A stretch of 64,000 nucleotides of DNA from Candidatus Cloacimonadales bacterium (lineage in GTDB: Bacteria; Cloacimonadota; Cloacimonadia; Cloacimonadales; JAFGVF01): NCBI GenBank assembly GCA_963678315.1, contig OY782781.1, positions 2,496,001 through 2,560,000 of the forward strand, read 5' to 3'. The position numbers and the translations under genes were made by a program. Within the stretch, counting starts at the first letter, position 1, and each line of letters opens with the position of its first letter. Positions 1 to 64,000 of the stretch are shown piece after piece. The notes under the pieces are model-generated. The model saw only the letters and a program-made list of their open reading frames with translations. It was not told the origin of the DNA and did not search any database.

Positions 1-8
1 TAATTCCA

Positions 9-791
9 TTACGCTTCATAATACACCCCTTCAGTAGAATGGTCAAAAATAAGTTTATATCCTTCCTTATTGACTTTATCTAAGATCATCTTCTTTGCCT
101 TAACAGTATCTCTTCGACACACATCATAAGCTGATGTTATAGGAATCTTCATAAACTTCTCAGAAGGTATTATATCTCCAGCGTAGATATATTTATCTTT
201 GCCATTACAAATAGTAACAATTTGCATACCTTCACTATGCCCTCCAACAAGAGATAATAACACATTTTCGGTTAGTTTATAGTCTCCATTAATAATATTA
301 ATATTACCAGTTTCTTCGAGCAGTTTAAGGTTATTCTCATAATCATAAGCAGCACTATTTAGTTCATCAGGAAACTTAGCAATAGTCCATTCTTTTTCCT
401 GAATATGATATCTTGCATTAGGAAAGGTAAGCTTGAAAACTTGTCCATATTTACTGACAATTCCACCTGCATGATCAAAATGGAGATGTGTCATCACAAC
501 ATCAGTTATCTCTAGAGTTGTAATATTGAATGCCTGCAAAACATCATCAAAGTCTTTGATATCAGCTTTAAAAATAGACATCATCTTCTCATTGAGTTTA
601 TTACCAATTCCTGTATCAACCAATATGGTTCTTCCCGCATCCTTAATAAGCAATAGATTTAAGTTTAACTTCATTCTATGTTTATCATCTACATGCAGAA
701 ATCTTCCCCATATAGAACGGGGAAGATTTCCAAAAGAAGCACCTGCATCTGTCCAAAAAGAACCAACAGTTACTATGTTTATCTTTGTCAT
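9..791 (-). CDS. MBL-fold metallo-hydrolase (YtnP-like)
   Basis: THLHFDHAGG (HxHxDH) motif, LVDTG, GGHS, YAGD; last gene of the rpmH operon. Confidence 0.85.
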   Translation of the reverse strand: MTKINIVTVGSFWTDAGASFGNLPRSIWGRFLHVDDKHRMKLNLNLLLIKDAGRTILVDTGIGNKLNEKMMSIFKADIKDFDDVLQAFNITTLEITDVVMTHLHFDHAGGIVSKYGQVFKLTFPNARYHIQEKEWTIAKFPDELNSAAYDYENNLKLLEETGNINIINGDYKLTENVLLSLVGGHSEGMQIVTICNGKDKYIYAGDIIPSEKFMKIPITSAYDVCRRDTVKAKKMILDKVNKEGYKLIFDHSTEGVYYEA

Positions 792-795
792 ATTA

Positions 796-1662
796 TTAAC
801 TTTCTTTTTTTACTTGATTACTAGTATTCCTTCTAGGTCTTCTATTAAAAGTCTTTTTCTTAGCCTCATTATTTGGCTTTGGTCTATTTTCGTTGTTGTT
901 TGCAACTCTCTTCTTAGGAGCGTTATTGTTGTTAATATTTTTCTTAGGAGCTGCATCTTTTACTGGACTAGTTTCTGGAGAATTAGGATCCCTTCTTTTT
1001 TTTGGAGGAATATAACTCCTTTTCCTAATCTTGCTTTGATCATAACCTTTAGGGAACACCACGATTCTTTTTCTCTTTCCATCACCTATAGTTAAAGTAC
1101 TTAAACTATCATTTTCATCAATGTATTGATGTAAGATTCTTCTTATATTAGGATCTAGAGGTTCTAATGTATATGGTTTTTGGTTAGCAACAACTTTATC
1201 AAATATTGGCATATATTTCTTTGTTATAGTTTCAGCTTGTCTTTTTTTATAATCATCAACATCAATATATATACGTTTTCTATTTTCACGAGTTTCAAAG
1301 ATTCTATTTACAAGGTATTGCATATTATTTAAGAATCTTGCTTCTTTCCCAATTAGGAAGCCAGCGTCGTCTGAACCAATAATATGATAAGTTACTGAAT
1401 CATTTTTTTCGTTAACATCAATATCAACATAGTCAACACCCATTTTTTCTAGTAGTCCTTTAATAAAAGCAAGAACTTTTTGTTTGTCTCCAAAAGAAAC
1501 AATTTTAATTGAAGCTTTTTTTCCACCAATAAATCCTAGGAATCCACTTTTACCTTCTTCAATAACTTCGTAATTAACATCATTTTTGTTAATATTATTT
1601 TCTTGGCAGAATTTCTTTAATATGCTTTCGACTGTACTTCCATTCAAAATTTTTGAATCCAT
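796..1662 (-). CDS. jag: Jag/EloR/KhpB RNA-binding protein (Jag_N, KH, R3H) with basic low-complexity tail
   Basis: EVIEEGKSGFLGFIG Jag N-terminus, LIGKEA KH loop, RRILHQ R3H motif; follows yidC. Confidence 0.9.
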   Translation of the reverse strand: MDSKILNGSTVESILKKFCQENNINKNDVNYEVIEEGKSGFLGFIGGKKASIKIVSFGDKQKVLAFIKGLLEKMGVDYVDIDVNEKNDSVTYHIIGSDDAGFLIGKEARFLNNMQYLVNRIFETRENRKRIYIDVDDYKKRQAETITKKYMPIFDKVVANQKPYTLEPLDPNIRRILHQYIDENDSLSTLTIGDGKRKRIVVFPKGYDQSKIRKRSYIPPKKRRDPNSPETSPVKDAAPKKNINNNNAPKKRVANNNENRPKPNNEAKKKTFNRRPRRNTSNQVKKES

Positions 1663-1663
1663 A

Positions 1664-3295
1664 CTATTGTCCTCTAAATTTTTTGTTAATATAATTTTGT
1701 TGGAATATACCTAGAATATTGAATACTGTCCAATATAAAACAAGGCCTGATGGTAAATTCTTGAATATGAAGAACATTATTACCGGCATAAAATATGCCA
1801 TCATCTTTTGACTTTGCATCATTGCTTCTTGTTTTTCGTCTAGGTCCTGATTACCTGTTTTTTGCTTTGCAAGCATCATCTTTTGCTGAATGAACATAAA
1901 TACACCCATAAGTATAGGCAATACAAAATAAGGGTCTGGAATTGATAAATCTTGTAACCAACCAACAAAAGATGCTCCTCTTAGTCCTAATGAATATCTA
2001 AGAGTAGGATAAAGTGCAAAGAATATTGGCATTTGAATAAGCATAGGGAGACATCCACCAAGAGTAGAAACTCCATGTTCTTTCATTACCTTACTTCTTT
2101 CTTGTTGCATCTTCATCGGATCACTTTTGTACTGTTTTTGAATAGCATTTAATTGTGGTTGTATTTGCTGCATTTTGGTACTGTTTTCAAAAGCCTTATG
2201 AGTTAATGGATACAGTATAACTTTCATTAATATTGCAAAGATAATAATCACTAAGCCATAATTAGGAATCACTTTTCCTAAATATTTAAAAACTATTTCA
2301 AAAAGTTTTGATAACCAGTGTAACCAAGTCCAAGATCTTTCAATAACTCTATCAAACTCTAAAGTAGAATCAAATTTATTAATAAACTCTGGATCTACTG
2401 GACCTAAATACATGTTGTATTTGTGTTGAGTATCATCGAAGTTTGCATCTTCGATTGATAGAGTAAAGGCTGGACTTTCATTTTCCATCCTAGCATTGTA
2501 TGTTTTTTTACCACTAATTTGATTTGAGAAAAGAGATATTACAAAATATTTTGACCTAACAGCAGCCCATTTAACTGACTGACTTTCACTATTTTGATTA
2601 GATTTCTTTAGTTTGTTTAAGTCATAAGATTCAATTTCATTGTTATCTAAAGAAATAAACTTATAATCTCTTGTCTTACCTTTAAAATAACTTTCAGGAT
2701 TTTTTTCTTTGTAAGAAAGATTCTCTGTATCAGTAATACCATTTACGTTGAAGGTATAGTCATCTTGGTATTCTTCACTTGAAAAATCAAGATTAAGGTC
2801 TAATTGATAATCTTCGTGTAAAACATATTCTTTTGAGAAGACTTCGTTACCGTCTTTATCATTTAAATAAAATCTTACACTATTTTTATTTTCTTCAAAC
2901 AAATACAAGTAATTATCTAATTTACCTTTGTCTAAATCAACTTTACCTAATACAGTATTAGTAGGAATTAATTGTACAATTTGTTCATCTGTAAGTTTAA
3001 AATTTTTTAATTTTGCACTTGTTATCACTGCATTTCTATTAGAGAAAGTTAACTCTAAAAAATCATTAGCTAAAGTTACAACCTTAGTAGTATCATCTTG
3101 AATAATGTCACCAGAAGCAATAACATTGCTTATTGGTTCATCTTTTGAGCTAACTTGCTCATTATTGTTGTTATCTTTAGTTTCTTCTGTCGCTGGTTTA
3201 GTCACATTCTTTTGCGGCTTCGGTATAATATAAGTATTGAATACCCAATATGTTAAAAACATAAGTGCTATTGCTAGTAGGGTTTTCCTATTCAA
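1664..3295 (-). CDS. yidC: Membrane protein insertase YidC
   Basis: NYGLVII..ILYPL, GGCLPMLIQMPIFFALY, WLQDLSIPDP, LPSGLVLYW motifs; TTG start. Confidence 0.95.
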   Translation of the reverse strand: MNRKTLLAIALMFLTYWVFNTYIIPKPQKNVTKPATEETKDNNNNEQVSSKDEPISNVIASGDIIQDDTTKVVTLANDFLELTFSNRNAVITSAKLKNFKLTDEQIVQLIPTNTVLGKVDLDKGKLDNYLYLFEENKNSVRFYLNDKDGNEVFSKEYVLHEDYQLDLNLDFSSEEYQDDYTFNVNGITDTENLSYKEKNPESYFKGKTRDYKFISLDNNEIESYDLNKLKKSNQNSESQSVKWAAVRSKYFVISLFSNQISGKKTYNARMENESPAFTLSIEDANFDDTQHKYNMYLGPVDPEFINKFDSTLEFDRVIERSWTWLHWLSKLFEIVFKYLGKVIPNYGLVIIIFAILMKVILYPLTHKAFENSTKMQQIQPQLNAIQKQYKSDPMKMQQERSKVMKEHGVSTLGGCLPMLIQMPIFFALYPTLRYSLGLRGASFVGWLQDLSIPDPYFVLPILMGVFMFIQQKMMLAKQKTGNQDLDEKQEAMMQSQKMMAYFMPVIMFFIFKNLPSGLVLYWTVFNILGIFQQNYINKKFRGQ

Positions 3296-3307
3296 AATTT
3301 TCCTCCA

Positions 3308-3577
3308 TTATTTCAAAGGGTCATAACCACCTGGGTGGAATGGATGGCATTTTAGAATTCTTTTAGTAGATAAGTATGTTGCATAAAAAAAGTTGTATTT
3401 TCTAAATGCCTGTAATGCATAGCTAGAACATGTAGGAGTAAATCTACATGTTTGGGGTAAAAGGGGTGAAATATAAATTTTATACACTTTGATAATAATA
3501 AGTACACTTAAATTTATACATTTAGTTGTTTTATGAGCAATGTTTTTCAAGCTTCTTAAAAACGTAATCAAGCTCAC
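3308..3577 (-). CDS. yidD: Membrane protein insertion efficiency factor YidD (true start may be downstream)
   Basis: [19 protein letters not shown] and [15 protein letters not shown] motifs. Confidence 0.93.
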
Positions 3578-3899
3578 TTTTAAAATCTCTCCATGTTATC
3601 TTTGATGAATCAGAAAGCGCTATAATATTTATCATTGTCCCATTAACTTCTGTAGTAAGTTCATTTCTAAGATAAGCTCTAACTCTTCGTTTAATCCTAT
3701 TTCTAATCACTGCATTCCCTATTTTTTTAGTCACAGTTATCCCAATAGATAAAAAAGAAGATTCTGTGTCATGAAGACACAGAACTAAAAATCTTTTAGA
3801 TGAAACCTTCTTTCTTGCATTGTAGAATTTTAAGTATTGCTTTCTATCTTTAATAAACTTAAACAGTGAGTCTTTTTCTGCCTTTAGCTCTTCTTGCAT
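3531..3899 (-). CDS. rnpA: Ribonuclease P protein component (start uncertain)
   Basis: [25 protein letters not shown] motif; lies between rpmH and yidD. Confidence 0.92.
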
Positions 3900-3993
3900 T
3901 CAATACTCTTCTACCGTTTGCTGTACTCATGCGAGAACGGAAACCGTGTTTGTTCTTTCTTTTTCTGTTATGAGGTTGATATGTTCTTTTCAT
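3859..3993 (-). CDS. rpmH: 50S ribosomal protein L34 (not in ORF track)
   Basis: Manual translation [53 protein letters not shown] upstream. Confidence 0.98.
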
Positions 3994-4271
3994 CTCATTC
4001 TCCTTCTCTATTTAATATATTTTTTATCGTTTTATTTCAAGTTATGTAATTTTCTTAGGTCTGGCAAATATGTCAAGAAAAAATGATTATCTCTTGACTT
4101 ACTTAACAATAGCACTTTTAAAGTGTTTAACAGAACAAATCAATATAGTACTTATAAATACTTATTATGATTATTTTTAAGTGTTTTACTAATAACTAAG
4201 AATTTATTTCAAAATGTAGAATTAACTAGTATTAATACAATTTCTTAACCTAGAAATATTTTTAAGTCAGA

Positions 4272-6179
4272 TTATTTTCTATTTTCTCCTATCTTGACAA
4301 GAAGTAGCTCAAATATCAACAGAGTGACTAAAGCAATTAATATATATTTAACTATTTCAAAGTTGTTACTATCACTAAAAATATCATTTCTCCAATCTTT
4401 AGTTTTGCTAATTTCTTCATTATTAATGTTGCTATTTGCTTTACTTTCTTCAAAATGTTTATCTTGAAGATTTACAGCAATATATTTAATGCTTCCATTA
4501 TTTAAAAGCAATTTATAAATTCCTGTTTGTTCATACTGATAATAAGTTGTAGTCACATCTATATCATTGATTTTTTTTATATTGCTAGCATCAATCTGAC
4601 TAAGTACGCTTTCAGAACTAATCTGTATTTTACTCTCACTAAGAGATTCAAGTATTTTATTGAATATAACTGGATATGAAGAATCAATTACAAAATCATT
4701 GTTTTCTCCAAAAAACATATAGAAGCGCTTATCTTTTTTATATAGTATTGGTCTATTTTCATTGCTTAGTAAGTTATTACTTTGCTCTGCTATTCTAGCA
4801 TCTATTACATCATTAAAATACAAATTACTCATAGATTCTTTTGAAACATTCTGAAGTATTTCATCGTAAATATTAACCTTGTTTGGACTAAGCTGTAAAA
4901 ATTTATCTGATAGTATTTCAATTTTTTCTTTCTTGAAAAGTTGTGTCTCTGATAGCCCTTTATTGTTAGCAACTAGCCATAAAAAACCTTTATCTCTTTC
5001 GTTTAAATAATCAATAGCAGCATCAATGTTTGATGATATTGATGTTAGCTTGTTGAATATAATTACATCAAAATCTTTAATCAGATTATTGTTAACTAAG
5101 TCTGGATTCAAATAAGAAATATTACTAGTATTTCCTGCAAAAATCTCTAACATTGTTTTATAAGGTAGAGCTAGTTGAGACTCTGTAACTACTGCTATCT
5201 TAGGTGCTAAATTATAATAGAAACTAAAGTAATACCTATTATCAAAAGTCAGTTCTTCATCTTGAATCTCTATATAACCCTTCTGCCAACCACTATTTTC
5301 GAGTTGTATGGAAAAGTGATCTTCAATAGTTTTATTGCCTTCAATTGAAATAAATTTATCTATTTTCCTATCATTTAATTTAACTCTGACTAATTGATCC
5401 TTAAAAGCTTTAAGACAGTGATTATGCACAGAATATGTCAAATCTAGAAACTTATTCCCTTTCCTAGTCACAATCGATGCTTCATTGATTGAACATGATA
5501 AATTCTTCCATTTTTCTCTGTTATATATTGGTATTGATAGAATATCATCTAGAGAATCTAGCTTTGAAATAGGCTCATTAAAATCACTAATAAGTATTAT
5601 CCGATTATTAACTGTTTTTGATTCTTTGAAATCTTTCTTAGCTTGCGAGATAAGACTATCAATTGGCACAGTATCAAAGCTTACTTTAATAGAGGATAAG
5701 AGACTATCTGACAGTGATCCATTGTGGAATTTGCTAGCTAACAGATTATGATCTTTAGTATAAATTCTTATAAAGTCATCTGCTTCTAACTCATTATTTA
5801 TTTCTTTTAGGATATCCTTCAGTTTATCTAGATTAGATTCCTCATCCTCATAAAAATCCATACTAATAGAATTATCAGCTATAATAGATAAGCTTGTAGG
5901 GGCATGATAGTTAGAAGAAACAGACCCAAAACCTGAAATTAGCGGTCTTGCAAATGCTAAACAAACCAGTAGGATTATTATTATTCTAATTATAAGTAAG
6001 AGAATATTTATAAGGTTAATTTTACTTTTTTTTTCTTTTTGACTCTGTGTTATAAATCTAATTGAACTGAAGATAACTTGTTGAGGTCTTTTCTTTGCAA
6101 AGAAATAAATCAACAAGGGAATCAATGCTGCAAGTCCAGCTATTAAAAAACCAGTATTCAAGAAAGATAAAGAGAACAA
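4272..6179 (-). CDS. BatA-type N-terminal double-TM domain protein with vWA-like domain and C-terminal TM anchor
   Basis: FLN..L..L....IPLLI..F.S.RF...LL.LLIIR....FARP pattern; DNSIS (DxSxS MIDAS) and ILISDF; DNRYYF. Confidence 0.75.
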   Translation of the reverse strand: MFSLSFLNTGFLIAGLAALIPLLIYFFAKKRPQQVIFSSIRFITQSQKEKKSKINLINILLLIIRIIIILLVCLAFARPLISGFGSVSSNYHAPTSLSIIADNSISMDFYEDEESNLDKLKDILKEINNELEADDFIRIYTKDHNLLASKFHNGSLSDSLLSSIKVSFDTVPIDSLISQAKKDFKESKTVNNRIILISDFNEPISKLDSLDDILSIPIYNREKWKNLSCSINEASIVTRKGNKFLDLTYSVHNHCLKAFKDQLVRVKLNDRKIDKFISIEGNKTIEDHFSIQLENSGWQKGYIEIQDEELTFDNRYYFSFYYNLAPKIAVVTESQLALPYKTMLEIFAGNTSNISYLNPDLVNNNLIKDFDVIIFNKLTSISSNIDAAIDYLNERDKGFLWLVANNKGLSETQLFKKEKIEILSDKFLQLSPNKVNIYDEILQNVSKESMSNLYFNDVIDARIAEQSNNLLSNENRPILYKKDKRFYMFFGENNDFVIDSSYPVIFNKILESLSESKIQISSESVLSQIDASNIKKINDIDVTTTYYQYEQTGIYKLLLNNGSIKYIAVNLQDKHFEESKANSNINNEEISKTKDWRNDIFSDSNNFEIVKYILIALVTLLIFELLLVKIGENRK

Positions 6180-6180
6180 G

Positions 6181-7185
6181 TTACATTCCTAAAGTTACTG
6201 AAAATAAATAGTCTGTATTATTTAATACAAAGCCATGAGAGATACCAGAAAAGTTAACAGTAAACATGCTTACAGTGTAGCCTAAGCCGAATGTATAATT
6301 AATATCATCCATACTTTTAAAGTCATCACTATACATACCTGTTTTGAAACCTAAAGTTTGTTCATAAACCTTGCCGAAACCTAAAGAATAACTATATCCT
6401 AGATGATAAGTTTGATAATCTTGATTCCTAAATCTCCCTTGTGTAGCCATTGTAAAAGTAGAAGATTCATTTTTATAACCAATTCCTGCAGAGTATCTTT
6501 TACGTAAATGATCATTACTTCTACCACTCCAATATAATCTAGAAATCACATCATAAAATGAAATTCCATAAATCATGCTATCTTGAATATATGATAGGCC
6601 TAAATCAACTGAGTATCCTGTCACAGAATCATCAACAAATTCTTGGTCTTCCCAATGATTTCCTATTTTTTCTTCTTGGTGATAGACCTGTCTGCCATCA
6701 ATTAGTTTTAGATTAAAGCCAAGTTTTAATTTTTGATAATCTTCATCTTCAGCAGCTAACGAGATTGAATAAGCATTCATATATAAGTCATGGTATGTTT
6801 TTAATGTATCATTCTCCACATTACTATTAATATTCATTACTGGCTGATAAGAAGCTGCAAATTTCTTAGTTGAAAAAGTATAGTAAACAAATTGCTTTTC
6901 ATGAAGTAGATAATTGGGGTTTAAAAGAGAAGCAACATTTTCATCTTCCATTCTTCTTGATCTAAATGAAGCTGTAATATAGCTCTGACTCCTTAAATTA
7001 AGTAATGCCGGATTATCATAAGCAACACCATAGTCTTCAGCAAAAACCTGATTAATCCCTCCTAAAGATATCCCAACAGTTGATATGTGTCTATCTGGTG
7101 TATGCCAATCTAAATCGATTTTTGGATATGCACTCAAGCCTTGGAATAAACAAAAGATTGCAAATAACCATGCCACCCTTTTCAT
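6181..7185 (-). CDS. Outer-membrane beta-barrel, PorV/UPF0164/FadL-like
   Basis: Signal peptide; SLGG....AED...AYDNPALL plug motif; amphipathic beta strands; C-terminal FSVTLGM. Confidence 0.6.
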   Translation of the reverse strand: MKRVAWLFAIFCLFQGLSAYPKIDLDWHTPDRHISTVGISLGGINQVFAEDYGVAYDNPALLNLRSQSYITASFRSRRMEDENVASLLNPNYLLHEKQFVYYTFSTKKFAASYQPVMNINSNVENDTLKTYHDLYMNAYSISLAAEDEDYQKLKLGFNLKLIDGRQVYHQEEKIGNHWEDQEFVDDSVTGYSVDLGLSYIQDSMIYGISFYDVISRLYWSGRSNDHLRKRYSAGIGYKNESSTFTMATQGRFRNQDYQTYHLGYSYSLGFGKVYEQTLGFKTGMYSDDFKSMDDINYTFGLGYTVSMFTVNFSGISHGFVLNNTDYLFSVTLGM

Positions 7186-7188
7186 ATT

Positions 7189-7809
7189 TTACAACTCCCT
7201 TCTTTTTCTTGATACAAGAAAGTTAACTATTACCATTAATATAGATGCTATCAAAATCTTTGTTGTTAAGCTTGGACTATCTTGCATAATAGTTGAAGCT
7301 ATTAACGATGATATTACAGGTGCTCCAACGGTAAAATACTTAGCTGCCCTTTTCTGATTAAACACAACCACCATTATAGTAGATAGAAAGCCAACTATCA
7401 GCATCGTTACAGGTGCAAAATAGCCAATATATCCAGCAAAAGTAAAGATACCTCTTCCACCTCTAAATTTGTTATATACAGGGAAGCAATGCCCTAGAAT
7501 CAAGAAAAAACCATATATAAATAAGAGATTATCAGAGCAATATAACTCGCTTTTAAAAATTAGTTTAGTTAAATATTCTATTAAAAATAAAAAGACACAG
7601 ATCTTTACAATATCAACAATTCCTACAAACACACCTAGAGTTCTATTTACATTCGAATAAATATTTTCTGTATCAAGATGGCCTGAACCAACTTTAGAAA
7701 GTTTAATATTTTTGAAAACTTTAGCTACAACTCTTGCTGCTGAGAATAAGCCAGCTATATAGCCAATTAGACATATACTACATATTATTAAAATATCAGT
7801 GATAGACAT
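7189..7809 (-). CDS. plsY: Glycerol-3-phosphate acyltransferase PlsY
   Basis: GSGHL.TENIY, DIVK, GHCFPVYNKFRGGRGI motifs; hydrophobic. Confidence 0.85.
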   Translation of the reverse strand: MSITDILIICSICLIGYIAGLFSAARVVAKVFKNIKLSKVGSGHLDTENIYSNVNRTLGVFVGIVDIVKICVFLFLIEYLTKLIFKSELYCSDNLLFIYGFFLILGHCFPVYNKFRGGRGIFTFAGYIGYFAPVTMLIVGFLSTIMVVVFNQKRAAKYFTVGAPVISSLIASTIMQDSPSLTTKILIASILMVIVNFLVSRKRREL

Positions 7810-7818
7810 TTTTTCTCC

Positions 7819-8517
7819 TTAATTATAATTTCTTGCCCCAAATATCGCAGATCCAATTCTTACAATATTTGCCCCTTCCTCGATTGCAACCTCGAAATCA
7901 TGCGTCATGCCCATTGATAAATAGTCCATATCGACATTCTGGAGCTCTGCTTTCTTAATGTTATCAAATATACTTTTTAGTGTCCTGAAATATGGCCTAG
8001 TTACCTCAGGATCTGGATTGAATAGACCAATAGTCATTAATCCTTTTATTTTTATATTTGGAAGTTGAGATATTTTTTCCACTAAATCATAAACTTCTTT
8101 TTCTCCAGCTCCTGATTTACTATTCTCTTGAGTTATATTAACCTGAACAAGAATATCTTGCAGGACATTATGTTTCTCACAATATTTGGATAATTTTTCA
8201 GCTGTGGAATATTTATCTATTGAATGTATTAGGCTTGGTTTTAAAGGTATCAAATCTTTGATTTTGTTAGATTGAAGGTGTCCAATAAAATGAAATTCCT
8301 CATATAAACCAGCAAGCAAGGGAAGCTTATTCTTAGAATCTTGTATTTTATTTTCACCAATATATTTAGCTCCTGCAGCTAGTGCTTCTTTAACAACTTC
8401 TGCTGGGTGTGTCTTTGTCACAGTAATTAATTTTACTGAGTTAGGTGATTTATTCAGTTTAATACAACATTGCTTTATCTTTTCTTCAATATTCTTGTAG
8501 TTTTCTGTTATACTCAT
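7819..8517 (-). CDS. yggS: PLP homeostasis protein YggS/PROSC
   Basis: [47 protein letters not shown]; start chosen from GGAG RBS spacing (ORF track starts at 8529). Confidence 0.93.
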
Positions 8518-8690
8518 TTTATTCTCCATTCTTAATCAAATATTTATTCGATTACATTCATCTTATAAGTTAAACATATTTTTTATAGTCTAATGTCAAT
8601 AAAAATATAATTGAGAGTTAGAATAACCCATTTTTTAAAGTTTGGATGACTGTCTTATTGACATTTTCAATAAGCAGACAAGAGTCACTC

Positions 8691-9192
8691 TGTCTTCATT
8701 ATCAATTGTCTATTATAAATTCATCCTCACATTCCACACGATTGAAATCATAGGTTCAGAGGAGATATGTTCTTCCAGGACGATACAATCTCTTAGCGTA
8801 AGCATGAACTATCTTGTTCAGCATAACGGCGGATGCTTGCACTCCTTTTTCTGAGACGTTTTTCCAAACGTCTCTACAAATTCAAATTCACTTATAACTA
8901 CCTTCTAAGTGAAGCCAGCACGGAGGCTGGCGATCCCAGTATGTCTTCATTATCAATTGTCTATTATAAATTCATCCTCACATTCCACACGATTGAAATC
9001 ATAGGCTCAGAGGAGATATATTCTTCCAGGACGATACAATCTCTTAGCGTAAGCGTAAGCATGAACTTTCTTGTTCAGCCTAACGGCGGATGCTTACACT
9101 CCTTTTTCTGAGACGTTTTTCCAAACGTCTCTACAAATTCAAATTCACTTATAACTACGTTCTAAGTGAAGCCAGCACGGAGGCTGGCGTTC
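8691..9192. repeat. Tandem duplication of a ~251-bp composite palindromic repeat unit (8691-8941, 8942-9192)
   Basis: Near-identical copies (a few substitutions, one 6-nt GCGTAA duplication), each ending in GCCAGCACGGAGGCTGGCG(A/T)TC. Confidence 0.95.
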
Positions 9193-11086
9193 GTACGATA
9201 GTGATATCTAACTATCTGTTAGGTGAAAGTCCTAACCAAATCTTACATCAGAGATTTGTAATTGAATGTAACTGCGTAACCGTGAGGTTGGGTGGGGAGT
9301 AACAGGAAATGAAAGACCAGTCCGTAACATTAGTGAACTCGTTTCGGCAGCTAATAGTGTTGAGCCTCCGATCGCAGGGCGAAAACTGATGATGATAAAG
9401 AGTTTTATCATACACCTGATAAACTGAATGATGTGATAAAGTTATATCAGGACTTTAGATGTGGTAGGAGATGGAATGGTAAGAAGTTAGTTAGAGGTAA
9501 GCTATGAGACCTGAATATAGGTTTAGAGATATATTCAGGAGTCAGAGTTCTCATAGTAGTGATGATACTTAGGACAGCATAACCTAAGAGTAGCGAAGGG
9601 GAACAGGATAATAAAATTTTGAAAGGAGAAACAGATGAAAGAAAAATGTTCGACAGTGTCAAAAGAGACTAAACAAGAACAAGAAGAAAACTCACAACTA
9701 AGATTAGAATGGGAGTGGACAGAATCATCTGTCTGGACAGACAAAATGTTGACAGCTCTCCAAAGGGGAGTCAAAGGTGGCAAATGGTTTAGTTTAATAG
9801 ATAAAGTTTATTCAAAAGCTAATCTGTTATCTGCATGGAAAAGAGTAAAAGCTAATAAAGGTAGTGCTGGAGTTGATAAGATGAATATTTCTCACTATGA
9901 GAAACATCTCGAACAAAGGCTACAAGGCTTAGCTAAACGCTTAGAAATGCAGGAATATAAGCCAAATGCAATTAAAAGGGTAATGATTGATAAACCTGGA
10001 AGTAAGGAGAAACGACCTTTAGGTATTCCAACAGTTGAGGACAGAATAGTTCAAACAGCAATAAGGAATGTAATCGAACCAATATTTGAAATAAATTTTT
10101 CAGATAACAGTTTTGGTTTTAGACCTAAAAGAAGTTGCAAAGATGCACTTAGAATAGTGTATAATAACCTTAACCGAGGCTATCGATACGTAGTTGATGC
10201 AGATTTAAAAGGATATTTTGATACAATACCTAAGTCTAAATTAATGGATTTAGTAAAAGAAGAAATATCTGATAGTCGGGTATTAGAATTGATTGAGAAA
10301 TTTCTAAATCAAAGTATATTTAATGGGCTAGATACATGGATTCCCGAAAAAGGAACACCACAAGGTGCAGTATTAAGTCCACTGTTAGCAAACATCTACT
10401 TGAACAAATTCGACTGGTTAATGAGTAGCAAATACTATCAAATGGTAAGATATGCTGATGATTTTATTATCATGTGTAGAAGCCAGAAAGAATCAGAAGA
10501 AGCTCTTGAAATAGTAAAGCAATGGACGGAAAAAGCTGAGTTAATTCTTCATCCTACAAAGACTAAAATTCTTGATAGTATGCAAGATGAGATAGGCTTT
10601 TTAGGTTATAGATTTGTTAAATCTAAGAACTATGAGAAAATAAAGATTTTCTGAAAGTTTCCTAAACGTAAGAGCGAAAAGAAATTCAAGGATAGTATAA
10701 GAAAACATACTAGAAGAACAAATGGGAAAAGCTTAAAAGAAATAATCAAACGAATAAACCGTATAATTCGGGGTTGGTTTGAATATTATAAACATTGTTA
10801 TAAAAGTACTTTTCCAGGTTTAGATGGTTGGATACGACGGTGATTAAGAAGTATTCTTAAGAAATTTGAAAAACGGAAAGGAATAGCTACAACAGGTAGA
10901 GATAATATCAGATACCCAAACAAAATCTTTGAAGACGCTGGGCTTCTCTCTCTAACCGAAACCCACCGTCAATTATGTCAATCTCTACATAGAGAGTAAA
11001 TTATTATCTGGAGAGCCGTATGCGGGAAAACCGCACGTACGGTTCGGAGGGAGGGGTGTCAGTAATGATAGCACCCCTACCCCTAT
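9193..11086 (+). mobile_element. Group II intron (IIA/IIB-type domain V, AGC triad), no endonuclease domain
   Basis: 5' GTACG (GUGYG-like); domain V GAGCCGTATGCGGGAAAACCGCACGTACGGTTC; domain VI ending CCCCTACCCCTAT; removing it rebuilds GCTGGCGTTC|CCAGT, matching neighbouring repeat copies. Confidence 0.93.
9635..10999 (+). pseudogene. ltrA: Intron-encoded reverse transcriptase/maturase with two in-frame TGA stops (10652, 10841)
   Basis: RPLGIPTVEDRIVQ, SFGFRP, DADLKGYFD, GTPQGAVLSPLLANIYL, RYADD; same frame continues with IRGWFEYY..LDGWIRR*LRSIL..YPNKIF to TAA at 10997-10999. Confidence 0.9.
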
Positions 11087-11231
11087 CCAGTGTTTAGCCA
11101 GCATGGAGGCTGGGCGTTCCCAGTGTTTAGCCAGCGCGGAGGCTGGCGTTCCCAACTAGATTTTACTGTCTTTACTCCATCCTTACTTGCCTCCTTGAAA
11201 AATCGGCTTTTTTTCAAGGAGACCAGTAAGG
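11087..11231. repeat. REP-like hairpin copies (GCCAGC..GGAGGCTGGCGTTCCCA x2) plus a long palindrome CCTTACTTG..TTGAAAAATCGGCTTTTTTTCAA..CAGTAAGG
   Basis: Direct reading; related copies at 8914, 9171, 32058 and 56139. Confidence 0.85.
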
Positions 11232-11573
11232 AAGCACTTAGTGTACACTTTATGCACACTTTTTACATTAATATATATAGATTAGCTTGCAGTCAGTTTA
11301 GTCTTTATATAGAATTTGATCCTCATTAAATACCCTACTTTTAATATTGTGCAACTCAGATTATGAAATTAGCTATCTGGAATATTTCATTGCAAACAGG
11401 TAGAGACCTTGCATAGATTAGTAGATAAATAAACACTGAGATACTTATGTTTTTAAAATATGTTGATTAAATAAGTAATAGCTGTTTTTGTCTTGACATA
11501 TAAAAGGTAAATAATTTTATAATTTTATTTAAGTTTTATTTAAGAAATATATATAATAAATATAGGAGATAAT

Positions 11574-14500
11574 ATGAGAAAAACTATTTTATTCATTTTG
11601 TTACTTTCATTAGTTTTCTCGCTAGCTGCTGACAAATTTGTTGATGGTGCATACGAGAGAAATAATATTGTTGTAAGTTTCAAAATGGACACAATTGGAA
11701 ACATTGATGGTACAATCCCAGTAACTTACGACAATGGTATTGTTCAAACTAACATTGAATCATTTAATCAATTCGCAAGAGATTTCGCAGTAACTGAAAT
11801 CAAACAAGACTGTCCTTTCGTAAAAGACAAAGAATGGAACGATAACGGACAATACATTCAATGTATTTATAAAATTACAATTAAAGATCATAACAGAATT
11901 GAACAAGCTTTAGACACAATTCAAAAAAGCAATGATATTAATTGGGCACAATATGTAACTATTAATAGAACTTATTATACTCCAAATGACCAACTTTATT
12001 CAACACAGTGGTTCATTACTCAAACAGAAACAGATCAAGTTTGGGATTTTGTGAGAGATGCTTCTGATGTTGTTATTGGTATTACTGATTCAGGTATCAA
12101 ATGGAATCACCCAGATCTTCAAGACTTGATATTTATCAACCAAGCAGAAATGAATGGCGCTACTATTGATTGGGAAAACGGTACTTTCACAGGTAATGGC
12201 TTAGATGATGATAATAATGGTAAAGTTGATGATGTAATGGGTTGGGATTTCAACGCTAATGGTGGTGAAGACAACAATCCAATGCAGACTTTTGCAGCTA
12301 ACTATCACGGTACACACGTTGCAGGTTGTGCTTCTGCTGAAGGAGACAATGGCATAGGTACAGCAGGTCCTGCTTTTAATGCTAGATTAATTAACTGTAA
12401 AGGTGCTATCGATAATGGAGAATCAAATGGTATTGCTCAAGGTTACCCTCAAATAGTATATTGTGCTGATTTAGGTGCAGATATTATCAACGCATCATGG
12501 GGTGGACAAACTTCAAGTTTATACTATGCAAATAATTACATCAACTATGCTCACAATCATGGTTCTTTAGTTGTTGCAGCTGCTGGTAACGGAAACTTAC
12601 TTCACGGTAACGGTTATATGGATGCACCTGCTGACTGTGATAACGCTTTTTGTGTTGCGGCATTAGAATTAAATGACACAAAGGCTTCTTTCTCTGATTA
12701 CGGTGATCCTATTGATATTTCAGCTCCTGGTGTACAAATTAGATCTACAATCATCGAAAATAATGGTTGGGGAAATGCTCAAGGTACATCTATGGCTTCT
12801 CCTATTGTAGCAGGTATTGCAGCCTTAGTTAAAGCTGCTCACCCTGAACTTACAAACACCCAAATCAGACAACGTATTGAATATACAGCTGATTATATTG
12901 ATGATATTAACGAAGATTATACAAACCAATTAGGTGCTGGTAGAATTAATGCTTACACTGCTGTTTTATATGATTTAGTTCCTAAAATAAGTGTTGTTGA
13001 ATCTGAACTTACTGAAGTATCAGGCGATAATGATGGTGTAGTTAATCCTGGTGATGTCGCAAGTTTAAAAGTTAGATTAACTAACCATCAAGACTTGAAT
13101 ACAGGTATCTCATGGGCAAACTCTAATGATACTGAAGTTACACTAAGATGTGACTATCCTGGAATCGTTATCCAAGATTCTGTTGCAACTATCGGAAACA
13201 TTGTAGCTGGTAACTTTGTTTGGAATGATGATGAGCCTTTCTCATTTACATCATCTTCAGATGTTACTACTGCTCCAATAGAATTTACTCTTCATATTGT
13301 TTCTAATCAAGATGAAGAAATTCCTTACACAAAAGATATTACTTTTGAAATTAGCCTTTCTCTTAGCCATGCTAACTGGCCTTATGCAACTGATAGCCAA
13401 GCTCAATCTGCTCCTATCGTTTTAGATATGGATGGCCAAGCTGGGGACGAAGTGATTTTTGCTGACTTAGCTGGAAATGTTCATGTTCTTAATGGTGCTA
13501 ACGAAGAAATGTCTGGTTTCCCTGTAAATGTTGGAACTCAAGTACTTCTTCCGGTTGCTATTGGTGATTTAAATAACGATGATACTATGGATATTGCTGT
13601 TGTTAATTCAAGCAAAGAACTATATGCTATTGCTAATGATGGTTCAATTATTTATGGTCCTATATCATTAAACAACCAAATGGTAAAAGCTTCTCCAATG
13701 ATTGCTGATATGAACAACGATGGAGTTAATGACGTTGTTGTATGTACTATGACGGGTACACTTCATATCTTCAACCAAGCTGGTGAAGAACATGATGGTT
13801 ACCCTGTTTCATACACAGGTAACTTTGTCTTTAATAATGCTATAGCTGACATGAATAATGATGGTAGCAAAGAAATTATCCTACAAGCAATTAATGGTAA
13901 CATCTTAGTAATAGATTATAATACAACTGAAAATATAGATGGTTTCCCATTTGCTATTGGTGCAAACACTGAAGCTGCTCCTATTGTAGTTAACTTAGAT
14001 GATGATAATTATCCTGAACTATTAGTTACTGAACATTCTTCTGGAATGATATTTGGTGTTGACCATGATGGTTCTACATTGTTCTCACACCAAATGAATA
14101 TCACAATTAAAAAAGATGTTCTTGTTGCTGACTTCAATGGAGATGGTGCTAAAGAAATCTTATTTGTATCATATAATGGTAATGTTGGGGCAATTAACCT
14201 AGATGGTGAATACCTTCCTAACTTCCCACTAGATATGGGTGGTTTCTTAGAAGGAAATATGATTCTAGCTAATCTTGACGGTGACGGACTATGCATGATT
14301 TTTGGTGATGCAGCTGGTTACTTACATGCTATCAAATCTGACACTTCAGAAGCTAATAACTTCCCTATTTACCTTAATGATAACTTAAAATTCACTCCAG
14401 CTATAGGTGATGTTGATGGTGATGATGATTTAGATATTGCTGTTGCTAACATTTCAGGAATGCAATTGTTAGATATGAAACGTAATGGTTATGGTGCTTG

Positions 14501-14861
14501 GACTATGTATAAAGGTAATCCACAAAGAACAGCAAATATGTTTGAAGCATATACAGATGTTGATGACAATGATGTTGCAGTTTATGATAATGGTTTAATT
14601 GGTAACTATCCAAACCCATTCAATCCTGAAACTACTATTTCTTATAATCTAGAAAAATCAGCAGACGTTCAAATCAATGTGTATAACATTAAAGGTCAGC
14701 TTGTTAAGAATCTTGTTAATGACCACAAAGCTGCTGGTAATCATACTGTTGTTTGGAATGGTAAAGACAACAATAATAACAATGTATCATCAGGCGTATA
14801 TTTCTACAAAATGAAAGGTGGAAAATACTCTAAAACAAAGAAAATGATTCTTATGAAATAG
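11574..14861 (+). CDS. Secreted S8 (subtilisin) peptidase with FG-GAP/VCBS repeats and C-terminal FlgD-Ig/T9SS-like domain
   Basis: Catalytic motifs ITDSG, HGTHVAG, AAAGN, GTSMASP; repeated D(L/M)NNDG..E motifs; NYPNPFNPETTI...KKMILMK. Confidence 0.92.
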   Translation: MRKTILFILLLSLVFSLAADKFVDGAYERNNIVVSFKMDTIGNIDGTIPVTYDNGIVQTNIESFNQFARDFAVTEIKQDCPFVKDKEWNDNGQYIQCIYKITIKDHNRIEQALDTIQKSNDINWAQYVTINRTYYTPNDQLYSTQWFITQTETDQVWDFVRDASDVVIGITDSGIKWNHPDLQDLIFINQAEMNGATIDWENGTFTGNGLDDDNNGKVDDVMGWDFNANGGEDNNPMQTFAANYHGTHVAGCASAEGDNGIGTAGPAFNARLINCKGAIDNGESNGIAQGYPQIVYCADLGADIINASWGGQTSSLYYANNYINYAHNHGSLVVAAAGNGNLLHGNGYMDAPADCDNAFCVAALELNDTKASFSDYGDPIDISAPGVQIRSTIIENNGWGNAQGTSMASPIVAGIAALVKAAHPELTNTQIRQRIEYTADYIDDINEDYTNQLGAGRINAYTAVLYDLVPKISVVESELTEVSGDNDGVVNPGDVASLKVRLTNHQDLNTGISWANSNDTEVTLRCDYPGIVIQDSVATIGNIVAGNFVWNDDEPFSFTSSSDVTTAPIEFTLHIVSNQDEEIPYTKDITFEISLSLSHANWPYATDSQAQSAPIVLDMDGQAGDEVIFADLAGNVHVLNGANEEMSGFPVNVGTQVLLPVAIGDLNNDDTMDIAVVNSSKELYAIANDGSIIYGPISLNNQMVKASPMIADMNNDGVNDVVVCTMTGTLHIFNQAGEEHDGYPVSYTGNFVFNNAIADMNNDGSKEIILQAINGNILVIDYNTTENIDGFPFAIGANTEAAPIVVNLDDDNYPELLVTEHSSGMIFGVDHDGSTLFSHQMNITIKKDVLVADFNGDGAKEILFVSYNGNVGAINLDGEYLPNFPLDMGGFLEGNMILANLDGDGLCMIFGDAAGYLHAIKSDTSEANNFPIYLNDNLKFTPAIGDVDGDDDLDIAVANISGMQLLDMKRNGYGAWTMYKGNPQRTANMFEAYTDVDDNDVAVYDNGLIGNYPNPFNPETTISYNLEKSADVQINVYNIKGQLVKNLVNDHKAAGNHTVVWNGKDNNNNNVSSGVYFYKMKGGKYSKTKKMILMK

Positions 14862-14908
14862 TATCATATTAATGCAAAATTAATAATTGATAATTTATAA
14901 ATAATAAA

Positions 14909-14937
14909 GAAGGCTGACCAAGTGTCAGCCTTTTTCT
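14909..14937 (+). terminator. Rho-independent terminator
   Basis: AAGGCTGAC-caagt-GTCAGCCTT followed by a T run. Confidence 0.8.
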
Positions 14938-15621
14938 AATTATTCAAACCATATAAAATGGGGCGAAGCTTTGCTATAAAGCATATAAACTACTCTAATG
15001 CGTTATCAGGGAAAATACAGCCTGGTACTGCTTCTTTAATTGTGTATAAGAGCATTCTTGAGTTAAATCCAGATGATGCATTAGGCTTTATGAAAATAGT
15101 GCAGATTCTTTCAGCAAAATATCTTACAGAATCGAAGCTTGAATAATATATATTCTAGTTGAGATTATGGAAGTTATTCTTGCCATGAGTCTTCGCTAAA
15201 GCTACGCCCTCACAGGAATAATATAGTGCTATTTTTTAAATCCTAGTGCATTATTTGGGTTAAAGCGATTGTAATTGATTTTAAAACGTAAAGAGCATTA
15301 TTGCATGAATAACATCTAAGCCGACATATATTACTTTATTTGCTTATTTTTTAATATGTTATGTAAAAGATACTTGACAATTTACTGCAATCAAAAGAAA
15401 TAGGATATTGTTGCTGAATGAAAATATTTATTCAAATAGGTTAAGTTAGTATAAGTTTATTTAGAATAATGAGTGAAGATTTAAATAAATTATAAATATG
15501 ACTAATCTAAAAAAAATGTCTAAATTTACTTGACATAATATCTAACTTAATAAATTTAAATACTTTATAAGTTCGTAACTAAATATAATAAAAGATACAT
15601 TATTGAGAATAAGGAGAAGAA

Positions 15622-15915
15622 ATGACTAAAGCTGATTTAGTAAAAATTATTGCTAATGATACAGGTATTATTAGAAAAGATGTAAGTGTAATTATTGATA
15701 GCTTCTTCGCTACAACAAAAGATTGCCTTAAAGATGGTAATCACATAGAAATTAGAGGATTTGGTACTTTCAAGTTAAAAACTAGAAAACCAAGAATGGG
15801 AAGAAACCCTAGAACAGATGACAAAATTCCAGTTCCAGAAAGAGTAGTTCCTACTTTTAAATTCTCAAGAGAATTTAAAAACTCTATTATCGACAAATTT
15901 AAAAAACAAAAATAA
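15622..15915 (+). CDS. HU/IHF-family DNA-binding protein
   Basis: MTKADLV, IEIRGFGTF, GRNPRT, P..VVPTFK. Confidence 0.95.
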   Translation: MTKADLVKIIANDTGIIRKDVSVIIDSFFATTKDCLKDGNHIEIRGFGTFKLKTRKPRMGRNPRTDDKIPVPERVVPTFKFSREFKNSIIDKFKKQK

Positions 15916-15927
15916 AGGAGCGTTAAT

Positions 15928-16020
15928 ATGCCTTGCGGAAAAAAAAGAAAAAGACATAAGATTTCTACTCACAAAAGAAAAAAAAGACTTAGGAAAAACA
16001 GACATAAAAAGAAAAAATAA
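15928..16020 (+). CDS. Small basic ribosomal protein bS22-like (AURKAIP1/COX24, mS38 family); not in ORF track
   Basis: Manual translation MPCGKKRKRHKISTHKRKKRLRKNRHKKKK*; AAGGAG RBS; terminator follows. Confidence 0.85.
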   Translation: MPCGKKRKRHKISTHKRKKRLRKNRHKKKK

Positions 16021-16038
16021 TTTCTTTTAGAATAAATT

Positions 16039-16067
16039 TGCCCTCTCTTGGAGAGGGCTTTTTTTTT
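16039..16067 (+). terminator. Rho-independent terminator of the HU/bS22 transcript
   Basis: GCCCTCTC-ttg-GAGAGGGC followed by a long T run. Confidence 0.85.
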
Positions 16068-16170
16068 ATCTACTATTAGCTACTAGCCCTCTCTGCTCTT
16101 CAGGAATAACGTATGGTTATTTTTTAAGTTCTAAGGTATTTATTATTAGGGGGATTAGAATCTTCTTTAA

Positions 16171-16396
16171 TTACAATCCTAGTGTTGGAGTTTGAGTGTA
16201 AGCATCCTCCCTTTAGGGATGAACTCTGTTCATGATTACGCTGAAGGTAAAAGAATTTCGTAAGCTAGAAGCTTACAATCCTAGTGTTGGAGTTGGAGTT
16301 GGAGTGTAAGCATCCTCCCTTTAGGGATGAACTCTGTTCATGCTTACGCTGAAAGTAAAAGAATTTCGTAAGCTAGAAGCTTACAATCCTAGTGTT
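16171..16396. repeat. Tandem ~102-108 bp repeat (2 copies plus start of a third) containing REP-like hairpins
   Basis: TTACAATCCTAGTGTT at 16171, 16273 and 16381; unit holds the reverse complement of the GCGTAAGCATGAAC..GGATGCTTACACTCC module. Confidence 0.9.
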
Positions 16397-16437
16397 AATA
16401 TCTAAGCTGAAAGCTTGTGCACCCAAATTTGAGATAA

Positions 16438-16466
16438 AGAAAAAGGCTGACAAAGGTCAGCCTTTA
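16438..16466 (-). terminator. Rho-independent terminator
   Basis: AAAGGCTGAC-aaag-GTCAGCCTTT; same stem as the 14909 terminator. Confidence 0.8.
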
Positions 16467-16518
16467 TATCAATATTCAATTATGAATTATCAACTATTAA
16501 TTTTGCATTAATATGATA

Positions 16519-19500
16519 CTATTTCATAAGAATCATTTTCTTTGTCTTTGAGTATTTACCAGATCTCATTTTGTAGAAGTAAACACCTGAAGATACTTTA
16601 TTATTATTATCATCTTGACCATTCCAAACAACAGTATGGATGCCTGTAGAATAGCTGTCATTAACAAGTTGTTTAACTTTTTGACCTTTGATATTATAAA
16701 TATCAATAGTAACATCACCAGCATCTTTCACATTAAATGCGATAGTTGTTTCAGGATTGAATGGGTTTGGATAGTTGTTTAGTAATGCATTACCTGCAAG
16801 TTCAACATCATCAGAAGAAATAGGTGTTCCATTAGGAGCAAGAACTTCTATATCATCAATCATGAAGATAAAAGCATCTGAAGATACACACTGGATAGCG
16901 AATCTAACAGTTTGACCAGCATAAGCATTTAAGTCATAAGAATATGAATTCCATGAAAGAGGAGCTTCAACATAAGTATCTCCAGAAATAACTGTAAAGT
17001 CATTCAGATCAGTTGAACCATTAGAAACGAGCACATTAAATCTTTCAAGACCATAAGTATCTGTGATAGATTTAGCCATAAATGAGAGACTTGCTTCTGC
17101 ATCAATTGTGAAGGCTCTTGAGATTAACCAATCGTCATTATCAGGAGTCATTGAAGCAAAACTAGCTAGATACTTTGAACCTGAGCTTGCCACAAATCCA
17201 GCTTCTGTAATTGCAGGAGTAGTTGAAGCTGGGTTGAACACCATGTAAGCCATAGGTAAACCAGCATTATCAAATTCAGTATTTTCAATACCATAAGTTT
17301 GAGATAAATCATTATCTACTAATGTCCAGTTAGCGAAGTCAATTGCGAAATCGTCATAAGCTTCAAAGTCATCAGTAAACAAGGCATCATCTCCACCAAT
17401 AGTAACAGTTACAGAGTTAGAAGGAACAGATTCTACTTGGTCGTACATTGCTGTTACATAATAAGTATAAGTTCCATCTTCTAAATCTTGGTCGTAATAT
17501 GAATATCCATCAACTTCAGCTATCATAACATCATCACGATAAACTTTATGACCTGTAGGGTCTCTATCGATAGTATTTCTTGAATTACCATTAACAACAA
17601 CTTCATTACCTGTTTCATCAACATAAGATTTATTAGTCATTGGTAGTACGAAGACAGTCCATAATAATTCTACACTACCTGAAGGAGTGATATTAGCCTG
17701 TAAATCAGATGGAGCTGGGTATTCAGAGATTTCTAAATCAGCACTATTACGAGCTGAAATATAGTTTCCATCAGTTCTTGAATTAGCAATAGCTGTAATA
17801 TTCAATATTTCTGAAGGGATCTCAGTTCCGATATAATCTACATCATAGAATGTAGCTCTGAAGTTGAAAGTATTAGTATTAGTAGCATTTGCAATTTCAT
17901 AAACTGCACCGTTTTCAAAATTGCCAGGAGTATTGAAGTGAGCATCTTGGATTTTAACTAATCTTGATTCGTATGATTCAAAGTTGTTAGTTAATTCATC
18001 TATTGTAACAAGCTGAGCTTGAACTATATTGTTAGAAGAAGTAGCAGCACCAGGATCTTGTGTAGGTATAAGCTGTAACATGTTGCCATATTCAGATAAT
18101 GTACCTCTTAAACCTGTAATACCATCGCCTACCATATAGGTTGATGTTATCACACCATTATTATCATCAATTAAGATACCAGCATTTGCATCTTGCAAGT
18201 ATTTTTGACCTCTATAGTCTTGTTGATAAGTAAGAATAACTTCACCTGTGATGATGTATTCATCACCACCAACTGTTTGGTTTCTTAGTTCTGCTAAATC
18301 AGCAACTTCAATAACTTGAGCAGCACCTGAGTTAGCTTGACCAGGAGTTCCCCCCATAACAGTTGAAGCTTGCCAGCTACTTGCTAAAGAATTATCAAGC
18401 ATAGGGTCGATAAGTTCTAGTGTAGCACCTGTACCATCAGCTGCAGAAGGCCAATCACCGCTATCTTGATAAATAACTTGATCAACAACATTACTTGATG
18501 CATCAAGAATAGATAAGTCTTCAGAGGTGTTTCCAAGATTCCAATCAAGTACTTCTGTTGCATCTACATCAGGAGTAAATGGGAAAGGTTCTGCTTCTTC
18601 ATGATGATCAATAGCAAGAGTTAAATATCCATTTGCAGGAATAACAACTTCAGCGCCAAAAGTGTATGGAGTGTGTTCAGCATCATTATCAGTAAATGTC
18701 CAACCAGCTAAAGAAACTTCAACATCTGAGATATTATAGAATTCTACCCATTCATTATCCCAACTTGCTGAGTTGTACATAATTTCATTAATAACAATTG
18801 CATTATCAGGAACAGTAGCTTGATCTAAAGCAAAGTTAACTTCAGTATTTGCATCAACATTAACTTGAACATCTGCAGTTATTGCAGTTGCATAACCTGT
18901 AGCTGAACAAGTTACACTGTAAGTATTTACCATAACATCAGCAATTGAGTAGTTACCTGAAGCATCTGTTTGAGCGTTTAATGAACCGATAGTAACTGTT
19001 GCACCTTCGATTGGACTATTATTTTCAGCATCAGTAACTTGACCTGAAATAGTACCATATTCAAGTTCACCAGCTGGTTCAAAATCAACTAAGTTTCTAG
19101 GAATAATTTGAGTAGTTCCATTGAATTGTAAGCATAAAGCAGTAATATTTACTGGACTTACTGGGATTTCAGTACCAATATAATCTACATCAAAAAATTG
19201 AGTTCTTAGGACTAATGTGTTAGCACCATCAGAAAGGTTATAGTTTTGTCCATTAGCAAAGCTTCCAGTTTCTTGGAAAGTAACAGCCATTACTTTAATC
19301 AATTCTGATTCATGGTTAGCTAAGTTATTATTTAAGTCATCTATAGTTAAGACTTGTGCAGTAACTTCATTATTATTAGATGTAGCAGTTCCAGGATCAA
19401 CTGTAGGGATAAATTCTAAGATACCATTATACTCAGTCAATGTACCTGTTAGACCTGTAACACCATCGCCTTCATTATAAGTAGAAGTGATAATACCAAT

Positions 19501-22341
19501 AAAGTCATCAACTAAAATACCACCAGTAGCATCTTGGAAGAACTTTTGGTTTCTGTAAGTTTGTGAGAAAGTCATCACTGCTTCACCAGTAAGTGAATAA
19601 GTGGTGCCATCAAGAGAACCAGCTCTTAGGTCAGCTATTGTTGAAACTTCAACAGTTTCTAAAAGAGTATACATAGCAGTTGCTACAAATGAAGCTTCTA
19701 AACCATCTGCATAAGCAATAGCTTTAAGAGTTGTTGTTTCACTTATTGAGATAGGTGTAGTATACATTGTAGAAGCATCTGTAGGCTCACTTCCATCTAA
19801 AGTATAATATATTGAAGCACCTTCAGTTGAACAAGTAATTGTAGCTTCAAAAGCTTCATCAAAAGTAGTTGAAGTAGGGTCAATTACAGGAGTTGAAGTA
19901 TATTCATCAGCTGAACCACCAGTGAATTCATGAGAACCAATATGAGAGAAATCATTTTGGTCATATACTATCCATTGTGAATTATCAGCAGAAGAACCTG
20001 CTGAAATAGCCCAGTCTGTAGAACCTTCACCAATTGTTGGTTTTCTTACAAGAGTTTGCTCACTAGTAGCTTCAGTAACACCTGCTACATCCCAAGCAAC
20101 ACCTGGATCTTCACCTTCGTTACCAATAACATCAATAAGTTGTCCATCCTTAAATAAGCCAATGGTATCATCACCATTGAAATAAGTGATAGTACTTGTG
20201 ATATCAGCAACAGCTTGAATTGCAGCATCAGCATCAGGATTAGCAATGATAAATACTCCACCATCAGCTAAAGTACCAGTTAATGCTTCTTCATTATCCA
20301 TTGGATTTCCATTGTTACCACGTTTTACAACATATTGAGATAGGTCTACATCTTCACCTGTTCCATTGTAGATTTCAAGAGCTTTATTGTTTCCTGAACC
20401 TTCTATATATTCAGAGAAGAATAAATCTACTGCTAGAGTAGGTTCTGTAGTTCCACCATTGTCAATTTCACCTGAATAAACTAATTGATTCTTACCAACA
20501 ACAATAACATTATTATCCCAACCAGCAATAGCAGTTAATCTTACAGGGTTAAAAGTAGTTTCAGGAAGATCTATTTCTGACCAAGATGCACCATTATCTT
20601 CTGATTTCATTAATGCCCAAGTTGTACCTAGGTTTGAAGAATCTGAAGATTGACCAGCAACAACTAATGTACCATCAGCAGTTTCATATATTGCATTTAG
20701 ATCATCATCAGCTGATTCAACAGCAGCTGTCCAATCACCTGCAGTAGCACCACCATTAGAAGTATAATATATCTCACCATCATCATTCACTAAAACACCG
20801 TTATCAGCATCTGTAAAGTAGATATCTTTAACATCTCCACCACTAACATTGATAGTTGTGAAATCAGTACCATTATTAGTTCTATATACTCTACCATCTT
20901 TACCACCAAGAAGAATATTATTCTCATCAAAAGCAAAAGCAGTATATATTTTATCATTTGAAGTAAAACCTGTCAACGTAATATCTGTCCAGTTAGCTCC
21001 GCCATCAGTAGTTTTTGAAGCAAAACCTTCGTGTCCAAAAGCCCAACCAATTTGATCATTGATAAACTCTAATGCATAAAGAGCTTTTGAAGAAGTTATT
21101 CCAGAAACTTGGTGTAATGTCCAAGAAACACCACCATCAGTAGTATTATATATAACACCTGCTTTACCAACAACGATACCATTATTTTCATCAAAGAATT
21201 TTGAATCATACAAGGTTTCTGTACCTGTAGCAACAAATATCTTGTCGTATGAAGCTCCAGCATCAGAAGTTCTAAATACAGTGTTTTTGTCTCCAACTAA
21301 ATACCAGTTATCTTCATCAATTAAAGAAATACTATAGTTATCAACTGAAGAAACTGTTTTTTCATTCCAGCTAATACCATCAGTAGATTTAGCTACTGTG
21401 CCATACCAACCAGCAAGCATTAAGTCTCCTGAATTGGTTGTAGTTAAGTCATGAGCATAGTAGTTCCAATCGTTGTATAAAATTTGAGTTGTTTGCCAGC
21501 CATCAGTTGTTTTAACAACAACACCATTCCAGCCAGTAGCATAACCCACATCACCATTCATAGTCACACCGTACATTCTAGGTTCTGAATCTCCACCTGC
21601 TGTTGGGTGATTAGTCCAAGTAAGACCATTATCATTGCTAACACCGATATAACCATCATCACCTAAAACAACAACTCTATCACCGAATTGTTTAACTTCG
21701 AAAGTTGTAGGATTAGTAGCCACACCTAAGTCAAGAACTTCCCAATTTGTACCAAAATCAGTAGTTTTAATTACTTTTCCTAAATCAGGACTACCATTGT
21801 TAGCAGCAATAAAGCCAATTCCTGATTCATTCATTGAGATACCATAATATGTGTCAGAGTTAGGAGTTGTTTGTAAAACCCAATTAGCACCATGGTCACT
21901 TGAGTAAACTACTTTACCGTTTGCTCCGCTAGCAAATATTTTGCCATCGGCTAAATATATTATTCCTTCTATATCATCACTTCCGAAAAATGTTTCTACT
22001 GCTGATGCCTGAGTCCATGATTGGCCACCATCAGTAGATAGTAAAAGCATACCATTCTCTGCTCCAATAGCTACATGGTTTGCATCTGCAAATGAGACAT
22101 CATTAGCGTCTAAATATGTTCCACTTCCTGGGTCAAATGTAGGTGAAGCCACAAAATCAAATGATTCTCCATCATCTGTTGATAAGCCAACAGCTCCATC
22201 TGAGCCTGCGATTACAACATTTGTGCCATAATTATCAATGCCATAAATATTTATAGGGAATTGAGCCTGTCTATCTAATTCCCATGAAAACAACGACAAA
22301 GCAACAAATAGTATTGTCGCAATAGTTATGAGTCTTTTCAT
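16519..22341 (-). CDS. Large secreted mosaic protein: YCF48/BNR beta-propellers, lamin-tail domains, chitobiase-like Fn3, two repeated OB-like modules, carboxypeptidase-regulatory-like domain, cleaved-adhesin domain, C-terminal sorting domain
   Basis: Many (S/T)TDGG.(S/T)W Asp-boxes; LFFSEYIEGSGNNKALEIYN and IVINEIMYN; IYYTLDGSEPT; DDWLIS; NYPNPFNPETTI...KKMILMK. Confidence 0.8.
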   Translation of the reverse strand: MKRLITIATILFVALSLFSWELDRQAQFPINIYGIDNYGTNVVIAGSDGAVGLSTDDGESFDFVASPTFDPGSGTYLDANDVSFADANHVAIGAENGMLLLSTDGGQSWTQASAVETFFGSDDIEGIIYLADGKIFASGANGKVVYSSDHGANWVLQTTPNSDTYYGISMNESGIGFIAANNGSPDLGKVIKTTDFGTNWEVLDLGVATNPTTFEVKQFGDRVVVLGDDGYIGVSNDNGLTWTNHPTAGGDSEPRMYGVTMNGDVGYATGWNGVVVKTTDGWQTTQILYNDWNYYAHDLTTTNSGDLMLAGWYGTVAKSTDGISWNEKTVSSVDNYSISLIDEDNWYLVGDKNTVFRTSDAGASYDKIFVATGTETLYDSKFFDENNGIVVGKAGVIYNTTDGGVSWTLHQVSGITSSKALYALEFINDQIGWAFGHEGFASKTTDGGANWTDITLTGFTSNDKIYTAFAFDENNILLGGKDGRVYRTNNGTDFTTINVSGGDVKDIYFTDADNGVLVNDDGEIYYTSNGGATAGDWTAAVESADDDLNAIYETADGTLVVAGQSSDSSNLGTTWALMKSEDNGASWSEIDLPETTFNPVRLTAIAGWDNNVIVVGKNQLVYSGEIDNGGTTEPTLAVDLFFSEYIEGSGNNKALEIYNGTGEDVDLSQYVVKRGNNGNPMDNEEALTGTLADGGVFIIANPDADAAIQAVADITSTITYFNGDDTIGLFKDGQLIDVIGNEGEDPGVAWDVAGVTEATSEQTLVRKPTIGEGSTDWAISAGSSADNSQWIVYDQNDFSHIGSHEFTGGSADEYTSTPVIDPTSTTFDEAFEATITCSTEGASIYYTLDGSEPTDASTMYTTPISISETTTLKAIAYADGLEASFVATAMYTLLETVEVSTIADLRAGSLDGTTYSLTGEAVMTFSQTYRNQKFFQDATGGILVDDFIGIITSTYNEGDGVTGLTGTLTEYNGILEFIPTVDPGTATSNNNEVTAQVLTIDDLNNNLANHESELIKVMAVTFQETGSFANGQNYNLSDGANTLVLRTQFFDVDYIGTEIPVSPVNITALCLQFNGTTQIIPRNLVDFEPAGELEYGTISGQVTDAENNSPIEGATVTIGSLNAQTDASGNYSIADVMVNTYSVTCSATGYATAITADVQVNVDANTEVNFALDQATVPDNAIVINEIMYNSASWDNEWVEFYNISDVEVSLAGWTFTDNDAEHTPYTFGAEVVIPANGYLTLAIDHHEEAEPFPFTPDVDATEVLDWNLGNTSEDLSILDASSNVVDQVIYQDSGDWPSAADGTGATLELIDPMLDNSLASSWQASTVMGGTPGQANSGAAQVIEVADLAELRNQTVGGDEYIITGEVILTYQQDYRGQKYLQDANAGILIDDNNGVITSTYMVGDGITGLRGTLSEYGNMLQLIPTQDPGAATSSNNIVQAQLVTIDELTNNFESYESRLVKIQDAHFNTPGNFENGAVYEIANATNTNTFNFRATFYDVDYIGTEIPSEILNITAIANSRTDGNYISARNSADLEISEYPAPSDLQANITPSGSVELLWTVFVLPMTNKSYVDETGNEVVVNGNSRNTIDRDPTGHKVYRDDVMIAEVDGYSYYDQDLEDGTYTYYVTAMYDQVESVPSNSVTVTIGGDDALFTDDFEAYDDFAIDFANWTLVDNDLSQTYGIENTEFDNAGLPMAYMVFNPASTTPAITEAGFVASSGSKYLASFASMTPDNDDWLISRAFTIDAEASLSFMAKSITDTYGLERFNVLVSNGSTDLNDFTVISGDTYVEAPLSWNSYSYDLNAYAGQTVRFAIQCVSSDAFIFMIDDIEVLAPNGTPISSDDVELAGNALLNNYPNPFNPETTIAFNVKDAGDVTIDIYNIKGQKVKQLVNDSYSTGIHTVVWNGQDDNNNKVSSGVYFYKMRSGKYSKTKKMILMK

Positions 22342-22494
22342 AATTCCTCCATTATTTTTCTCATATTATCATTTTAATAATTGTTAAGATTTTGGCAAGT
22401 ATTTTTGTATTAAGTATAATTAATAGTTCAAAAAACATACAGCAAAAAAAAGAGGAAGACATTTCTTCCTCATATATATTTGTGATTTTATTAC

Positions 22495-23439
22495 TTAAGC
22501 TTCAATGATAGTACCAGTTTTTCCTTCGAAAGCATCAACGATTTTTTCGATAGAAGTGATAATAACTTTTTTACCACCATTTTTAATAAAACTAATAGCA
22601 GCTAAGATTTTTGGTCCCATTGAACCTTTAGGGAATTGACCTTCATCATAATAAGCTTGAGCTTCTTCAATAGAAATATTATCTAAATCTTTTTGGTCTG
22701 GCTTACCGAAGTTTACAGCTACTTTATCTACACCAGTGAGAATTACTAAGAACTCAGCTCCAATTTTTTCCGCTAATAGTGCAGAAGCAAAATCTTTATC
22801 GATTACAGCATCAATACCTTCTAGCTTATTATCTTCTTCAAGAACTACTGGAATTCCGCCACCACCACAAGCGATAACAATTTGATTATCTTCTACAAGA
22901 GTTTTTATTGTGTTAGCAGGAACAATATCAATAGGTTTTGGTGATGGTACAACCTGTCTCCAGCCTCTGCCAGCATCTTCAGTCATAGTCCAACCAAATT
23001 CAGCTTCTAGAGCTTTAGCTTCATTTTCTGTATAGAATGGTCCAACTGGTTTTGATGGATTAGCCATACTTGGGTCATCTTTTGAAACAACAACTTGTGA
23101 GTTAATAGTTACAACACTGTTATTGATTCCTTCTACACGAAGTCTGTTTTGGAGACTTTGTTCAATCATGTAGCCCATTGTTCCTTCAGTTGCAGCAACA
23201 AGAACACCAAGTGGAAGTGGAGCAACACCTTTATCGATACCTGCATTATGTTGGATAAGCATATTACCAACTTGTGGTCCATTACCATGTGAAATTGCTA
23301 ATTGATAGCCTTGTTTAATTAATTCAACAACACCACCTAAGCTATCTCTTGTATTTTTAAACTGTTCGGTAATAGTACCTTTTTGACCAGCTTGAATAAT
23401 AGCGTTTCCGCCTAAAGCTAAAACTGCTTTTTTTGCCAT
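22495..23439 (-). CDS. arcC: Carbamate kinase
   Basis: ALGGNA, HGNGPQVG, PSKPVGPFY, EDAGRGWRQVVPSP, GGGGIPV, AVIDKD, GSMGPK. Confidence 0.96.
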   Translation of the reverse strand: MAKKAVLALGGNAIIQAGQKGTITEQFKNTRDSLGGVVELIKQGYQLAISHGNGPQVGNMLIQHNAGIDKGVAPLPLGVLVAATEGTMGYMIEQSLQNRLRVEGINNSVVTINSQVVVSKDDPSMANPSKPVGPFYTENEAKALEAEFGWTMTEDAGRGWRQVVPSPKPIDIVPANTIKTLVEDNQIVIACGGGGIPVVLEEDNKLEGIDAVIDKDFASALLAEKIGAEFLVILTGVDKVAVNFGKPDQKDLDNISIEEAQAYYDEGQFPKGSMGPKILAAISFIKNGGKKVIITSIEKIVDAFEGKTGTIIEA

Positions 23440-23469
23440 TTATATTCCTCCAATAAATAATATTCATTT

Positions 23470-23506
23470 AAAAAAAGTTCGGAGACTTGCAAAAACAAGT
23501 CTCCGA
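23470..23506 (-). terminator. Terminator-like hairpin between the arcE-like gene and arcC
   Basis: TCGGAGACTTG..CAAGTCTCCGA followed by a T run on the minus strand. Confidence 0.7.
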
Positions 23507-23543
23507 TTGCTAATTTTTATTTTTCTAAAGTTTTGTCAATAAA

Positions 23544-24863
23544 TTAGAATCCATTTTCTGATAAAACATCAGCTAGAGTAGGTTTACCTATTTCTTGAAG
23601 TTCATAAGTAACTCTTACAGAAGGCTTTTTAATATTAACAATTCTTCTTAAATCTATTGGAGTACCAATTACGACAGCATCACAATCAACTGCATTAATT
23701 GTTTCTTCTAAATCTTTTATTTGTTGTTCACCATATCCCATAGCTGGTAACAAGATACCAATTTCAGGATACTTATCGAATGTTTCTTTAATCTCACCAA
23801 CAGCCCATGGACGTGGATCTACAGTATCTTCAACACCACATTTTTCAGCAGCAACGACACCTGCTCCATAGGTCATTTCACCATGTGTAAGTGTTGGACC
23901 ATCTTCTACCACAAGGACATTCTTGCCTGCAATAATTGATGGGTCTTCAACAAATACAGGAGAAGCTGCATCAATAATAATTGCATTAGGGTTATATTCA
24001 CGACAGTTTTCTCTAACTTCGAAAACACCTTCAGGATCTGCTGAATCAATCTTATTGATTACAATAACATCAGCTAAACGAACATTTGCTTCACCTGGAT
24101 AATAAGTAATTTCATGTCCTGCTCTGTGTGGATCAACCACAACAATTTTTAGTTCATTATCTGAAGTATAGAATGGAGTATCATTGTTACCACCATCCCA
24201 GATAATTACATCTGCTTCTTTTTCAGCTTCTCTGACAATTGCTTCATAGTCAACACCAGCATAGATTATTGAACCCATTGCAATATGTGGTTCATATTCT
24301 TCCATTTCTTCAATAGTACATTTATGTTTTACAAGGTCGTCTAAAGTTTCATAGCGTTGAACTTTTTGAGCTACAAGGTCACCATAAGGCATTGGATGTC
24401 TAATTGATACAACCTTTTTACCTTGTTCTCTAAAATATCTAACAACTGCTCTAGTAGTTTGTGATTTTCCGCAACCAGTTCTAGCAGCACAGATTGTTAC
24501 TAGAGGTTTACTTGTTTTAACTGCGGTATCTTTTTGACCCATTAACATGAAGTTTGCCCCTGCTGCATTTACTAATGATGCGTTATGCATAACTCTTTCA
24601 TGTGGTAAATCGCTATATGCTAAAACCACAAGATCTATGTCATATTGCTTAATTAAGCCAGGGAGCTCAGATTCGGGTAAAATAGGTATACCTTCCGGAT
24701 ACAGCTCACCTGCGAGTTGGGCAGGATATTTTTTATCGTCAATTCCTGGAATTTGTGTTGCTGTAAAAGCAACTACTTCGTAAGAATCATTACCTCTGAA
24801 AAAAGTATTAAAGTTATGAAAATCTCTTCCAGCGGCACCCATAATTATAACCTTTTGTTTCAT
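23544..24863 (-). CDS. arcE: Arginine synthetase ArcE-like (cyclic 2,3-diphosphoglycerate synthetase-like P-loop family)
   Basis: MGAAGRDFHNFN, RTGCGKSQT P-loop, IRHPMPYG, WDGGNND, EDGPTLTHG; adjacent to carbamate kinase. Confidence 0.75.
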   Translation of the reverse strand: MKQKVIIMGAAGRDFHNFNTFFRGNDSYEVVAFTATQIPGIDDKKYPAQLAGELYPEGIPILPESELPGLIKQYDIDLVVLAYSDLPHERVMHNASLVNAAGANFMLMGQKDTAVKTSKPLVTICAARTGCGKSQTTRAVVRYFREQGKKVVSIRHPMPYGDLVAQKVQRYETLDDLVKHKCTIEEMEEYEPHIAMGSIIYAGVDYEAIVREAEKEADVIIWDGGNNDTPFYTSDNELKIVVVDPHRAGHEITYYPGEANVRLADVIVINKIDSADPEGVFEVRENCREYNPNAIIIDAASPVFVEDPSIIAGKNVLVVEDGPTLTHGEMTYGAGVVAAEKCGVEDTVDPRPWAVGEIKETFDKYPEIGILLPAMGYGEQQIKDLEETINAVDCDAVVIGTPIDLRRIVNIKKPSVRVTYELQEIGKPTLADVLSENGF

Positions 24864-25183
24864 GTCACTCTCCTTTGACTTTATTGTTATCAGAATATAA
24901 CATGAAGATATTTAAATGTCAAGGAAAAGCTATTTGACTTGAAATATTAATTATAAGAATATCTCATCTTATTGTTTTCTAGATAGTTATAAATATATAA
25001 AAGATTGTTTATGCTTTGTATGTTTATCTTTTTTTCGGGACTAGAAGTGACTAATGCTATGCTTTCTCATCTATTCTTCCATCAAGTTGCCAGTAAAATC
25101 ACTTTCAGAATTCAAAATGTTGATTATAATACACAAAAAGAGAATGTTGAAAACAACATTCTCTAATTTATGGAACCTTATTA

Positions 25184-27175
25184 CTATTCTTTTACTTCTT
25201 CAGCTTCAGGTGTAGTTTCTTCAGCTACAATCTCTTCTTTCTTTTCTTCAACAACAACTTCTTCAGTTGGAGTTGCTTCAGGAGTAGCTTCAACAACAAC
25301 TTCTTCTACTGGAGTTTCTTTAGGAGCAGCTTCAACTACTACTTTTTCTTCAACAGTCTCTTCTTGAGATTTTGCATCTTCTTTCTTCATTTTTTCCATT
25401 TTTTTAGCTTCAGCTTTAGCTTTTTTTGCTTCTTTTTTCTTAGCAATTTTTTCGCTTTGCTCTTTATGGAATGCTACATAAGCATTTAAGCTATCTTGGT
25501 TTCTTGAGAAGAAGAATGCTTTTACAGAGAGAATAAGTCTTCTGTTGTCCATATCAAGTTCAATAACTTTTAATGGAATTTCTTCACCTACGAAGAAATA
25601 GTCTTCAGGGTTTTCTAATTTTGGAATAGCTAAATGAGATACTGGAACGAAACCTTCAACTAAAGTACCGTCACACTCGATATCTACTAAGATACCTTTT
25701 GGTATTAGTTTAGAGATAACACCTTTAAGTTCTGTGTTTAGAGGTAGGCTCTCATTTAGTGTTTGCCATGGATCTTCATGTAATTGTTTGATACCCAAAG
25801 CAACTCTGTGAAGTGTTTTATCAATAGATAATACAACAGCTTCAATTTCTTGATTCTTTTTGAAGAGATCTTTTGGATGATAGATTCTCTTTGTCCAAGA
25901 AATATCAGAAACATGAACTAAACCATCAATACCATCTTCGATTTCAACAAAGATACCAAATTCTGTTAAACTCTTAATTTTACGTTTAATAACAGTTCCT
26001 TCAGGGTATTTCATATCGATAGCTACCCAAGGATTTGGTTCCATTTGTTTTAAGCCTAAAGCAATTCTTTTGTTCTCTTTATTTACAGAAAGAACGATTG
26101 CTTCAACACTTTCACCAACTTTTAATAATTGGTTAGGATGGTTGATTTTCTTAGTCCAAGACATTTCAGTAATATGAATTAAACCTTCAACACCTGGTTC
26201 GAGTTCTACAAAAGCACCATATTGAGTTAAGTTTACAACTTTACCTTTTGCTTTTGAGCCTTCTTCATATTTCACATCAATGTTTTCCCATGGTTGAGGA
26301 ACTAATTGTTTTAAACCGAGAGAAACTTTTTCGTTTTCTTCATCGTAAGCAGTAACTTTAACTTTCAATTTATCACCGATATTTAAAATATCTGATGGAT
26401 GTTTAACTTTGCCCCATGACATATCAGTAATATGTAGAAGACCATCAATTCCACCTAAGTCAATGAAAGCACCATAGCTTGTGATGTTTTTAACTTCACC
26501 TTCGAGTTCTGCATCTACAGCTATTTTACCTTTTAAGTCTGCTCTTTTTTCTTTTAGCTCTTCTTCTAAAACATCTTTTCTAGAAACAATGATGTTCTTT
26601 CTGTCGCCATCTAATTTAATGATTTTAACATTAGCTGTTTTACCAATAAATTGATCTAAGTTAGGAATTGGTTTTAAGGCTATTTGTGAGCCTGGTAAAA
26701 ATGCTTCTAAACCGAACACTTCTACTATCATTCCACCTTTAACACGACGTCTGAAAATACCTTCAATGATTTCTTCTGCTTCAAATGAAGCTTGAAGTTT
26801 CTTGATGTTTTCTTGGAAATCTGCTTGTTTTTTAGAAAGTTTAACCTTTCCGTCACCATCTTCAACCTTAACAATGTACACTTTGATATCAGTACCTACA
26901 TCTGGTGATCCTGAATAGGTGAACTCGCCTATTGGAATTGATCCTTCTGATTTGTACCCGATATCTACTAGAACTTCACGGTCAGTTACACTAACTACTC
27001 TACCAGTAACAATCTGTCCTGATTCATAATTAGAGAATGACGCATCATACATTTCTAGCATTTCGTCTTTGCTAAGTTCTTTTTCTTTTGACATTACTTG
27101 CTGTTCATCAGCTTGGTTACCAACTACTTCATTTGTAGTTTCTTGAGTTTTGACTTCATCTTTGTTAAAGCTCAT
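25184..27175 (-). CDS. rpsA: 30S ribosomal protein S1 with Lys/Glu-rich repetitive C-terminal extension
   Basis: Six S1 repeats (DIGYKSEG, AFLPGSQ, GAFIDLGGIDGLLHITDMSW, EGLIHITEMSW and others). Confidence 0.97.
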   Translation of the reverse strand: MSFNKDEVKTQETTNEVVGNQADEQQVMSKEKELSKDEMLEMYDASFSNYESGQIVTGRVVSVTDREVLVDIGYKSEGSIPIGEFTYSGSPDVGTDIKVYIVKVEDGDGKVKLSKKQADFQENIKKLQASFEAEEIIEGIFRRRVKGGMIVEVFGLEAFLPGSQIALKPIPNLDQFIGKTANVKIIKLDGDRKNIIVSRKDVLEEELKEKRADLKGKIAVDAELEGEVKNITSYGAFIDLGGIDGLLHITDMSWGKVKHPSDILNIGDKLKVKVTAYDEENEKVSLGLKQLVPQPWENIDVKYEEGSKAKGKVVNLTQYGAFVELEPGVEGLIHITEMSWTKKINHPNQLLKVGESVEAIVLSVNKENKRIALGLKQMEPNPWVAIDMKYPEGTVIKRKIKSLTEFGIFVEIEDGIDGLVHVSDISWTKRIYHPKDLFKKNQEIEAVVLSIDKTLHRVALGIKQLHEDPWQTLNESLPLNTELKGVISKLIPKGILVDIECDGTLVEGFVPVSHLAIPKLENPEDYFFVGEEIPLKVIELDMDNRRLILSVKAFFFSRNQDSLNAYVAFHKEQSEKIAKKKEAKKAKAEAKKMEKMKKEDAKSQEETVEEKVVVEAAPKETPVEEVVVEATPEATPTEEVVVEEKKEEIVAEETTPEAEEVKE

Positions 27176-28061
27176 TCGGTTCCTCCTTAAACACAGGAAT
27201 ATCTGAGATGAGTTCAGCTCTCTTCAAATCCCCGTTTATATTAATTATTCTATTATATACATTTATTATTAAATTATCTGGTGTTGAAGCACCAGCTGTT
27301 ATACCTATACTTTTCTTACTTTCAATCCATGATTCATCTATTTCATCAGCAACTTCAATATGATATGTTTCACAATATTCACTAGAAATCTTAGCTAACA
27401 TCTTTGTATTAGAGCTCATCATTCCACCAACAACTATCATCAAGTCGCTGTTTTTTGCAAGTTCCCTAGTTGAATTCTGTCTAACAGTAGTGGCATAGCA
27501 TATAGTATTTACTATCCTTAGCTCATAACTTTGTTTCAACAATTTAGCTACAATTGATTCAAACTTATTATAAGTTTGAGTTGTCTGAGATAATAAAGCT
27601 ACTTTTTTAAATCTTTTGTTAGGAATTTCTTCAGCATCAATAACAACTAAATGATTTCCTTCTATATAAGAACATACTGCTTTTACTTCTGGGTGATTCT
27701 TATCACCTAATATAACAACAAAATATCCTTCCTTTGAAAGATTGTTCCCATGTCTTTGCAAATCATAGACATTAGGACAGGTAGCATCAATTAAATTAGC
27801 ACCATTATCTTTTAAGAATTCAAGTTTCTCTTTTGATAGTCCATGAGATCTGATTATAGCAGACTTATCTTTAATTATCTCTAAATCTTTTGTAGAATAG
27901 ACATTTAAATCTTCTAACTGTGCCACAACTTGAGGATTATGAATGATAGGTCCGATAGTATATATTTTCTCAGAAGACTTCTTTCCAGCTTCTCTAGCAA
28001 TGTTTATTGCCCTTTTTACGCCGAAACAAAATCCTGAGTTTTTAGCTAACCTAACTCTCAT
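27165..28061 (-). CDS. ispH: 4-hydroxy-3-methylbut-2-enyl diphosphate reductase
   Basis: GFCFGVKRA, IIHN, IRSHG, DATCP, HPEV, SQTT, NTICYAT..RQ, GITAGASTP. Confidence 0.96.
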   Translation of the reverse strand: MRVRLAKNSGFCFGVKRAINIAREAGKKSSEKIYTIGPIIHNPQVVAQLEDLNVYSTKDLEIIKDKSAIIRSHGLSKEKLEFLKDNGANLIDATCPNVYDLQRHGNNLSKEGYFVVILGDKNHPEVKAVCSYIEGNHLVVIDAEEIPNKRFKKVALLSQTTQTYNKFESIVAKLLKQSYELRIVNTICYATTVRQNSTRELAKNSDLMIVVGGMMSSNTKMLAKISSEYCETYHIEVADEIDESWIESKKSIGITAGASTPDNLIINVYNRIININGDLKRAELISDIPVFKEEPNEL

Positions 28062-28653
28062 TTTTTAATCCTTTAATTATTTCTAATATCTCATTGGAAA
28101 ACTGTCTATAAGAACTCTTTTCTAATGGTAAGTTCTCATAATAAGAAGGTTCAATTGGTTTCCCAAATACTATCTTCAATCTTTTTATCCTAAACAAGCA
28201 TTGAAAAATATGATTACTATTTTCAACATAAACAGGCAATATCCTCGACTTTGTATTCAAAGCCAACAATCCAATACCTGGTTTTGCTGTAAAATTCTTT
28301 CTAGAACCTTCTGGAAATATCAAGATAGACTCATCTTTATTAAGAATTTCATTAACACTTTTGATAGCTCGTTTATCAACAACACCTCTTTTAACAGGTA
28401 TAGCATTAAAGGAAGAAATAAGCCATCCAAATGGCCTGAATTTAAACAGTTCTTCCTTTGCTAAGAAATGTATAGGTGTTGGAATGAAACTACCAACCAC
28501 TGGCGGATCAAAGTTCGATATGTGATTACTTGCTATTATGCACCTAGATTTAGACACTTTCTCATAATCACACAAGGCTACAACTTTAGCCCCTAATATA
28601 TACTTTACTTTTATATTTATTAACTTTCTAAAAATCTTATAAGCTAAACCCAA
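28051..28653 (-). CDS. plsC: 1-acyl-sn-glycerol-3-phosphate acyltransferase
   Basis: NHISNFD, FLAKEELF, IFPEGSR. Confidence 0.9.
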   Translation of the reverse strand: MGLAYKIFRKLINIKVKYILGAKVVALCDYEKVSKSRCIIASNHISNFDPPVVGSFIPTPIHFLAKEELFKFRPFGWLISSFNAIPVKRGVVDKRAIKSVNEILNKDESILIFPEGSRKNFTAKPGIGLLALNTKSRILPVYVENSNHIFQCLFRIKRLKIVFGKPIEPSYYENLPLEKSSYRQFSNEILEIIKGLKNES

Positions 28654-29334
28654 CTACTCTCCTATTATTAGTAAAATCTTCTCAACTTGCTTTTCAATTG
28701 TTAAATAAGAAGAATCTACTTCTAAAGCATCATCAGCTTTCTTTAGTGGAGCTATCTCTCTGTTAGAATCATTATAGTCTCTTTCAAGAAGTTCCAAAGT
28801 TACTTGTTCTAATGTCTTCTCAGAACCTTTAGCTTTTTCTTCCAACCATCTTCTTCTAGCTCTCACCTTTACATCAGCGACCATAAATATTTTATAATCA
28901 GCATCAGGAAAAACCACAGTTCCTATGTCCCTACCATCCATTACCACACGACCATTCTTACCAAGTTGACGTTGAAGTCTTGTCATTTCTTGTCTAACAA
29001 CTGGCCTAGCAGAAATATCAGAGGCAAGTTTACCTACATGAGGTTCTCTGATTGCTTTACTTACATCTTCCCCATTGAGGAAAATCTTGTTCCCATTTTC
29101 ACTATATTTAATTTCGATGTTGATTTCTTTCATCATAATTGATAGTTTTTCATCATCCTGTATAGAAATACCTAGCTTTTCAGCTAATAAACCACATGCA
29201 CGATACATAGCTCCAGTATCAATATAGACATATTCTAATTCTTTAGCTAAAGCCTTTGCTGTAGTACTTTTACCTGATGCTGCAGGACCATCAATTGCGA
29301 TTATATAATTACTACTTTTTATATTTTTTCTCAT
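28654..29334 (-). CDS. cmk: Cytidylate kinase
   Basis: IAIDGPAASGKST, DTGAMYR, MDGRDIGTVVFPDA; ATG at 29334 preferred over the ORF-track start at 29370. Confidence 0.96.
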   Translation of the reverse strand: MRKNIKSSNYIIAIDGPAASGKSTTAKALAKELEYVYIDTGAMYRACGLLAEKLGISIQDDEKLSIMMKEINIEIKYSENGNKIFLNGEDVSKAIREPHVGKLASDISARPVVRQEMTRLQRQLGKNGRVVMDGRDIGTVVFPDADYKIFMVADVKVRARRRWLEEKAKGSEKTLEQVTLELLERDYNDSNREIAPLKKADDALEVDSSYLTIEKQVEKILLIIGE

Positions 29335-29508
29335 AATAACCGAAAATGTCTTTTTTCTAAAATAAGTCAATCTATTTTTTTCTAAAGTTCGTTTAAATTA
29401 TTGTCTTACTTTTTTTTCAATAAAAATTCAGCATGTTTTGCCTATAATTATGTTTCTTTGTTTGGTGTTATTAGTTCCATTCATGGATAGTTCTCTTATT
29501 TGGTATTT

Positions 29509-29646
29509 AGTCCCCAAGGGACGTCATAATGTATTAATCCCAAACGGATGTTATGTATTAGTCCTAAAAGGACGTCATGTACTAGCATGGGGTCTTGCAC
29601 CCCATGTCAAAGACACAAATGAATAGAGTCCTGAAGGGACGACATA
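29509..29646. repeat. Cluster of REP-like hairpins (AGTCC..AAGGGACG.CAT, about 4 copies, plus CATGGGG..CCCCATG)
   Basis: Copies at about 29509, 29536 (degenerate), 29560 and 29627. Confidence 0.75.
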
Positions 29647-29743
29647 AACTTTTAGTCCAGCTCATACAAATAGAAGGCTGATAACCAAGATAAAATGAGT
29701 TAGATACAGACATCTTGTCTGCTATTACAAGCTAGAAGAGTCC

Positions 29744-31930
29744 CTATTTCATTAACATCATTTTGCTTACTTCAGATTTACTAGCAACTTTTAACTTATA
29801 GAAGTAGATGCCTGAAGCAACATTAGCATTGTTAGAATTTTTACCATCCCAAGAATAATTGTGATAGCCTTTATCAAACTTGCCTTTGTAGATAGTCTTA
29901 ACTCTCTGCCCTTTTATGTTGAAAATTGCTAGTTCACCTTGACCAGCTACCGGAACAACAAACGAAATTTGAGTTCGACTGCTACCCTTAGATAATGAGT
30001 TAACAGGATTAAAAGGATTTGGATAGCTTTTCAAACCAAAAGAAGAACTTGTAGCTGGAATGGTTTCATTATCGGAGTTAGCAACAATTGTTCTTGATAA
30101 TGGAATATTCAAAACTAGCTCCTCTCCTTCAGTAACTGTTATATCTGGAATAATTAATTCTTCATAATCCCAGCGACTAACTACTACTGAATAAACACCA
30201 GCTCCACAAGGATAAATGTAGTTACCTAGTGAATCAGAAAATTCTGGTAGTTTATTCAATATCTGTATTTTAGCACAATCTACAGCTTGTCCTGAATGAG
30301 CATCATAAACATTCCCTACCAAACCACCTATATATACAGAATTATATTCATAAGCTCCTATATCTACAGTTCCATTTTCTGATTCTATTCTCTTATGATA
30401 TCTTATATCAAAATCTGGTAAACCCTCGATATTTAAACCTGCATCTATTGCTGGGGATTCAGGAGACAAAGTGTAGTCAGAACTTAATGTATCTGCAAAA
30501 AGTGGATCAGCATAGAGATGATTCTCTACATAGTAGTATTCTGAGTTCTCTGGAAATGGATTTATGCAACAATTGTTGATATACTCAGTTACATAAGGAT
30601 AGTTAATCCCATATCCATTTTCAATACCAATAATATTGTTTGTATAAACAGGGAGACAATCTCCAGAATTCAACTGAAAACTACTATAATTAACAAAAGT
30701 ATTATTATAGATTAATGGTGAACTATCATTAACATGCAGAGCTGAAACATTTTCATTTAAATTCTTATAGTCTACTAAATTATTATAGAAATAAATTTCA
30801 CCACCCGGAAACTCCCCTGTTGCTTCTTCAAATTCCAGTGTCGGAAAAGTTGGCCGGGTACTCTCTATAATATTATTATATACATAGAACTTATTTCCTT
30901 CTCTTGCCGACATTCTAACCTTAGTATTACCTATTAAATAGTTATCTGATACATAGTTTGTTCCAAACCCAACTGCTCCAATAGCTAATATATTATTATT
31001 GCTAATTGATTCTAGTTTATTTCTCCGTGCAAAAATGACATCTGTTGAGTCAGCTGAGAAGCCACTCAAACCTTTATTGCCATTGTAGGCATAATTACCA
31101 TAAGTAGATATTGAAGCATAATTATAATCTCGTAAAGGTTCATTTATTACTCGTCCATCAAAGTTGTCATAAAAGTTGTAGAGAAACAAAACCTTTTCAT
31201 CCCCTCTAAGGTTTACTAAACCTGAGTGCCCTGTAAAGTAACAACTAGCTATTGTTACCTCATAGTCTCTTAGAGGTGGATTTTCTTCTGACGTACCTAT
31301 AGTTAAGGCTTTTGAAGCGGAAAAATGAGGTAAGTAAATGTAACCTGTATCAAAAGAACACTTATAAATCACTAAATCCATACTAAGGTTTCCCGTACTT
31401 AATGCTATGTAATTATCTGTGAATGAACAATGACTAATATCTATTATCCCATTATCTAGTTCAAGAACTGCGAATGCCCGTTTATATTGTTCATAATCAC
31501 ATACAAAGCTATTATTTAAAACACAATGTTTGAAAGTTGACATAGGAGCATTTTCGGTAAAATATATCCCTCCCCACTTATAATCTTCATCTTCTTCATA
31601 TTTATCAAATGTTATTGGATTTTCAAGACTACCTACAGCAATTATTGTTCCATCAACAATAATCTTCTTAGCATAAGGTTCTCCAGCGTTTGTCGGTCCA
31701 CTCCATTCAAAATCACCACTGCAATTAATGTCAGCACCATAGGCTAAAATCTCAGTTCCCGGAAGAATAGTTAAAGTAACATCGCTATCAACATAAAGAA
31801 AGGATGTTATAATATAAGGATTGTTCTCAGCTGACCATATAGTATCTTCAGTAAGATGACCACCTACTTCTATTGCAAAAATACCAAAAACCAAGAACAT
31901 ATAAGACAAAATCAGTATATTTTTCTTCAT
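29744..31930 (-). CDS. Secreted right-handed beta-helix (pectin-lyase-like) protein with carboxypeptidase-regulatory-like and C-terminal sorting domains
   Basis: W....NPY.I......LTI.PGT start; Asn-rich repeats; DPLF..DY.L...SPAIDAG..DIGAYEY; SYPNPFNP...SKMMLMK; ATG at 31930 fits AGGAG RBS. Confidence 0.75.
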   Translation of the reverse strand: MKKNILILSYMFLVFGIFAIEVGGHLTEDTIWSAENNPYIITSFLYVDSDVTLTILPGTEILAYGADINCSGDFEWSGPTNAGEPYAKKIIVDGTIIAVGSLENPITFDKYEEDEDYKWGGIYFTENAPMSTFKHCVLNNSFVCDYEQYKRAFAVLELDNGIIDISHCSFTDNYIALSTGNLSMDLVIYKCSFDTGYIYLPHFSASKALTIGTSEENPPLRDYEVTIASCYFTGHSGLVNLRGDEKVLFLYNFYDNFDGRVINEPLRDYNYASISTYGNYAYNGNKGLSGFSADSTDVIFARRNKLESISNNNILAIGAVGFGTNYVSDNYLIGNTKVRMSAREGNKFYVYNNIIESTRPTFPTLEFEEATGEFPGGEIYFYNNLVDYKNLNENVSALHVNDSSPLIYNNTFVNYSSFQLNSGDCLPVYTNNIIGIENGYGINYPYVTEYINNCCINPFPENSEYYYVENHLYADPLFADTLSSDYTLSPESPAIDAGLNIEGLPDFDIRYHKRIESENGTVDIGAYEYNSVYIGGLVGNVYDAHSGQAVDCAKIQILNKLPEFSDSLGNYIYPCGAGVYSVVVSRWDYEELIIPDITVTEGEELVLNIPLSRTIVANSDNETIPATSSSFGLKSYPNPFNPVNSLSKGSSRTQISFVVPVAGQGELAIFNIKGQRVKTIYKGKFDKGYHNYSWDGKNSNNANVASGIYFYKLKVASKSEVSKMMLMK

Positions 31931-32460
31931 TTTCACTCCTTAAATCCTAGGGCTTCGACTATCCGAAGCCCTTTTATGTTCATACTATTTCATTAACATC
32001 ATTTTTTGTAAATGATTATTATTTTTTTGTTTAATTTTAACGAGGTAAACTCCCTCATTGAATAATCGGCATTTTTTCAAAGGCACAAGTAAGGGCGACC
32101 TTTCTAACCTTTTACTCTAATCTATCTAAAAACTCACTAGGCTCCTGCATAAAAACACAATTTAATGCAGGAGACCCTTTATAAGCAGTTGCTTGTAATA
32201 AGACATATAAGATTATTTTTTTAGATCAAGTATTCAAACATAAGTAATCTTTATTCGAATATTATTCTATATATATGTGTTTTATTAAATTCAAAATTAC
32301 GGGAAAAGTTAATATTACTCTATTAATAATTGAGAAGATGTGGCTTAGTAACGTTTGAAAACACTTAGACCATACTACTTTTCGACTATAATAATTTCCT
32401 GTTCGAAAAACATCTTGACACTATTTTGTTATTAAGAAAAAGTGTTCTTAGGATGGAAAT

Positions 32461-33069
32461 ATGAAAAATAAGAAAGATATTATAATTAAAAAAGCAAAAA
32501 TGTTATTTGGGAAATATGGGTATGGCAAAACATCTTTGAATGATATTGCTAATTCTACTAAGTTTGGAATTGGAACAATATATTATTACTTTTCAAGTAA
32601 AGAAGAGATTTTTGCTGAGATTTTTAAGCAAACCCATGATTTGTTTTTAGATAATGTGAATGAAATTTATCATTCAAATGCATCTATAATAGACAAATTA
32701 GTGGAAATATTTACCTTCCCATCAAAATTTTTAGATACTATAAATCTGAATATCTTCACAGAAATTAATGAATTTCCACAACAAATCATGCATGACTGTT
32801 TTGCTTTAAAGAATAATATTGTTGAGAGAGTAAAGACTATAACCCTAGATCTTTTAGACCAAGGACAAGAATCAGGAGAAATTAGATCAGATATAGACTG
32901 TCATAATTTTGCTAAGATACTTTTTTATCTATTCAGATATGTTAACCCTGTTGAAGATTTAGATTGCTTGATAAGTCATGTTGAATTTTTAAGCCAGAAC
33001 AAAAAAATCATCCATGGTTTCTTTACTAACCACTTGAAGAAAGTTGAGTATAATCAAAATTTAATATAA
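32461..33069 (+). CDS. TetR/AcrR family transcriptional regulator
   Basis: LF...GY.KTSL.DIA.....GTIYYYFSSKEEIF helix-turn-helix. Confidence 0.93.
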   Translation: MKNKKDIIIKKAKMLFGKYGYGKTSLNDIANSTKFGIGTIYYYFSSKEEIFAEIFKQTHDLFLDNVNEIYHSNASIIDKLVEIFTFPSKFLDTINLNIFTEINEFPQQIMHDCFALKNNIVERVKTITLDLLDQGQESGEIRSDIDCHNFAKILFYLFRYVNPVEDLDCLISHVEFLSQNKKIIHGFFTNHLKKVEYNQNLI

Positions 33070-33082
33070 AAAAGAGGTAATT

Positions 33083-34453
33083 TTGAAAAAGAGTTTATTT
33101 ATGTTACTAACTTTAATTCCGATGTTGATGCAGGGAATTAATTTAGATGATGCTATTTCACAGGCAATTGACAACAATAAAGAATTACAGTCATTAGCCT
33201 ATGATATTCAGATAACTGAAAAAGATATTGATATTGCGTATAGTAATGCTTTGCCTCAAGTTAATTTTGAAGGGGGCTTAAAATATACAGAAACCCATAA
33301 CCCTGATGCATTCACAACCGTGCCTAGCAATGTAGTTAATTCACTTGATGAGAATGCAACAGCTAATGAAGAGCTTCTAGCTGCACATACAAATGCACTG
33401 TATGATGGATTAATACCTGATGAAGAAGTTGAAGCAGTGCAAGTTGCTGGTTCTATTAATCTTCAACAATTAATATATGCTGGTGGAACTGTATCTAATT
33501 ATATTGATATTTCTAAGAAGATGTTAGACATCAAAAGTAAGCAATATGAGTTACAAAAAAGAAATACTATTTATAAGACTAAAGAACTATTCTACCAAAG
33601 TTTGCTAGCAAGAGATGTTGTTCAAATTACTAGAGAATCTTATGATTTAGCAAATGAACATTATAAATTAGTTCAAAAACTTTACGAAGACGATATGTCT
33701 TCTGAATATGATATGTTAAGGGCTGAATTAGAAGTTTCTAAGATTGAGCCACAGGTTCAGGAAGCTGAGAACAATTACGAGATTGTAGTTTCTGCTTTAG
33801 AACAACATTTAGGAAACATTTCTATAGCTTCTATTGAGGGTTCGATTGAATTGCCAGTCTATGAGGATTTTACATTGAAACAATGTTACATAGAGATGTT
33901 GAACAACAGAATTGAATTACAATTAACTGAAAAGAGCCTTGATATAAAGAAAATCCAATACGATATAGCCAAAGGTAATTTTCTACCTAAAGTTGCTTTT
34001 GAGGCTGGAGTAAGTTTGTTTTCACAGGATGACGAACTTCAGACTGATGGAGATTACTATGGTCATGAGTATTCATTAGGATTAGGAGTGTCTATTCCTA
34101 TATTTAGTGGCTTTTCAAATTCAAATAACTTAAAGAAAAGTAAAATTGCTATCCGTCAGCAAAACCTTAACAATGCTGATTTAGAAGATAAGCTTAGACT
34201 AGAAGTAAAACAAAATTTATTGAATTTAGAAAAGGTTGAAGAGACAGTTAAGACACAAGAGAAGAATCTTTCACTAGCCCAAACAGGTTATGAGATTGCT
34301 CAAACTAGATATAATAATCAAGTTGGAATACAACTAGAGCTATTTGATGCTCAAATTCAGTTAGAACAAGCTAAATTAGAGCTTAAGAATGCAATTTACA
34401 ATGTTATAATAAATAAAGAAAAATTAGAACTTTCTCTGGGTAGAGAACTATAG
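33083..34453 (+). CDS. TolC-family outer membrane efflux protein
   Basis: LDDAI..A..NN.EL, two LP.V..E.G repeats, coiled coils; operon context. Confidence 0.9.
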   Translation: MKKSLFMLLTLIPMLMQGINLDDAISQAIDNNKELQSLAYDIQITEKDIDIAYSNALPQVNFEGGLKYTETHNPDAFTTVPSNVVNSLDENATANEELLAAHTNALYDGLIPDEEVEAVQVAGSINLQQLIYAGGTVSNYIDISKKMLDIKSKQYELQKRNTIYKTKELFYQSLLARDVVQITRESYDLANEHYKLVQKLYEDDMSSEYDMLRAELEVSKIEPQVQEAENNYEIVVSALEQHLGNISIASIEGSIELPVYEDFTLKQCYIEMLNNRIELQLTEKSLDIKKIQYDIAKGNFLPKVAFEAGVSLFSQDDELQTDGDYYGHEYSLGLGVSIPIFSGFSNSNNLKKSKIAIRQQNLNNADLEDKLRLEVKQNLLNLEKVEETVKTQEKNLSLAQTGYEIAQTRYNNQVGIQLELFDAQIQLEQAKLELKNAIYNVIINKEKLELSLGREL

Positions 34454-34465
34454 GAGTGTGATATT

Positions 34466-35485
34466 ATGAAGAGACTATCAATTATATTATTGAGTGGATT
34501 ATTATTATTTGGGTGTTCACGCGAAGAAGTAAAAGCTCCAGACAGTATGGAAACAATACAAAAAAAACAAGGTGTACCTGTCAAAGTAGAAACAGTTGAA
34601 AAACAAGATTTTGAGAAGTACTTAACATTCAAGGGGCAAATAAAAGGTAATCAAGAAAGTACTGTTGTATCGATGATTGCAGGTAAAATTGAATCTATAC
34701 AAAAGGATGTTAACGATTACGTTAAAGAAGATGATATAATTTTAACTGTTCCTAATGATGTACCAGCAAGTCAATATAATCAAGTTAAAGAATCTTATGA
34801 ACTTGCACAAAAGACCTTCGAAAGAATGCAAAGTTTATATGAAAAAGGGGCTATATCTAAACAGGATTTAGACCAAACTGAAACTCAATTTCAAGTAAGT
34901 AAATCAAATTATGAGTCTGTATCTAAGACAGTAAATGTTGAAGCTCCTATTAGTGGTAAAATTGGGGTAATGTATGCAGAACTTGGTACAGAAGTTGCTC
35001 CTGGCACTAAGCTGTTTAAGATAGTTGATGATAGCAGATTTAGAGTAAGAATTAATGTTCCTGAACAACAAATTATTCATATTAATGAAAATCAAAAAGC
35101 AACTGCAATCTGGAATAACATTGAACTGGAAGGAAAAGTTGAAAAAGTATCTTCAAGTTTAGATGAGGATTCTAATTCCTTCTTAGTTGATTTAATCTTT
35201 AAAAATCCTGGCAATAATATAAAGACTGGCGTTACAGCTGAAGTTAGACTAAAAACATATACCAATAACAGCTTTGTGGTTAACGAACAATATCTACTTA
35301 AAGAATCAGATTCAGCATATTTATACTTAAATGAGAATAGTAAAGCAGTAAAAACTAAAGTAATTTTAGGAAATAGTTTCAAAGGTCAATTCGAAATTCT
35401 TAGCGGTATTAGTGAAAACGACCTTCTAATCACTGAAGGTTCTAAAATGGTAGAAAATGACATGTTAATCAAGGTTATTCGCTAA
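34466..35485 (+). CDS. RND periplasmic adaptor (MFP) lipoprotein
   Basis: LLFGC lipobox, L.EKGAIS.Q.LD, V.APISG, EILSGI. Confidence 0.9.
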   Translation: MKRLSIILLSGLLLFGCSREEVKAPDSMETIQKKQGVPVKVETVEKQDFEKYLTFKGQIKGNQESTVVSMIAGKIESIQKDVNDYVKEDDIILTVPNDVPASQYNQVKESYELAQKTFERMQSLYEKGAISKQDLDQTETQFQVSKSNYESVSKTVNVEAPISGKIGVMYAELGTEVAPGTKLFKIVDDSRFRVRINVPEQQIIHINENQKATAIWNNIELEGKVEKVSSSLDEDSNSFLVDLIFKNPGNNIKTGVTAEVRLKTYTNNSFVVNEQYLLKESDSAYLYLNENSKAVKTKVILGNSFKGQFEILSGISENDLLITEGSKMVENDMLIKVIR

Positions 35486-35494
35486 GGAGAGATA

Positions 35495-38400
35495 ATGTTT
35501 CTATCAAAACTATCAATAAAACGACCAATTCTGATAACAATGGTACTCTCACTATTCGTAGTGCTAGGAGTTATCGGTTATCAAAACATGTCTCTGGATC
35601 TAATGCCTACAGTGGATATACCAGTGGTAACAATTCAGACAGTATATGCTGGAGCAGGTCCTGAAGAAGTGGAAACACAAGTCACTAAAAAACTTGAAGA
35701 TGAAATAGCAACTATATCAGAAATAGATTATTTCCAATCTTATTCATTAGATAACGTCTCAATCATTATGATTAGGTTCTTGCTTACAAAAGACGTAGAT
35801 GTCGCCAAACAAGAAGTTAAAGATAAAGTCGATGCTATAATAAATAATATGCCTTCTGGTGTTGATAAACCAGTTGTTGAAAAGTTTGAAGTTGGTGCTG
35901 ACCCAGTAATCAACTTAGTTTTAGGTGGTCAAGCATCAGGTAAAGAACTATATGAATATGCAGATAAAAAGCTAAAAGATAGATTTTCTCAAATGCCAGG
36001 TATCGCTAAAGTAGATATTATTGGTGGTGATGAAAGACAAATTCACGTAGCATTCGATAATGCTGTTCTTAAAACTAATAAGATTTCTATGGCACAAGTG
36101 AGTCAAATCTTAGCAGCTAACAATATAGATATTCCTTCTGGAAACTTTACTAGAGGTAATCAAGACTATTCAGTAAAAACTAAAGGTAAATTTGAAAAAG
36201 TTGATGATATAAAAAACTTAGACCTTCCCACAGCATTCGGTAGTAAGAAATTAGGACAGATTGCTAGCGTAACAGATACAACTAAGTCTGTTAGAGAAAG
36301 AGCTATGTATTTCAACCATAAGAAAAATAACTTGGAAGAAAATATTGTTAAGATATCACTAATCAAGAGTTCTGATGGTAACACTGTAGAAATAGCTAAA
36401 GCTGTTCATGAAGAGCTACCAAACATCAAAGAGGATCTTCCTGAAAATATGAACCTAACAGTAACTAAAGATGGTTCTACATTTATTGAAGCTACAGTTA
36501 AAGACACACTATCCAACATTATTTTGGGTGTTCTATTTACAGCTTTGGTTTTAATGTTCTTCTTACATGATTGGCGTTCAACTATTATTGTAGCTCTATC
36601 AATGCCTTTCTCTATCATTGGCACCATTGGCCTTGCTTATATGTCAGGTTTCACCTTAAACATAATGTCATTGATGGCGATATCTACTTCGGTGGGTATT
36701 ATTGTGACGAACTCGGTGGTTGTTATTGAGAACATCTTTAAACATAAAGAGATGGGTGCAAACAAAAGAGAATCAGCTGATAAAGGTACTTCAGAAATAT
36801 TCGTTGCTGTATTAGCATCAACATTAACAAATATCATGGTATTCTTACCAATTGCAAACATGTCAGGTATGGCAGGTCGATTCTTTATAGAATTTGCATT
36901 AACTGTGACTTATGCTACAATATTCTCTTTAATATCATCATTCACATTAACACCAATGCTATCATCATTAATACTACCTGAAAAACCTAAAAAGGGTAAA
37001 GCTGGATTAGCAATCGAGAAGATGTTAAAAGGTCTAGAGAATGCTTATTCAAGATCACTTCACGCTATTATTGATAAGAAGTTTATAGCAACTATAATTC
37101 TCATTTTAACTGTTGGCTTACTCATGTTCAGTCTTAACCTATTAAAAGATGTTGGAATGGAATTTGCTCCAACAATGGACGAAGGTGATATTTCAGTAAA
37201 AATTGAACTTCCACAAGGATATGATTTAACTTCAACTAAAGAAATTGCAATTGATATTGTTGATATCATAAAGACTCATAAAGAAGTGGAACATACAACC
37301 ATTGACTTAGGAAAACAAGGTGATACAGATGTTGGAGTTAACCTATCTCTTATTAGTATTAAACTAGTTGATGCCAAAGAACGAGAATTAAAAACTGCAG
37401 ATTTAGCTCAACAACTTATAGAAGAGTGTGCTGCTATTCCAAATGCAAAGATTTCTATAACAGCAAAATCATCTACAGGTTCAGGACAAGATCCAATTGA
37501 GCTCTATGTTCTAGGTCAAGATATGAATCAGTTAATAACTTATTCAGATACACTTTCTGCAAGAATGAAACTAATTCCTGGTATAACTAATGTAAATACT
37601 AGTTATAAAAGAGGTAAAAAGGATATTACTGTAATACCTCGACGTGATAAGCTTTCCGAACTAAACACAAGTGTAGCTGAGTTTGCTATGGCTCTAAGAT
37701 ATGCAGTTGATGGAATAGATGACACTTCTTTCACTGAAAATAACGAAGACTATGATTTATTAGTTACCATGAATGATGACCAGATTGTTTCAACACTAGA
37801 TATTGAAAACATGCCAATGACCAATAGCATGGGTTCTACTAATATATTAAGTCAAATTGCTAATGTTTCTCAAGAACCGGCCTTTAATATGCTACAAAGA
37901 AGAAACAAGTTTTCTGCTATTAAGATAACTGCTGGTAATGCTCCTGGTTTCACTATTGGTAAGCTTCAACAAGATATTGATAAAATTGTTGAAGATTTAG
38001 ATTTAGACAATGGTTATAAAGTAGAATATGGTGGTGATGCACAAATGATGGGTGAAACTAATAAAGATATGGCTAACGCTATGCTATTGGCTATTATCCT
38101 GACCTATATGCTTCTAGCTGCTATATTAGAAAGTTTCATTCAACCTCTTCTAATCTTTGTTACCCTACCATTAGCAATGATTGGTGTGGCTATAATTATG
38201 TATCTAACTAATACAGCCTTTAATATTATATCACTTCTTTCTATCATGATGTTGATAGGTATTGTGGTTAATAACGCTATTCTTATCATGGAATACTATA
38301 ATCAATTAAGAGCTCAAGGTAAGAAAATCAGAGAATCGCTTGTTACAGCTTCAACTGCTAAACTTAGACCTATTCTAATGTCCACAATTGCTATCATTAT

Positions 38401-38560
38401 TGGTATGCTTCCAATGGCTTTAGGTATGGGTGATGCTGGTGCTGAAATGAGACAAGGAATGGGACTTGTTACTATTGGTGGTGTTACTAGCTCTATGCTA
38501 CTTACTCTTTATATCTTACCTGCTATGATAAGTCTTGGTGCTAAGAAAAAGCATTTATAG
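35495..38560 (+). CDS. RND efflux permease (AcrB/MdtB-like)
   Basis: SIKRP, Y.GA.PEEVET.VT..LE, GIVVNNAIL, RPILMST, MLPMALG. Confidence 0.95.
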   Translation: MFLSKLSIKRPILITMVLSLFVVLGVIGYQNMSLDLMPTVDIPVVTIQTVYAGAGPEEVETQVTKKLEDEIATISEIDYFQSYSLDNVSIIMIRFLLTKDVDVAKQEVKDKVDAIINNMPSGVDKPVVEKFEVGADPVINLVLGGQASGKELYEYADKKLKDRFSQMPGIAKVDIIGGDERQIHVAFDNAVLKTNKISMAQVSQILAANNIDIPSGNFTRGNQDYSVKTKGKFEKVDDIKNLDLPTAFGSKKLGQIASVTDTTKSVRERAMYFNHKKNNLEENIVKISLIKSSDGNTVEIAKAVHEELPNIKEDLPENMNLTVTKDGSTFIEATVKDTLSNIILGVLFTALVLMFFLHDWRSTIIVALSMPFSIIGTIGLAYMSGFTLNIMSLMAISTSVGIIVTNSVVVIENIFKHKEMGANKRESADKGTSEIFVAVLASTLTNIMVFLPIANMSGMAGRFFIEFALTVTYATIFSLISSFTLTPMLSSLILPEKPKKGKAGLAIEKMLKGLENAYSRSLHAIIDKKFIATIILILTVGLLMFSLNLLKDVGMEFAPTMDEGDISVKIELPQGYDLTSTKEIAIDIVDIIKTHKEVEHTTIDLGKQGDTDVGVNLSLISIKLVDAKERELKTADLAQQLIEECAAIPNAKISITAKSSTGSGQDPIELYVLGQDMNQLITYSDTLSARMKLIPGITNVNTSYKRGKKDITVIPRRDKLSELNTSVAEFAMALRYAVDGIDDTSFTENNEDYDLLVTMNDDQIVSTLDIENMPMTNSMGSTNILSQIANVSQEPAFNMLQRRNKFSAIKITAGNAPGFTIGKLQQDIDKIVEDLDLDNGYKVEYGGDAQMMGETNKDMANAMLLAIILTYMLLAAILESFIQPLLIFVTLPLAMIGVAIIMYLTNTAFNIISLLSIMMLIGIVVNNAILIMEYYNQLRAQGKKIRESLVTASTAKLRPILMSTIAIIIGMLPMALGMGDAGAEMRQGMGLVTIGGVTSSMLLTLYILPAMISLGAKKKHL

Positions 38561-38569
38561 GATTAAACA

Positions 38570-38752
38570 ATGACAAACCAACATAAATCAAACTTACTTA
38601 ACATAACACAAGATATCGACTTAACATCGATGCATAGTAAGTTTACTCCTAGACTCAAAAAGGAATCAGGTTACCCTAAACCAAGGGTAACCTATTCCAA
38701 AGAAGTAATTAAACAATTCATAATATATACTTCCCTACCCTCAATGAAGTAA
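38570..38752 (+). CDS. Possible small hypothetical protein
   Basis: Starts 9 nt after the RND stop with a weak AGGA RBS; no recognisable motif. Confidence 0.3.
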   Translation: MTNQHKSNLLNITQDIDLTSMHSKFTPRLKKESGYPKPRVTYSKEVIKQFIIYTSLPSMK

Positions 38753-38835
38753 TAGTAGTGCACATATATCTCCAAAGTTTATGCATTACTACGATTTACT
38801 CCATTAAGTTCTAAGTAAAAAACCTTCGGGTTTTC

Positions 38836-38865
38836 AGCAGAGATTCCCCAAATCTCTGCTTTTTT
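38836..38865 (+). terminator. Rho-independent terminator
   Basis: AGCAGAGATT-cccca-AATCTCTGCT followed by a T run. Confidence 0.75.
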
Positions 38866-38879
38866 TATATAATATATCC

Positions 38880-40025
38880 CTACTTATTATCCATATATTC
38901 ATTCATTATTGTAAAGAAATCACCTACCCACTCAGGTGGATTATCAAGCGGTTCTGTCCCCATAAATGATGCAAGTGAATCTTCGTGTTCAGGATCAAAG
39001 CCATGCATACCAGGAAGAGATTTTACTCCCATATCACATGGAACAATCTGAGTTCCTGCATCCATTAAAAGAATCTCATCGCCATACATATTATCAGGGA
39101 AATCAATGCCATATTTAATTTTATCTTCTTTAGTTAGAAGTTTTGCATGAGGGATAGTTTTTGCTTTATTTAGTATATGAGAACGACAAGCGTCATTCAA
39201 GAACCAGAAATGAACCATAGTAGAATCATAGGCTGCGACATAATCTTTGCCAAAGTTAAAGCCTAGTGATTCTATCTCTTTTTTAACATCTACTTCATGA
39301 GTTAGAGTAGTCATACCATGGTCTGATATAACGAATAAAGAATAGTCTTCATAGTGCTTTTCTACTTCAGCAACCAGCTGTTTAATCTTATTGGCATACC
39401 AATCAAGCTTTGGTTGAATCTCTTTACCATCTTTAGTGACCATGTGTAGCAAACCATCTAGTTTTGCAGTATATAGAAAAGCAAAGTCTACATTCTCTTT
39501 TTTTACATCCCCAATGAGAGCATCTATATTTTGTTCTTCAGTCAATCTCCAATTAGATATATGGTAAGGAATATTCTTTTCTTCCAAGACATCTGCAAGA
39601 TTCTTTGTTGGAGCAAGACCTCCAGGAACAAACAAATCAGTCTTTTCAATGTAATCAAAGTATTGTAGTCTATCAAAAGGCATAGAATATATCTCAAAAT
39701 ACCCAGTATAACCTTTCATCTTTTTGATTATCTTGGAGAATTGATGTCTGAATCGCCATCTATCAAAGATAACACCTGGTAGGTATTTAAGGACTTTAAA
39801 CATTTTGAAAGGTGACTCTTCAGGATTATAGTAATAAAAGCTTAAATGCTTATGTTCTTGAGGTGTTTTACCTGTAAGAATAGTTGGTATAGCTGTACAT
39901 GAATATCCGAACTGCATCTTCGCAGGATATCGGTAAGGAAGTAAATCTTCTAGAAAATTATACTTCTTTTGTATCTCCCAGCCAAAAGCATCTATGAACA
40001 TAAATATAGAGATTTTCTTTTTCAT
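38880..40025 (-). CDS. Alkaline-phosphatase-superfamily protein (nucleotide pyrophosphatase/phosphodiesterase-like)
   Basis: FIDAFG, GYSCTA.PTILTG, LDGLLH, ISDHGM, GMHGF metal-ligand motifs. Confidence 0.85.
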   Translation of the reverse strand: MKKKISIFMFIDAFGWEIQKKYNFLEDLLPYRYPAKMQFGYSCTAIPTILTGKTPQEHKHLSFYYYNPEESPFKMFKVLKYLPGVIFDRWRFRHQFSKIIKKMKGYTGYFEIYSMPFDRLQYFDYIEKTDLFVPGGLAPTKNLADVLEEKNIPYHISNWRLTEEQNIDALIGDVKKENVDFAFLYTAKLDGLLHMVTKDGKEIQPKLDWYANKIKQLVAEVEKHYEDYSLFVISDHGMTTLTHEVDVKKEIESLGFNFGKDYVAAYDSTMVHFWFLNDACRSHILNKAKTIPHAKLLTKEDKIKYGIDFPDNMYGDEILLMDAGTQIVPCDMGVKSLPGMHGFDPEHEDSLASFMGTEPLDNPPEWVGDFFTIMNEYMDNK

Positions 40026-40138
40026 AATTCCTCCAATTACACTACAAAAGATAAGTGATTATTCTTATTAGTCAATAAATGTTATAAAAAAGAAGCGTTG
40101 TGATATAAAACACAACGCTTAATATTATCTTAAATCTA

Positions 40139-41530
40139 TTATTTCTTTTCCCATTTAGTTCCATCTTTAGTATCTAAGAGTTGGATACCTTGAGCAAGGA
40201 GTTTATCTCTAATCAGATCTGATACAGACCAGTTCTTTTCAGCTTTAGCGTTATTCCTTACTTCAATTAAGATAGCTAATAGCTTTTCAGAAAGATCCCC
40301 TAAATCATTAGATAAGACTGCTTCAATATCTGTAAAGAAACCAAGGACCGAACCAAGTTCTACTAGTAGTTTAGCAGACTCTTTTCTTTCATTAATATCT
40401 TCTTTAGTAGATTTAACTATCTTTACTAAATCAAACATAACTGCAAGTGCTTTTGCTGAATTAAAATCATCGTCCATAGCCTTAACAAACTCTTCTTTCT
40501 TTGCTAGATCAGCATCAGAATAGTTGATATTTTCATCTTTGAAAGAGAGATAATCAACACTTTTCAAAGCATTATAAAAGTTTTTTACTGCAGTATCAGA
40601 TTCTTGCATAATCTGTCTGTTAAAATCAATTGGACTACGATAATGTTTAGACAAGAAGAAGAATCTTATTGCTTCGGCATTATACTCTTTCAAGACATCA
40701 CGAGCAGTAAAGAAATTATTCAAGCTCTTAGACATCTTTTCACCTTCAATATTGATAAATCCGTTGTGCATCCAGTAGTTTGCAAGCTTCTTACCACTTA
40801 ATACTTCTGCTTGTGCATTTTCGTTTTCATGGTGAGGAAAGACTAAATCAACTCCTCCCCCATGAATATCAAAACTCTCAGTATCAAGATACTTTTGGGA
40901 TAGAACAACACACTCAGTATGCCAACCAGGTCTACCTTGTCCCCATGGAGAACCCCATGTTGGTTCACCAGGCTTTGCTTTCTTCCAAAGTGTAAAGTCT
41001 GCAGGGTGCTTCTTGTTAGTATTAGCTTCTACCCTAGCCCCTGCTTTTTGGTCATCGATATTTTTACCTGAAAGCTTACCATATCCCTTGAATGATTCAA
41101 CAGAGAAATATACATCTCCTTGAGATTCATAAGCAAAGCCTTCATCAACTAGTTTCTTTATAAGCTTAATAATATCGCCCATTACTTCAGAAGCTTTTGG
41201 TTGATGTGTAGGTTTCTTAATTCCAAGCTTTTCAATATCTTCTTCAAATGCAGCAATATATTTTTTAGCAATTGCTTTAAAAGTAGTGTTCTCTTCTATA
41301 GCTTTATTTATTATTTTATCATCTATATCTGTTAGATTTTGAACATAAGTAACTTCATAACCTTTATATTCTAAATAACGTCTAACTACATCAAAAAAGA
41401 CAAATGGTCTAGCATTTCCAATATGGAAGTAATTATACACTGTAGGACCACATGCGTACATTTTTACTTTATTGGCTTCGTTAGTAACAAATTCATCTTT
41501 ACTTTTTGTTAGAGTATTATATATCTTCAT
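40139..41530 (-). CDS. cysS: Cysteine--tRNA ligase
   Basis: CGPTVY, HIGN, GRPGWHTEC, DIHGGG.DL.FPHHENE, KMSKS; start from GGAG RBS. Confidence 0.98.
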   Translation of the reverse strand: MKIYNTLTKSKDEFVTNEANKVKMYACGPTVYNYFHIGNARPFVFFDVVRRYLEYKGYEVTYVQNLTDIDDKIINKAIEENTTFKAIAKKYIAAFEEDIEKLGIKKPTHQPKASEVMGDIIKLIKKLVDEGFAYESQGDVYFSVESFKGYGKLSGKNIDDQKAGARVEANTNKKHPADFTLWKKAKPGEPTWGSPWGQGRPGWHTECVVLSQKYLDTESFDIHGGGVDLVFPHHENENAQAEVLSGKKLANYWMHNGFINIEGEKMSKSLNNFFTARDVLKEYNAEAIRFFFLSKHYRSPIDFNRQIMQESDTAVKNFYNALKSVDYLSFKDENINYSDADLAKKEEFVKAMDDDFNSAKALAVMFDLVKIVKSTKEDINERKESAKLLVELGSVLGFFTDIEAVLSNDLGDLSEKLLAILIEVRNNAKAEKNWSVSDLIRDKLLAQGIQLLDTKDGTKWEKK

Positions 41531-42077
41531 TTTCTTCTCCATCATTAAATTCTAATATTGAAAGACTAGCAATCTTTTTAGTCTGAGAATAAGTAATAAA
41601 CTGTTGATATTTTTCATCAATAAGTTCATATTTACTGTGCTCGATTATTACAGAACCACCTTTGTTTAACAACTTTCTATCATAAATATGCTCAATACAC
41701 TTGTTAATAAGATTCTTATCATAAGGGGGATCTATCAGAAATACATCAAATTTATCTTCGCATTTCTTTAGATAAGATAGAACATTCTTTTTATGAACTC
41801 TACACTCATCTTCACATTTGAAGGCTTTTATATTTGCTAGCAAAGCTTTCAATGCCCAATTTGACATTTCTACAAAATGTACATAAGCTGCACCTCTACT
41901 GAGGGCTTCTAAACCCAAAGCTCCAGTTCCTGCAAACAAGTCAGCTACTTTCTTACCTGCTAAGTCTTGGTAAACTGAAAAGATGTATTCTCTAAAGAAA
42001 GCTGTTGTAGGCCTTGTATTCTGGCCTTGTATTGAAAAGATATTTCTTTTCTTAAATCTTCCTGCTATAATTTTCAT
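41517..42077 (-). CDS. rsmD: 16S rRNA m2G966 methyltransferase RsmD
   Basis: MKIIAG, TRPT, DLFAGTGALGLEALSRGA, DPPY. Confidence 0.95.
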   Translation of the reverse strand: MKIIAGRFKKRNIFSIQGQNTRPTTAFFREYIFSVYQDLAGKKVADLFAGTGALGLEALSRGAAYVHFVEMSNWALKALLANIKAFKCEDECRVHKKNVLSYLKKCEDKFDVFLIDPPYDKNLINKCIEHIYDRKLLNKGGSVIIEHSKYELIDEKYQQFITYSQTKKIASLSILEFNDGEENEDI

Positions 42078-42238
42078 TTCTTGCTTTTCCTGAATCTAGG
42101 AAATTTAATTTCTAATTGCTCTTCTTTTCTTACAAAATTAGGGCATGTAACTAATTTAGTAGTAATAAATTGTTTACACTTCTTCTTACATTTAAGACAT
42201 AAATCGTTGTATTCTATTATCTCTTTTTCTTTTGCCAT
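42074..42238 (-). CDS. Small 54-aa Cys-rich protein (not in ORF track)
   Basis: MAKEKEIIEYNDLCLKCKKKCKQFITTKLVTCPNFVRKEEQLEIKFPRFRKSKK*; fills the operon gap exactly and has an ATGA overlap with rsmD. Confidence 0.75.
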   Translation of the reverse strand: MAKEKEIIEYNDLCLKCKKKCKQFITTKLVTCPNFVRKEEQLEIKFPRFRKSKK

Positions 42239-42243
42239 ATATC

Positions 42244-43080
42244 TTATTCTTTTGACTTGATTAACTCAAGTAATTCCTTAACCTTTATCTCACTAATTTT
42301 TGTTTCCAGAGAATATCTTGACTTAACAAGTTCAATAGCTTGTCCAAGATTCATATCACTCTGGTCTTTAAGTACCATATCATCACTTTCAATGATTTCA
42401 ATATAGCCTTTGTTTTCCAATTCTATAACGCCTACACCCTTTAATTCTTTAAGTTTTGAAACTAACTCAGCTTTAAATTCATTAGAAAAACCTTCAGTAA
42501 TGCGTTCAAATTCATCATCGTTAGAAATAGTTTCATCTTCTTCAACACTTTCTATCTCAACTTCCTCAGCACCTTGTTCATTTTCATAAACTAAACTACC
42601 TTCATTATTATAGATAAGGTCTTCATCAGGGACTATATTAAACAATCTCTTTTCAGAATCAGAGAATAGACTATCAATCAAAGAATTGAAGTAGGGTACT
42701 TGCACTTTTTCTGTTGAAGAATGATCTTTGCTTGAATCATTTGGACTAGAATCAACCTTCTCTTCTTCCTTAGTTACAGCCAAAGTATCTTCTTGCTTAT
42801 CGGTCTTCTTTTTATCAGCTTCAGAAAGTGAGTTATCAATCTCAACATTATCGTTTTTAATTAACAGATCAGAATTTTTATCAGCTTTCTTGAATAAATT
42901 GTTACTTGCTGAAACAATCTCTTTTAATGCTGAAATCTTATCAGTAAAATCATATTCTTCAAGTGTGTTTAGATGCTTATATATTGTTAAAGCATCTCTA
43001 CTCAAGCCTTGTTCTTCATATAATTTTGCTAAGGTAGGTGTTGGACCTATTTTAAATTTTAATGTCAAGTTACTACTCAC
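42244..43080 (-). CDS. Hypothetical acidic protein with N-terminal TPR-like motif
   Basis: TPTLAKLYEEQG..RDAL.IY; GTGA overlap with the comEA stop. Confidence 0.65.
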   Translation of the reverse strand: MSSNLTLKFKIGPTPTLAKLYEEQGLSRDALTIYKHLNTLEEYDFTDKISALKEIVSASNNLFKKADKNSDLLIKNDNVEIDNSLSEADKKKTDKQEDTLAVTKEEEKVDSSPNDSSKDHSSTEKVQVPYFNSLIDSLFSDSEKRLFNIVPDEDLIYNNEGSLVYENEQGAEEVEIESVEEDETISNDDEFERITEGFSNEFKAELVSKLKELKGVGVIELENKGYIEIIESDDMVLKDQSDMNLGQAIELVKSRYSLETKISEIKVKELLELIKSKE

Positions 43081-43703
43081 TGTTTTTTGCTTTCAATAAA
43101 GAATTTCTCTTTAATTTTTGCAAGTGTTTTTTTACCAATACCTTTAATTTCTAGTAATTGTTCCATATTTGTAAAGAAATTTATTTGATTTCTATAATCT
43201 AAAATTGCTTTAGCTTTCTTTTCTCCAATACCTTTTATTTGGCAAAGGTCAGGTATAGAGGCATGGTTTATATCTAATTTATTTTCATGATTTATCGATG
43301 CATTGATTACAGCTAGTGTATCGCTTGTCTGCAGCTCTCTGACTGGAAAGATTACCAAATTTGGCTTCATCTTTTCAAGAGTTTTCTTACCTATCCCCTT
43401 AACTTTAAGCAAATCTTCAGTAGATTCAAAAGTATTCTCCTTGCGGTAATCAATTATCTTCTGAGCTGTTTTCTCTCCTATTCCCTTAATCTGACATAAT
43501 TCTTCTACTGTAGCTGTTCTAATATCTATTTTTATTATATAATCTTTTTGCAGTTTTGTTTTGAGAGAATCTGAGTTTACGTTGTCAGAATATAATCTAT
43601 CTATACCAAATTGATTGATTAGAATTATTATGAAAGCTATCGCTAGGATTATTGATAAAAGTCTTCTCTCGCTTGCTGTAAAATAGTTTTTCAAGTTCAA
43701 CAT
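43077..43703 (-). CDS. comEA: ComEA-family DNA-binding protein with two HhH modules
   Basis: N-terminal TM; two IDI..A...(E/D)LCQIKGIGEK.A..I.DYR...L..(V/I)KGIGKKTL repeats. Confidence 0.85.
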   Translation of the reverse strand: MLNLKNYFTASERRLLSIILAIAFIIILINQFGIDRLYSDNVNSDSLKTKLQKDYIIKIDIRTATVEELCQIKGIGEKTAQKIIDYRKENTFESTEDLLKVKGIGKKTLEKMKPNLVIFPVRELQTSDTLAVINASINHENKLDINHASIPDLCQIKGIGEKKAKAILDYRNQINFFTNMEQLLEIKGIGKKTLAKIKEKFFIESKKQ

Positions 43704-43705
43704 GG

Positions 43706-44098
43706 CTATTTCTTTACTTTAATATAAGTTGCATTTGCTTCAGCAATAATTTTTCCGTCTTGCTCAATCTTTCCTCTAGTCTTAATAGTTCTAGATCTTT
43801 GTTCAATTATTTCACCGTATATTTTTATGGGAGTCTCCACTTTTAAAGCTCTTCTATATTTCACAGTCATTTCTCCGGTTACAGCAACTACATCTTTATA
43901 AAGAATAATTTTAGCCATAGCCTCATCCAATATAGTTGCTACAATACCTCCATGTGTTATATTTGGATATCCTTCATAATCTTTAGCTACTACATATTCA
44001 GAAATAGCCATGTTATTATCATAAGAAAACTTCAATTTAAGACCTTTTTCATTCTCTTGACCACACGCAAAGCATGTATTATAAATTGCTTCTGACAT
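43706..44098 (-). CDS. PaaI-family hotdog thioesterase
   Basis: CFACG.EN..GL.L.F, EGYP..THGG.VATILDEAM. Confidence 0.9.
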   Translation of the reverse strand: MSEAIYNTCFACGQENEKGLKLKFSYDNNMAISEYVVAKDYEGYPNITHGGIVATILDEAMAKIILYKDVVAVTGEMTVKYRRALKVETPIKIYGEIIEQRSRTIKTRGKIEQDGKIIAEANATYIKVKK

Positions 44099-44479
44099 TT
44101 CTCCTCCTACTAGTTTCTCAAATCATATAAAACAATGTTTTGTAGTAAAGTATTTTCTGAAGATTTTATCTTTTTTCCCTTGCTTATTGACTATTTTCAT
44201 ACAAAGCAGATGATTTAAATGGGTTGAAGTATATATTTTCAACTGATAAACTCTTGCTAATAAGATCATTCTTACTTTAAACTTAAAAAAAAGCCTAGAT
44301 TTGTTAAAGGATCAAGTAATAGTCGCCTAGTCATTAGGCATATTACATAAAAAAAAGGACATGCACTAGCCTAATATCAATGATAATTGAACTTTTTGAC
44401 TATTTTTGCTATTGACACAATTTCACTATATTTCATTATAGAATAGAAGTAATAATATTTAGTTAAGTGAGTTAAAATA

Positions 44480-45067
44480 ATGCTAAAATTTAATTATTGT
44501 AAATTTGTTAGAATATCTATATTGATCACAGTTTCAATCATTATTTCTAGTTGTGGAATATTCGAACCTAGAGATAATGATGAACCTGAACAACCAGCTC
44601 CCTGGGTTTCAAATCCAGTTAATGCCGAGCAAATATTAACAAATCTTCAGTATAGTTATAATTATTCTCAAAATGCAACAAATTACAATGCTATTTTCAC
44701 TTCAGACTACACCTTTCACTTTTCTAATCAAGACATTTTAGAACATGGGACTCCAGAAACTATGAATAAATTGGAAGAAATGGATATGCTTATAAACTTG
44801 CATAAGAACCTTTCCGGCAGTAATGATGAAGTTGTTCTCAGCTTTGATGAAATTGATTCTGAAAGCGACCAGATTAACTCCGATACTGCTGTTCTTTACA
44901 GAAGCTATGAAATCCAAGTAACTTCAAATGGACAGACCACAACTTATTCAGGGAAAGCAGAGTTTCACTTAATATCTACTGGCCGTTGGTTCATATCTAA
45001 TTGGTATGACTTTAGATCCGACTCAAATAAAACATGGGGAAAACTAAAATATGAATATGCTCTTTAG
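44480..45067 (+). CDS. Hypothetical lipoprotein (possibly NTF2-like)
   Basis: ISSC lipobox, CGIFEPR; NL.YSYN..N...Y...F..DY.F; W.I..W.D. Confidence 0.7.
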   Translation: MLKFNYCKFVRISILITVSIIISSCGIFEPRDNDEPEQPAPWVSNPVNAEQILTNLQYSYNYSQNATNYNAIFTSDYTFHFSNQDILEHGTPETMNKLEEMDMLINLHKNLSGSNDEVVLSFDEIDSESDQINSDTAVLYRSYEIQVTSNGQTTTYSGKAEFHLISTGRWFISNWYDFRSDSNKTWGKLKYEYAL

Positions 45068-45632
45068 AACACTTATCATAGCTTTTATGATTATTACACT
45101 TGGATGTGACAACCCTTTCAATCCTGATTCAGAAAACAATAATAATCCGACTGAGTCTAATCCGAATGATTCTCCAGAGAATTTGATTAGTAATCTTGAA
45201 CTAGCTTATAACCAAAAAGACATTGATTTATACAAGAGCTGTCTTGCCGATGATTTTAGATTTCAATTAATAGAAACAGATGTAACTGATATTGGTATAG
45301 ATTTAGATAGTGATGGTATCCCTGATAGTGAATGGGGTTATCAACAAGAAATTGAATATCACTCTAATCTATTTGGAGATGGTTCTTCTGATGGACAGTA
45401 CCCTTCTCCAGACACAATTAACCTTACATTTACAAGTTTAATAATTGATGATGATATAGAAGAAGGTCATGAAGGTTGGAAGATAGTAGATTGCCATTTT
45501 AGCTTACAACTATTCTTTACTGCTGACAATACTGCTTTATCTGCTAATGGTTATACAAAATTTTATGTTAGACCAATAGAGGATGAATGGGAAATTGCTA
45601 TTTGGCGCGATCAATCAAATGTTTATAAGTAG
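45051..45632 (+). CDS. Hypothetical lipoprotein, paralogous to the upstream gene
   Basis: TLGC lipobox, CDNPF.P; NLE.AYN..D...Y...L.DDF.F; W.I..W.D. Confidence 0.7.
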   Translation: MNMLFRTLIIAFMIITLGCDNPFNPDSENNNNPTESNPNDSPENLISNLELAYNQKDIDLYKSCLADDFRFQLIETDVTDIGIDLDSDGIPDSEWGYQQEIEYHSNLFGDGSSDGQYPSPDTINLTFTSLIIDDDIEEGHEGWKIVDCHFSLQLFFTADNTALSANGYTKFYVRPIEDEWEIAIWRDQSNVYK

Positions 45633-45641
45633 GTAAATAAT

Positions 45642-46055
45642 ATGTTTAGAGTAATGGCAATTGATTATGGTGAAAAGCGTATTGGTATAGCACTAACTGA
45701 CCCTCTAAAGATAATCTCGAAACCTTTTTGTGTTCTTGAAAATAAAGGTAAAAAGCAGTTTATTGAAGACTTAGAAGATCTTATTAAAAAGCAGAATGTT
45801 GGTGATATTGTTCTTGGCTATCCTCTCGGACATGATGGACAACAAACCAAAAAGACACTTGAAGTGCTTAAAATTCATGAATATTTAAATAAGCACCTTG
45901 ATCAAGAAGTAAAGCTTCAAGATGAAAGATTCACAACAGTTGAAGCTAATGAAGAATTAAAAAAGATGGGTTATAATTATATGGAAGCTAAGAAAGTAAT
46001 AGATATGGTGGCAGCCTATATGATTTTAAAATCTTATGTTCAGGAGAAATACTAA
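45642..46055 (+). CDS. ruvX: YqgF/RuvX pre-16S rRNA nuclease
   Basis: AIDYGEKRIGIALTD, VLGYP, QDERFTT, ID.VAA.MIL. Confidence 0.95.
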   Translation: MFRVMAIDYGEKRIGIALTDPLKIISKPFCVLENKGKKQFIEDLEDLIKKQNVGDIVLGYPLGHDGQQTKKTLEVLKIHEYLNKHLDQEVKLQDERFTTVEANEELKKMGYNYMEAKKVIDMVAAYMILKSYVQEKY

Positions 46056-47068
46056 TGAGAAACTCTTTTACTAAAATCCTAATAGTTTTAGTTATTGCAC
46101 TTGCAGTTTTCTTCTTCATGGGCTACAAAGCTATTTATATGCCTTTCAACTCTAATGAATCAGATATAAAAGTTACAATCAACATAAAAGCTGGTTCTTC
46201 TATAAATCAAATTGGTGAAAAACTTGAAAGATCTGGTTTAATATCAAATGCTAAATGGTTCAGACTTTATACCTATATTTACGGATTTGATACAAAAATG
46301 AAAAGTGGTATTTATAAACTAAATAAAGGTCTAAAAATGACTGAGGTTGTTGAATATATAATAAATAATCAGAATCAAGAAGTCTTCCACCACCCTAATA
46401 AAATATCTATTCCTGAAGGATTAACTTCAGAACAAATCATAAACCTCTTTGTAGATGCTAACATAGGAAACCATGATGAATTAGATCAAATTTTCAATGA
46501 CCCAAAGTTTATTGAGAATAATACAGGTATTAAAGCTAGTTCATTAGAAGGCTTTATTTATCCAAAGACCTATTATTACGAAAATAATATTTCAGCAGAA
46601 GACTTCTTAATAAAATATCCCTTAGCACAATTTAAGAAAGAATTTGGAGATGCAATTAACTCTGATGACTTCTATACAAAGCTTATTCTTGCTTCTATAG
46701 TTGAAAAAGAAGCTGCAAATGAAGAGGAAAAGCCTCTTATTGCTTCGGTTTTCTTAAATAGAATTAATAGAGGTATGAGACTTGATTCTAGTGCTACCCA
46801 TGTTAAAATATTTGCTAAACGAGGAGTAAAACCTCCTAGCAAACTGTGGAACAAACATCTTGCAATCAACTCACCATATAATACTTATAAAAATCCTGGA
46901 TTACCCCCTACCCCTATTTGTTCACCAGCTTATTCATCTTATGATGCTATTATAAATGCACCAGCTAGTGAATATCTTTACTTCTTCGCCAGTGTAGATG
47001 GTTCCAGTACTTTTTCAACAAGTCTTAGCACTCACAACAATTTAAGAAAGAAATACCAACGAAGATAA
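46055..47068 (+). CDS. mltG: Endolytic transglycosylase MltG
   Basis: IPEGLT, LEGFIYP.TY, LASIVEKEA, IASVFLNR, SPYNTY..GLPPTPI.SP. Confidence 0.95.
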   Translation: MRNSFTKILIVLVIALAVFFFMGYKAIYMPFNSNESDIKVTINIKAGSSINQIGEKLERSGLISNAKWFRLYTYIYGFDTKMKSGIYKLNKGLKMTEVVEYIINNQNQEVFHHPNKISIPEGLTSEQIINLFVDANIGNHDELDQIFNDPKFIENNTGIKASSLEGFIYPKTYYYENNISAEDFLIKYPLAQFKKEFGDAINSDDFYTKLILASIVEKEAANEEEKPLIASVFLNRINRGMRLDSSATHVKIFAKRGVKPPSKLWNKHLAINSPYNTYKNPGLPPTPICSPAYSSYDAIINAPASEYLYFFASVDGSSTFSTSLSTHNNLRKKYQRR

Positions 47069-47141
47069 TCTTAATCAATCATTTTTTTATATTGGATTAA
47101 CAAATTACTAAAACACATTTAATGATCCTATTCAATAATAA

Positions 47142-47169
47142 AACGGGAAAGTAAATTTACTTTCCCGTT
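47142..47169. terminator. Hairpin between convergent genes (likely bidirectional terminator)
   Basis: AACGGGAAAGTAAATTTACTTTCCCGTT perfect palindrome. Confidence 0.7.
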
Positions 47170-47220
47170 ACTTAATTTAGCATACTTAATTAAGTCATGT
47201 TATGTTTGGTTGTTGTTTGT

Positions 47221-50200
47221 TTATTTCATTAATATCATCTTCTTTACTTGAGAGATGTTTTTAGTTTTCATTTTGTAGAAGAATACGCCCGAAGCAACCC
47301 TTCTACCTTGACTATCTTTACCATTCCATACAACATTATGACTACCTGCATCGACAGTATCATTTATTAAGGTATTTACTTTTTGTCCCTTAACATTGAA
47401 GATATCAATTCTTACCTTACCTCTCTCTTTCATTGAGAAGTTAATAGTAGTTTCAGGGTTAAATGGATTTGGGTAGTTATTATTTAATGATTCTGTGAAC
47501 ATATCAACATTGTTATCTTCATTATCAACACTTCCTTGATTAGATCTTACAGTGACTTGATCTATCATAAGTAAGAAACCTTCTTCACTAACTGTTTGAA
47601 TAGCAATATAGACTGTTTGTCCTTCATAATCAGCTAATGAGTAGATATAGTGCTTCCATGAAGTTGGAACTTCTTCCCCATCAGTAGGGATTTCAGTTAG
47701 TGCAGTAAAGTCTTCTGGTTCAGTTCCAGTTGTTGAAACTAATACCTTGATATAATCACTACCATACAATTTAGTAAAACTCTTAGCCCAGAAGTCAATA
47801 GATGATTGGCTACCTAATTGGATTTGAGGAGTAATCATCCAGTCATTATTTGTTACACCTTCAGAAGCAAAGTGAGCTACGAATTTTGTAGCAGAGTGAG
47901 CTTGGAATTCTGGGATAGTAATACTAGGATTCACATTATATGGGTTAAATATCATATATGCATAAGGAGCTGCCATGTTTGCCCATTCAAAATCTTGAAT
48001 TGCATAGTTATTAGCTCCGTCAACATTGTGAAGAGTCCACGGATCGAATTCAATAGCAAAATCGTCATAATCTTCGAAGTCATCTGAGAAAACCTGGCTA
48101 CTTAATTCACCGAATGAAACAGTTGCAGAAGCAGTTGGATGTGAATATCCAGCAGGTTCGTTATAATAAGCAACAATTTGGTATGAGTATTCAAAACCAG
48201 CAACAACAGTATCATCAATATATGATGTATTAGTAACTAAGGCTGGAGTAAGTCCATGACCATCTCTAAATACAGCATAACCAACAATTGACCCATCATC
48301 AGCTTGAGGAGCATCCCAATTTAAGGCAACATTAGAGTTTTCAACTACTGCTGTTAAGTTTGTTGCAGGAACAAAGTGATAAGCAGCTATATCAATTCTA
48401 TATTCACCATAAGGTTCAAACCAGCTAGTTTTATTTGAACCATCGACTATCAAGAAGTAGTCTCCAGCAGGAAGATCCATGAATGTAATGATAGAGTTGT
48501 AGCCTCTTTGAGGATTTCTATTATCATTACGTAAGAGTCTCATCTCTTCGCTATCATCATTATAATATAGGGCATTATCAGGACCTGGAGTTTCAGATGC
48601 ACTATAGACTGCTACTTTAGTATCCCAACTAACTTCATTAAGAGCAACATGAACAGTCATATCATCTTCAAATGAAAGCTTATATACTACATCATTTGCA
48701 TCATCAATAGCAGTTTCATAAGGTAAAACATAAGTGTTATCGAAGCTTTCTGAATTTCCATAAGCAGTATACTCATTATCAGTGAATTCTACTTGAATAG
48801 GATCATCTATAGTATTTCCTTCTGTTCCATAAGCATAGCCAGAAATTGGAATATTGTGTAATTCCCTACCATCAGAAACTGTGATAAATGCTTCTTGTAA
48901 CCCAGAGTTAGTTGGTCTGAAAATCACATTGAAATCTATTTGACCTGTTGTAATTTCAGAAGGATATGTATTAGAATCAATCATTACAAATTGGTCAGCT
49001 CCATCGCCAGTAAGTTCTACTGAATTAATCTCTAGAGTTCCGATTCCAACATTAGCAATTCTGAATGATTTAGTAGCTGACATATTTCCAGTTTGAGTTA
49101 AATCAAATCTATGATTGTTTGGAAGTATGTTGAATACAGGATTAGTAGCTTGTTCACCAATAAACAAGTTATCAATAGAGATTTTACAGTTTGGACTTTC
49201 TTCAGTTGATTCAGCATAGAAAGCAAAGACAACTTCTCCGCTATAGCCATCTAAATCAACAACTTCAGATTGACCTGTATTAGAAATTGGAGTATTGCTA
49301 TTCCATACTTTTAAGATGTTATCTTCAGTCCAGCTTGCACCATTATCAGTAGAAATCATAAGCATTAACTTATCATCACTACCAAAGTTAGCGATTTCTT
49401 GAGTAGTAGATTTGGTTAAAGCTAAATCAAAACGTACTTGATTAACGATATCTTCATTAGAACCTAAGTCCACTAGAGGAGAAACAACCCAATTAGCTAC
49501 TTCATCACCATAGAATTCTATAGTTAAAGCATCATTATCAGCCTCTTGATTAGCAAAATTATCCAGTCCCCATCCAAGATAGGTATTTATTATTCTAGTA
49601 TCATTTTCAGTTCCATATAAACCTAAGAATTCTGACCATCCTAGAGGGAAGAACGGCATTGAATTATAATCGTTGAAGTTATCAGTTACAGGAACATCTA
49701 AATTACTAAATGAAGATGTTGTGAAGTTCCATATAGGAGCATTACTTGCATCACCAATACTATTTGTTGGAATAACCTGCCAGTAATATTGTGTTTCTGG
49801 CTCAAGGTTGGTTAGCACTTTAGATGTTACACTTCCAACTTCAACATTATTTAGAATGTTTGTTGGAGGATTATCTGTACCAACATTAATTTTATATCCA
49901 TTTGCATTAGCAGCTTCATTCCAGTAAAGAGCTGTTGTATGGTAGACATATTCTTGATCATCTTCAGGATAGATAAGAGAAGTCACACTTGGAACTTGAT
50001 CATATACTAGAGGTGGCAAGAAAATATCATCTATACCAAAAGCATAAGTGTCAACAGAATCATCATTATAATGATAGAAGGCAATATAAATATCTTGTCC
50101 TACAAAGTCTGATAAATCAACAACTTTTCTTTCCCAAATTTCAGGACCTACCTGTTCAGAAGCGATTGTTGTTGTGAAATCAGAGACATTTGTACCACTT

Positions 50201-53200
50201 GTTGAAACTTTAATATCATAAGAATCACCATATATTTCTGGATTCATTGGTCGTACATAATATATTAAAGAATCAGCTTCACGAACATTAACTTTAGGAG
50301 TTACTAACCAGTTTTGAGGGTCATAGTCATCTCCAAACATAGAACCTGAATTAGACTTAGTGAATTTATCACCAGTCCTTGCGTATGAACCTGACCAAGA
50401 ATTCCATGAGTGTTCATCACCGTCATTATCGATACTTAACCAACCTGCAGGAGGATAGTTTTCATGCTCAAAGCTCTCGTAATAAGTAGCAATATCTAGA
50501 GCATTACCTTGTAAAGTTACTTGGTAATCACCAGCATTAGTGTTGATAGTTAGCTGAACTTCTTTTTGTTCTGCTGTTTGAGGAACAAAAGCTAATCCAA
50601 CATTAAAAATGTTTTCACTAATTTCAATTGGAAGTTGACCATTTAAAGTATAGTTAAAATCATCACTATCTAAGGATATTGAGTTAATAACAAAACTTGT
50701 TTCACCATTATTGCTAATAACTAAATTCTTAGTATCAGTAGAATTACCAACATTCATATCTGTGAAGTCGATTACATCTGCGGATAATGTAACATTTGCT
50801 TCAACAGTCTGCACACTAGCATTTATTTGAAGTGAATAATTCCCTTCCGCACCTGCATAAGAATCAACTACAATATAATAAGTTCCTGCTTCAAATGTTA
50901 AATCTTCTAATGATGATTGTGGAATTCTTGTATCAAAGTTATCATTATAGAATAGGTAATTGTCAGAAGCAGGTAAAACACCTTCTGCGTAAACACCTAA
51001 TTTAGTATCATAATCTGAGCCTAATAGTGAGATTGAAGCTTCAGCATCATTATCAAAAACTAACTTGAATACAACATCTTTGCCATCATTAGCCGGTAAA
51101 TCATAATCGTTATACATCGCAGAGTTACTAGCTGTATAAAGGAAGTTACCTTCATCATCTAATACAACATCAATAGCTGTTTCAATTATATCTCCAGCAA
51201 GAGGTACATAAGCTAAGCCGTTAACGTCAATAGTATAATCACCAACATTAGTTGAAATTGTTACATTAGCAGAGTGTTGTCCTGCACTTGTAGGATTGAA
51301 ATTAACTGCAAGTTCAATTGAATTAGTCATCATTTCTACTGGATAGTCATTGCTATCAATTAAAGAGAAATTGTCTGTATCAGATAAATCAATACTTGTA
51401 ATTCTAAGTGTTCCTGAACCAGAGTTTCCTATAGTAATGTTATCAACAGTTCTTGTAGAATCTACTATTGTATCATTGAATTCTATTTCTTCTACAGAAA
51501 GTGATATGACTGGTGTTTCAACTGCAGGTAATACTTTGAAGTTATCAACATAGACATTATAATCATTGTTTGAAAGAGTTGATTCTCCATAAAAGGCTAT
51601 TTTAACTTGTTCACTATAGTCAGCTAATGAAATAGTAACTGTTTCACCAGTATTTGATATTGTATCTGTTGATCTCCATTCTCTGAGGATGTTTGCATTA
51701 GACCAAGTAGCCCCATTATCCGTTGAGATAACAACAGCAAACACATCATCTTCCGACAAAGAAGAAGCTGTTGTACCATTATAGCTAGTTAAGCCTGTAT
51801 CAAATGTTAGCTCATATTCGCTTCCAGAAGCTAAGTCTATTGTAGGTGTTATTAACCAATATCGTACTCCTGTTCCCCATATGTTAAGTCTAGCTGATCC
51901 TTCATCACCATCATTGAGATAGCCATCAGCAATCCAACCACTTGTTGAACTTTCTAAAGTTGAATCTTCTGTTAAGAAACCTCTAGCTTTAGTCCAAAAA
52001 GCTGGTAAGAATTCTGTAAAATCTTGTATATATGGTGGTTCAGCAACAGGATTTGCTTCTGTTGTGAAAGACCATACAGCTACATCTTCAGCTTCTCCAT
52101 AAGAAGAGTATGGTCTAATACTCCAGAAGTATTGTGTGCTCCAATCTAATTCTATTTCATAAGAAGTTACTAAGCCTAAATCTTCTTCATTAAGAAGATT
52201 AGTTCCTTCTGTGTCAGTTCCAATTGATAGTTTGTATCCTTGAGCATATAAATCACTATTCCATGCTAATTCTATATTCTTTGTAACATTTAAAGCTGCA
52301 TCTTGTGGTTGAACCAAAGTAACAGCACTTGGAACTTGGCCTTCTGTTGAGATAGCTGGGAAGATTACTTGGTCAAGATGAGTATAACGGTCACCTTCTC
52401 TCTTAAAGCCTAAGTAATAATCGCCAACAAATGAACTTAGATCAACCTCTATTGTTTGATATATATCAGTGAAACTTGTAGTATTTAATTCTGTCCAGTT
52501 ACTTGCATCAGAAGAGATTCCAAGAATGATTCCGCCTGGATTATCATAACCATTAGAACTATGATAAATAACTTTATCTCCATCTACAATATGAAGTTTT
52601 GGTGTTACAAGATAATCATTAACATTACCACCACATAAGGCTGATTTTTCACCATCAAAGGGATGAGATGAAGATTGCGCCCACACATTACCTGGATCAG
52701 TCCATCCAGAAGGTTCAAAGATAGCTTCGAATGATTCTACATTTGTAACTTCATTAATACCGATACCATTAATATCAACTTCTTTGTCTAGACCACCATT
52801 ACTAGAAATAATGATACTTGAGCTAGATAAAGCAAATTCTGTTGGAGTAAAAGTTACTTCAATCTCTAAGCTTTCGCCTTCTTCAATACTAGTTGAATAA
52901 TCTGATATTTCAAAGACATCATCATTTCCTGTTATACTATCAATAGTTAATGAATTGATACCAATATTTGAAACTGTTAATATCGCGGTGTTACTTTCGC
53001 CAATAACTGTTGGAGGAAAAGCAATATGATCAGTATCTAATGCTATGATTGGAGATACTGCTAATTGATTGACATAACAGTCTCCTGAAACTAATTCAAC
53101 ATCGTATGGGCTATCACCTAATATCTCCCATTCGATTGTTTGATTACCAGATACAATATCTGATATTTCTACAGTTACTTCAACACTATTGTTACCACTA

Positions 53201-53517
53201 ATAGTACCTGCACCGCTACCATACCAACCTGTTTGAGAACCCCAAGTAATCTTTTGGCCAGAAATATTACCTGATTCAGAACCCATATCAGTTGCATTTG
53301 CGGGACTTATACCTTCTGGAAATTCTAATTCTACATAGTCAGCAGCCATATATGAACCACCAGTTATGTTTACATTAAAATTCAGAACATTTATTTGGCC
53401 AGGAGTGTACTCACTACTTGTGGATACCTCAGCACCAAACTCTCTTCCATTCGCACTTAAACTTAGTGAAAACAACATGAAAACAACTATTACGATAAGA
53501 TTTAACCTCTTATTCAT
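47221..53517 (-). CDS. 2098-aa secreted adhesin-like mosaic protein (ASH/choice-of-anchor D Ig repeats, cleaved-adhesin domains, Fn3, C-terminal sorting domain)
   Basis: Repeated I.N.G...L.I.SI....F..F.P; ESFE..P.GW; WL(V/I)TP; STDNGA.W; Y(F/Y)W...P; NYPNPFNPETTI...KKMILMK. Confidence 0.8.
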   Translation of the reverse strand: MNKRLNLIVIVVFMLFSLSLSANGREFGAEVSTSSEYTPGQINVLNFNVNITGGSYMAADYVELEFPEGISPANATDMGSESGNISGQKITWGSQTGWYGSGAGTISGNNSVEVTVEISDIVSGNQTIEWEILGDSPYDVELVSGDCYVNQLAVSPIIALDTDHIAFPPTVIGESNTAILTVSNIGINSLTIDSITGNDDVFEISDYSTSIEEGESLEIEVTFTPTEFALSSSSIIISSNGGLDKEVDINGIGINEVTNVESFEAIFEPSGWTDPGNVWAQSSSHPFDGEKSALCGGNVNDYLVTPKLHIVDGDKVIYHSSNGYDNPGGIILGISSDASNWTELNTTSFTDIYQTIEVDLSSFVGDYYLGFKREGDRYTHLDQVIFPAISTEGQVPSAVTLVQPQDAALNVTKNIELAWNSDLYAQGYKLSIGTDTEGTNLLNEEDLGLVTSYEIELDWSTQYFWSIRPYSSYGEAEDVAVWSFTTEANPVAEPPYIQDFTEFLPAFWTKARGFLTEDSTLESSTSGWIADGYLNDGDEGSARLNIWGTGVRYWLITPTIDLASGSEYELTFDTGLTSYNGTTASSLSEDDVFAVVISTDNGATWSNANILREWRSTDTISNTGETVTISLADYSEQVKIAFYGESTLSNNDYNVYVDNFKVLPAVETPVISLSVEEIEFNDTIVDSTRTVDNITIGNSGSGTLRITSIDLSDTDNFSLIDSNDYPVEMMTNSIELAVNFNPTSAGQHSANVTISTNVGDYTIDVNGLAYVPLAGDIIETAIDVVLDDEGNFLYTASNSAMYNDYDLPANDGKDVVFKLVFDNDAEASISLLGSDYDTKLGVYAEGVLPASDNYLFYNDNFDTRIPQSSLEDLTFEAGTYYIVVDSYAGAEGNYSLQINASVQTVEANVTLSADVIDFTDMNVGNSTDTKNLVISNNGETSFVINSISLDSDDFNYTLNGQLPIEISENIFNVGLAFVPQTAEQKEVQLTINTNAGDYQVTLQGNALDIATYYESFEHENYPPAGWLSIDNDGDEHSWNSWSGSYARTGDKFTKSNSGSMFGDDYDPQNWLVTPKVNVREADSLIYYVRPMNPEIYGDSYDIKVSTSGTNVSDFTTTIASEQVGPEIWERKVVDLSDFVGQDIYIAFYHYNDDSVDTYAFGIDDIFLPPLVYDQVPSVTSLIYPEDDQEYVYHTTALYWNEAANANGYKINVGTDNPPTNILNNVEVGSVTSKVLTNLEPETQYYWQVIPTNSIGDASNAPIWNFTTSSFSNLDVPVTDNFNDYNSMPFFPLGWSEFLGLYGTENDTRIINTYLGWGLDNFANQEADNDALTIEFYGDEVANWVVSPLVDLGSNEDIVNQVRFDLALTKSTTQEIANFGSDDKLMLMISTDNGASWTEDNILKVWNSNTPISNTGQSEVVDLDGYSGEVVFAFYAESTEESPNCKISIDNLFIGEQATNPVFNILPNNHRFDLTQTGNMSATKSFRIANVGIGTLEINSVELTGDGADQFVMIDSNTYPSEITTGQIDFNVIFRPTNSGLQEAFITVSDGRELHNIPISGYAYGTEGNTIDDPIQVEFTDNEYTAYGNSESFDNTYVLPYETAIDDANDVVYKLSFEDDMTVHVALNEVSWDTKVAVYSASETPGPDNALYYNDDSEEMRLLRNDNRNPQRGYNSIITFMDLPAGDYFLIVDGSNKTSWFEPYGEYRIDIAAYHFVPATNLTAVVENSNVALNWDAPQADDGSIVGYAVFRDGHGLTPALVTNTSYIDDTVVAGFEYSYQIVAYYNEPAGYSHPTASATVSFGELSSQVFSDDFEDYDDFAIEFDPWTLHNVDGANNYAIQDFEWANMAAPYAYMIFNPYNVNPSITIPEFQAHSATKFVAHFASEGVTNNDWMITPQIQLGSQSSIDFWAKSFTKLYGSDYIKVLVSTTGTEPEDFTALTEIPTDGEEVPTSWKHYIYSLADYEGQTVYIAIQTVSEEGFLLMIDQVTVRSNQGSVDNEDNNVDMFTESLNNNYPNPFNPETTINFSMKERGKVRIDIFNVKGQKVNTLINDTVDAGSHNVVWNGKDSQGRRVASGVFFYKMKTKNISQVKKMILMK

Positions 53518-53537
53518 TTTGTTCTCCCATTAATAAT

Positions 53538-54347
53538 TTATTTGTGGCGGTAATTTCTTTCAAATTCTTCGATTGTTATACTATTCTCCCAATGTTTATA
53601 GAATACTTCTGTTAATATACTTGCTAGACCCTTATTTGGAACTGAAATAAATGCCATGTTTACATCACTTTCAGGTGCTTCTAAAATATGAAATATTACA
53701 TGATTATCATCAAATATTAAGAATTTAATTGGGACATGATCCGTTAATCTGATCTCTTCTCCCTCACTCTCACTTTTCTTAACAAATGATAAAAAATCTT
53801 CAATTCTTTCATACTCAATTTCAACCAAGGTCTTATTTGATATACTTCTAGAATGGCTCAACTCATCTAAAGTATCCCATTCTTCATCATCCTCATTAAC
53901 TAAGTAAGGAGGTTTTGAAAAAGTTAATATCTGCTTTTTTGTCTGCGGAATAAGTTCTTGAACTTTATTTACTAGTACGTTTCTGTTCAAAATAAGTTCA
54001 ATTTTATTCATTGTGTTTCTAGCATTAAGAACTTTATCATAGATTGGTTGGAAAAAATCCTCAGTCATTTGAAGATTCTTTTCCTTCTCGGCTAATATTT
54101 CACGATAATACTTAAACGCTTCCTTGGGACTTATCGGTTCATAAAGCTTAGTTTGTCCTTGATATTCAGAACAAAAACCCTTAACAACTAATGAATTCAA
54201 TAATTCATAAACTTTTGCCCTAGCTATCCCCGCAGAACTTGCAATTTTACTTGCATTTGCTTGTCCTAATTTTAATAGCGCAAAGTATGTTTTTGCTTCA
54301 TAATTGGTAAGCCCTAAGTCAATCAACGCTTTTATTTCATCATTCAT
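53538..54347 (-). CDS. TrmB-family transcriptional regulator
   Basis: L..LGLTNYEAKTY.ALL..G.A.AS.IA...GI.R.KVY..L.SL..KG winged HTH; K..IFDD effector domain. Confidence 0.9.
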   Translation of the reverse strand: MNDEIKALIDLGLTNYEAKTYFALLKLGQANASKIASSAGIARAKVYELLNSLVVKGFCSEYQGQTKLYEPISPKEAFKYYREILAEKEKNLQMTEDFFQPIYDKVLNARNTMNKIELILNRNVLVNKVQELIPQTKKQILTFSKPPYLVNEDDEEWDTLDELSHSRSISNKTLVEIEYERIEDFLSFVKKSESEGEEIRLTDHVPIKFLIFDDNHVIFHILEAPESDVNMAFISVPNKGLASILTEVFYKHWENSITIEEFERNYRHK

Positions 54348-54611
54348 ATCAGCTCCATTTTCATTGTTGTATCTTTCAGTGACACTATGTCTAATTTATT
54401 ACTATAGAAAGACTGTCAACAATATTTTTCACTTTTGATTTTCCTTTGCGTTTTTCTATTTCTAAAATACAAATAGCCCTAATTATAATACAAATGGATA
54501 ATTTTAATCCTATGCTGCATATAGCATAATAAGTATTCGATAAATATATATTGACTATTAATAACTACAATTTAAGAAGGGTTTCATAAACTAATCTCAA
54601 GAGGAAAATTT

Positions 54612-55772
54612 ATGAAAAAGTCGTTCAAGACTCTCATTTTAATGCTAGTTTTTTTATGTTGTGTTGGTGTGTGCTTTGCCTCTGAAAGCGGTATAGAAGA
54701 CCAATTACAAGAAGTTATCCAAGTTCAAAAGTATTTTAGAGCTATCCATGTAATGGCCATGCTTTTAGTTGGTTTCGGATTCCTAATGGTATTTGTAAAA
54801 AGGTATGGAAGAAGTGCTCTAACTGCAACCTACATTATGGTAAGTTTGGCAATCCCACTTTATATGCTTATTGAGCATAGTCATCTTTTCGCTGAACCAC
54901 AAAATGCTATTACAAGTTTAATCTTGGCTGAGTTCTCAGCTGCTGCCTTATTAATTTCAGCTGGAGCAGTCTTAGGTAGATTAAAACTTCACCAATATCT
55001 AATATTAGGTCTATTATTCATTCCATTCTACACTATTAACGAATGGATAATGTTGGATAATGGTTTAGGTTTAATCCCTCACGGTTCTTTAGTAGATACT
55101 GGTGGTTCTATAGTAATTCACACTTTTGGAGCTATTTTTGGCTTTGGATTAATCTTCTCATTAACTCGTAAGAATGAATACCATAAAGAGGTAGAGTCTG
55201 ATTCTACAAGTGACAGATTTTCTCTCCTTGGAAGTATGATGCTTTGGGTTTTCTGGCCAAGTTTCTGTGCTGCTCTTGTAGAACCAAAAGATTTAATTTC
55301 TACTATCACAAATGTAATTCTTGCACTTTGCGGTTCCACCCTAATCACCTACTTAGCTTCACTAACTATTAGAAAGAAAGTATCTCCAGAAGATATTGCT
55401 AATGCTACTCTTGCTGGTGGTGTTGCTATTGGTTCAACATGCGATGTAACAACAGCTCCATGGGCTTTTGCTATCGGTGCAATTGCTGGACTAATCTCAA
55501 CAATCGGTTTCTCAATTATTAAAGAAAAATTACAACATAAGATTCATAAAATTGATACTTGTGGAGTTCTCTATCTTCATGGGTTACCTGGTATATTTGG
55601 TGGACTCATTGCATTAGCTGTTACTAAAGGAATTGATGTTAAATCTCAAGTTCTTGGTATAGTAATCACAGTAGTTATTGCTTTTGTAACTGGATTAATT
55701 TCTGGAAAAGTCATTTCATTCTTTGGCTTAAGAAGTAATGCTTATAATGACGAAGAAGAATTAGAAGTATAA
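54612..55772 (+). CDS. Rh50-type (Rhesus family) ammonia/gas channel
   Basis: HVMAMLLVGFGFLMVFVKRYG, LIS.GAVLG, DTGGS..IH.FGA.FG, LW.FWPSF, NATLAGGVAIG, DTCGV..LHGLPG. Confidence 0.88.
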   Translation: MKKSFKTLILMLVFLCCVGVCFASESGIEDQLQEVIQVQKYFRAIHVMAMLLVGFGFLMVFVKRYGRSALTATYIMVSLAIPLYMLIEHSHLFAEPQNAITSLILAEFSAAALLISAGAVLGRLKLHQYLILGLLFIPFYTINEWIMLDNGLGLIPHGSLVDTGGSIVIHTFGAIFGFGLIFSLTRKNEYHKEVESDSTSDRFSLLGSMMLWVFWPSFCAALVEPKDLISTITNVILALCGSTLITYLASLTIRKKVSPEDIANATLAGGVAIGSTCDVTTAPWAFAIGAIAGLISTIGFSIIKEKLQHKIHKIDTCGVLYLHGLPGIFGGLIALAVTKGIDVKSQVLGIVITVVIAFVTGLISGKVISFFGLRSNAYNDEEELEV

Positions 55773-55793
55773 TATATTTTGAATTTCAAATGT

Positions 55794-55824
55794 AAGTGAC
55801 GTAAGAATTTGCGTCACTTTTTTT
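55794..55824 (+). terminator. Rho-independent terminator
   Basis: AAGTGACGTAA..TTGCGTCACTT followed by a T run. Confidence 0.8.
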
Positions 55825-55904
55825 ATGTTAACAAATAACATGAGTCTTTATTAAAATCATGGACTCAAAATAGATATGTCCTTTTAGGATAATGCAAGGT
55901 CTTT

Positions 55905-56177
55905 GCGTAAGCATGAACTTTGTTCAACCTATCGGTGGATGCTTACACTCCCTTTTCTGAGAGGTTTTTCCAAAGATCTCTACTTTGGTACACAAGCTTC
56001 TAGCTTGTCAGCAGTCTGAGACGTTTTTCCAAACGTCTCTACAAATTCACTTATAACTGCGTTCTAAGTGAAGCCAGCTATCCGGCAGTAGCAGGACTAA
56101 AGGCAAAGCGTTCCCAGTAACTGCATCCTTAAGGGTCACCTTGAAAAATCGGCTTTTTTTCAAAGAGGCAAGTAAGG
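55905..56177. repeat. Composite palindromic repeat element, intron-free sibling of the 8.8-11.2 kb locus
   Basis: Same ordered modules: GCGTAAGCATGAAC..GGATGCTTACACTCC, CTGAGACGTTTTTCCAAACGTCTCTACAAATTCACTTATAAC, GTTCTAAGTGAAGCCAGC..GCGTTCCCAG, TTGAAAAATCGGCTTTTTTTCAA. Confidence 0.9.
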
Positions 56178-56205
56178 CTGACCTTATATTCTGCTGTGTT
56201 TTGAA

Positions 56206-57075
56206 TTACTCACAACAATTTCTGATGTACTTATCAAACTTAGCAGGAGCTTGGATTGAGAATTCTATCTCTTTATTATTTTTTGGGTGTTTGAATTTTA
56301 AATATGTAGAAGTCAGAAACAATCCTCTATTTTTAAGTACTTTTTGATTTTTTGTATAGAGTTGGTCACCTAAAATTGGATGATCAATAGAAGCTAGATG
56401 AATTCTAAGTTGATGGGTCCTTCCCGTAAATAAATTAAGTTTTACAAAAGATACATATTGGCAGTATTTAGATTGGTATACTGCTAAAGTCTGAAATTGA
56501 GAATGAGCTTCTTTTCCGTTAATAGGAGTCTTTATATCTCCTGATTGAGCTAGCTCTCCAACAACCAAAGCCTTATAGCTTTTTTTAACTAACCTATCTT
56601 CAAATTGGTGAGATAAACTTATCAAAGCGTCAGATGTTTTAGCAAAGACAATCAATCCTGATGTCAGGTAATCTAATCTATGAACAGGGCGTATTACATC
56701 AAGTGCTGAATCTAAGTGAGACTTCTTCAGCGTCCTTTGAACAGCATTTTCTAGAGTACGAAACTTATTGCCACTGACTTCTATTCCTGCAGGTTTATTT
56801 ATCACTGCAAGATAATCATCTTCATAAACAATTTGTAAGTCCAGCATAAACTTACTTGTTTTTCTAGTATGGCTTTCACTGATTTCAATGATATCGCCAT
56901 TTTCTAGCCAAGTTGATGTAAAAGCTACTTGGGAATTGACTTTTAGCTCCCCAGCTTTTATTGCTTTTACTAAGGACTTCCGACTAAAAAATGTCTTTGT
57001 ATTTCTATAATCAAAATCACTTAGTCTTGTTTTATTAGTCAAATCACAGACATGTATCTTTTCAATAATATTCAT
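56206..57075 (-). CDS. RluA/RluD-family pseudouridine synthase with S4 domain
   Basis: YEDD...VINKPAG, VHRLD..TSG, TGRTHQLR.HL..I.HPILGD.LY. Confidence 0.93.
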   Translation of the reverse strand: MNIIEKIHVCDLTNKTRLSDFDYRNTKTFFSRKSLVKAIKAGELKVNSQVAFTSTWLENGDIIEISESHTRKTSKFMLDLQIVYEDDYLAVINKPAGIEVSGNKFRTLENAVQRTLKKSHLDSALDVIRPVHRLDYLTSGLIVFAKTSDALISLSHQFEDRLVKKSYKALVVGELAQSGDIKTPINGKEAHSQFQTLAVYQSKYCQYVSFVKLNLFTGRTHQLRIHLASIDHPILGDQLYTKNQKVLKNRGLFLTSTYLKFKHPKNNKEIEFSIQAPAKFDKYIRNCCE

Positions 57076-57166
57076 TATATAAACTACCTATTAAATTCTT
57101 TATTGACTGATATTCCCAAATTTCTAATTATGACAAGAAAAAATATAATAAAAGGTGTTTTATACT

Positions 57167-58363
57167 ATGGATTACAAGAATTATTACTCGCAAAGTACAG
57201 TTTCAATGAAATCATCTATGATTAGAGAGTTAGTAGCATCTACAAAAGGAATTGAAGGTTTAATATCCTTCGCAGGTGGATTCCCTTCACCAAAAACTTT
57301 TCCTTCAGTAGAGCTTGGAGATATATATTGCCAAGTTGTTAAGAATGAAGGTTCTGATGTACTTCAGTATGGTCCGACTGATGGAGATCCTAAATTTAAA
57401 CAAGCAATCATAAGAAATGAAAATAAAGTAAATTTAGCTGCGGATGAAATTGTTACAAGCGTTGGTTCTACAAACGCAATCTATGCTTATGCAAAGTCAT
57501 TGATTAATCCTGGAGATTCTATTATTTGTGAAGCTCCAAGTTTCTTAGGAACTCTTGTTTCTTTTGAAGCATTAGGTGCTAAATTGATTGGTGTTGATGT
57601 TGAAGATGACGGTATCAACATTACCATGTTAGAAGAAAAAATAATAGCTAACAAAAATGGTGAAGATAATATTAAATTTATTTATGTCATTCCTGAATTC
57701 CAAAACCCTTCAGGTGTAACTATGAGCAAAGAAAAACGCCAACAATTAATCGAAATTGCTAGCAAATATGATATTCCGATATTAGAAGATAACCCTTACG
57801 GAGAGTTAAGATACACTGGTGAAAGAATTGATTCTGTATTTGAAATAGCTAGAGCAAAAGGATCAAATATTGTTACATCAGTTAAATCTTTCTCAAAAGT
57901 TTTAGGACCTGGCATGAGATGTGCTTATATCATGGGTGATGCTAACCTAATGACTCAAATTGCATTATGGCTACAAAAAATGATTGTATCAAGTGACTGT
58001 GTGACTCAAAGAGTAGTTTCACACGTATTAAATAATGACATGCTTGCTACTCAAATTGCCAAGATTTCTGAAATCTACAAACCAAGTTTAGATGCTATGC
58101 TTAGTGCTTTAGAAAAATACATGCCTAAGACAATTAAATGGACAAAACCGGAAGGAGGCATGTTTATTTGGGTAACTTTACCAGATCATATGTCAGGCGA
58201 CCAACTTTTTGAAAAAGCTAAAGCTGAAAAAGTTGCTTTCATTCCTGGAAGTAAGTTCTATCCTACTGGACAAGAAAAGTATAATGCTATAAGGTTAAAC
58301 TTCACTTTTGCTGATCCTGAAACAATCGATGAAGGTGTAAAAAGACTAAGTAAATTGTTCTAA
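57167..58363 (+). CDS. PLP-dependent class I/II aminotransferase (LysN/2-aminoadipate transaminase-like)
   Basis: ISFAGGFP, LQYG.T.G, IPEFQNPSG.T, EDNPY, SFSKVL.PG.R, PEGGMF.W; ATG at 57167 preferred. Confidence 0.9.
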   Translation: MDYKNYYSQSTVSMKSSMIRELVASTKGIEGLISFAGGFPSPKTFPSVELGDIYCQVVKNEGSDVLQYGPTDGDPKFKQAIIRNENKVNLAADEIVTSVGSTNAIYAYAKSLINPGDSIICEAPSFLGTLVSFEALGAKLIGVDVEDDGINITMLEEKIIANKNGEDNIKFIYVIPEFQNPSGVTMSKEKRQQLIEIASKYDIPILEDNPYGELRYTGERIDSVFEIARAKGSNIVTSVKSFSKVLGPGMRCAYIMGDANLMTQIALWLQKMIVSSDCVTQRVVSHVLNNDMLATQIAKISEIYKPSLDAMLSALEKYMPKTIKWTKPEGGMFIWVTLPDHMSGDQLFEKAKAEKVAFIPGSKFYPTGQEKYNAIRLNFTFADPETIDEGVKRLSKLF

Positions 58364-58486
58364 TTCAAAGATTACAATATTATAGAGCTTACAATAACAA
58401 TTTGTAGGCTCTTTTCTTATAGAAATAAAAAATACAATTTAATTGACAACTTTAGGTAATTTGCTTATTTTATAGTTAGAGGTATT

Positions 58487-59395
58487 ATGGAAAAAATAGT
58501 TTTGTTATATGGAGGAAAATCCTCCGAGAGAGAAATCTCTATAAAGTCATCTGAAGCTATTGAAAAAGCACTTATAGAGCTTAATTATAGCGTTTCTAAA
58601 CTTGACCCAAGTGTATTCACTTCTCCCAGTGATTTAATAGCCGAGATTATAGCTATAAAGCCACTAATCGTGTTTATTGGTTTACACGGTGGAGATGGAG
58701 AAGATGGAAATATCCAAACTTTGCTTGCTATGCATAATATAAAATTTACTGGAACTGGCTCATTAGGTAGTAAAATAGCTATGGATAAATATATATCCAA
58801 ATTACTGGCATCTGACTTAAAAATACCAGTGCCAAACTTCATTTATTTATCAGAGAACGAGACCTTAAACAAAGACAATTTAAAATTTCCTCTTGTTGTA
58901 AAGCCTAACAATGGTGGATCTTCTGTTGGAGTATCAATCGTAAAGGACATCAATCAACTTGATAAGGCAATCCAAGAAGCCTTCAAGCATGATACAGCTA
59001 TCCTAATTGAAGATTACATTCCTGGTAGAGAACTAACTGTGACGGTTCTAGGTGAAAAGACCTACCCTGTAGTTGAAATTAAACCTGAAAATGGTTGGTA
59101 TGATTATCAGAATAAATACACTAAAGGAAATACAAATTATATCTGCCCTGCTGTAATAACTGATAAAGAATCGGAACTTGTTTCAGAATATGCACTAAAA
59201 TACTATAAGAGATTAAACTTAAAAGCTTATGCAAGAATAGACTTTAGATTTGATGGAGATAAATTCTATTTCTTAGAGGCAAATACACTTCCTGGAATGA
59301 CATCATTAAGTTTAACTCCAATGTCTGTAAAAGAAAGAGGAATATCATTCACTGAATTAATACAAAAGATTATTAACTATTCACTAAGAAGGTAA
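58487..59395 (+). CDS. ddl: D-alanine--D-alanine ligase
   Basis: GGKSSEREIS, LHGG.GEDG, KP..GGSSVG, GRELTV, YDY.NKY, E.NTLPGMT..SL. Confidence 0.96.
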   Translation: MEKIVLLYGGKSSEREISIKSSEAIEKALIELNYSVSKLDPSVFTSPSDLIAEIIAIKPLIVFIGLHGGDGEDGNIQTLLAMHNIKFTGTGSLGSKIAMDKYISKLLASDLKIPVPNFIYLSENETLNKDNLKFPLVVKPNNGGSSVGVSIVKDINQLDKAIQEAFKHDTAILIEDYIPGRELTVTVLGEKTYPVVEIKPENGWYDYQNKYTKGNTNYICPAVITDKESELVSEYALKYYKRLNLKAYARIDFRFDGDKFYFLEANTLPGMTSLSLTPMSVKERGISFTELIQKIINYSLRR

Positions 59396-59396
59396 T

Positions 59397-60512
59397 ATGA
59401 GAAAATATGTTCTGCTTTTTATAGTTTTGTTGTTAAGCGTAACAATTAATGCCCAAGATAGTTTTGATATAAATATTGCTTCCACACGACCAATTCTTAA
59501 TGAATTTAAAATTTCTTACGTTGACCCAGCTTCCCCACAAGCACAACCATATTTATTCTATATGGATATTGAAGTACCAGCTTATAATGAAGACAACTTT
59601 ATGGATGCTCCTTATCATTTAAACTTATCTTTTTGGTGGAATGATCATGAGATTTTTGATACTAAATTAGTACCTATCAATGCTGCTTTAAGCCCTTCTA
59701 ACTCTTTTAGAGTCTTCAACAAAGATTTAATCACATCAGTTGGATCTACTTTCTTTGAGTTTGCTCCAGGAGAAGATATTTCTTTAGAAGAGATTATAAA
59801 TAATAGTCCTGAGCTTGAAGATTTTGTTCTCGAAACAGGTAGATTTCCAGATGGCACTTATAGATTTGATGTTGAACTTGTAGCTAATATTGAAAATCTT
59901 TCAAATAAAAGTTCCAGTACAAGCTTTCTAGTTCAATCTATTCAGAATGTTCACTTAATAAATCCAGGTATAGGCAACACTAGTTATGATATACCGATAG
60001 TTACTGAACCAATTACTTTCAATTGGAACTCAGCCGGAATAGATAACAAATATCAGATAGAAATAAGAGAATATGATGAGTTATATGAATTTCAAAATGA
60101 TAATGCAGAAATAAATGGTAGAATCGTTGTTAAAGATAATATTGAAAAGATAAGATTTTATCAGGCAGATTATAATTTCAAAGATGAGAAGTATTATGGT
60201 TGGAGAATCAATGTAAGTTTTACAGATGAAATGTCTCTAAACTTAGATTCTGACAAACAAGCTCTACATAGTGAATTCAAATTCTTTCAATATAAATCAT
60301 CTCAAGGAAATCCTGTGAGTAATGTATTTATAGACGACTTCCTTGAAGCTCTTAAGCAAATGGATAACGATGAAATAAATGCGATTTTAAAGAGTGGTTA
60401 TCTACCAAAGGGCGGATTGGAATTAAATGGTCAATACTACTATGGGAAACAAGCTCTTGATTTAATTAAAGATTTAAAAGATATCGACATATTAGATACA
60501 AGCATTGAATAG
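59397..60512 (+). CDS. Hypothetical secreted protein with Ig/Fn3-like motifs
   Basis: Signal peptide; G.FPDGTYRF.V.L; L.NPG...P.TF.W...Y.I.I.E...Y.W.I. Confidence 0.65.
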   Translation: MRKYVLLFIVLLLSVTINAQDSFDINIASTRPILNEFKISYVDPASPQAQPYLFYMDIEVPAYNEDNFMDAPYHLNLSFWWNDHEIFDTKLVPINAALSPSNSFRVFNKDLITSVGSTFFEFAPGEDISLEEIINNSPELEDFVLETGRFPDGTYRFDVELVANIENLSNKSSSTSFLVQSIQNVHLINPGIGNTSYDIPIVTEPITFNWNSAGIDNKYQIEIREYDELYEFQNDNAEINGRIVVKDNIEKIRFYQADYNFKDEKYYGWRINVSFTDEMSLNLDSDKQALHSEFKFFQYKSSQGNPVSNVFIDDFLEALKQMDNDEINAILKSGYLPKGGLELNGQYYYGKQALDLIKDLKDIDILDTSIE

Positions 60513-60520
60513 GAGATGAT

Positions 60521-62128
60521 ATGAAAAGATTACTAATTTATATTTTTATGTTTATAGCATTGATTGTTCATGCTGAAGATATTGGTGTTATTGTTAAGGT
60601 TAAAGGTGACGTTTATACACAAATTGATACTTTAAAACACCTGCTTAATCCGTCTGATATTATTCAGAATAATACTACAATTTATAGTGGAAAAGATTCT
60701 TATGCTCTTTTTGTTTATAAAGATAATAACTCTTCAATAAGAATATACCCACATTCACAACTTACAGTTTCAGCGCTTAATCAAGATAGCAAAGCTGTTA
60801 ATCTAAAAAAAGGGTCTATTTCAAATATTATTCAAAAGAAATTAACAGGTTCCTATACTGTTGAAACAAATAATACTGTCGCATCTGTAAGAGGTACAAT
60901 CTTTGAAGTTGATGTAGTAGAAAATGGAACACAAGTTCACGTTGATAGAGGCCTAGTAAATGTTCAAAATAAGATAACAAATGCTAACTTGATGCTTAGT
61001 AAAGGGCAATACGTACTGTCCGATAATCAGGGGACAATAAGTCTACTTGATGGAAGCCCTCTTGATACAAATAAAGATACATTGAACTTCTTTGAAGTAG
61101 AAAATAGCATTTCACCTGCCGATTCTCTAGAAAATAAAGCTGATAAGCTTGAGCAAGTGGAAGAAGTTGAGCAAGCAGATTCCTTGCTAAATGATTCAAG
61201 TAAACCGGAAGAACTTCTTGAAGAAGAAGCTAATAATGATGATACAGATGAAGTTCTAATTGATAAACCGGAAGACAGTGAAACTTACCAAGCTAATGAT
61301 GATATTGAAACTTCTACAAATCAAGCAAGTGAAGTAGAAATCTCAGATGAGATTAACCAAGTTGAAACAGTAACAACAAATTCAACTAATCAAGAAGACC
61401 TTATTGTGATGGAAGACACTGATTCTGATAATATAATCGAAGAAGAGATTCTTGAAGAAGAAGGTGTTCCTGAACCAAAACACGAAATCAAAGAAGATAA
61501 CAAGATTGATAATCAAAGAAAACCTGTGGCTGTTGTTGTTAAAGTAAAAGGTAATGTAGATATAATATATAATAGCAAAGTTACATCTGCAAAAGCAGGT
61601 TCAATGATATATAATAACAGTGAGCTTATCTCTGGAAAAGATGGGTTAGCTCTTATTGCATTCGTTGATAATGGAAGTAAGATAAGACTTCTAAATAACT
61701 CAGAGGTAATAGTCACTACTGACCAAGAGAACAAAACAATGAATAAAGATATAAAGCTTAAATCTGGTTCAGTTCTGTCTCAAGTAAATAAAAAAATCTT
61801 AGGAAAATATTCAGTATCAACAAATTCAACTATTGCTTCAGTAAGAGGAACACACTTCTTAACAGAGCTTAGAAAAAATGGAGATACAGCAGTTTATGGA
61901 TTCTCTGGTAAAGTGGAAGTGAAGAACATTATTAGTGGCGAGATTACCCTTGTAACAGCAGGTATTACTGCCATATCTTCCCTCAATGGTTCATTATTGA
62001 GACAAGAAACTGTTGATGTTCCAGACGAAGCTTTAGAATTCATCCAAGAAACAGAGAATACTGATGAAGTGAAGATTGAATTCGAAGATAAAGATGGCAA
62101 CATAAAATCAATAATATTGGAGTTTTAG
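60521..62128 (+). CDS. Secreted protein with two FecR-like domains separated by an acidic linker
   Basis: Two copies of V.VKVKG.V...SGKD..A...(Y/V).DN.S.IR...L..GS...Y.V.T....ASVRGT.F...V..G.V.V.N. Confidence 0.8.
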   Translation: MKRLLIYIFMFIALIVHAEDIGVIVKVKGDVYTQIDTLKHLLNPSDIIQNNTTIYSGKDSYALFVYKDNNSSIRIYPHSQLTVSALNQDSKAVNLKKGSISNIIQKKLTGSYTVETNNTVASVRGTIFEVDVVENGTQVHVDRGLVNVQNKITNANLMLSKGQYVLSDNQGTISLLDGSPLDTNKDTLNFFEVENSISPADSLENKADKLEQVEEVEQADSLLNDSSKPEELLEEEANNDDTDEVLIDKPEDSETYQANDDIETSTNQASEVEISDEINQVETVTTNSTNQEDLIVMEDTDSDNIIEEEILEEEGVPEPKHEIKEDNKIDNQRKPVAVVVKVKGNVDIIYNSKVTSAKAGSMIYNNSELISGKDGLALIAFVDNGSKIRLLNNSEVIVTTDQENKTMNKDIKLKSGSVLSQVNKKILGKYSVSTNSTIASVRGTHFLTELRKNGDTAVYGFSGKVEVKNIISGEITLVTAGITAISSLNGSLLRQETVDVPDEALEFIQETENTDEVKIEFEDKDGNIKSIILEF

Positions 62129-62137
62129 GAGAGTAAT

Positions 62138-64000
62138 ATGAAAAAACTTATTTTACTTATAGTTATACTTACTGGATTAGGGACGATTTACTCTCAAATT
62201 ACAATAACTCATACACCAGTATATACTACCTTTAGGAATCAGAATCTTCCTATTCATATTACTTTGGATGGGGATGTTAATGATGTAAATGAAGTTAGAT
62301 TATTCTATCGTGAACGTGGTGATATTGCTTATAATATTCAGATTATGGAAGATTCTCAACTAGACAATAGTGTCTATGATGCTTTTATTCCGGTTTCTCT
62401 TGAAGCAAAAGGACTTGAATATTATATTGAAGCAGAGTTATTAGATGAAACAACTTACAGTTATCCAGTAACACAGCCAACACTTACTCCAGTACTTGTG
62501 CAAGTAATAGATGAAGTCATTTCTAACAACTTTGTTCTACTCAGTGATATGGGTGCAATTCATGAAGGAGAAGACTTTTCTTTATCAGTTTCAATCTATA
62601 ATATTGCTGAAACTATTGATTTATCTTCAATTACGGTAATGGAAGGTTGTAATGATGTTACATCACAAACTATCATCACTCAGAACTTAATTGTTTATCA
62701 GGCAATAGATCTTAATGAATCAACAACATTCCAGATTTTTGCATTAGATAAAGAAGGTAATGAGATTCTATCTCCGATATGGGATTTAACTGTTAAGAAA
62801 AGAACATTTACCTATTCCCTACCAATGAATATTCGTGGCGATGTTACCCTCAAAAGCAATATGAATAATATATCATACGATAATAATGATTATCAAACAT
62901 CCGAATCTTCTCAGAATAACTTCAATACTAGATTTAACATTAGAGGTAACTACAAGAAGTTCTCGTTTAAATCAAATATACTCATGTCCTCTTTAGAAAG
63001 CTCAAAGCGTCAAGCTGTGAACCGATATAATCTTACTTTAGCTGTACCGTATTTCGATATGCAATTTGGTGATTATTCTCCATACTACTCTAACTTCACA
63101 CTAAACAATAAGAATGTCAGAGGTATTGGAGCAAGAGTTTTAACCAAATTCTTTGAATTACAAGGATACTGGGGTAATACAGCTAGAAGCATTGAGACAG
63201 AAGTTATTGATAGCAACAATGACATCTATGACCCAGGAACATTTGAACGAAATACAAGTGCTTTTAGAATGGCATTTGGCAATGACGAAATAGTTAAGTT
63301 TGGTCTAAATGTAGTAAAGAACAAGGATAAAGTTTCATCCTTAGAAGAGAGTGACTATATCATTAGTAAAGAAGAAGATGGAGAGGAACTAACCCTACAA
63401 ATAGTAAATCCTAAGGATAATATAATATTAAGTAGTGACTTTAAATTATCAACTCCACAGAAGCTATTCTCTTTCGGTACTGAAGTTGCTTTAAGTGCTT
63501 ACAATAGCAATATCTATGGTGGAGCAATATCACAAGAAAGTCTTGAAGAAGACCTTGATAATGATATATTTATAGACCCTGAGTCTATTGAGAACATTTT
63601 CGTTATTAACAAGAATGTTGAACCCTTTAGTATTTCTCTAGCCAACATGGCTTACAAGATATACGCAAACTCATATTTTGCTGGCAACTTCCTTACTATA
63701 GACTACTCTCGTGTAGGATCTGCATTTAGATCATTATCTTCATCAAATCTTAAGAATGACACACAAACATTAACAATAAACAACAATATGAACTTCCATA
63801 ATTATATATTTATGGATTTTGGATTTAACAGAATATCTGATAACTTATCAGAGAACTTAGTTACTACTAATGTCTTTAGTAACTACTTCGTTAATGCTAT
63901 GTTTAGAATGAAAGATTACCCTTCAGTAAGATTAGGTTACGATCGAGGAAGGACAAGTATTGACGAGAATAATGATGTTTCTGATGAAGATTATAGCCAA
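62138..64000 (+). CDS. Partial large secreted/outer-membrane protein, truncated by the window end (not in ORF track)
   Basis: AGGAG RBS; MKKLILLIVILTGLGTIYSQITITHTP...; V.L.YR, LEYYIEA Ig-like N-terminus; later FGDYSPY.SNFTL....VRG.G and amphipathic beta strands; no stop noticed before 64000. Confidence 0.75.
   Translation, partial: MKKLILLIVILTGLGTIYSQITITHTPVYTTFRNQNLPIHITLDGDVNDVNEVRLFYRERGDIAYNIQIMEDSQLDNSVYDAFIPVSLEAKGLEYYIEAELLDETTYSYPVTQPTLTPVLVQVIDEVISNNFVLLSDMGAIHEGEDFSLSVSIYNIAETIDLSSITVMEGCNDVTSQTIITQNLIVYQAIDLNESTTFQIFALDKEGNEILSPIWDLTVKKRTFTYSLPMNIRGDVTLKSNMNNISYDNNDYQTSESSQNNFNTRFNIRGNYKKFSFKSNILMSSLESSKRQAVNRYNLTLAVPYFDMQFGDYSPYYSNFTLNNKNVRGIGARVLTKFFELQGYWGNTARSIETEVIDSNNDIYDPGTFERNTSAFRMAFGNDEIVKFGLNVVKNKDKVSSLEESDYIISKEEDGEELTLQIVNPKDNIILSSDFKLSTPQKLFSFGTEVALSAYNSNIYGGAISQESLEEDLDNDIFIDPESIENIFVINKNVEPFSISLANMAYKIYANSYFAGNFLTIDYSRVGSAFRSLSSSNLKNDTQTLTINNNMNFHNYIFMDFGFNRISDNLSENLVTTNVFSNYFVNAMFRMKDYPSVRLGYDRGRTSIDENNDVSDEDYSQ

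Follow-up and report, generated by a model that had tools for sequence, protein, structure and literature searches.

It is likely that the group II intron described here is a mobile, En-less element of a compact lineage, which chooses its insertion sites in the manner of IIC introns and which in this genome is found at the tails of RAYT-associated REPs. The intron lies in a window of 64,000 nt, the whole stretch of DNA that was analysed, from Candidatus Cloacimonadales bacterium (GCA_963678315.1, contig OY782781.1, positions 2,496,001-2,560,000 of the forward strand). The features of the locus are collected in Table 1.

Table 1. Features of the intron and its flanking repeats (positions within the window)
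Feature	Position	Strand	Evidence
Tandem pair of mosaic repeat units (251 and 257 nt) with a REP hairpin and tail at the end of each	8686..9192	+	Self-comparison, direct reading
5' exon end GCCAGCacggagGCTGGCgttc: hairpin GCCAGC-acggag-GCTGGC, then GTTC	9171..9192	+	6-bp stem, 4-nt spacer
IBS1, GCGTTC	9187-9192	+	Last 6 nt of 5' exon
Complete group II intron, 1894 nt	9193..11086	+	Direct reading, RF00029, second-copy comparison, covariation fold
Domain I (IA 9218-9236, IB 9237-9258, IC 9261-9310, ID 9316-9480)	9193..9510	+	RNAalifold, 11 homologs
12-nt one-sided loop in ID (coordination-loop position); G9333 candidate EBS3	9326..9337	+	Covariation fold
EBS1 stem-loop GCCT (9364-9367), CCGATCGCA (9368-9376), GGGC (9377-9380), then GAA	9364..9380	+	Covarying stem pairs
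EBS1, GATCGC, loop positions 3-8	9370-9375	+	Covariation with exon
Domain II hairpin core	9513..9536	+	Covariation fold
Domain III	9547..9604	+	Covariation fold
RT/maturase ORF in domain IV, 454 codons, two TGA in this copy	9635..10999	+	ORF reading, profile searches
In-frame TGA, codon 340	10652..10654	+	Kept in 7 related copies; Trp in sister proteins
In-frame TGA, codon 403, private to window copy	10841..10843	+	CGA in copy 2; AGA in L017, L019, L039
Domain V, 33 nt; AGC triad 11014-11016; distal stem 4 bp, loop 5 nt	11013..11045	+	Direct reading, RF00029
Domain VI; bulged A11079 candidate branch point	11046..11086	+	Helix by direct reading
3' exon start CCAGT, remainder of REP tail; IBS3 C11087	11087..11091	+	Direct reading
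Two more empty REP copies in tandem, at 11097 and 11130	11097..11156	+	Motif search

Two intron copies at the same bond of a REP

By direct reading, the intron begins with GTACG and ends with CCCCTAT, and it is inserted at the bond between GCGTTC and CCAGT, 4 nt beyond the REP hairpin. The initial annotation had given the same boundaries and the same rebuilt repeat, as well as the stem-loop at 9364-9380, the GATCGC in it and the complementary GCGATC of an empty repeat copy (8930-8935), and all of these were confirmed by direct reading. Domains V and VI (11011-11086) match Rfam RF00029 with 62.7 bits (E = 5.5e-11, gathering score 40); they are the sole Rfam match over the whole window, in which no match to 'Acido-Lenti-1' was found. 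The genome bears a second intron copy at 1079282-1081175 (minus strand), with 11 differences in 1894 nt (99% identical), which is flanked by GCCAGCTagcAGCTGGCgttc immediately upstream and by CCAGT immediately downstream. It occupies the same phosphodiester bond in an independent REP copy, the outer flanks are unrelated to those of the window copy, and the two occupied REPs differ in both loop and stem sequences. Both copies in the genome (2/2) are therefore at the same bond of a REP.

The occupied REP in the window is that of the second tandem unit; positions 8686-8803 are 97% identical with 8937-9054, and 8795-8935 are 96% identical with 9052-9192. Unoccupied copies are at 8914, 11097 and 11130, and the REP motif has 4 matches in the window versus 0.00 expected (100 shuffles). 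Genome-wide, GCGTTCCCAGT is present in 142 copies and GCGATCCCAGT in 54, tails of the form GCG[AT]TCCCAGT number 196, and the hairpin motif has 79 matches. The shorter TCCCAGT is present in 459 copies versus ~164 expected, with 58% of them outside the long ORFs, whose share of the genome is 87%. A perfect stem was also sought beside the 196 tails and none was found at 70 of them, which counts against the explanation that we prefer.

These repeats are genuine REPs, because they flank RAYT-like transposase genes. Nine PF01797 genes are found in the genome above the family cut-off. One RAYT-like gene (genome 1115148-1115717) has inverted copies of the intron's target REP on both sides, 7 on one and 4 on the other, and 'REP-associated tyrosine transposase' as its best NCBIfam match (61 bits, cut-off 80); a second one (genome 1110286-1110825) is likewise flanked by inverted REPs of one family, with NF047646 scoring 61-62 bits across both genes versus the cut-off of 80. 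Several RAYT paralogs have each their own hairpin and share a common tail of the G(T/A/C)TCCCAGT type. The system resembles the proteobacterial REP/RAYT (REPIN) systems in its short, GC-rich palindromes accompanied by a conserved motif on the flank, in its hundreds of extragenic copies, and in RAYT-like Y1 transposase genes with inverted REPs on both sides, whereas it differs in its host phylum (Cloacimonadota), in the presence of several RAYT paralogs and in a RAYT match below the NCBIfam cut-off.

We also searched relatives for an orthologous empty site, and none was obtained from the nearest genomes, which belong to another genus, are ~73% identical in the flanking gene and have unalignable intergenic DNA. 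Among the sequencing reads, a copy-2-like intron contig was found in run X4 and pieces of the intron or a relative in X9 and X20, and raw RNA reads (X21) yielded 0 reads; the read joints listed have short sides, of at most 30 nt, in repeat DNA (with two opposite-strand exceptions of 32 and 54 nt) and are uninformative on splicing and on empty sites. A promoter and terminator scan of 8400-11650 gave 9 promoter-like sites versus 12.8 expected, thus no promoter signal around the intron. The GC skew has its minimum at 0.73 Mb and its maximum at 2.0 Mb, with dnaA at 1.105 Mb; because copy 2 falls on one strand or the other depending on which origin is taken, these values allow no conclusion on a replication-strand preference.

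Probable site choice by hairpin and EBS1 pairing

A six-domain fold was obtained with RNAalifold on 11 homologs, in which compensatory changes are seen in 64 of 105 pairs. Domains I to III make up a compact ribozyme of 412 nt, with a weak RF01998 match in the domain III region (9503-9601, 17.5 bits, below threshold). For IIC introns, an 11-nt bulge with a conserved AGGAA is listed in the epsilon-prime region. In the present intron, AGGAA occurs within an internal loop of IC (9304-9308); it is not conserved across the clade, being absent in L020, and the loop is not of 11 nt in the consensus fold. The EBS1 proposed in the initial annotation is correct: its hairpin is in subdomain ID, the stem pairs covary (alignment columns 174-177 with 187-190), and so, among homologs, do the loop and the 5' exon. 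In the fold of the 11 homologs, the segment that connects the coordination loop to the EBS1 hairpin gives rise to no helix of its own, which means that there is no EBS2 stem-loop. The nucleotide at the candidate EBS3 position (G or A), judged by eye, agrees with the first base of the 3' exon in 9 of 12 intron lineages, whereas the other 3 have a mismatch.

The covariation of EBS1 with the exon is evident over 23 distinct sites, at which EBS1 and the last 6 exon nucleotides form 5.13 of 6 pairs on average, in comparison with 3.04 for mismatched combinations, and 7 of the 23 sites have full 6/6 pairing. All 23 homolog sites also have a stem of at least 5 bp whose end is 0-7 nt upstream of the 5' splice site, versus 32% of 3000 random positions, and 18 have a stem of at least 6 bp, versus 15% of random positions. 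Genomes with relatives carry from 1 up to at least 6 copies, all of which lie at a hairpin and match their site through EBS1; the hairpins are unrelated in sequence, only the 6 nt before the junction tracking the intron. For example, EBS1 TAGGGT pairs with CCCCTA at 4 of 5 distinct sites in G027 (six copies), TAGCGT with ACGCTA in L042, and ACTAAA with TTTAGT in a Cupriavidus plasmid intron, and an intron fragment with EBS1 GAGTGT pairs with CCACTC in a genome that also holds a GAGCGC copy. The earlier suggestion of an intron programmed for REPs thus holds for the target in this genome, but the intron is not bound to this particular REP, since relatives in other genomes use unrelated hairpin repeats with a re-tuned EBS1.

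Some details of the pairing count against our explanation. The exact complementarity of EBS1 to the empty copy, to which the initial annotation had drawn attention, is real, but GCGATC is a minority tail with 54 copies, compared with 142 for the GCGTTC that matches at 5/6. Both occupied sites contain an internal U-T mismatch in the EBS1 pairing (5/6), and the 54 perfectly matching GCGATC sites are all empty. Occupancy is 2/144 for GTTC tails versus 0/54 for GATC tails, with too few insertions for a preference between them to be assessed. A second exon pairing, between AGCCTCC and the GGAGGCT of the target, had been noted as perhaps coincidental and was rejected, because in every relative GAGCCU forms the conserved stem of EBS1, and because the target of copy 2 has no GGAGGCT to pair with.

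In the mechanism that we envisage, the site would be recognised as a DNA stem-loop with, 0-7 nt further on, a short stretch of exon able to pair with EBS1; in this intron, GATCGC would pair with GCG(T/A)TC, and one 3'-exon base probably pairs with a nucleotide of the coordination loop. About 200 REP tails, each a hairpin followed by GCGTTC and CCAGT, would then be suitable in this genome, two of them occupied. By analogy with other En-less and IIC introns, the intron may reverse splice into the hairpin-bearing strand, and its cDNA may be primed by nascent strands at replication forks. Insertion would be harmless because REPs are extragenic, and the 'safe harbour' of the initial annotation is plausible; however, of about 198 sites with such a tail, only 2 carry the intron, which again counts against the explanation.

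The RT/maturase and its in-frame TGA codons

The intron-encoded protein matches TIGR04416 with 405 bits (cut-off 300), as well as Pfam RVT_1 and GIIM. We searched it for an endonuclease domain with Pfam and found none; the protein stops after the X domain, at 454 aa. The sequences with TGA at codon 340 form one clade (SH-aLRT 92), and the RT downstream of this codon shows omega values of 0.04-0.12 at pS of 0.5-0.6, that is, strong purifying selection. The TGA codons in the RT are a point against the explanation that we prefer. The retention across species of the TGA at codon 340, which stands in place of a conserved Trp codon, together with the downstream purifying selection, suggests programmed read-through of a conserved UGA. 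The second TGA is a different case: being private to the window copy, it makes this copy probably non-autonomous, and the protein of copy 2 could supply it in trans.

Leaky UGA codons decoded as Trp are known, for example, from the read-through protein A1 of phage Q-beta. The present case is similar in having an in-frame UGA in place of a Trp codon with the downstream domain under selection, and differs in occurring in a group II intron RT/maturase. Because the genome carries a tRNA-Sec, selenocysteine at the UGA is a possibility as well; a search for a SECIS-like hairpin after codon 340 gave weak folds (-3.4 to -6.5 kcal/mol, z -0.3 to -1.3) in 2 of 3 sequences. An alternative genetic code was rejected, since TGA closes 90 of 1222 long ORFs without extension, and table 11 therefore holds. 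If the UGA is read through, this would be a novel means by which a group II intron restricts the protein that it encodes, and it fits the lower copy number in the TGA subclade (1-2 per genome) compared with G013 and G027 (at least 6), whose copies lack the TGA.

Class assignment and significance

Hairpin-directed insertion has been ascribed to class C only, in the available parts of one review (Zimmerly & Semper 2015, PMC4424553). The initial annotation called the present intron non-IIC, which stands for domain V, EBS1 length and RT clade and does not stand for the choice of sites. Its targeting is IIC-like, as seen from the hairpin with a short pairing (23/23 sites), the lack of an EBS2 stem-loop and of an En domain and the compact RNA, and the best relatives among RTs of solved structure are those of IIC introns (7uim, 213 bits; GsI-IIC, 208 bits; versus 144 for IIB and 140 for IIA). 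Like the IIC introns B.h.I1, GsI-IIC and that of O. iheyensis, it inserts a few nucleotides past a DNA stem-loop and is intergenic and multi-copy. In contrast to them, it has AGC, confirmed by direct reading, where the canonical relatives L046, L047, L049, L050 and L026 have CGC; a longer domain V, of 33 nt and with 4 bp in the distal stem, where theirs is of 30 nt with 3 bp and where the distal stem of a IIC domain V should be 2 bp shorter than in IIA and IIB; and a 6-nt register for EBS1-IBS1 instead of the 3-4 bp listed for IIC. RF02001, a D1-D4 model that matches every canonical IIC intron in the set (117-146 bits), does not match the window even when E values of up to 10 are allowed, and the hairpins here are REPs, not terminators, with no T-run after them. 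The RT phylogeny that had been proposed as a check (24 rows, labelled by RNA features, with classes A, B, E, F and g1-g4 not identifiably sampled) places the lineage in its own clade (99/99), apart from the canonical IIC clade (98/98), with the link between the two unsettled at an 88/91 node.

Tentatively, and with somewhat less than even confidence, we propose that the intron belongs to an undescribed hairpin-targeting lineage apart from canonical class C, marked by AGC, a domain V of IIB length, an EBS1 of 6 bp and a separate RT clade and present in Cloacimonadota and on a Cupriavidus plasmid, that follows the commonest hairpin repeats of each host by re-tuning EBS1, and of which one subclade throttles its own RT via UGA. 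It is unlikely that the intron is instead a divergent member of class C, with the AGC, the longer domain V and the 6-nt EBS1 being variation within the class and the lineage not new. In favour of it, the intron shows IIC hallmarks in how it targets its sites, in its compact size and in having neither EBS2 nor En; the 50%-identical Cupriavidus plasmid relative (L055) scores 34.4 bits with RF02001 (gathering score 32); L045 and L048 combine AGC and a 3-bp distal stem with 47-bit RF02001 matches, so that intermediates exist; and class C ORFs outside the main node are mentioned in the accessible portion of Toro & Martinez-Abarca 2013 (PMC3552965). Against this, the RT lineage is separate and not nested, and three RNA features listed as IIC-defining are different here. 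Improbable is a IIB-like sequence-specific homing intron whose homing site happens to be a REP with an incidental hairpin: the 6-nt EBS1-IBS1, the AGC triad, the domain V length and the presence of both copies in one repeat family would agree with it, but relatives lie behind hairpins of unrelated sequence, an EBS2 stem-loop is lacking, and the two occupied REPs are not alike in loop or stem. Scarcely credible, despite the in-frame TGA codons in the RT, the private nonsense codon of the window copy and the proneness of REP clusters to recombination, is a dead relic copied by DNA-level duplication or by REP/RAYT movement of a REP-intron-REP block rather than by retrohoming, because the identity between the copies stops at the intron boundaries and the REP core, the RT is under purifying selection, and each relative has its hairpin and matching EBS1.

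Under the proposed reading of a mobile intron with IIC-style site choice, there are precedents for parts of the system. The IIC-attC introns (S.ma.I2 lineage, integron attC hairpins; represented in the set by the Klebsiella plasmid intron L056 between aadA2 and dfrA12) are likewise a sub-lineage specialised on abundant recombination sites that fold as single strands, but they are canonical CGC/RF02001 IIC introns and their target is the site of an integrase, whereas here it is that of a Y1 (RAYT) transposase system. REPs also serve as landing sites for ISPpu9, ISPpu10 and IS1397 and for a group II intron of Pseudomonas putida KT2440, 2/9 copies of which are REP-associated according to the accessible text of Tobes & Pareja 2006 (PMC1525189). 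These are a minority of its copies, and that text describes no pairing between EBS1 and REP, whereas the present intron has a matching EBS1 and both of its copies (2/2) interrupt the REP tail at one defined bond. Neither an EBS1 programmed for REPs nor read-through in an IEP was found described in a search of open-access text.

That introns find harmless landing sites is already known, and what is new here is a variation on that way. Hairpin-directed insertion has so far been treated as a signature of class C, with terminators and attC sites as targets; here the strategy operates in a lineage with non-IIC features of the catalytic core and a full 6-bp EBS1. The 23 sites, with at least 10 different EBS1 sequences, form a natural series of EBS1 and hairpin-target pairs that could guide retargeting rules for compact En-less introns. 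Because the strategy is aimed at REP elements, one selfish element lives inside another, and since the insertion splits the conserved tail, the occupied REP may be disabled for its transposase. If the lineage is indeed a separate one, the intron would be a parasite of another selfish element, the RAYT-mobilised REPs.

A group II intron within a REP

The window carries a complete group II intron, the domains V and VI of which score 62.7 bits in Rfam. Its ORF holds RVT_1 and GIIM as the only Pfam domains, with no endonuclease domain. Excision in silico restores GCCAGCacggagGCTGGCgttc|CCAGT (the bar marks the splice junction), and empty copies of the restored element lie at 8914, 11097 and 11130 (4 window matches vs 0 expected); the coordinates in the initial annotation were all correct on direct reading of the window. 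Among the four domain V matches in the closed 2.99-Mb genome, two are of this intron type. The second copy (genome 1079282-1081175, minus strand), found in a genome-wide check for further copies, differs from the window copy at 11 of 1894 positions and is flanked by GCCAGCTagcAGCTGGCgttc| upstream and |CCAGT downstream, that is, by the same repeat family at the same bond. Because the hairpin loops of the two repeats differ and the outer flanks are unrelated, independent insertion is favoured over segmental duplication. Another intron type in two copies (see table) is unrelated to the window intron (RT 47% identical, RF02003-type D1-D4 RNA, AGC triad). Its RT is split across two frames, its copies have 43 nt upstream and 6 nt downstream in common, and both lie outside REPs with no hairpin directly 5' of the splice site.

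The intron target is a true REP, a short palindromic repeat of hairpin plus tail. The hairpin motif has 79 matches across the genome, and exact tails occur 142 (GCGTTCCCAGT) and 54 (GCGATCCCAGT) times. TCCCAGT is found 459 times (~164 expected), with 58% of the copies outside long ORFs, although these make up 87% of the genome. At 70 of 196 REP tails there is no perfect adjacent stem of at least 4 bp. The genome also bears nine Y1-transposase (PF01797) genes. One of them (1115148-1115717) has 7 inverted copies of the window-type hairpin and tail on one side and 4 direct copies on the other, and the hairpins beside other paralogs combine different stems with related tails (window-type tail in three, GCGTTCCCTAT in one, unrelated flanks in two). 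The best NCBIfam match of the two Y1 proteins scanned is 'REP-associated tyrosine transposase' (RAYT), at 61-62 bits, under the cut-off of 80. The many copies of hairpin plus tail, and the RAYT-like genes flanked by the same repeat, bear out the REP-like palindrome proposed earlier, and the location of the intron in a REP is confirmed. Two of ~198 tail-bearing sites are occupied, both of the majority GTTC variant, numbers too small to infer a preference between GTTC and GATC.

Several other repeats and ORFs were observed. Six Y1-transposase genes (2 IS200-like and 4 RAYT-like; loci L030-L032 and L035-L037) lie in 22 kb (genome 1104220-1126245) around dnaA (1105068-1106375), most flanked by their own hairpin-repeat family. 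The tandem units of 251 and 257 nt at window 8686-9192 are mosaics of several hairpin modules, and the module GCGTAAGCATGAAC...GGATGCTTACACTCC is the repeat flanking another RAYT gene (genome 1121495-1122034). Window 11180-11232 holds an inverted repeat of 23 bp with an A/T run inside it (TCCTTACTTGCCTCCTTGAAAAA...); this element follows each of the two intron copies and is dispersed in more than 10 further genome copies. Seven identical 246-aa ORFs (e.g. genome 13553-13984 and 257840-258271) have equal weak DnaA ATPase matches (49.3 bits) and probably encode a helper ATPase belonging to a multi-copy insertion sequence. Cumulative GC skew reaches its minimum at 0.73 Mb, ~0.37 Mb from dnaA (1.105 Mb), and its maximum at 2.0 Mb, and REP orientation switches near 1.05 Mb and again near 2.04 Mb. 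This looks like either unequal replichores or an origin away from dnaA.

Features of the introns and their targets (L, collected loci or contigs; G, other genomes searched)
Feature	Location	Strand	Details
Complete group II intron	window 9193-11086	+	5' GTACG, 3' CCCCTAT
Intron ORF	window 9635-10999	+	group II RT/maturase equivalog match, 405 bits
Different group II intron	L004:1133-3039 (genome ~982661-984567)	+	two copies, 99.5% identical
Different group II intron	genome 2874731-2876270	-	second of these copies
In-frame TGA, codon 340	window 10652-10654; L017:2518-2520; L039:1508-1510		between RT and X domains
In-frame TGA, codon 403	window 10841-10843		RRRLR motif of X domain; private to window copy
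EBS1 TAGCGT, IBS1 ACGCTA	L042		
EBS1 ACTAAA, IBS1 TTTAGT	Cupriavidus plasmid		
EBS1 TAGGGT, IBS1 CCCCTA	G027		4/5 distinct sites (six copies)
EBS1 GAGTGT, IBS1 CCACTC	L084		5' fragment; same genome has GAGCGC/GAGTTC copy
Target hairpin: REPs	window genome and two sister genomes		
Target hairpin: GGGCAGACacacagGTCTGCCC repeats	G027		
Target hairpin: CCCATAGCtgacGCTATGGG repeats	G013		

Exon pairing and the upstream hairpin

Homologous introns were gathered from other Cloacimonadota genomes, metagenome contigs and one Cupriavidus plasmid. A consensus fold of the intron 5' part from 11 sequences (105 pairs, 64 with compensatory changes) resolves IA, IB, IC, a long ID, D2 and D3, and identifies 9364-9380 as a covarying hairpin within ID, with a variable hexamer at positions 3-8 of its 9-nt loop. 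The hexamer is GATCGC (9370-9375), previously proposed as the EBS1 that pairs with IBS1, the last 6 nt of the 5' exon. At 23 distinct insertion sites (identical 25-nt upstream flanks collapsed to one; 17 upstream bases only at L039), a mean of 5.13 of 6 bases are paired, compared with 3.04 for mismatched intron-site combinations, and this covariation with the exon end upholds the EBS1 assignment. One site (L080) shows 2/6 pairs, possibly from a mis-detected loop. In the window, GATCGC pairs with GCGTTC at 5/6 positions with an internal U-T mismatch, and the GCGATC variant would pair perfectly. G9333 is a candidate EBS3: compared by eye, it fits the base that opens the 3' exon in 9 of 12 lineages.

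The complementarity of AGCCTCC and GGAGGCT, noted earlier as possibly coincidental, falls within the EBS1 stem; this stem is conserved in all relatives whatever the target, and the target of the second copy lacks the partner, so we treat the match as chance. It was also observed that a 205-nt intron 5' fragment in a sister genome (L084; G001:C1:2667357-2667562) stands behind its own hairpin GATGCAaggaTGCATCcactc|, with an EBS1 that fits its own site and is unlike that of the complete copy which this genome also carries.

At all 23 sites a stem of 5 bp or more lies upstream, its end 0-7 nt (in most cases 3-4 nt) from the splice site; the same holds for 32% of 3000 positions drawn at random from the genome. 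Stems of 6 bp or more precede 18/23 sites and 15% of the random positions. The target hairpins have wholly different sequences from genome to genome. In the consensus fold of the 11 sequences, no helix branches off on the stretch that runs from the coordination loop (9326-9337) to EBS1, and thus there is no EBS2 stem-loop.

Relation to class C introns

In the sections of Zimmerly & Semper (2015; PMC4424553) on these topics, hairpin targeting is ascribed to class C (IIC) only, and the primers of En-less introns are given as leading or lagging strands at the replication fork. The relevant passages of Toor et al. (2006; PMC1702495) list the IIC hallmarks and state that 'other inverted repeats' are used besides terminators; in a table of Tobes & Pareja (2006), 2 of 9 copies of a P. 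putida group II intron are REP-associated. Like IIC introns, the window intron follows a hairpin, lacks EBS2 and encodes a protein with no En domain. Unlike IIC introns, it has an AGC instead of a CGC triad, a domain V of 33 nt with a 4-bp distal stem instead of a short one (30 nt and 3 bp in the relatives L046, L047 and L049), and an EBS1 longer than 3-4 bp. The AGGAA typical of an 11-nt bulge in IIC is found at 9304-9308, in an internal loop of IC, but L020 does not have it and the loop has a length other than 11 nt in the consensus fold. RF02001 (Rfam) scores 117-146 bits on every canonical IIC intron of the set, among them an attC intron from a Klebsiella integron and an intron next to a terminator; it has no match in the window and scores 34.4 bits on the Cupriavidus relative, and L045 and L048 score 47 bits each. 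Among solved-structure RTs, IIC scores best (213 and 208 bits vs 144 for IIB and 140 for IIA). In an RT tree of 24 rows, from which truncated ORFs (L050, L057 and L060) and curated class-labelled references are absent, the 10 lineage members form one clade (99/99) and five CGC/RF02001 introns another (98/98), and the relationship between the two stays unresolved.

We read these data as placing the lineage near class C, with an IIC-like mode of working but without several of the features that define the class. The earlier non-IIC claim agrees with the triad, the long domain V, the long EBS1 and the separate RT clade, but not with hairpin targeting without EBS2, as in IIC; the initial interpretation is thus partly supported. 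Neither this mix of features nor a REP-matched EBS1 was found described in the open-access literature. One metagenome contig (L054:2737-3244) has a match to group II domains V/VI (57.5 bits) and, ~225 nt further on, one to a group I intron (RF00028, 68.6 bits).

In-frame TGA codons in the RT/maturase

The TGA at codon 403 is CGA in the second copy and AGA in relatives, and the window copy is probably not autonomous and dependent on the protein of the second copy. The TGA at codon 340 is common to seven copies: both in this genome, three in two other genomes (93% aa identity) and two on metagenome contigs, one merely 80% identical. These sequences form a single clade (SH-aLRT 92), and the corresponding residue is Trp in six full-length sister proteins (75-81% identical). 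TGA is an ordinary stop in the genome, terminating 90 of 1222 long ORFs. In the 111 codons 3' of TGA340, omega is 0.04-0.12 at a synonymous divergence of 0.5-0.6, the same as in the upstream part. The X domain has thus been kept under selection since the TGA arose, which points to read-through. The codon may instead be read as selenocysteine, as the genome has a tRNA-Sec (anticodon TCA; genome 2291151-2291245, minus strand; predicted by ARAGORN) and the organism therefore probably makes selenoproteins; however, no convincing SECIS-like fold was found. Judged from these sequence comparisons, TGA340 is a candidate site of programmed UGA read-through, with tRNA-Trp as the simplest decoder. No report of UGA read-through in a group II intron RT was found in open-access text. 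Genomes with TGA340 bear 1-2 intron copies, and two genomes with TGA-less relatives at least six each, these being lower bounds. Of the side findings, this conserved UGA was the least expected.
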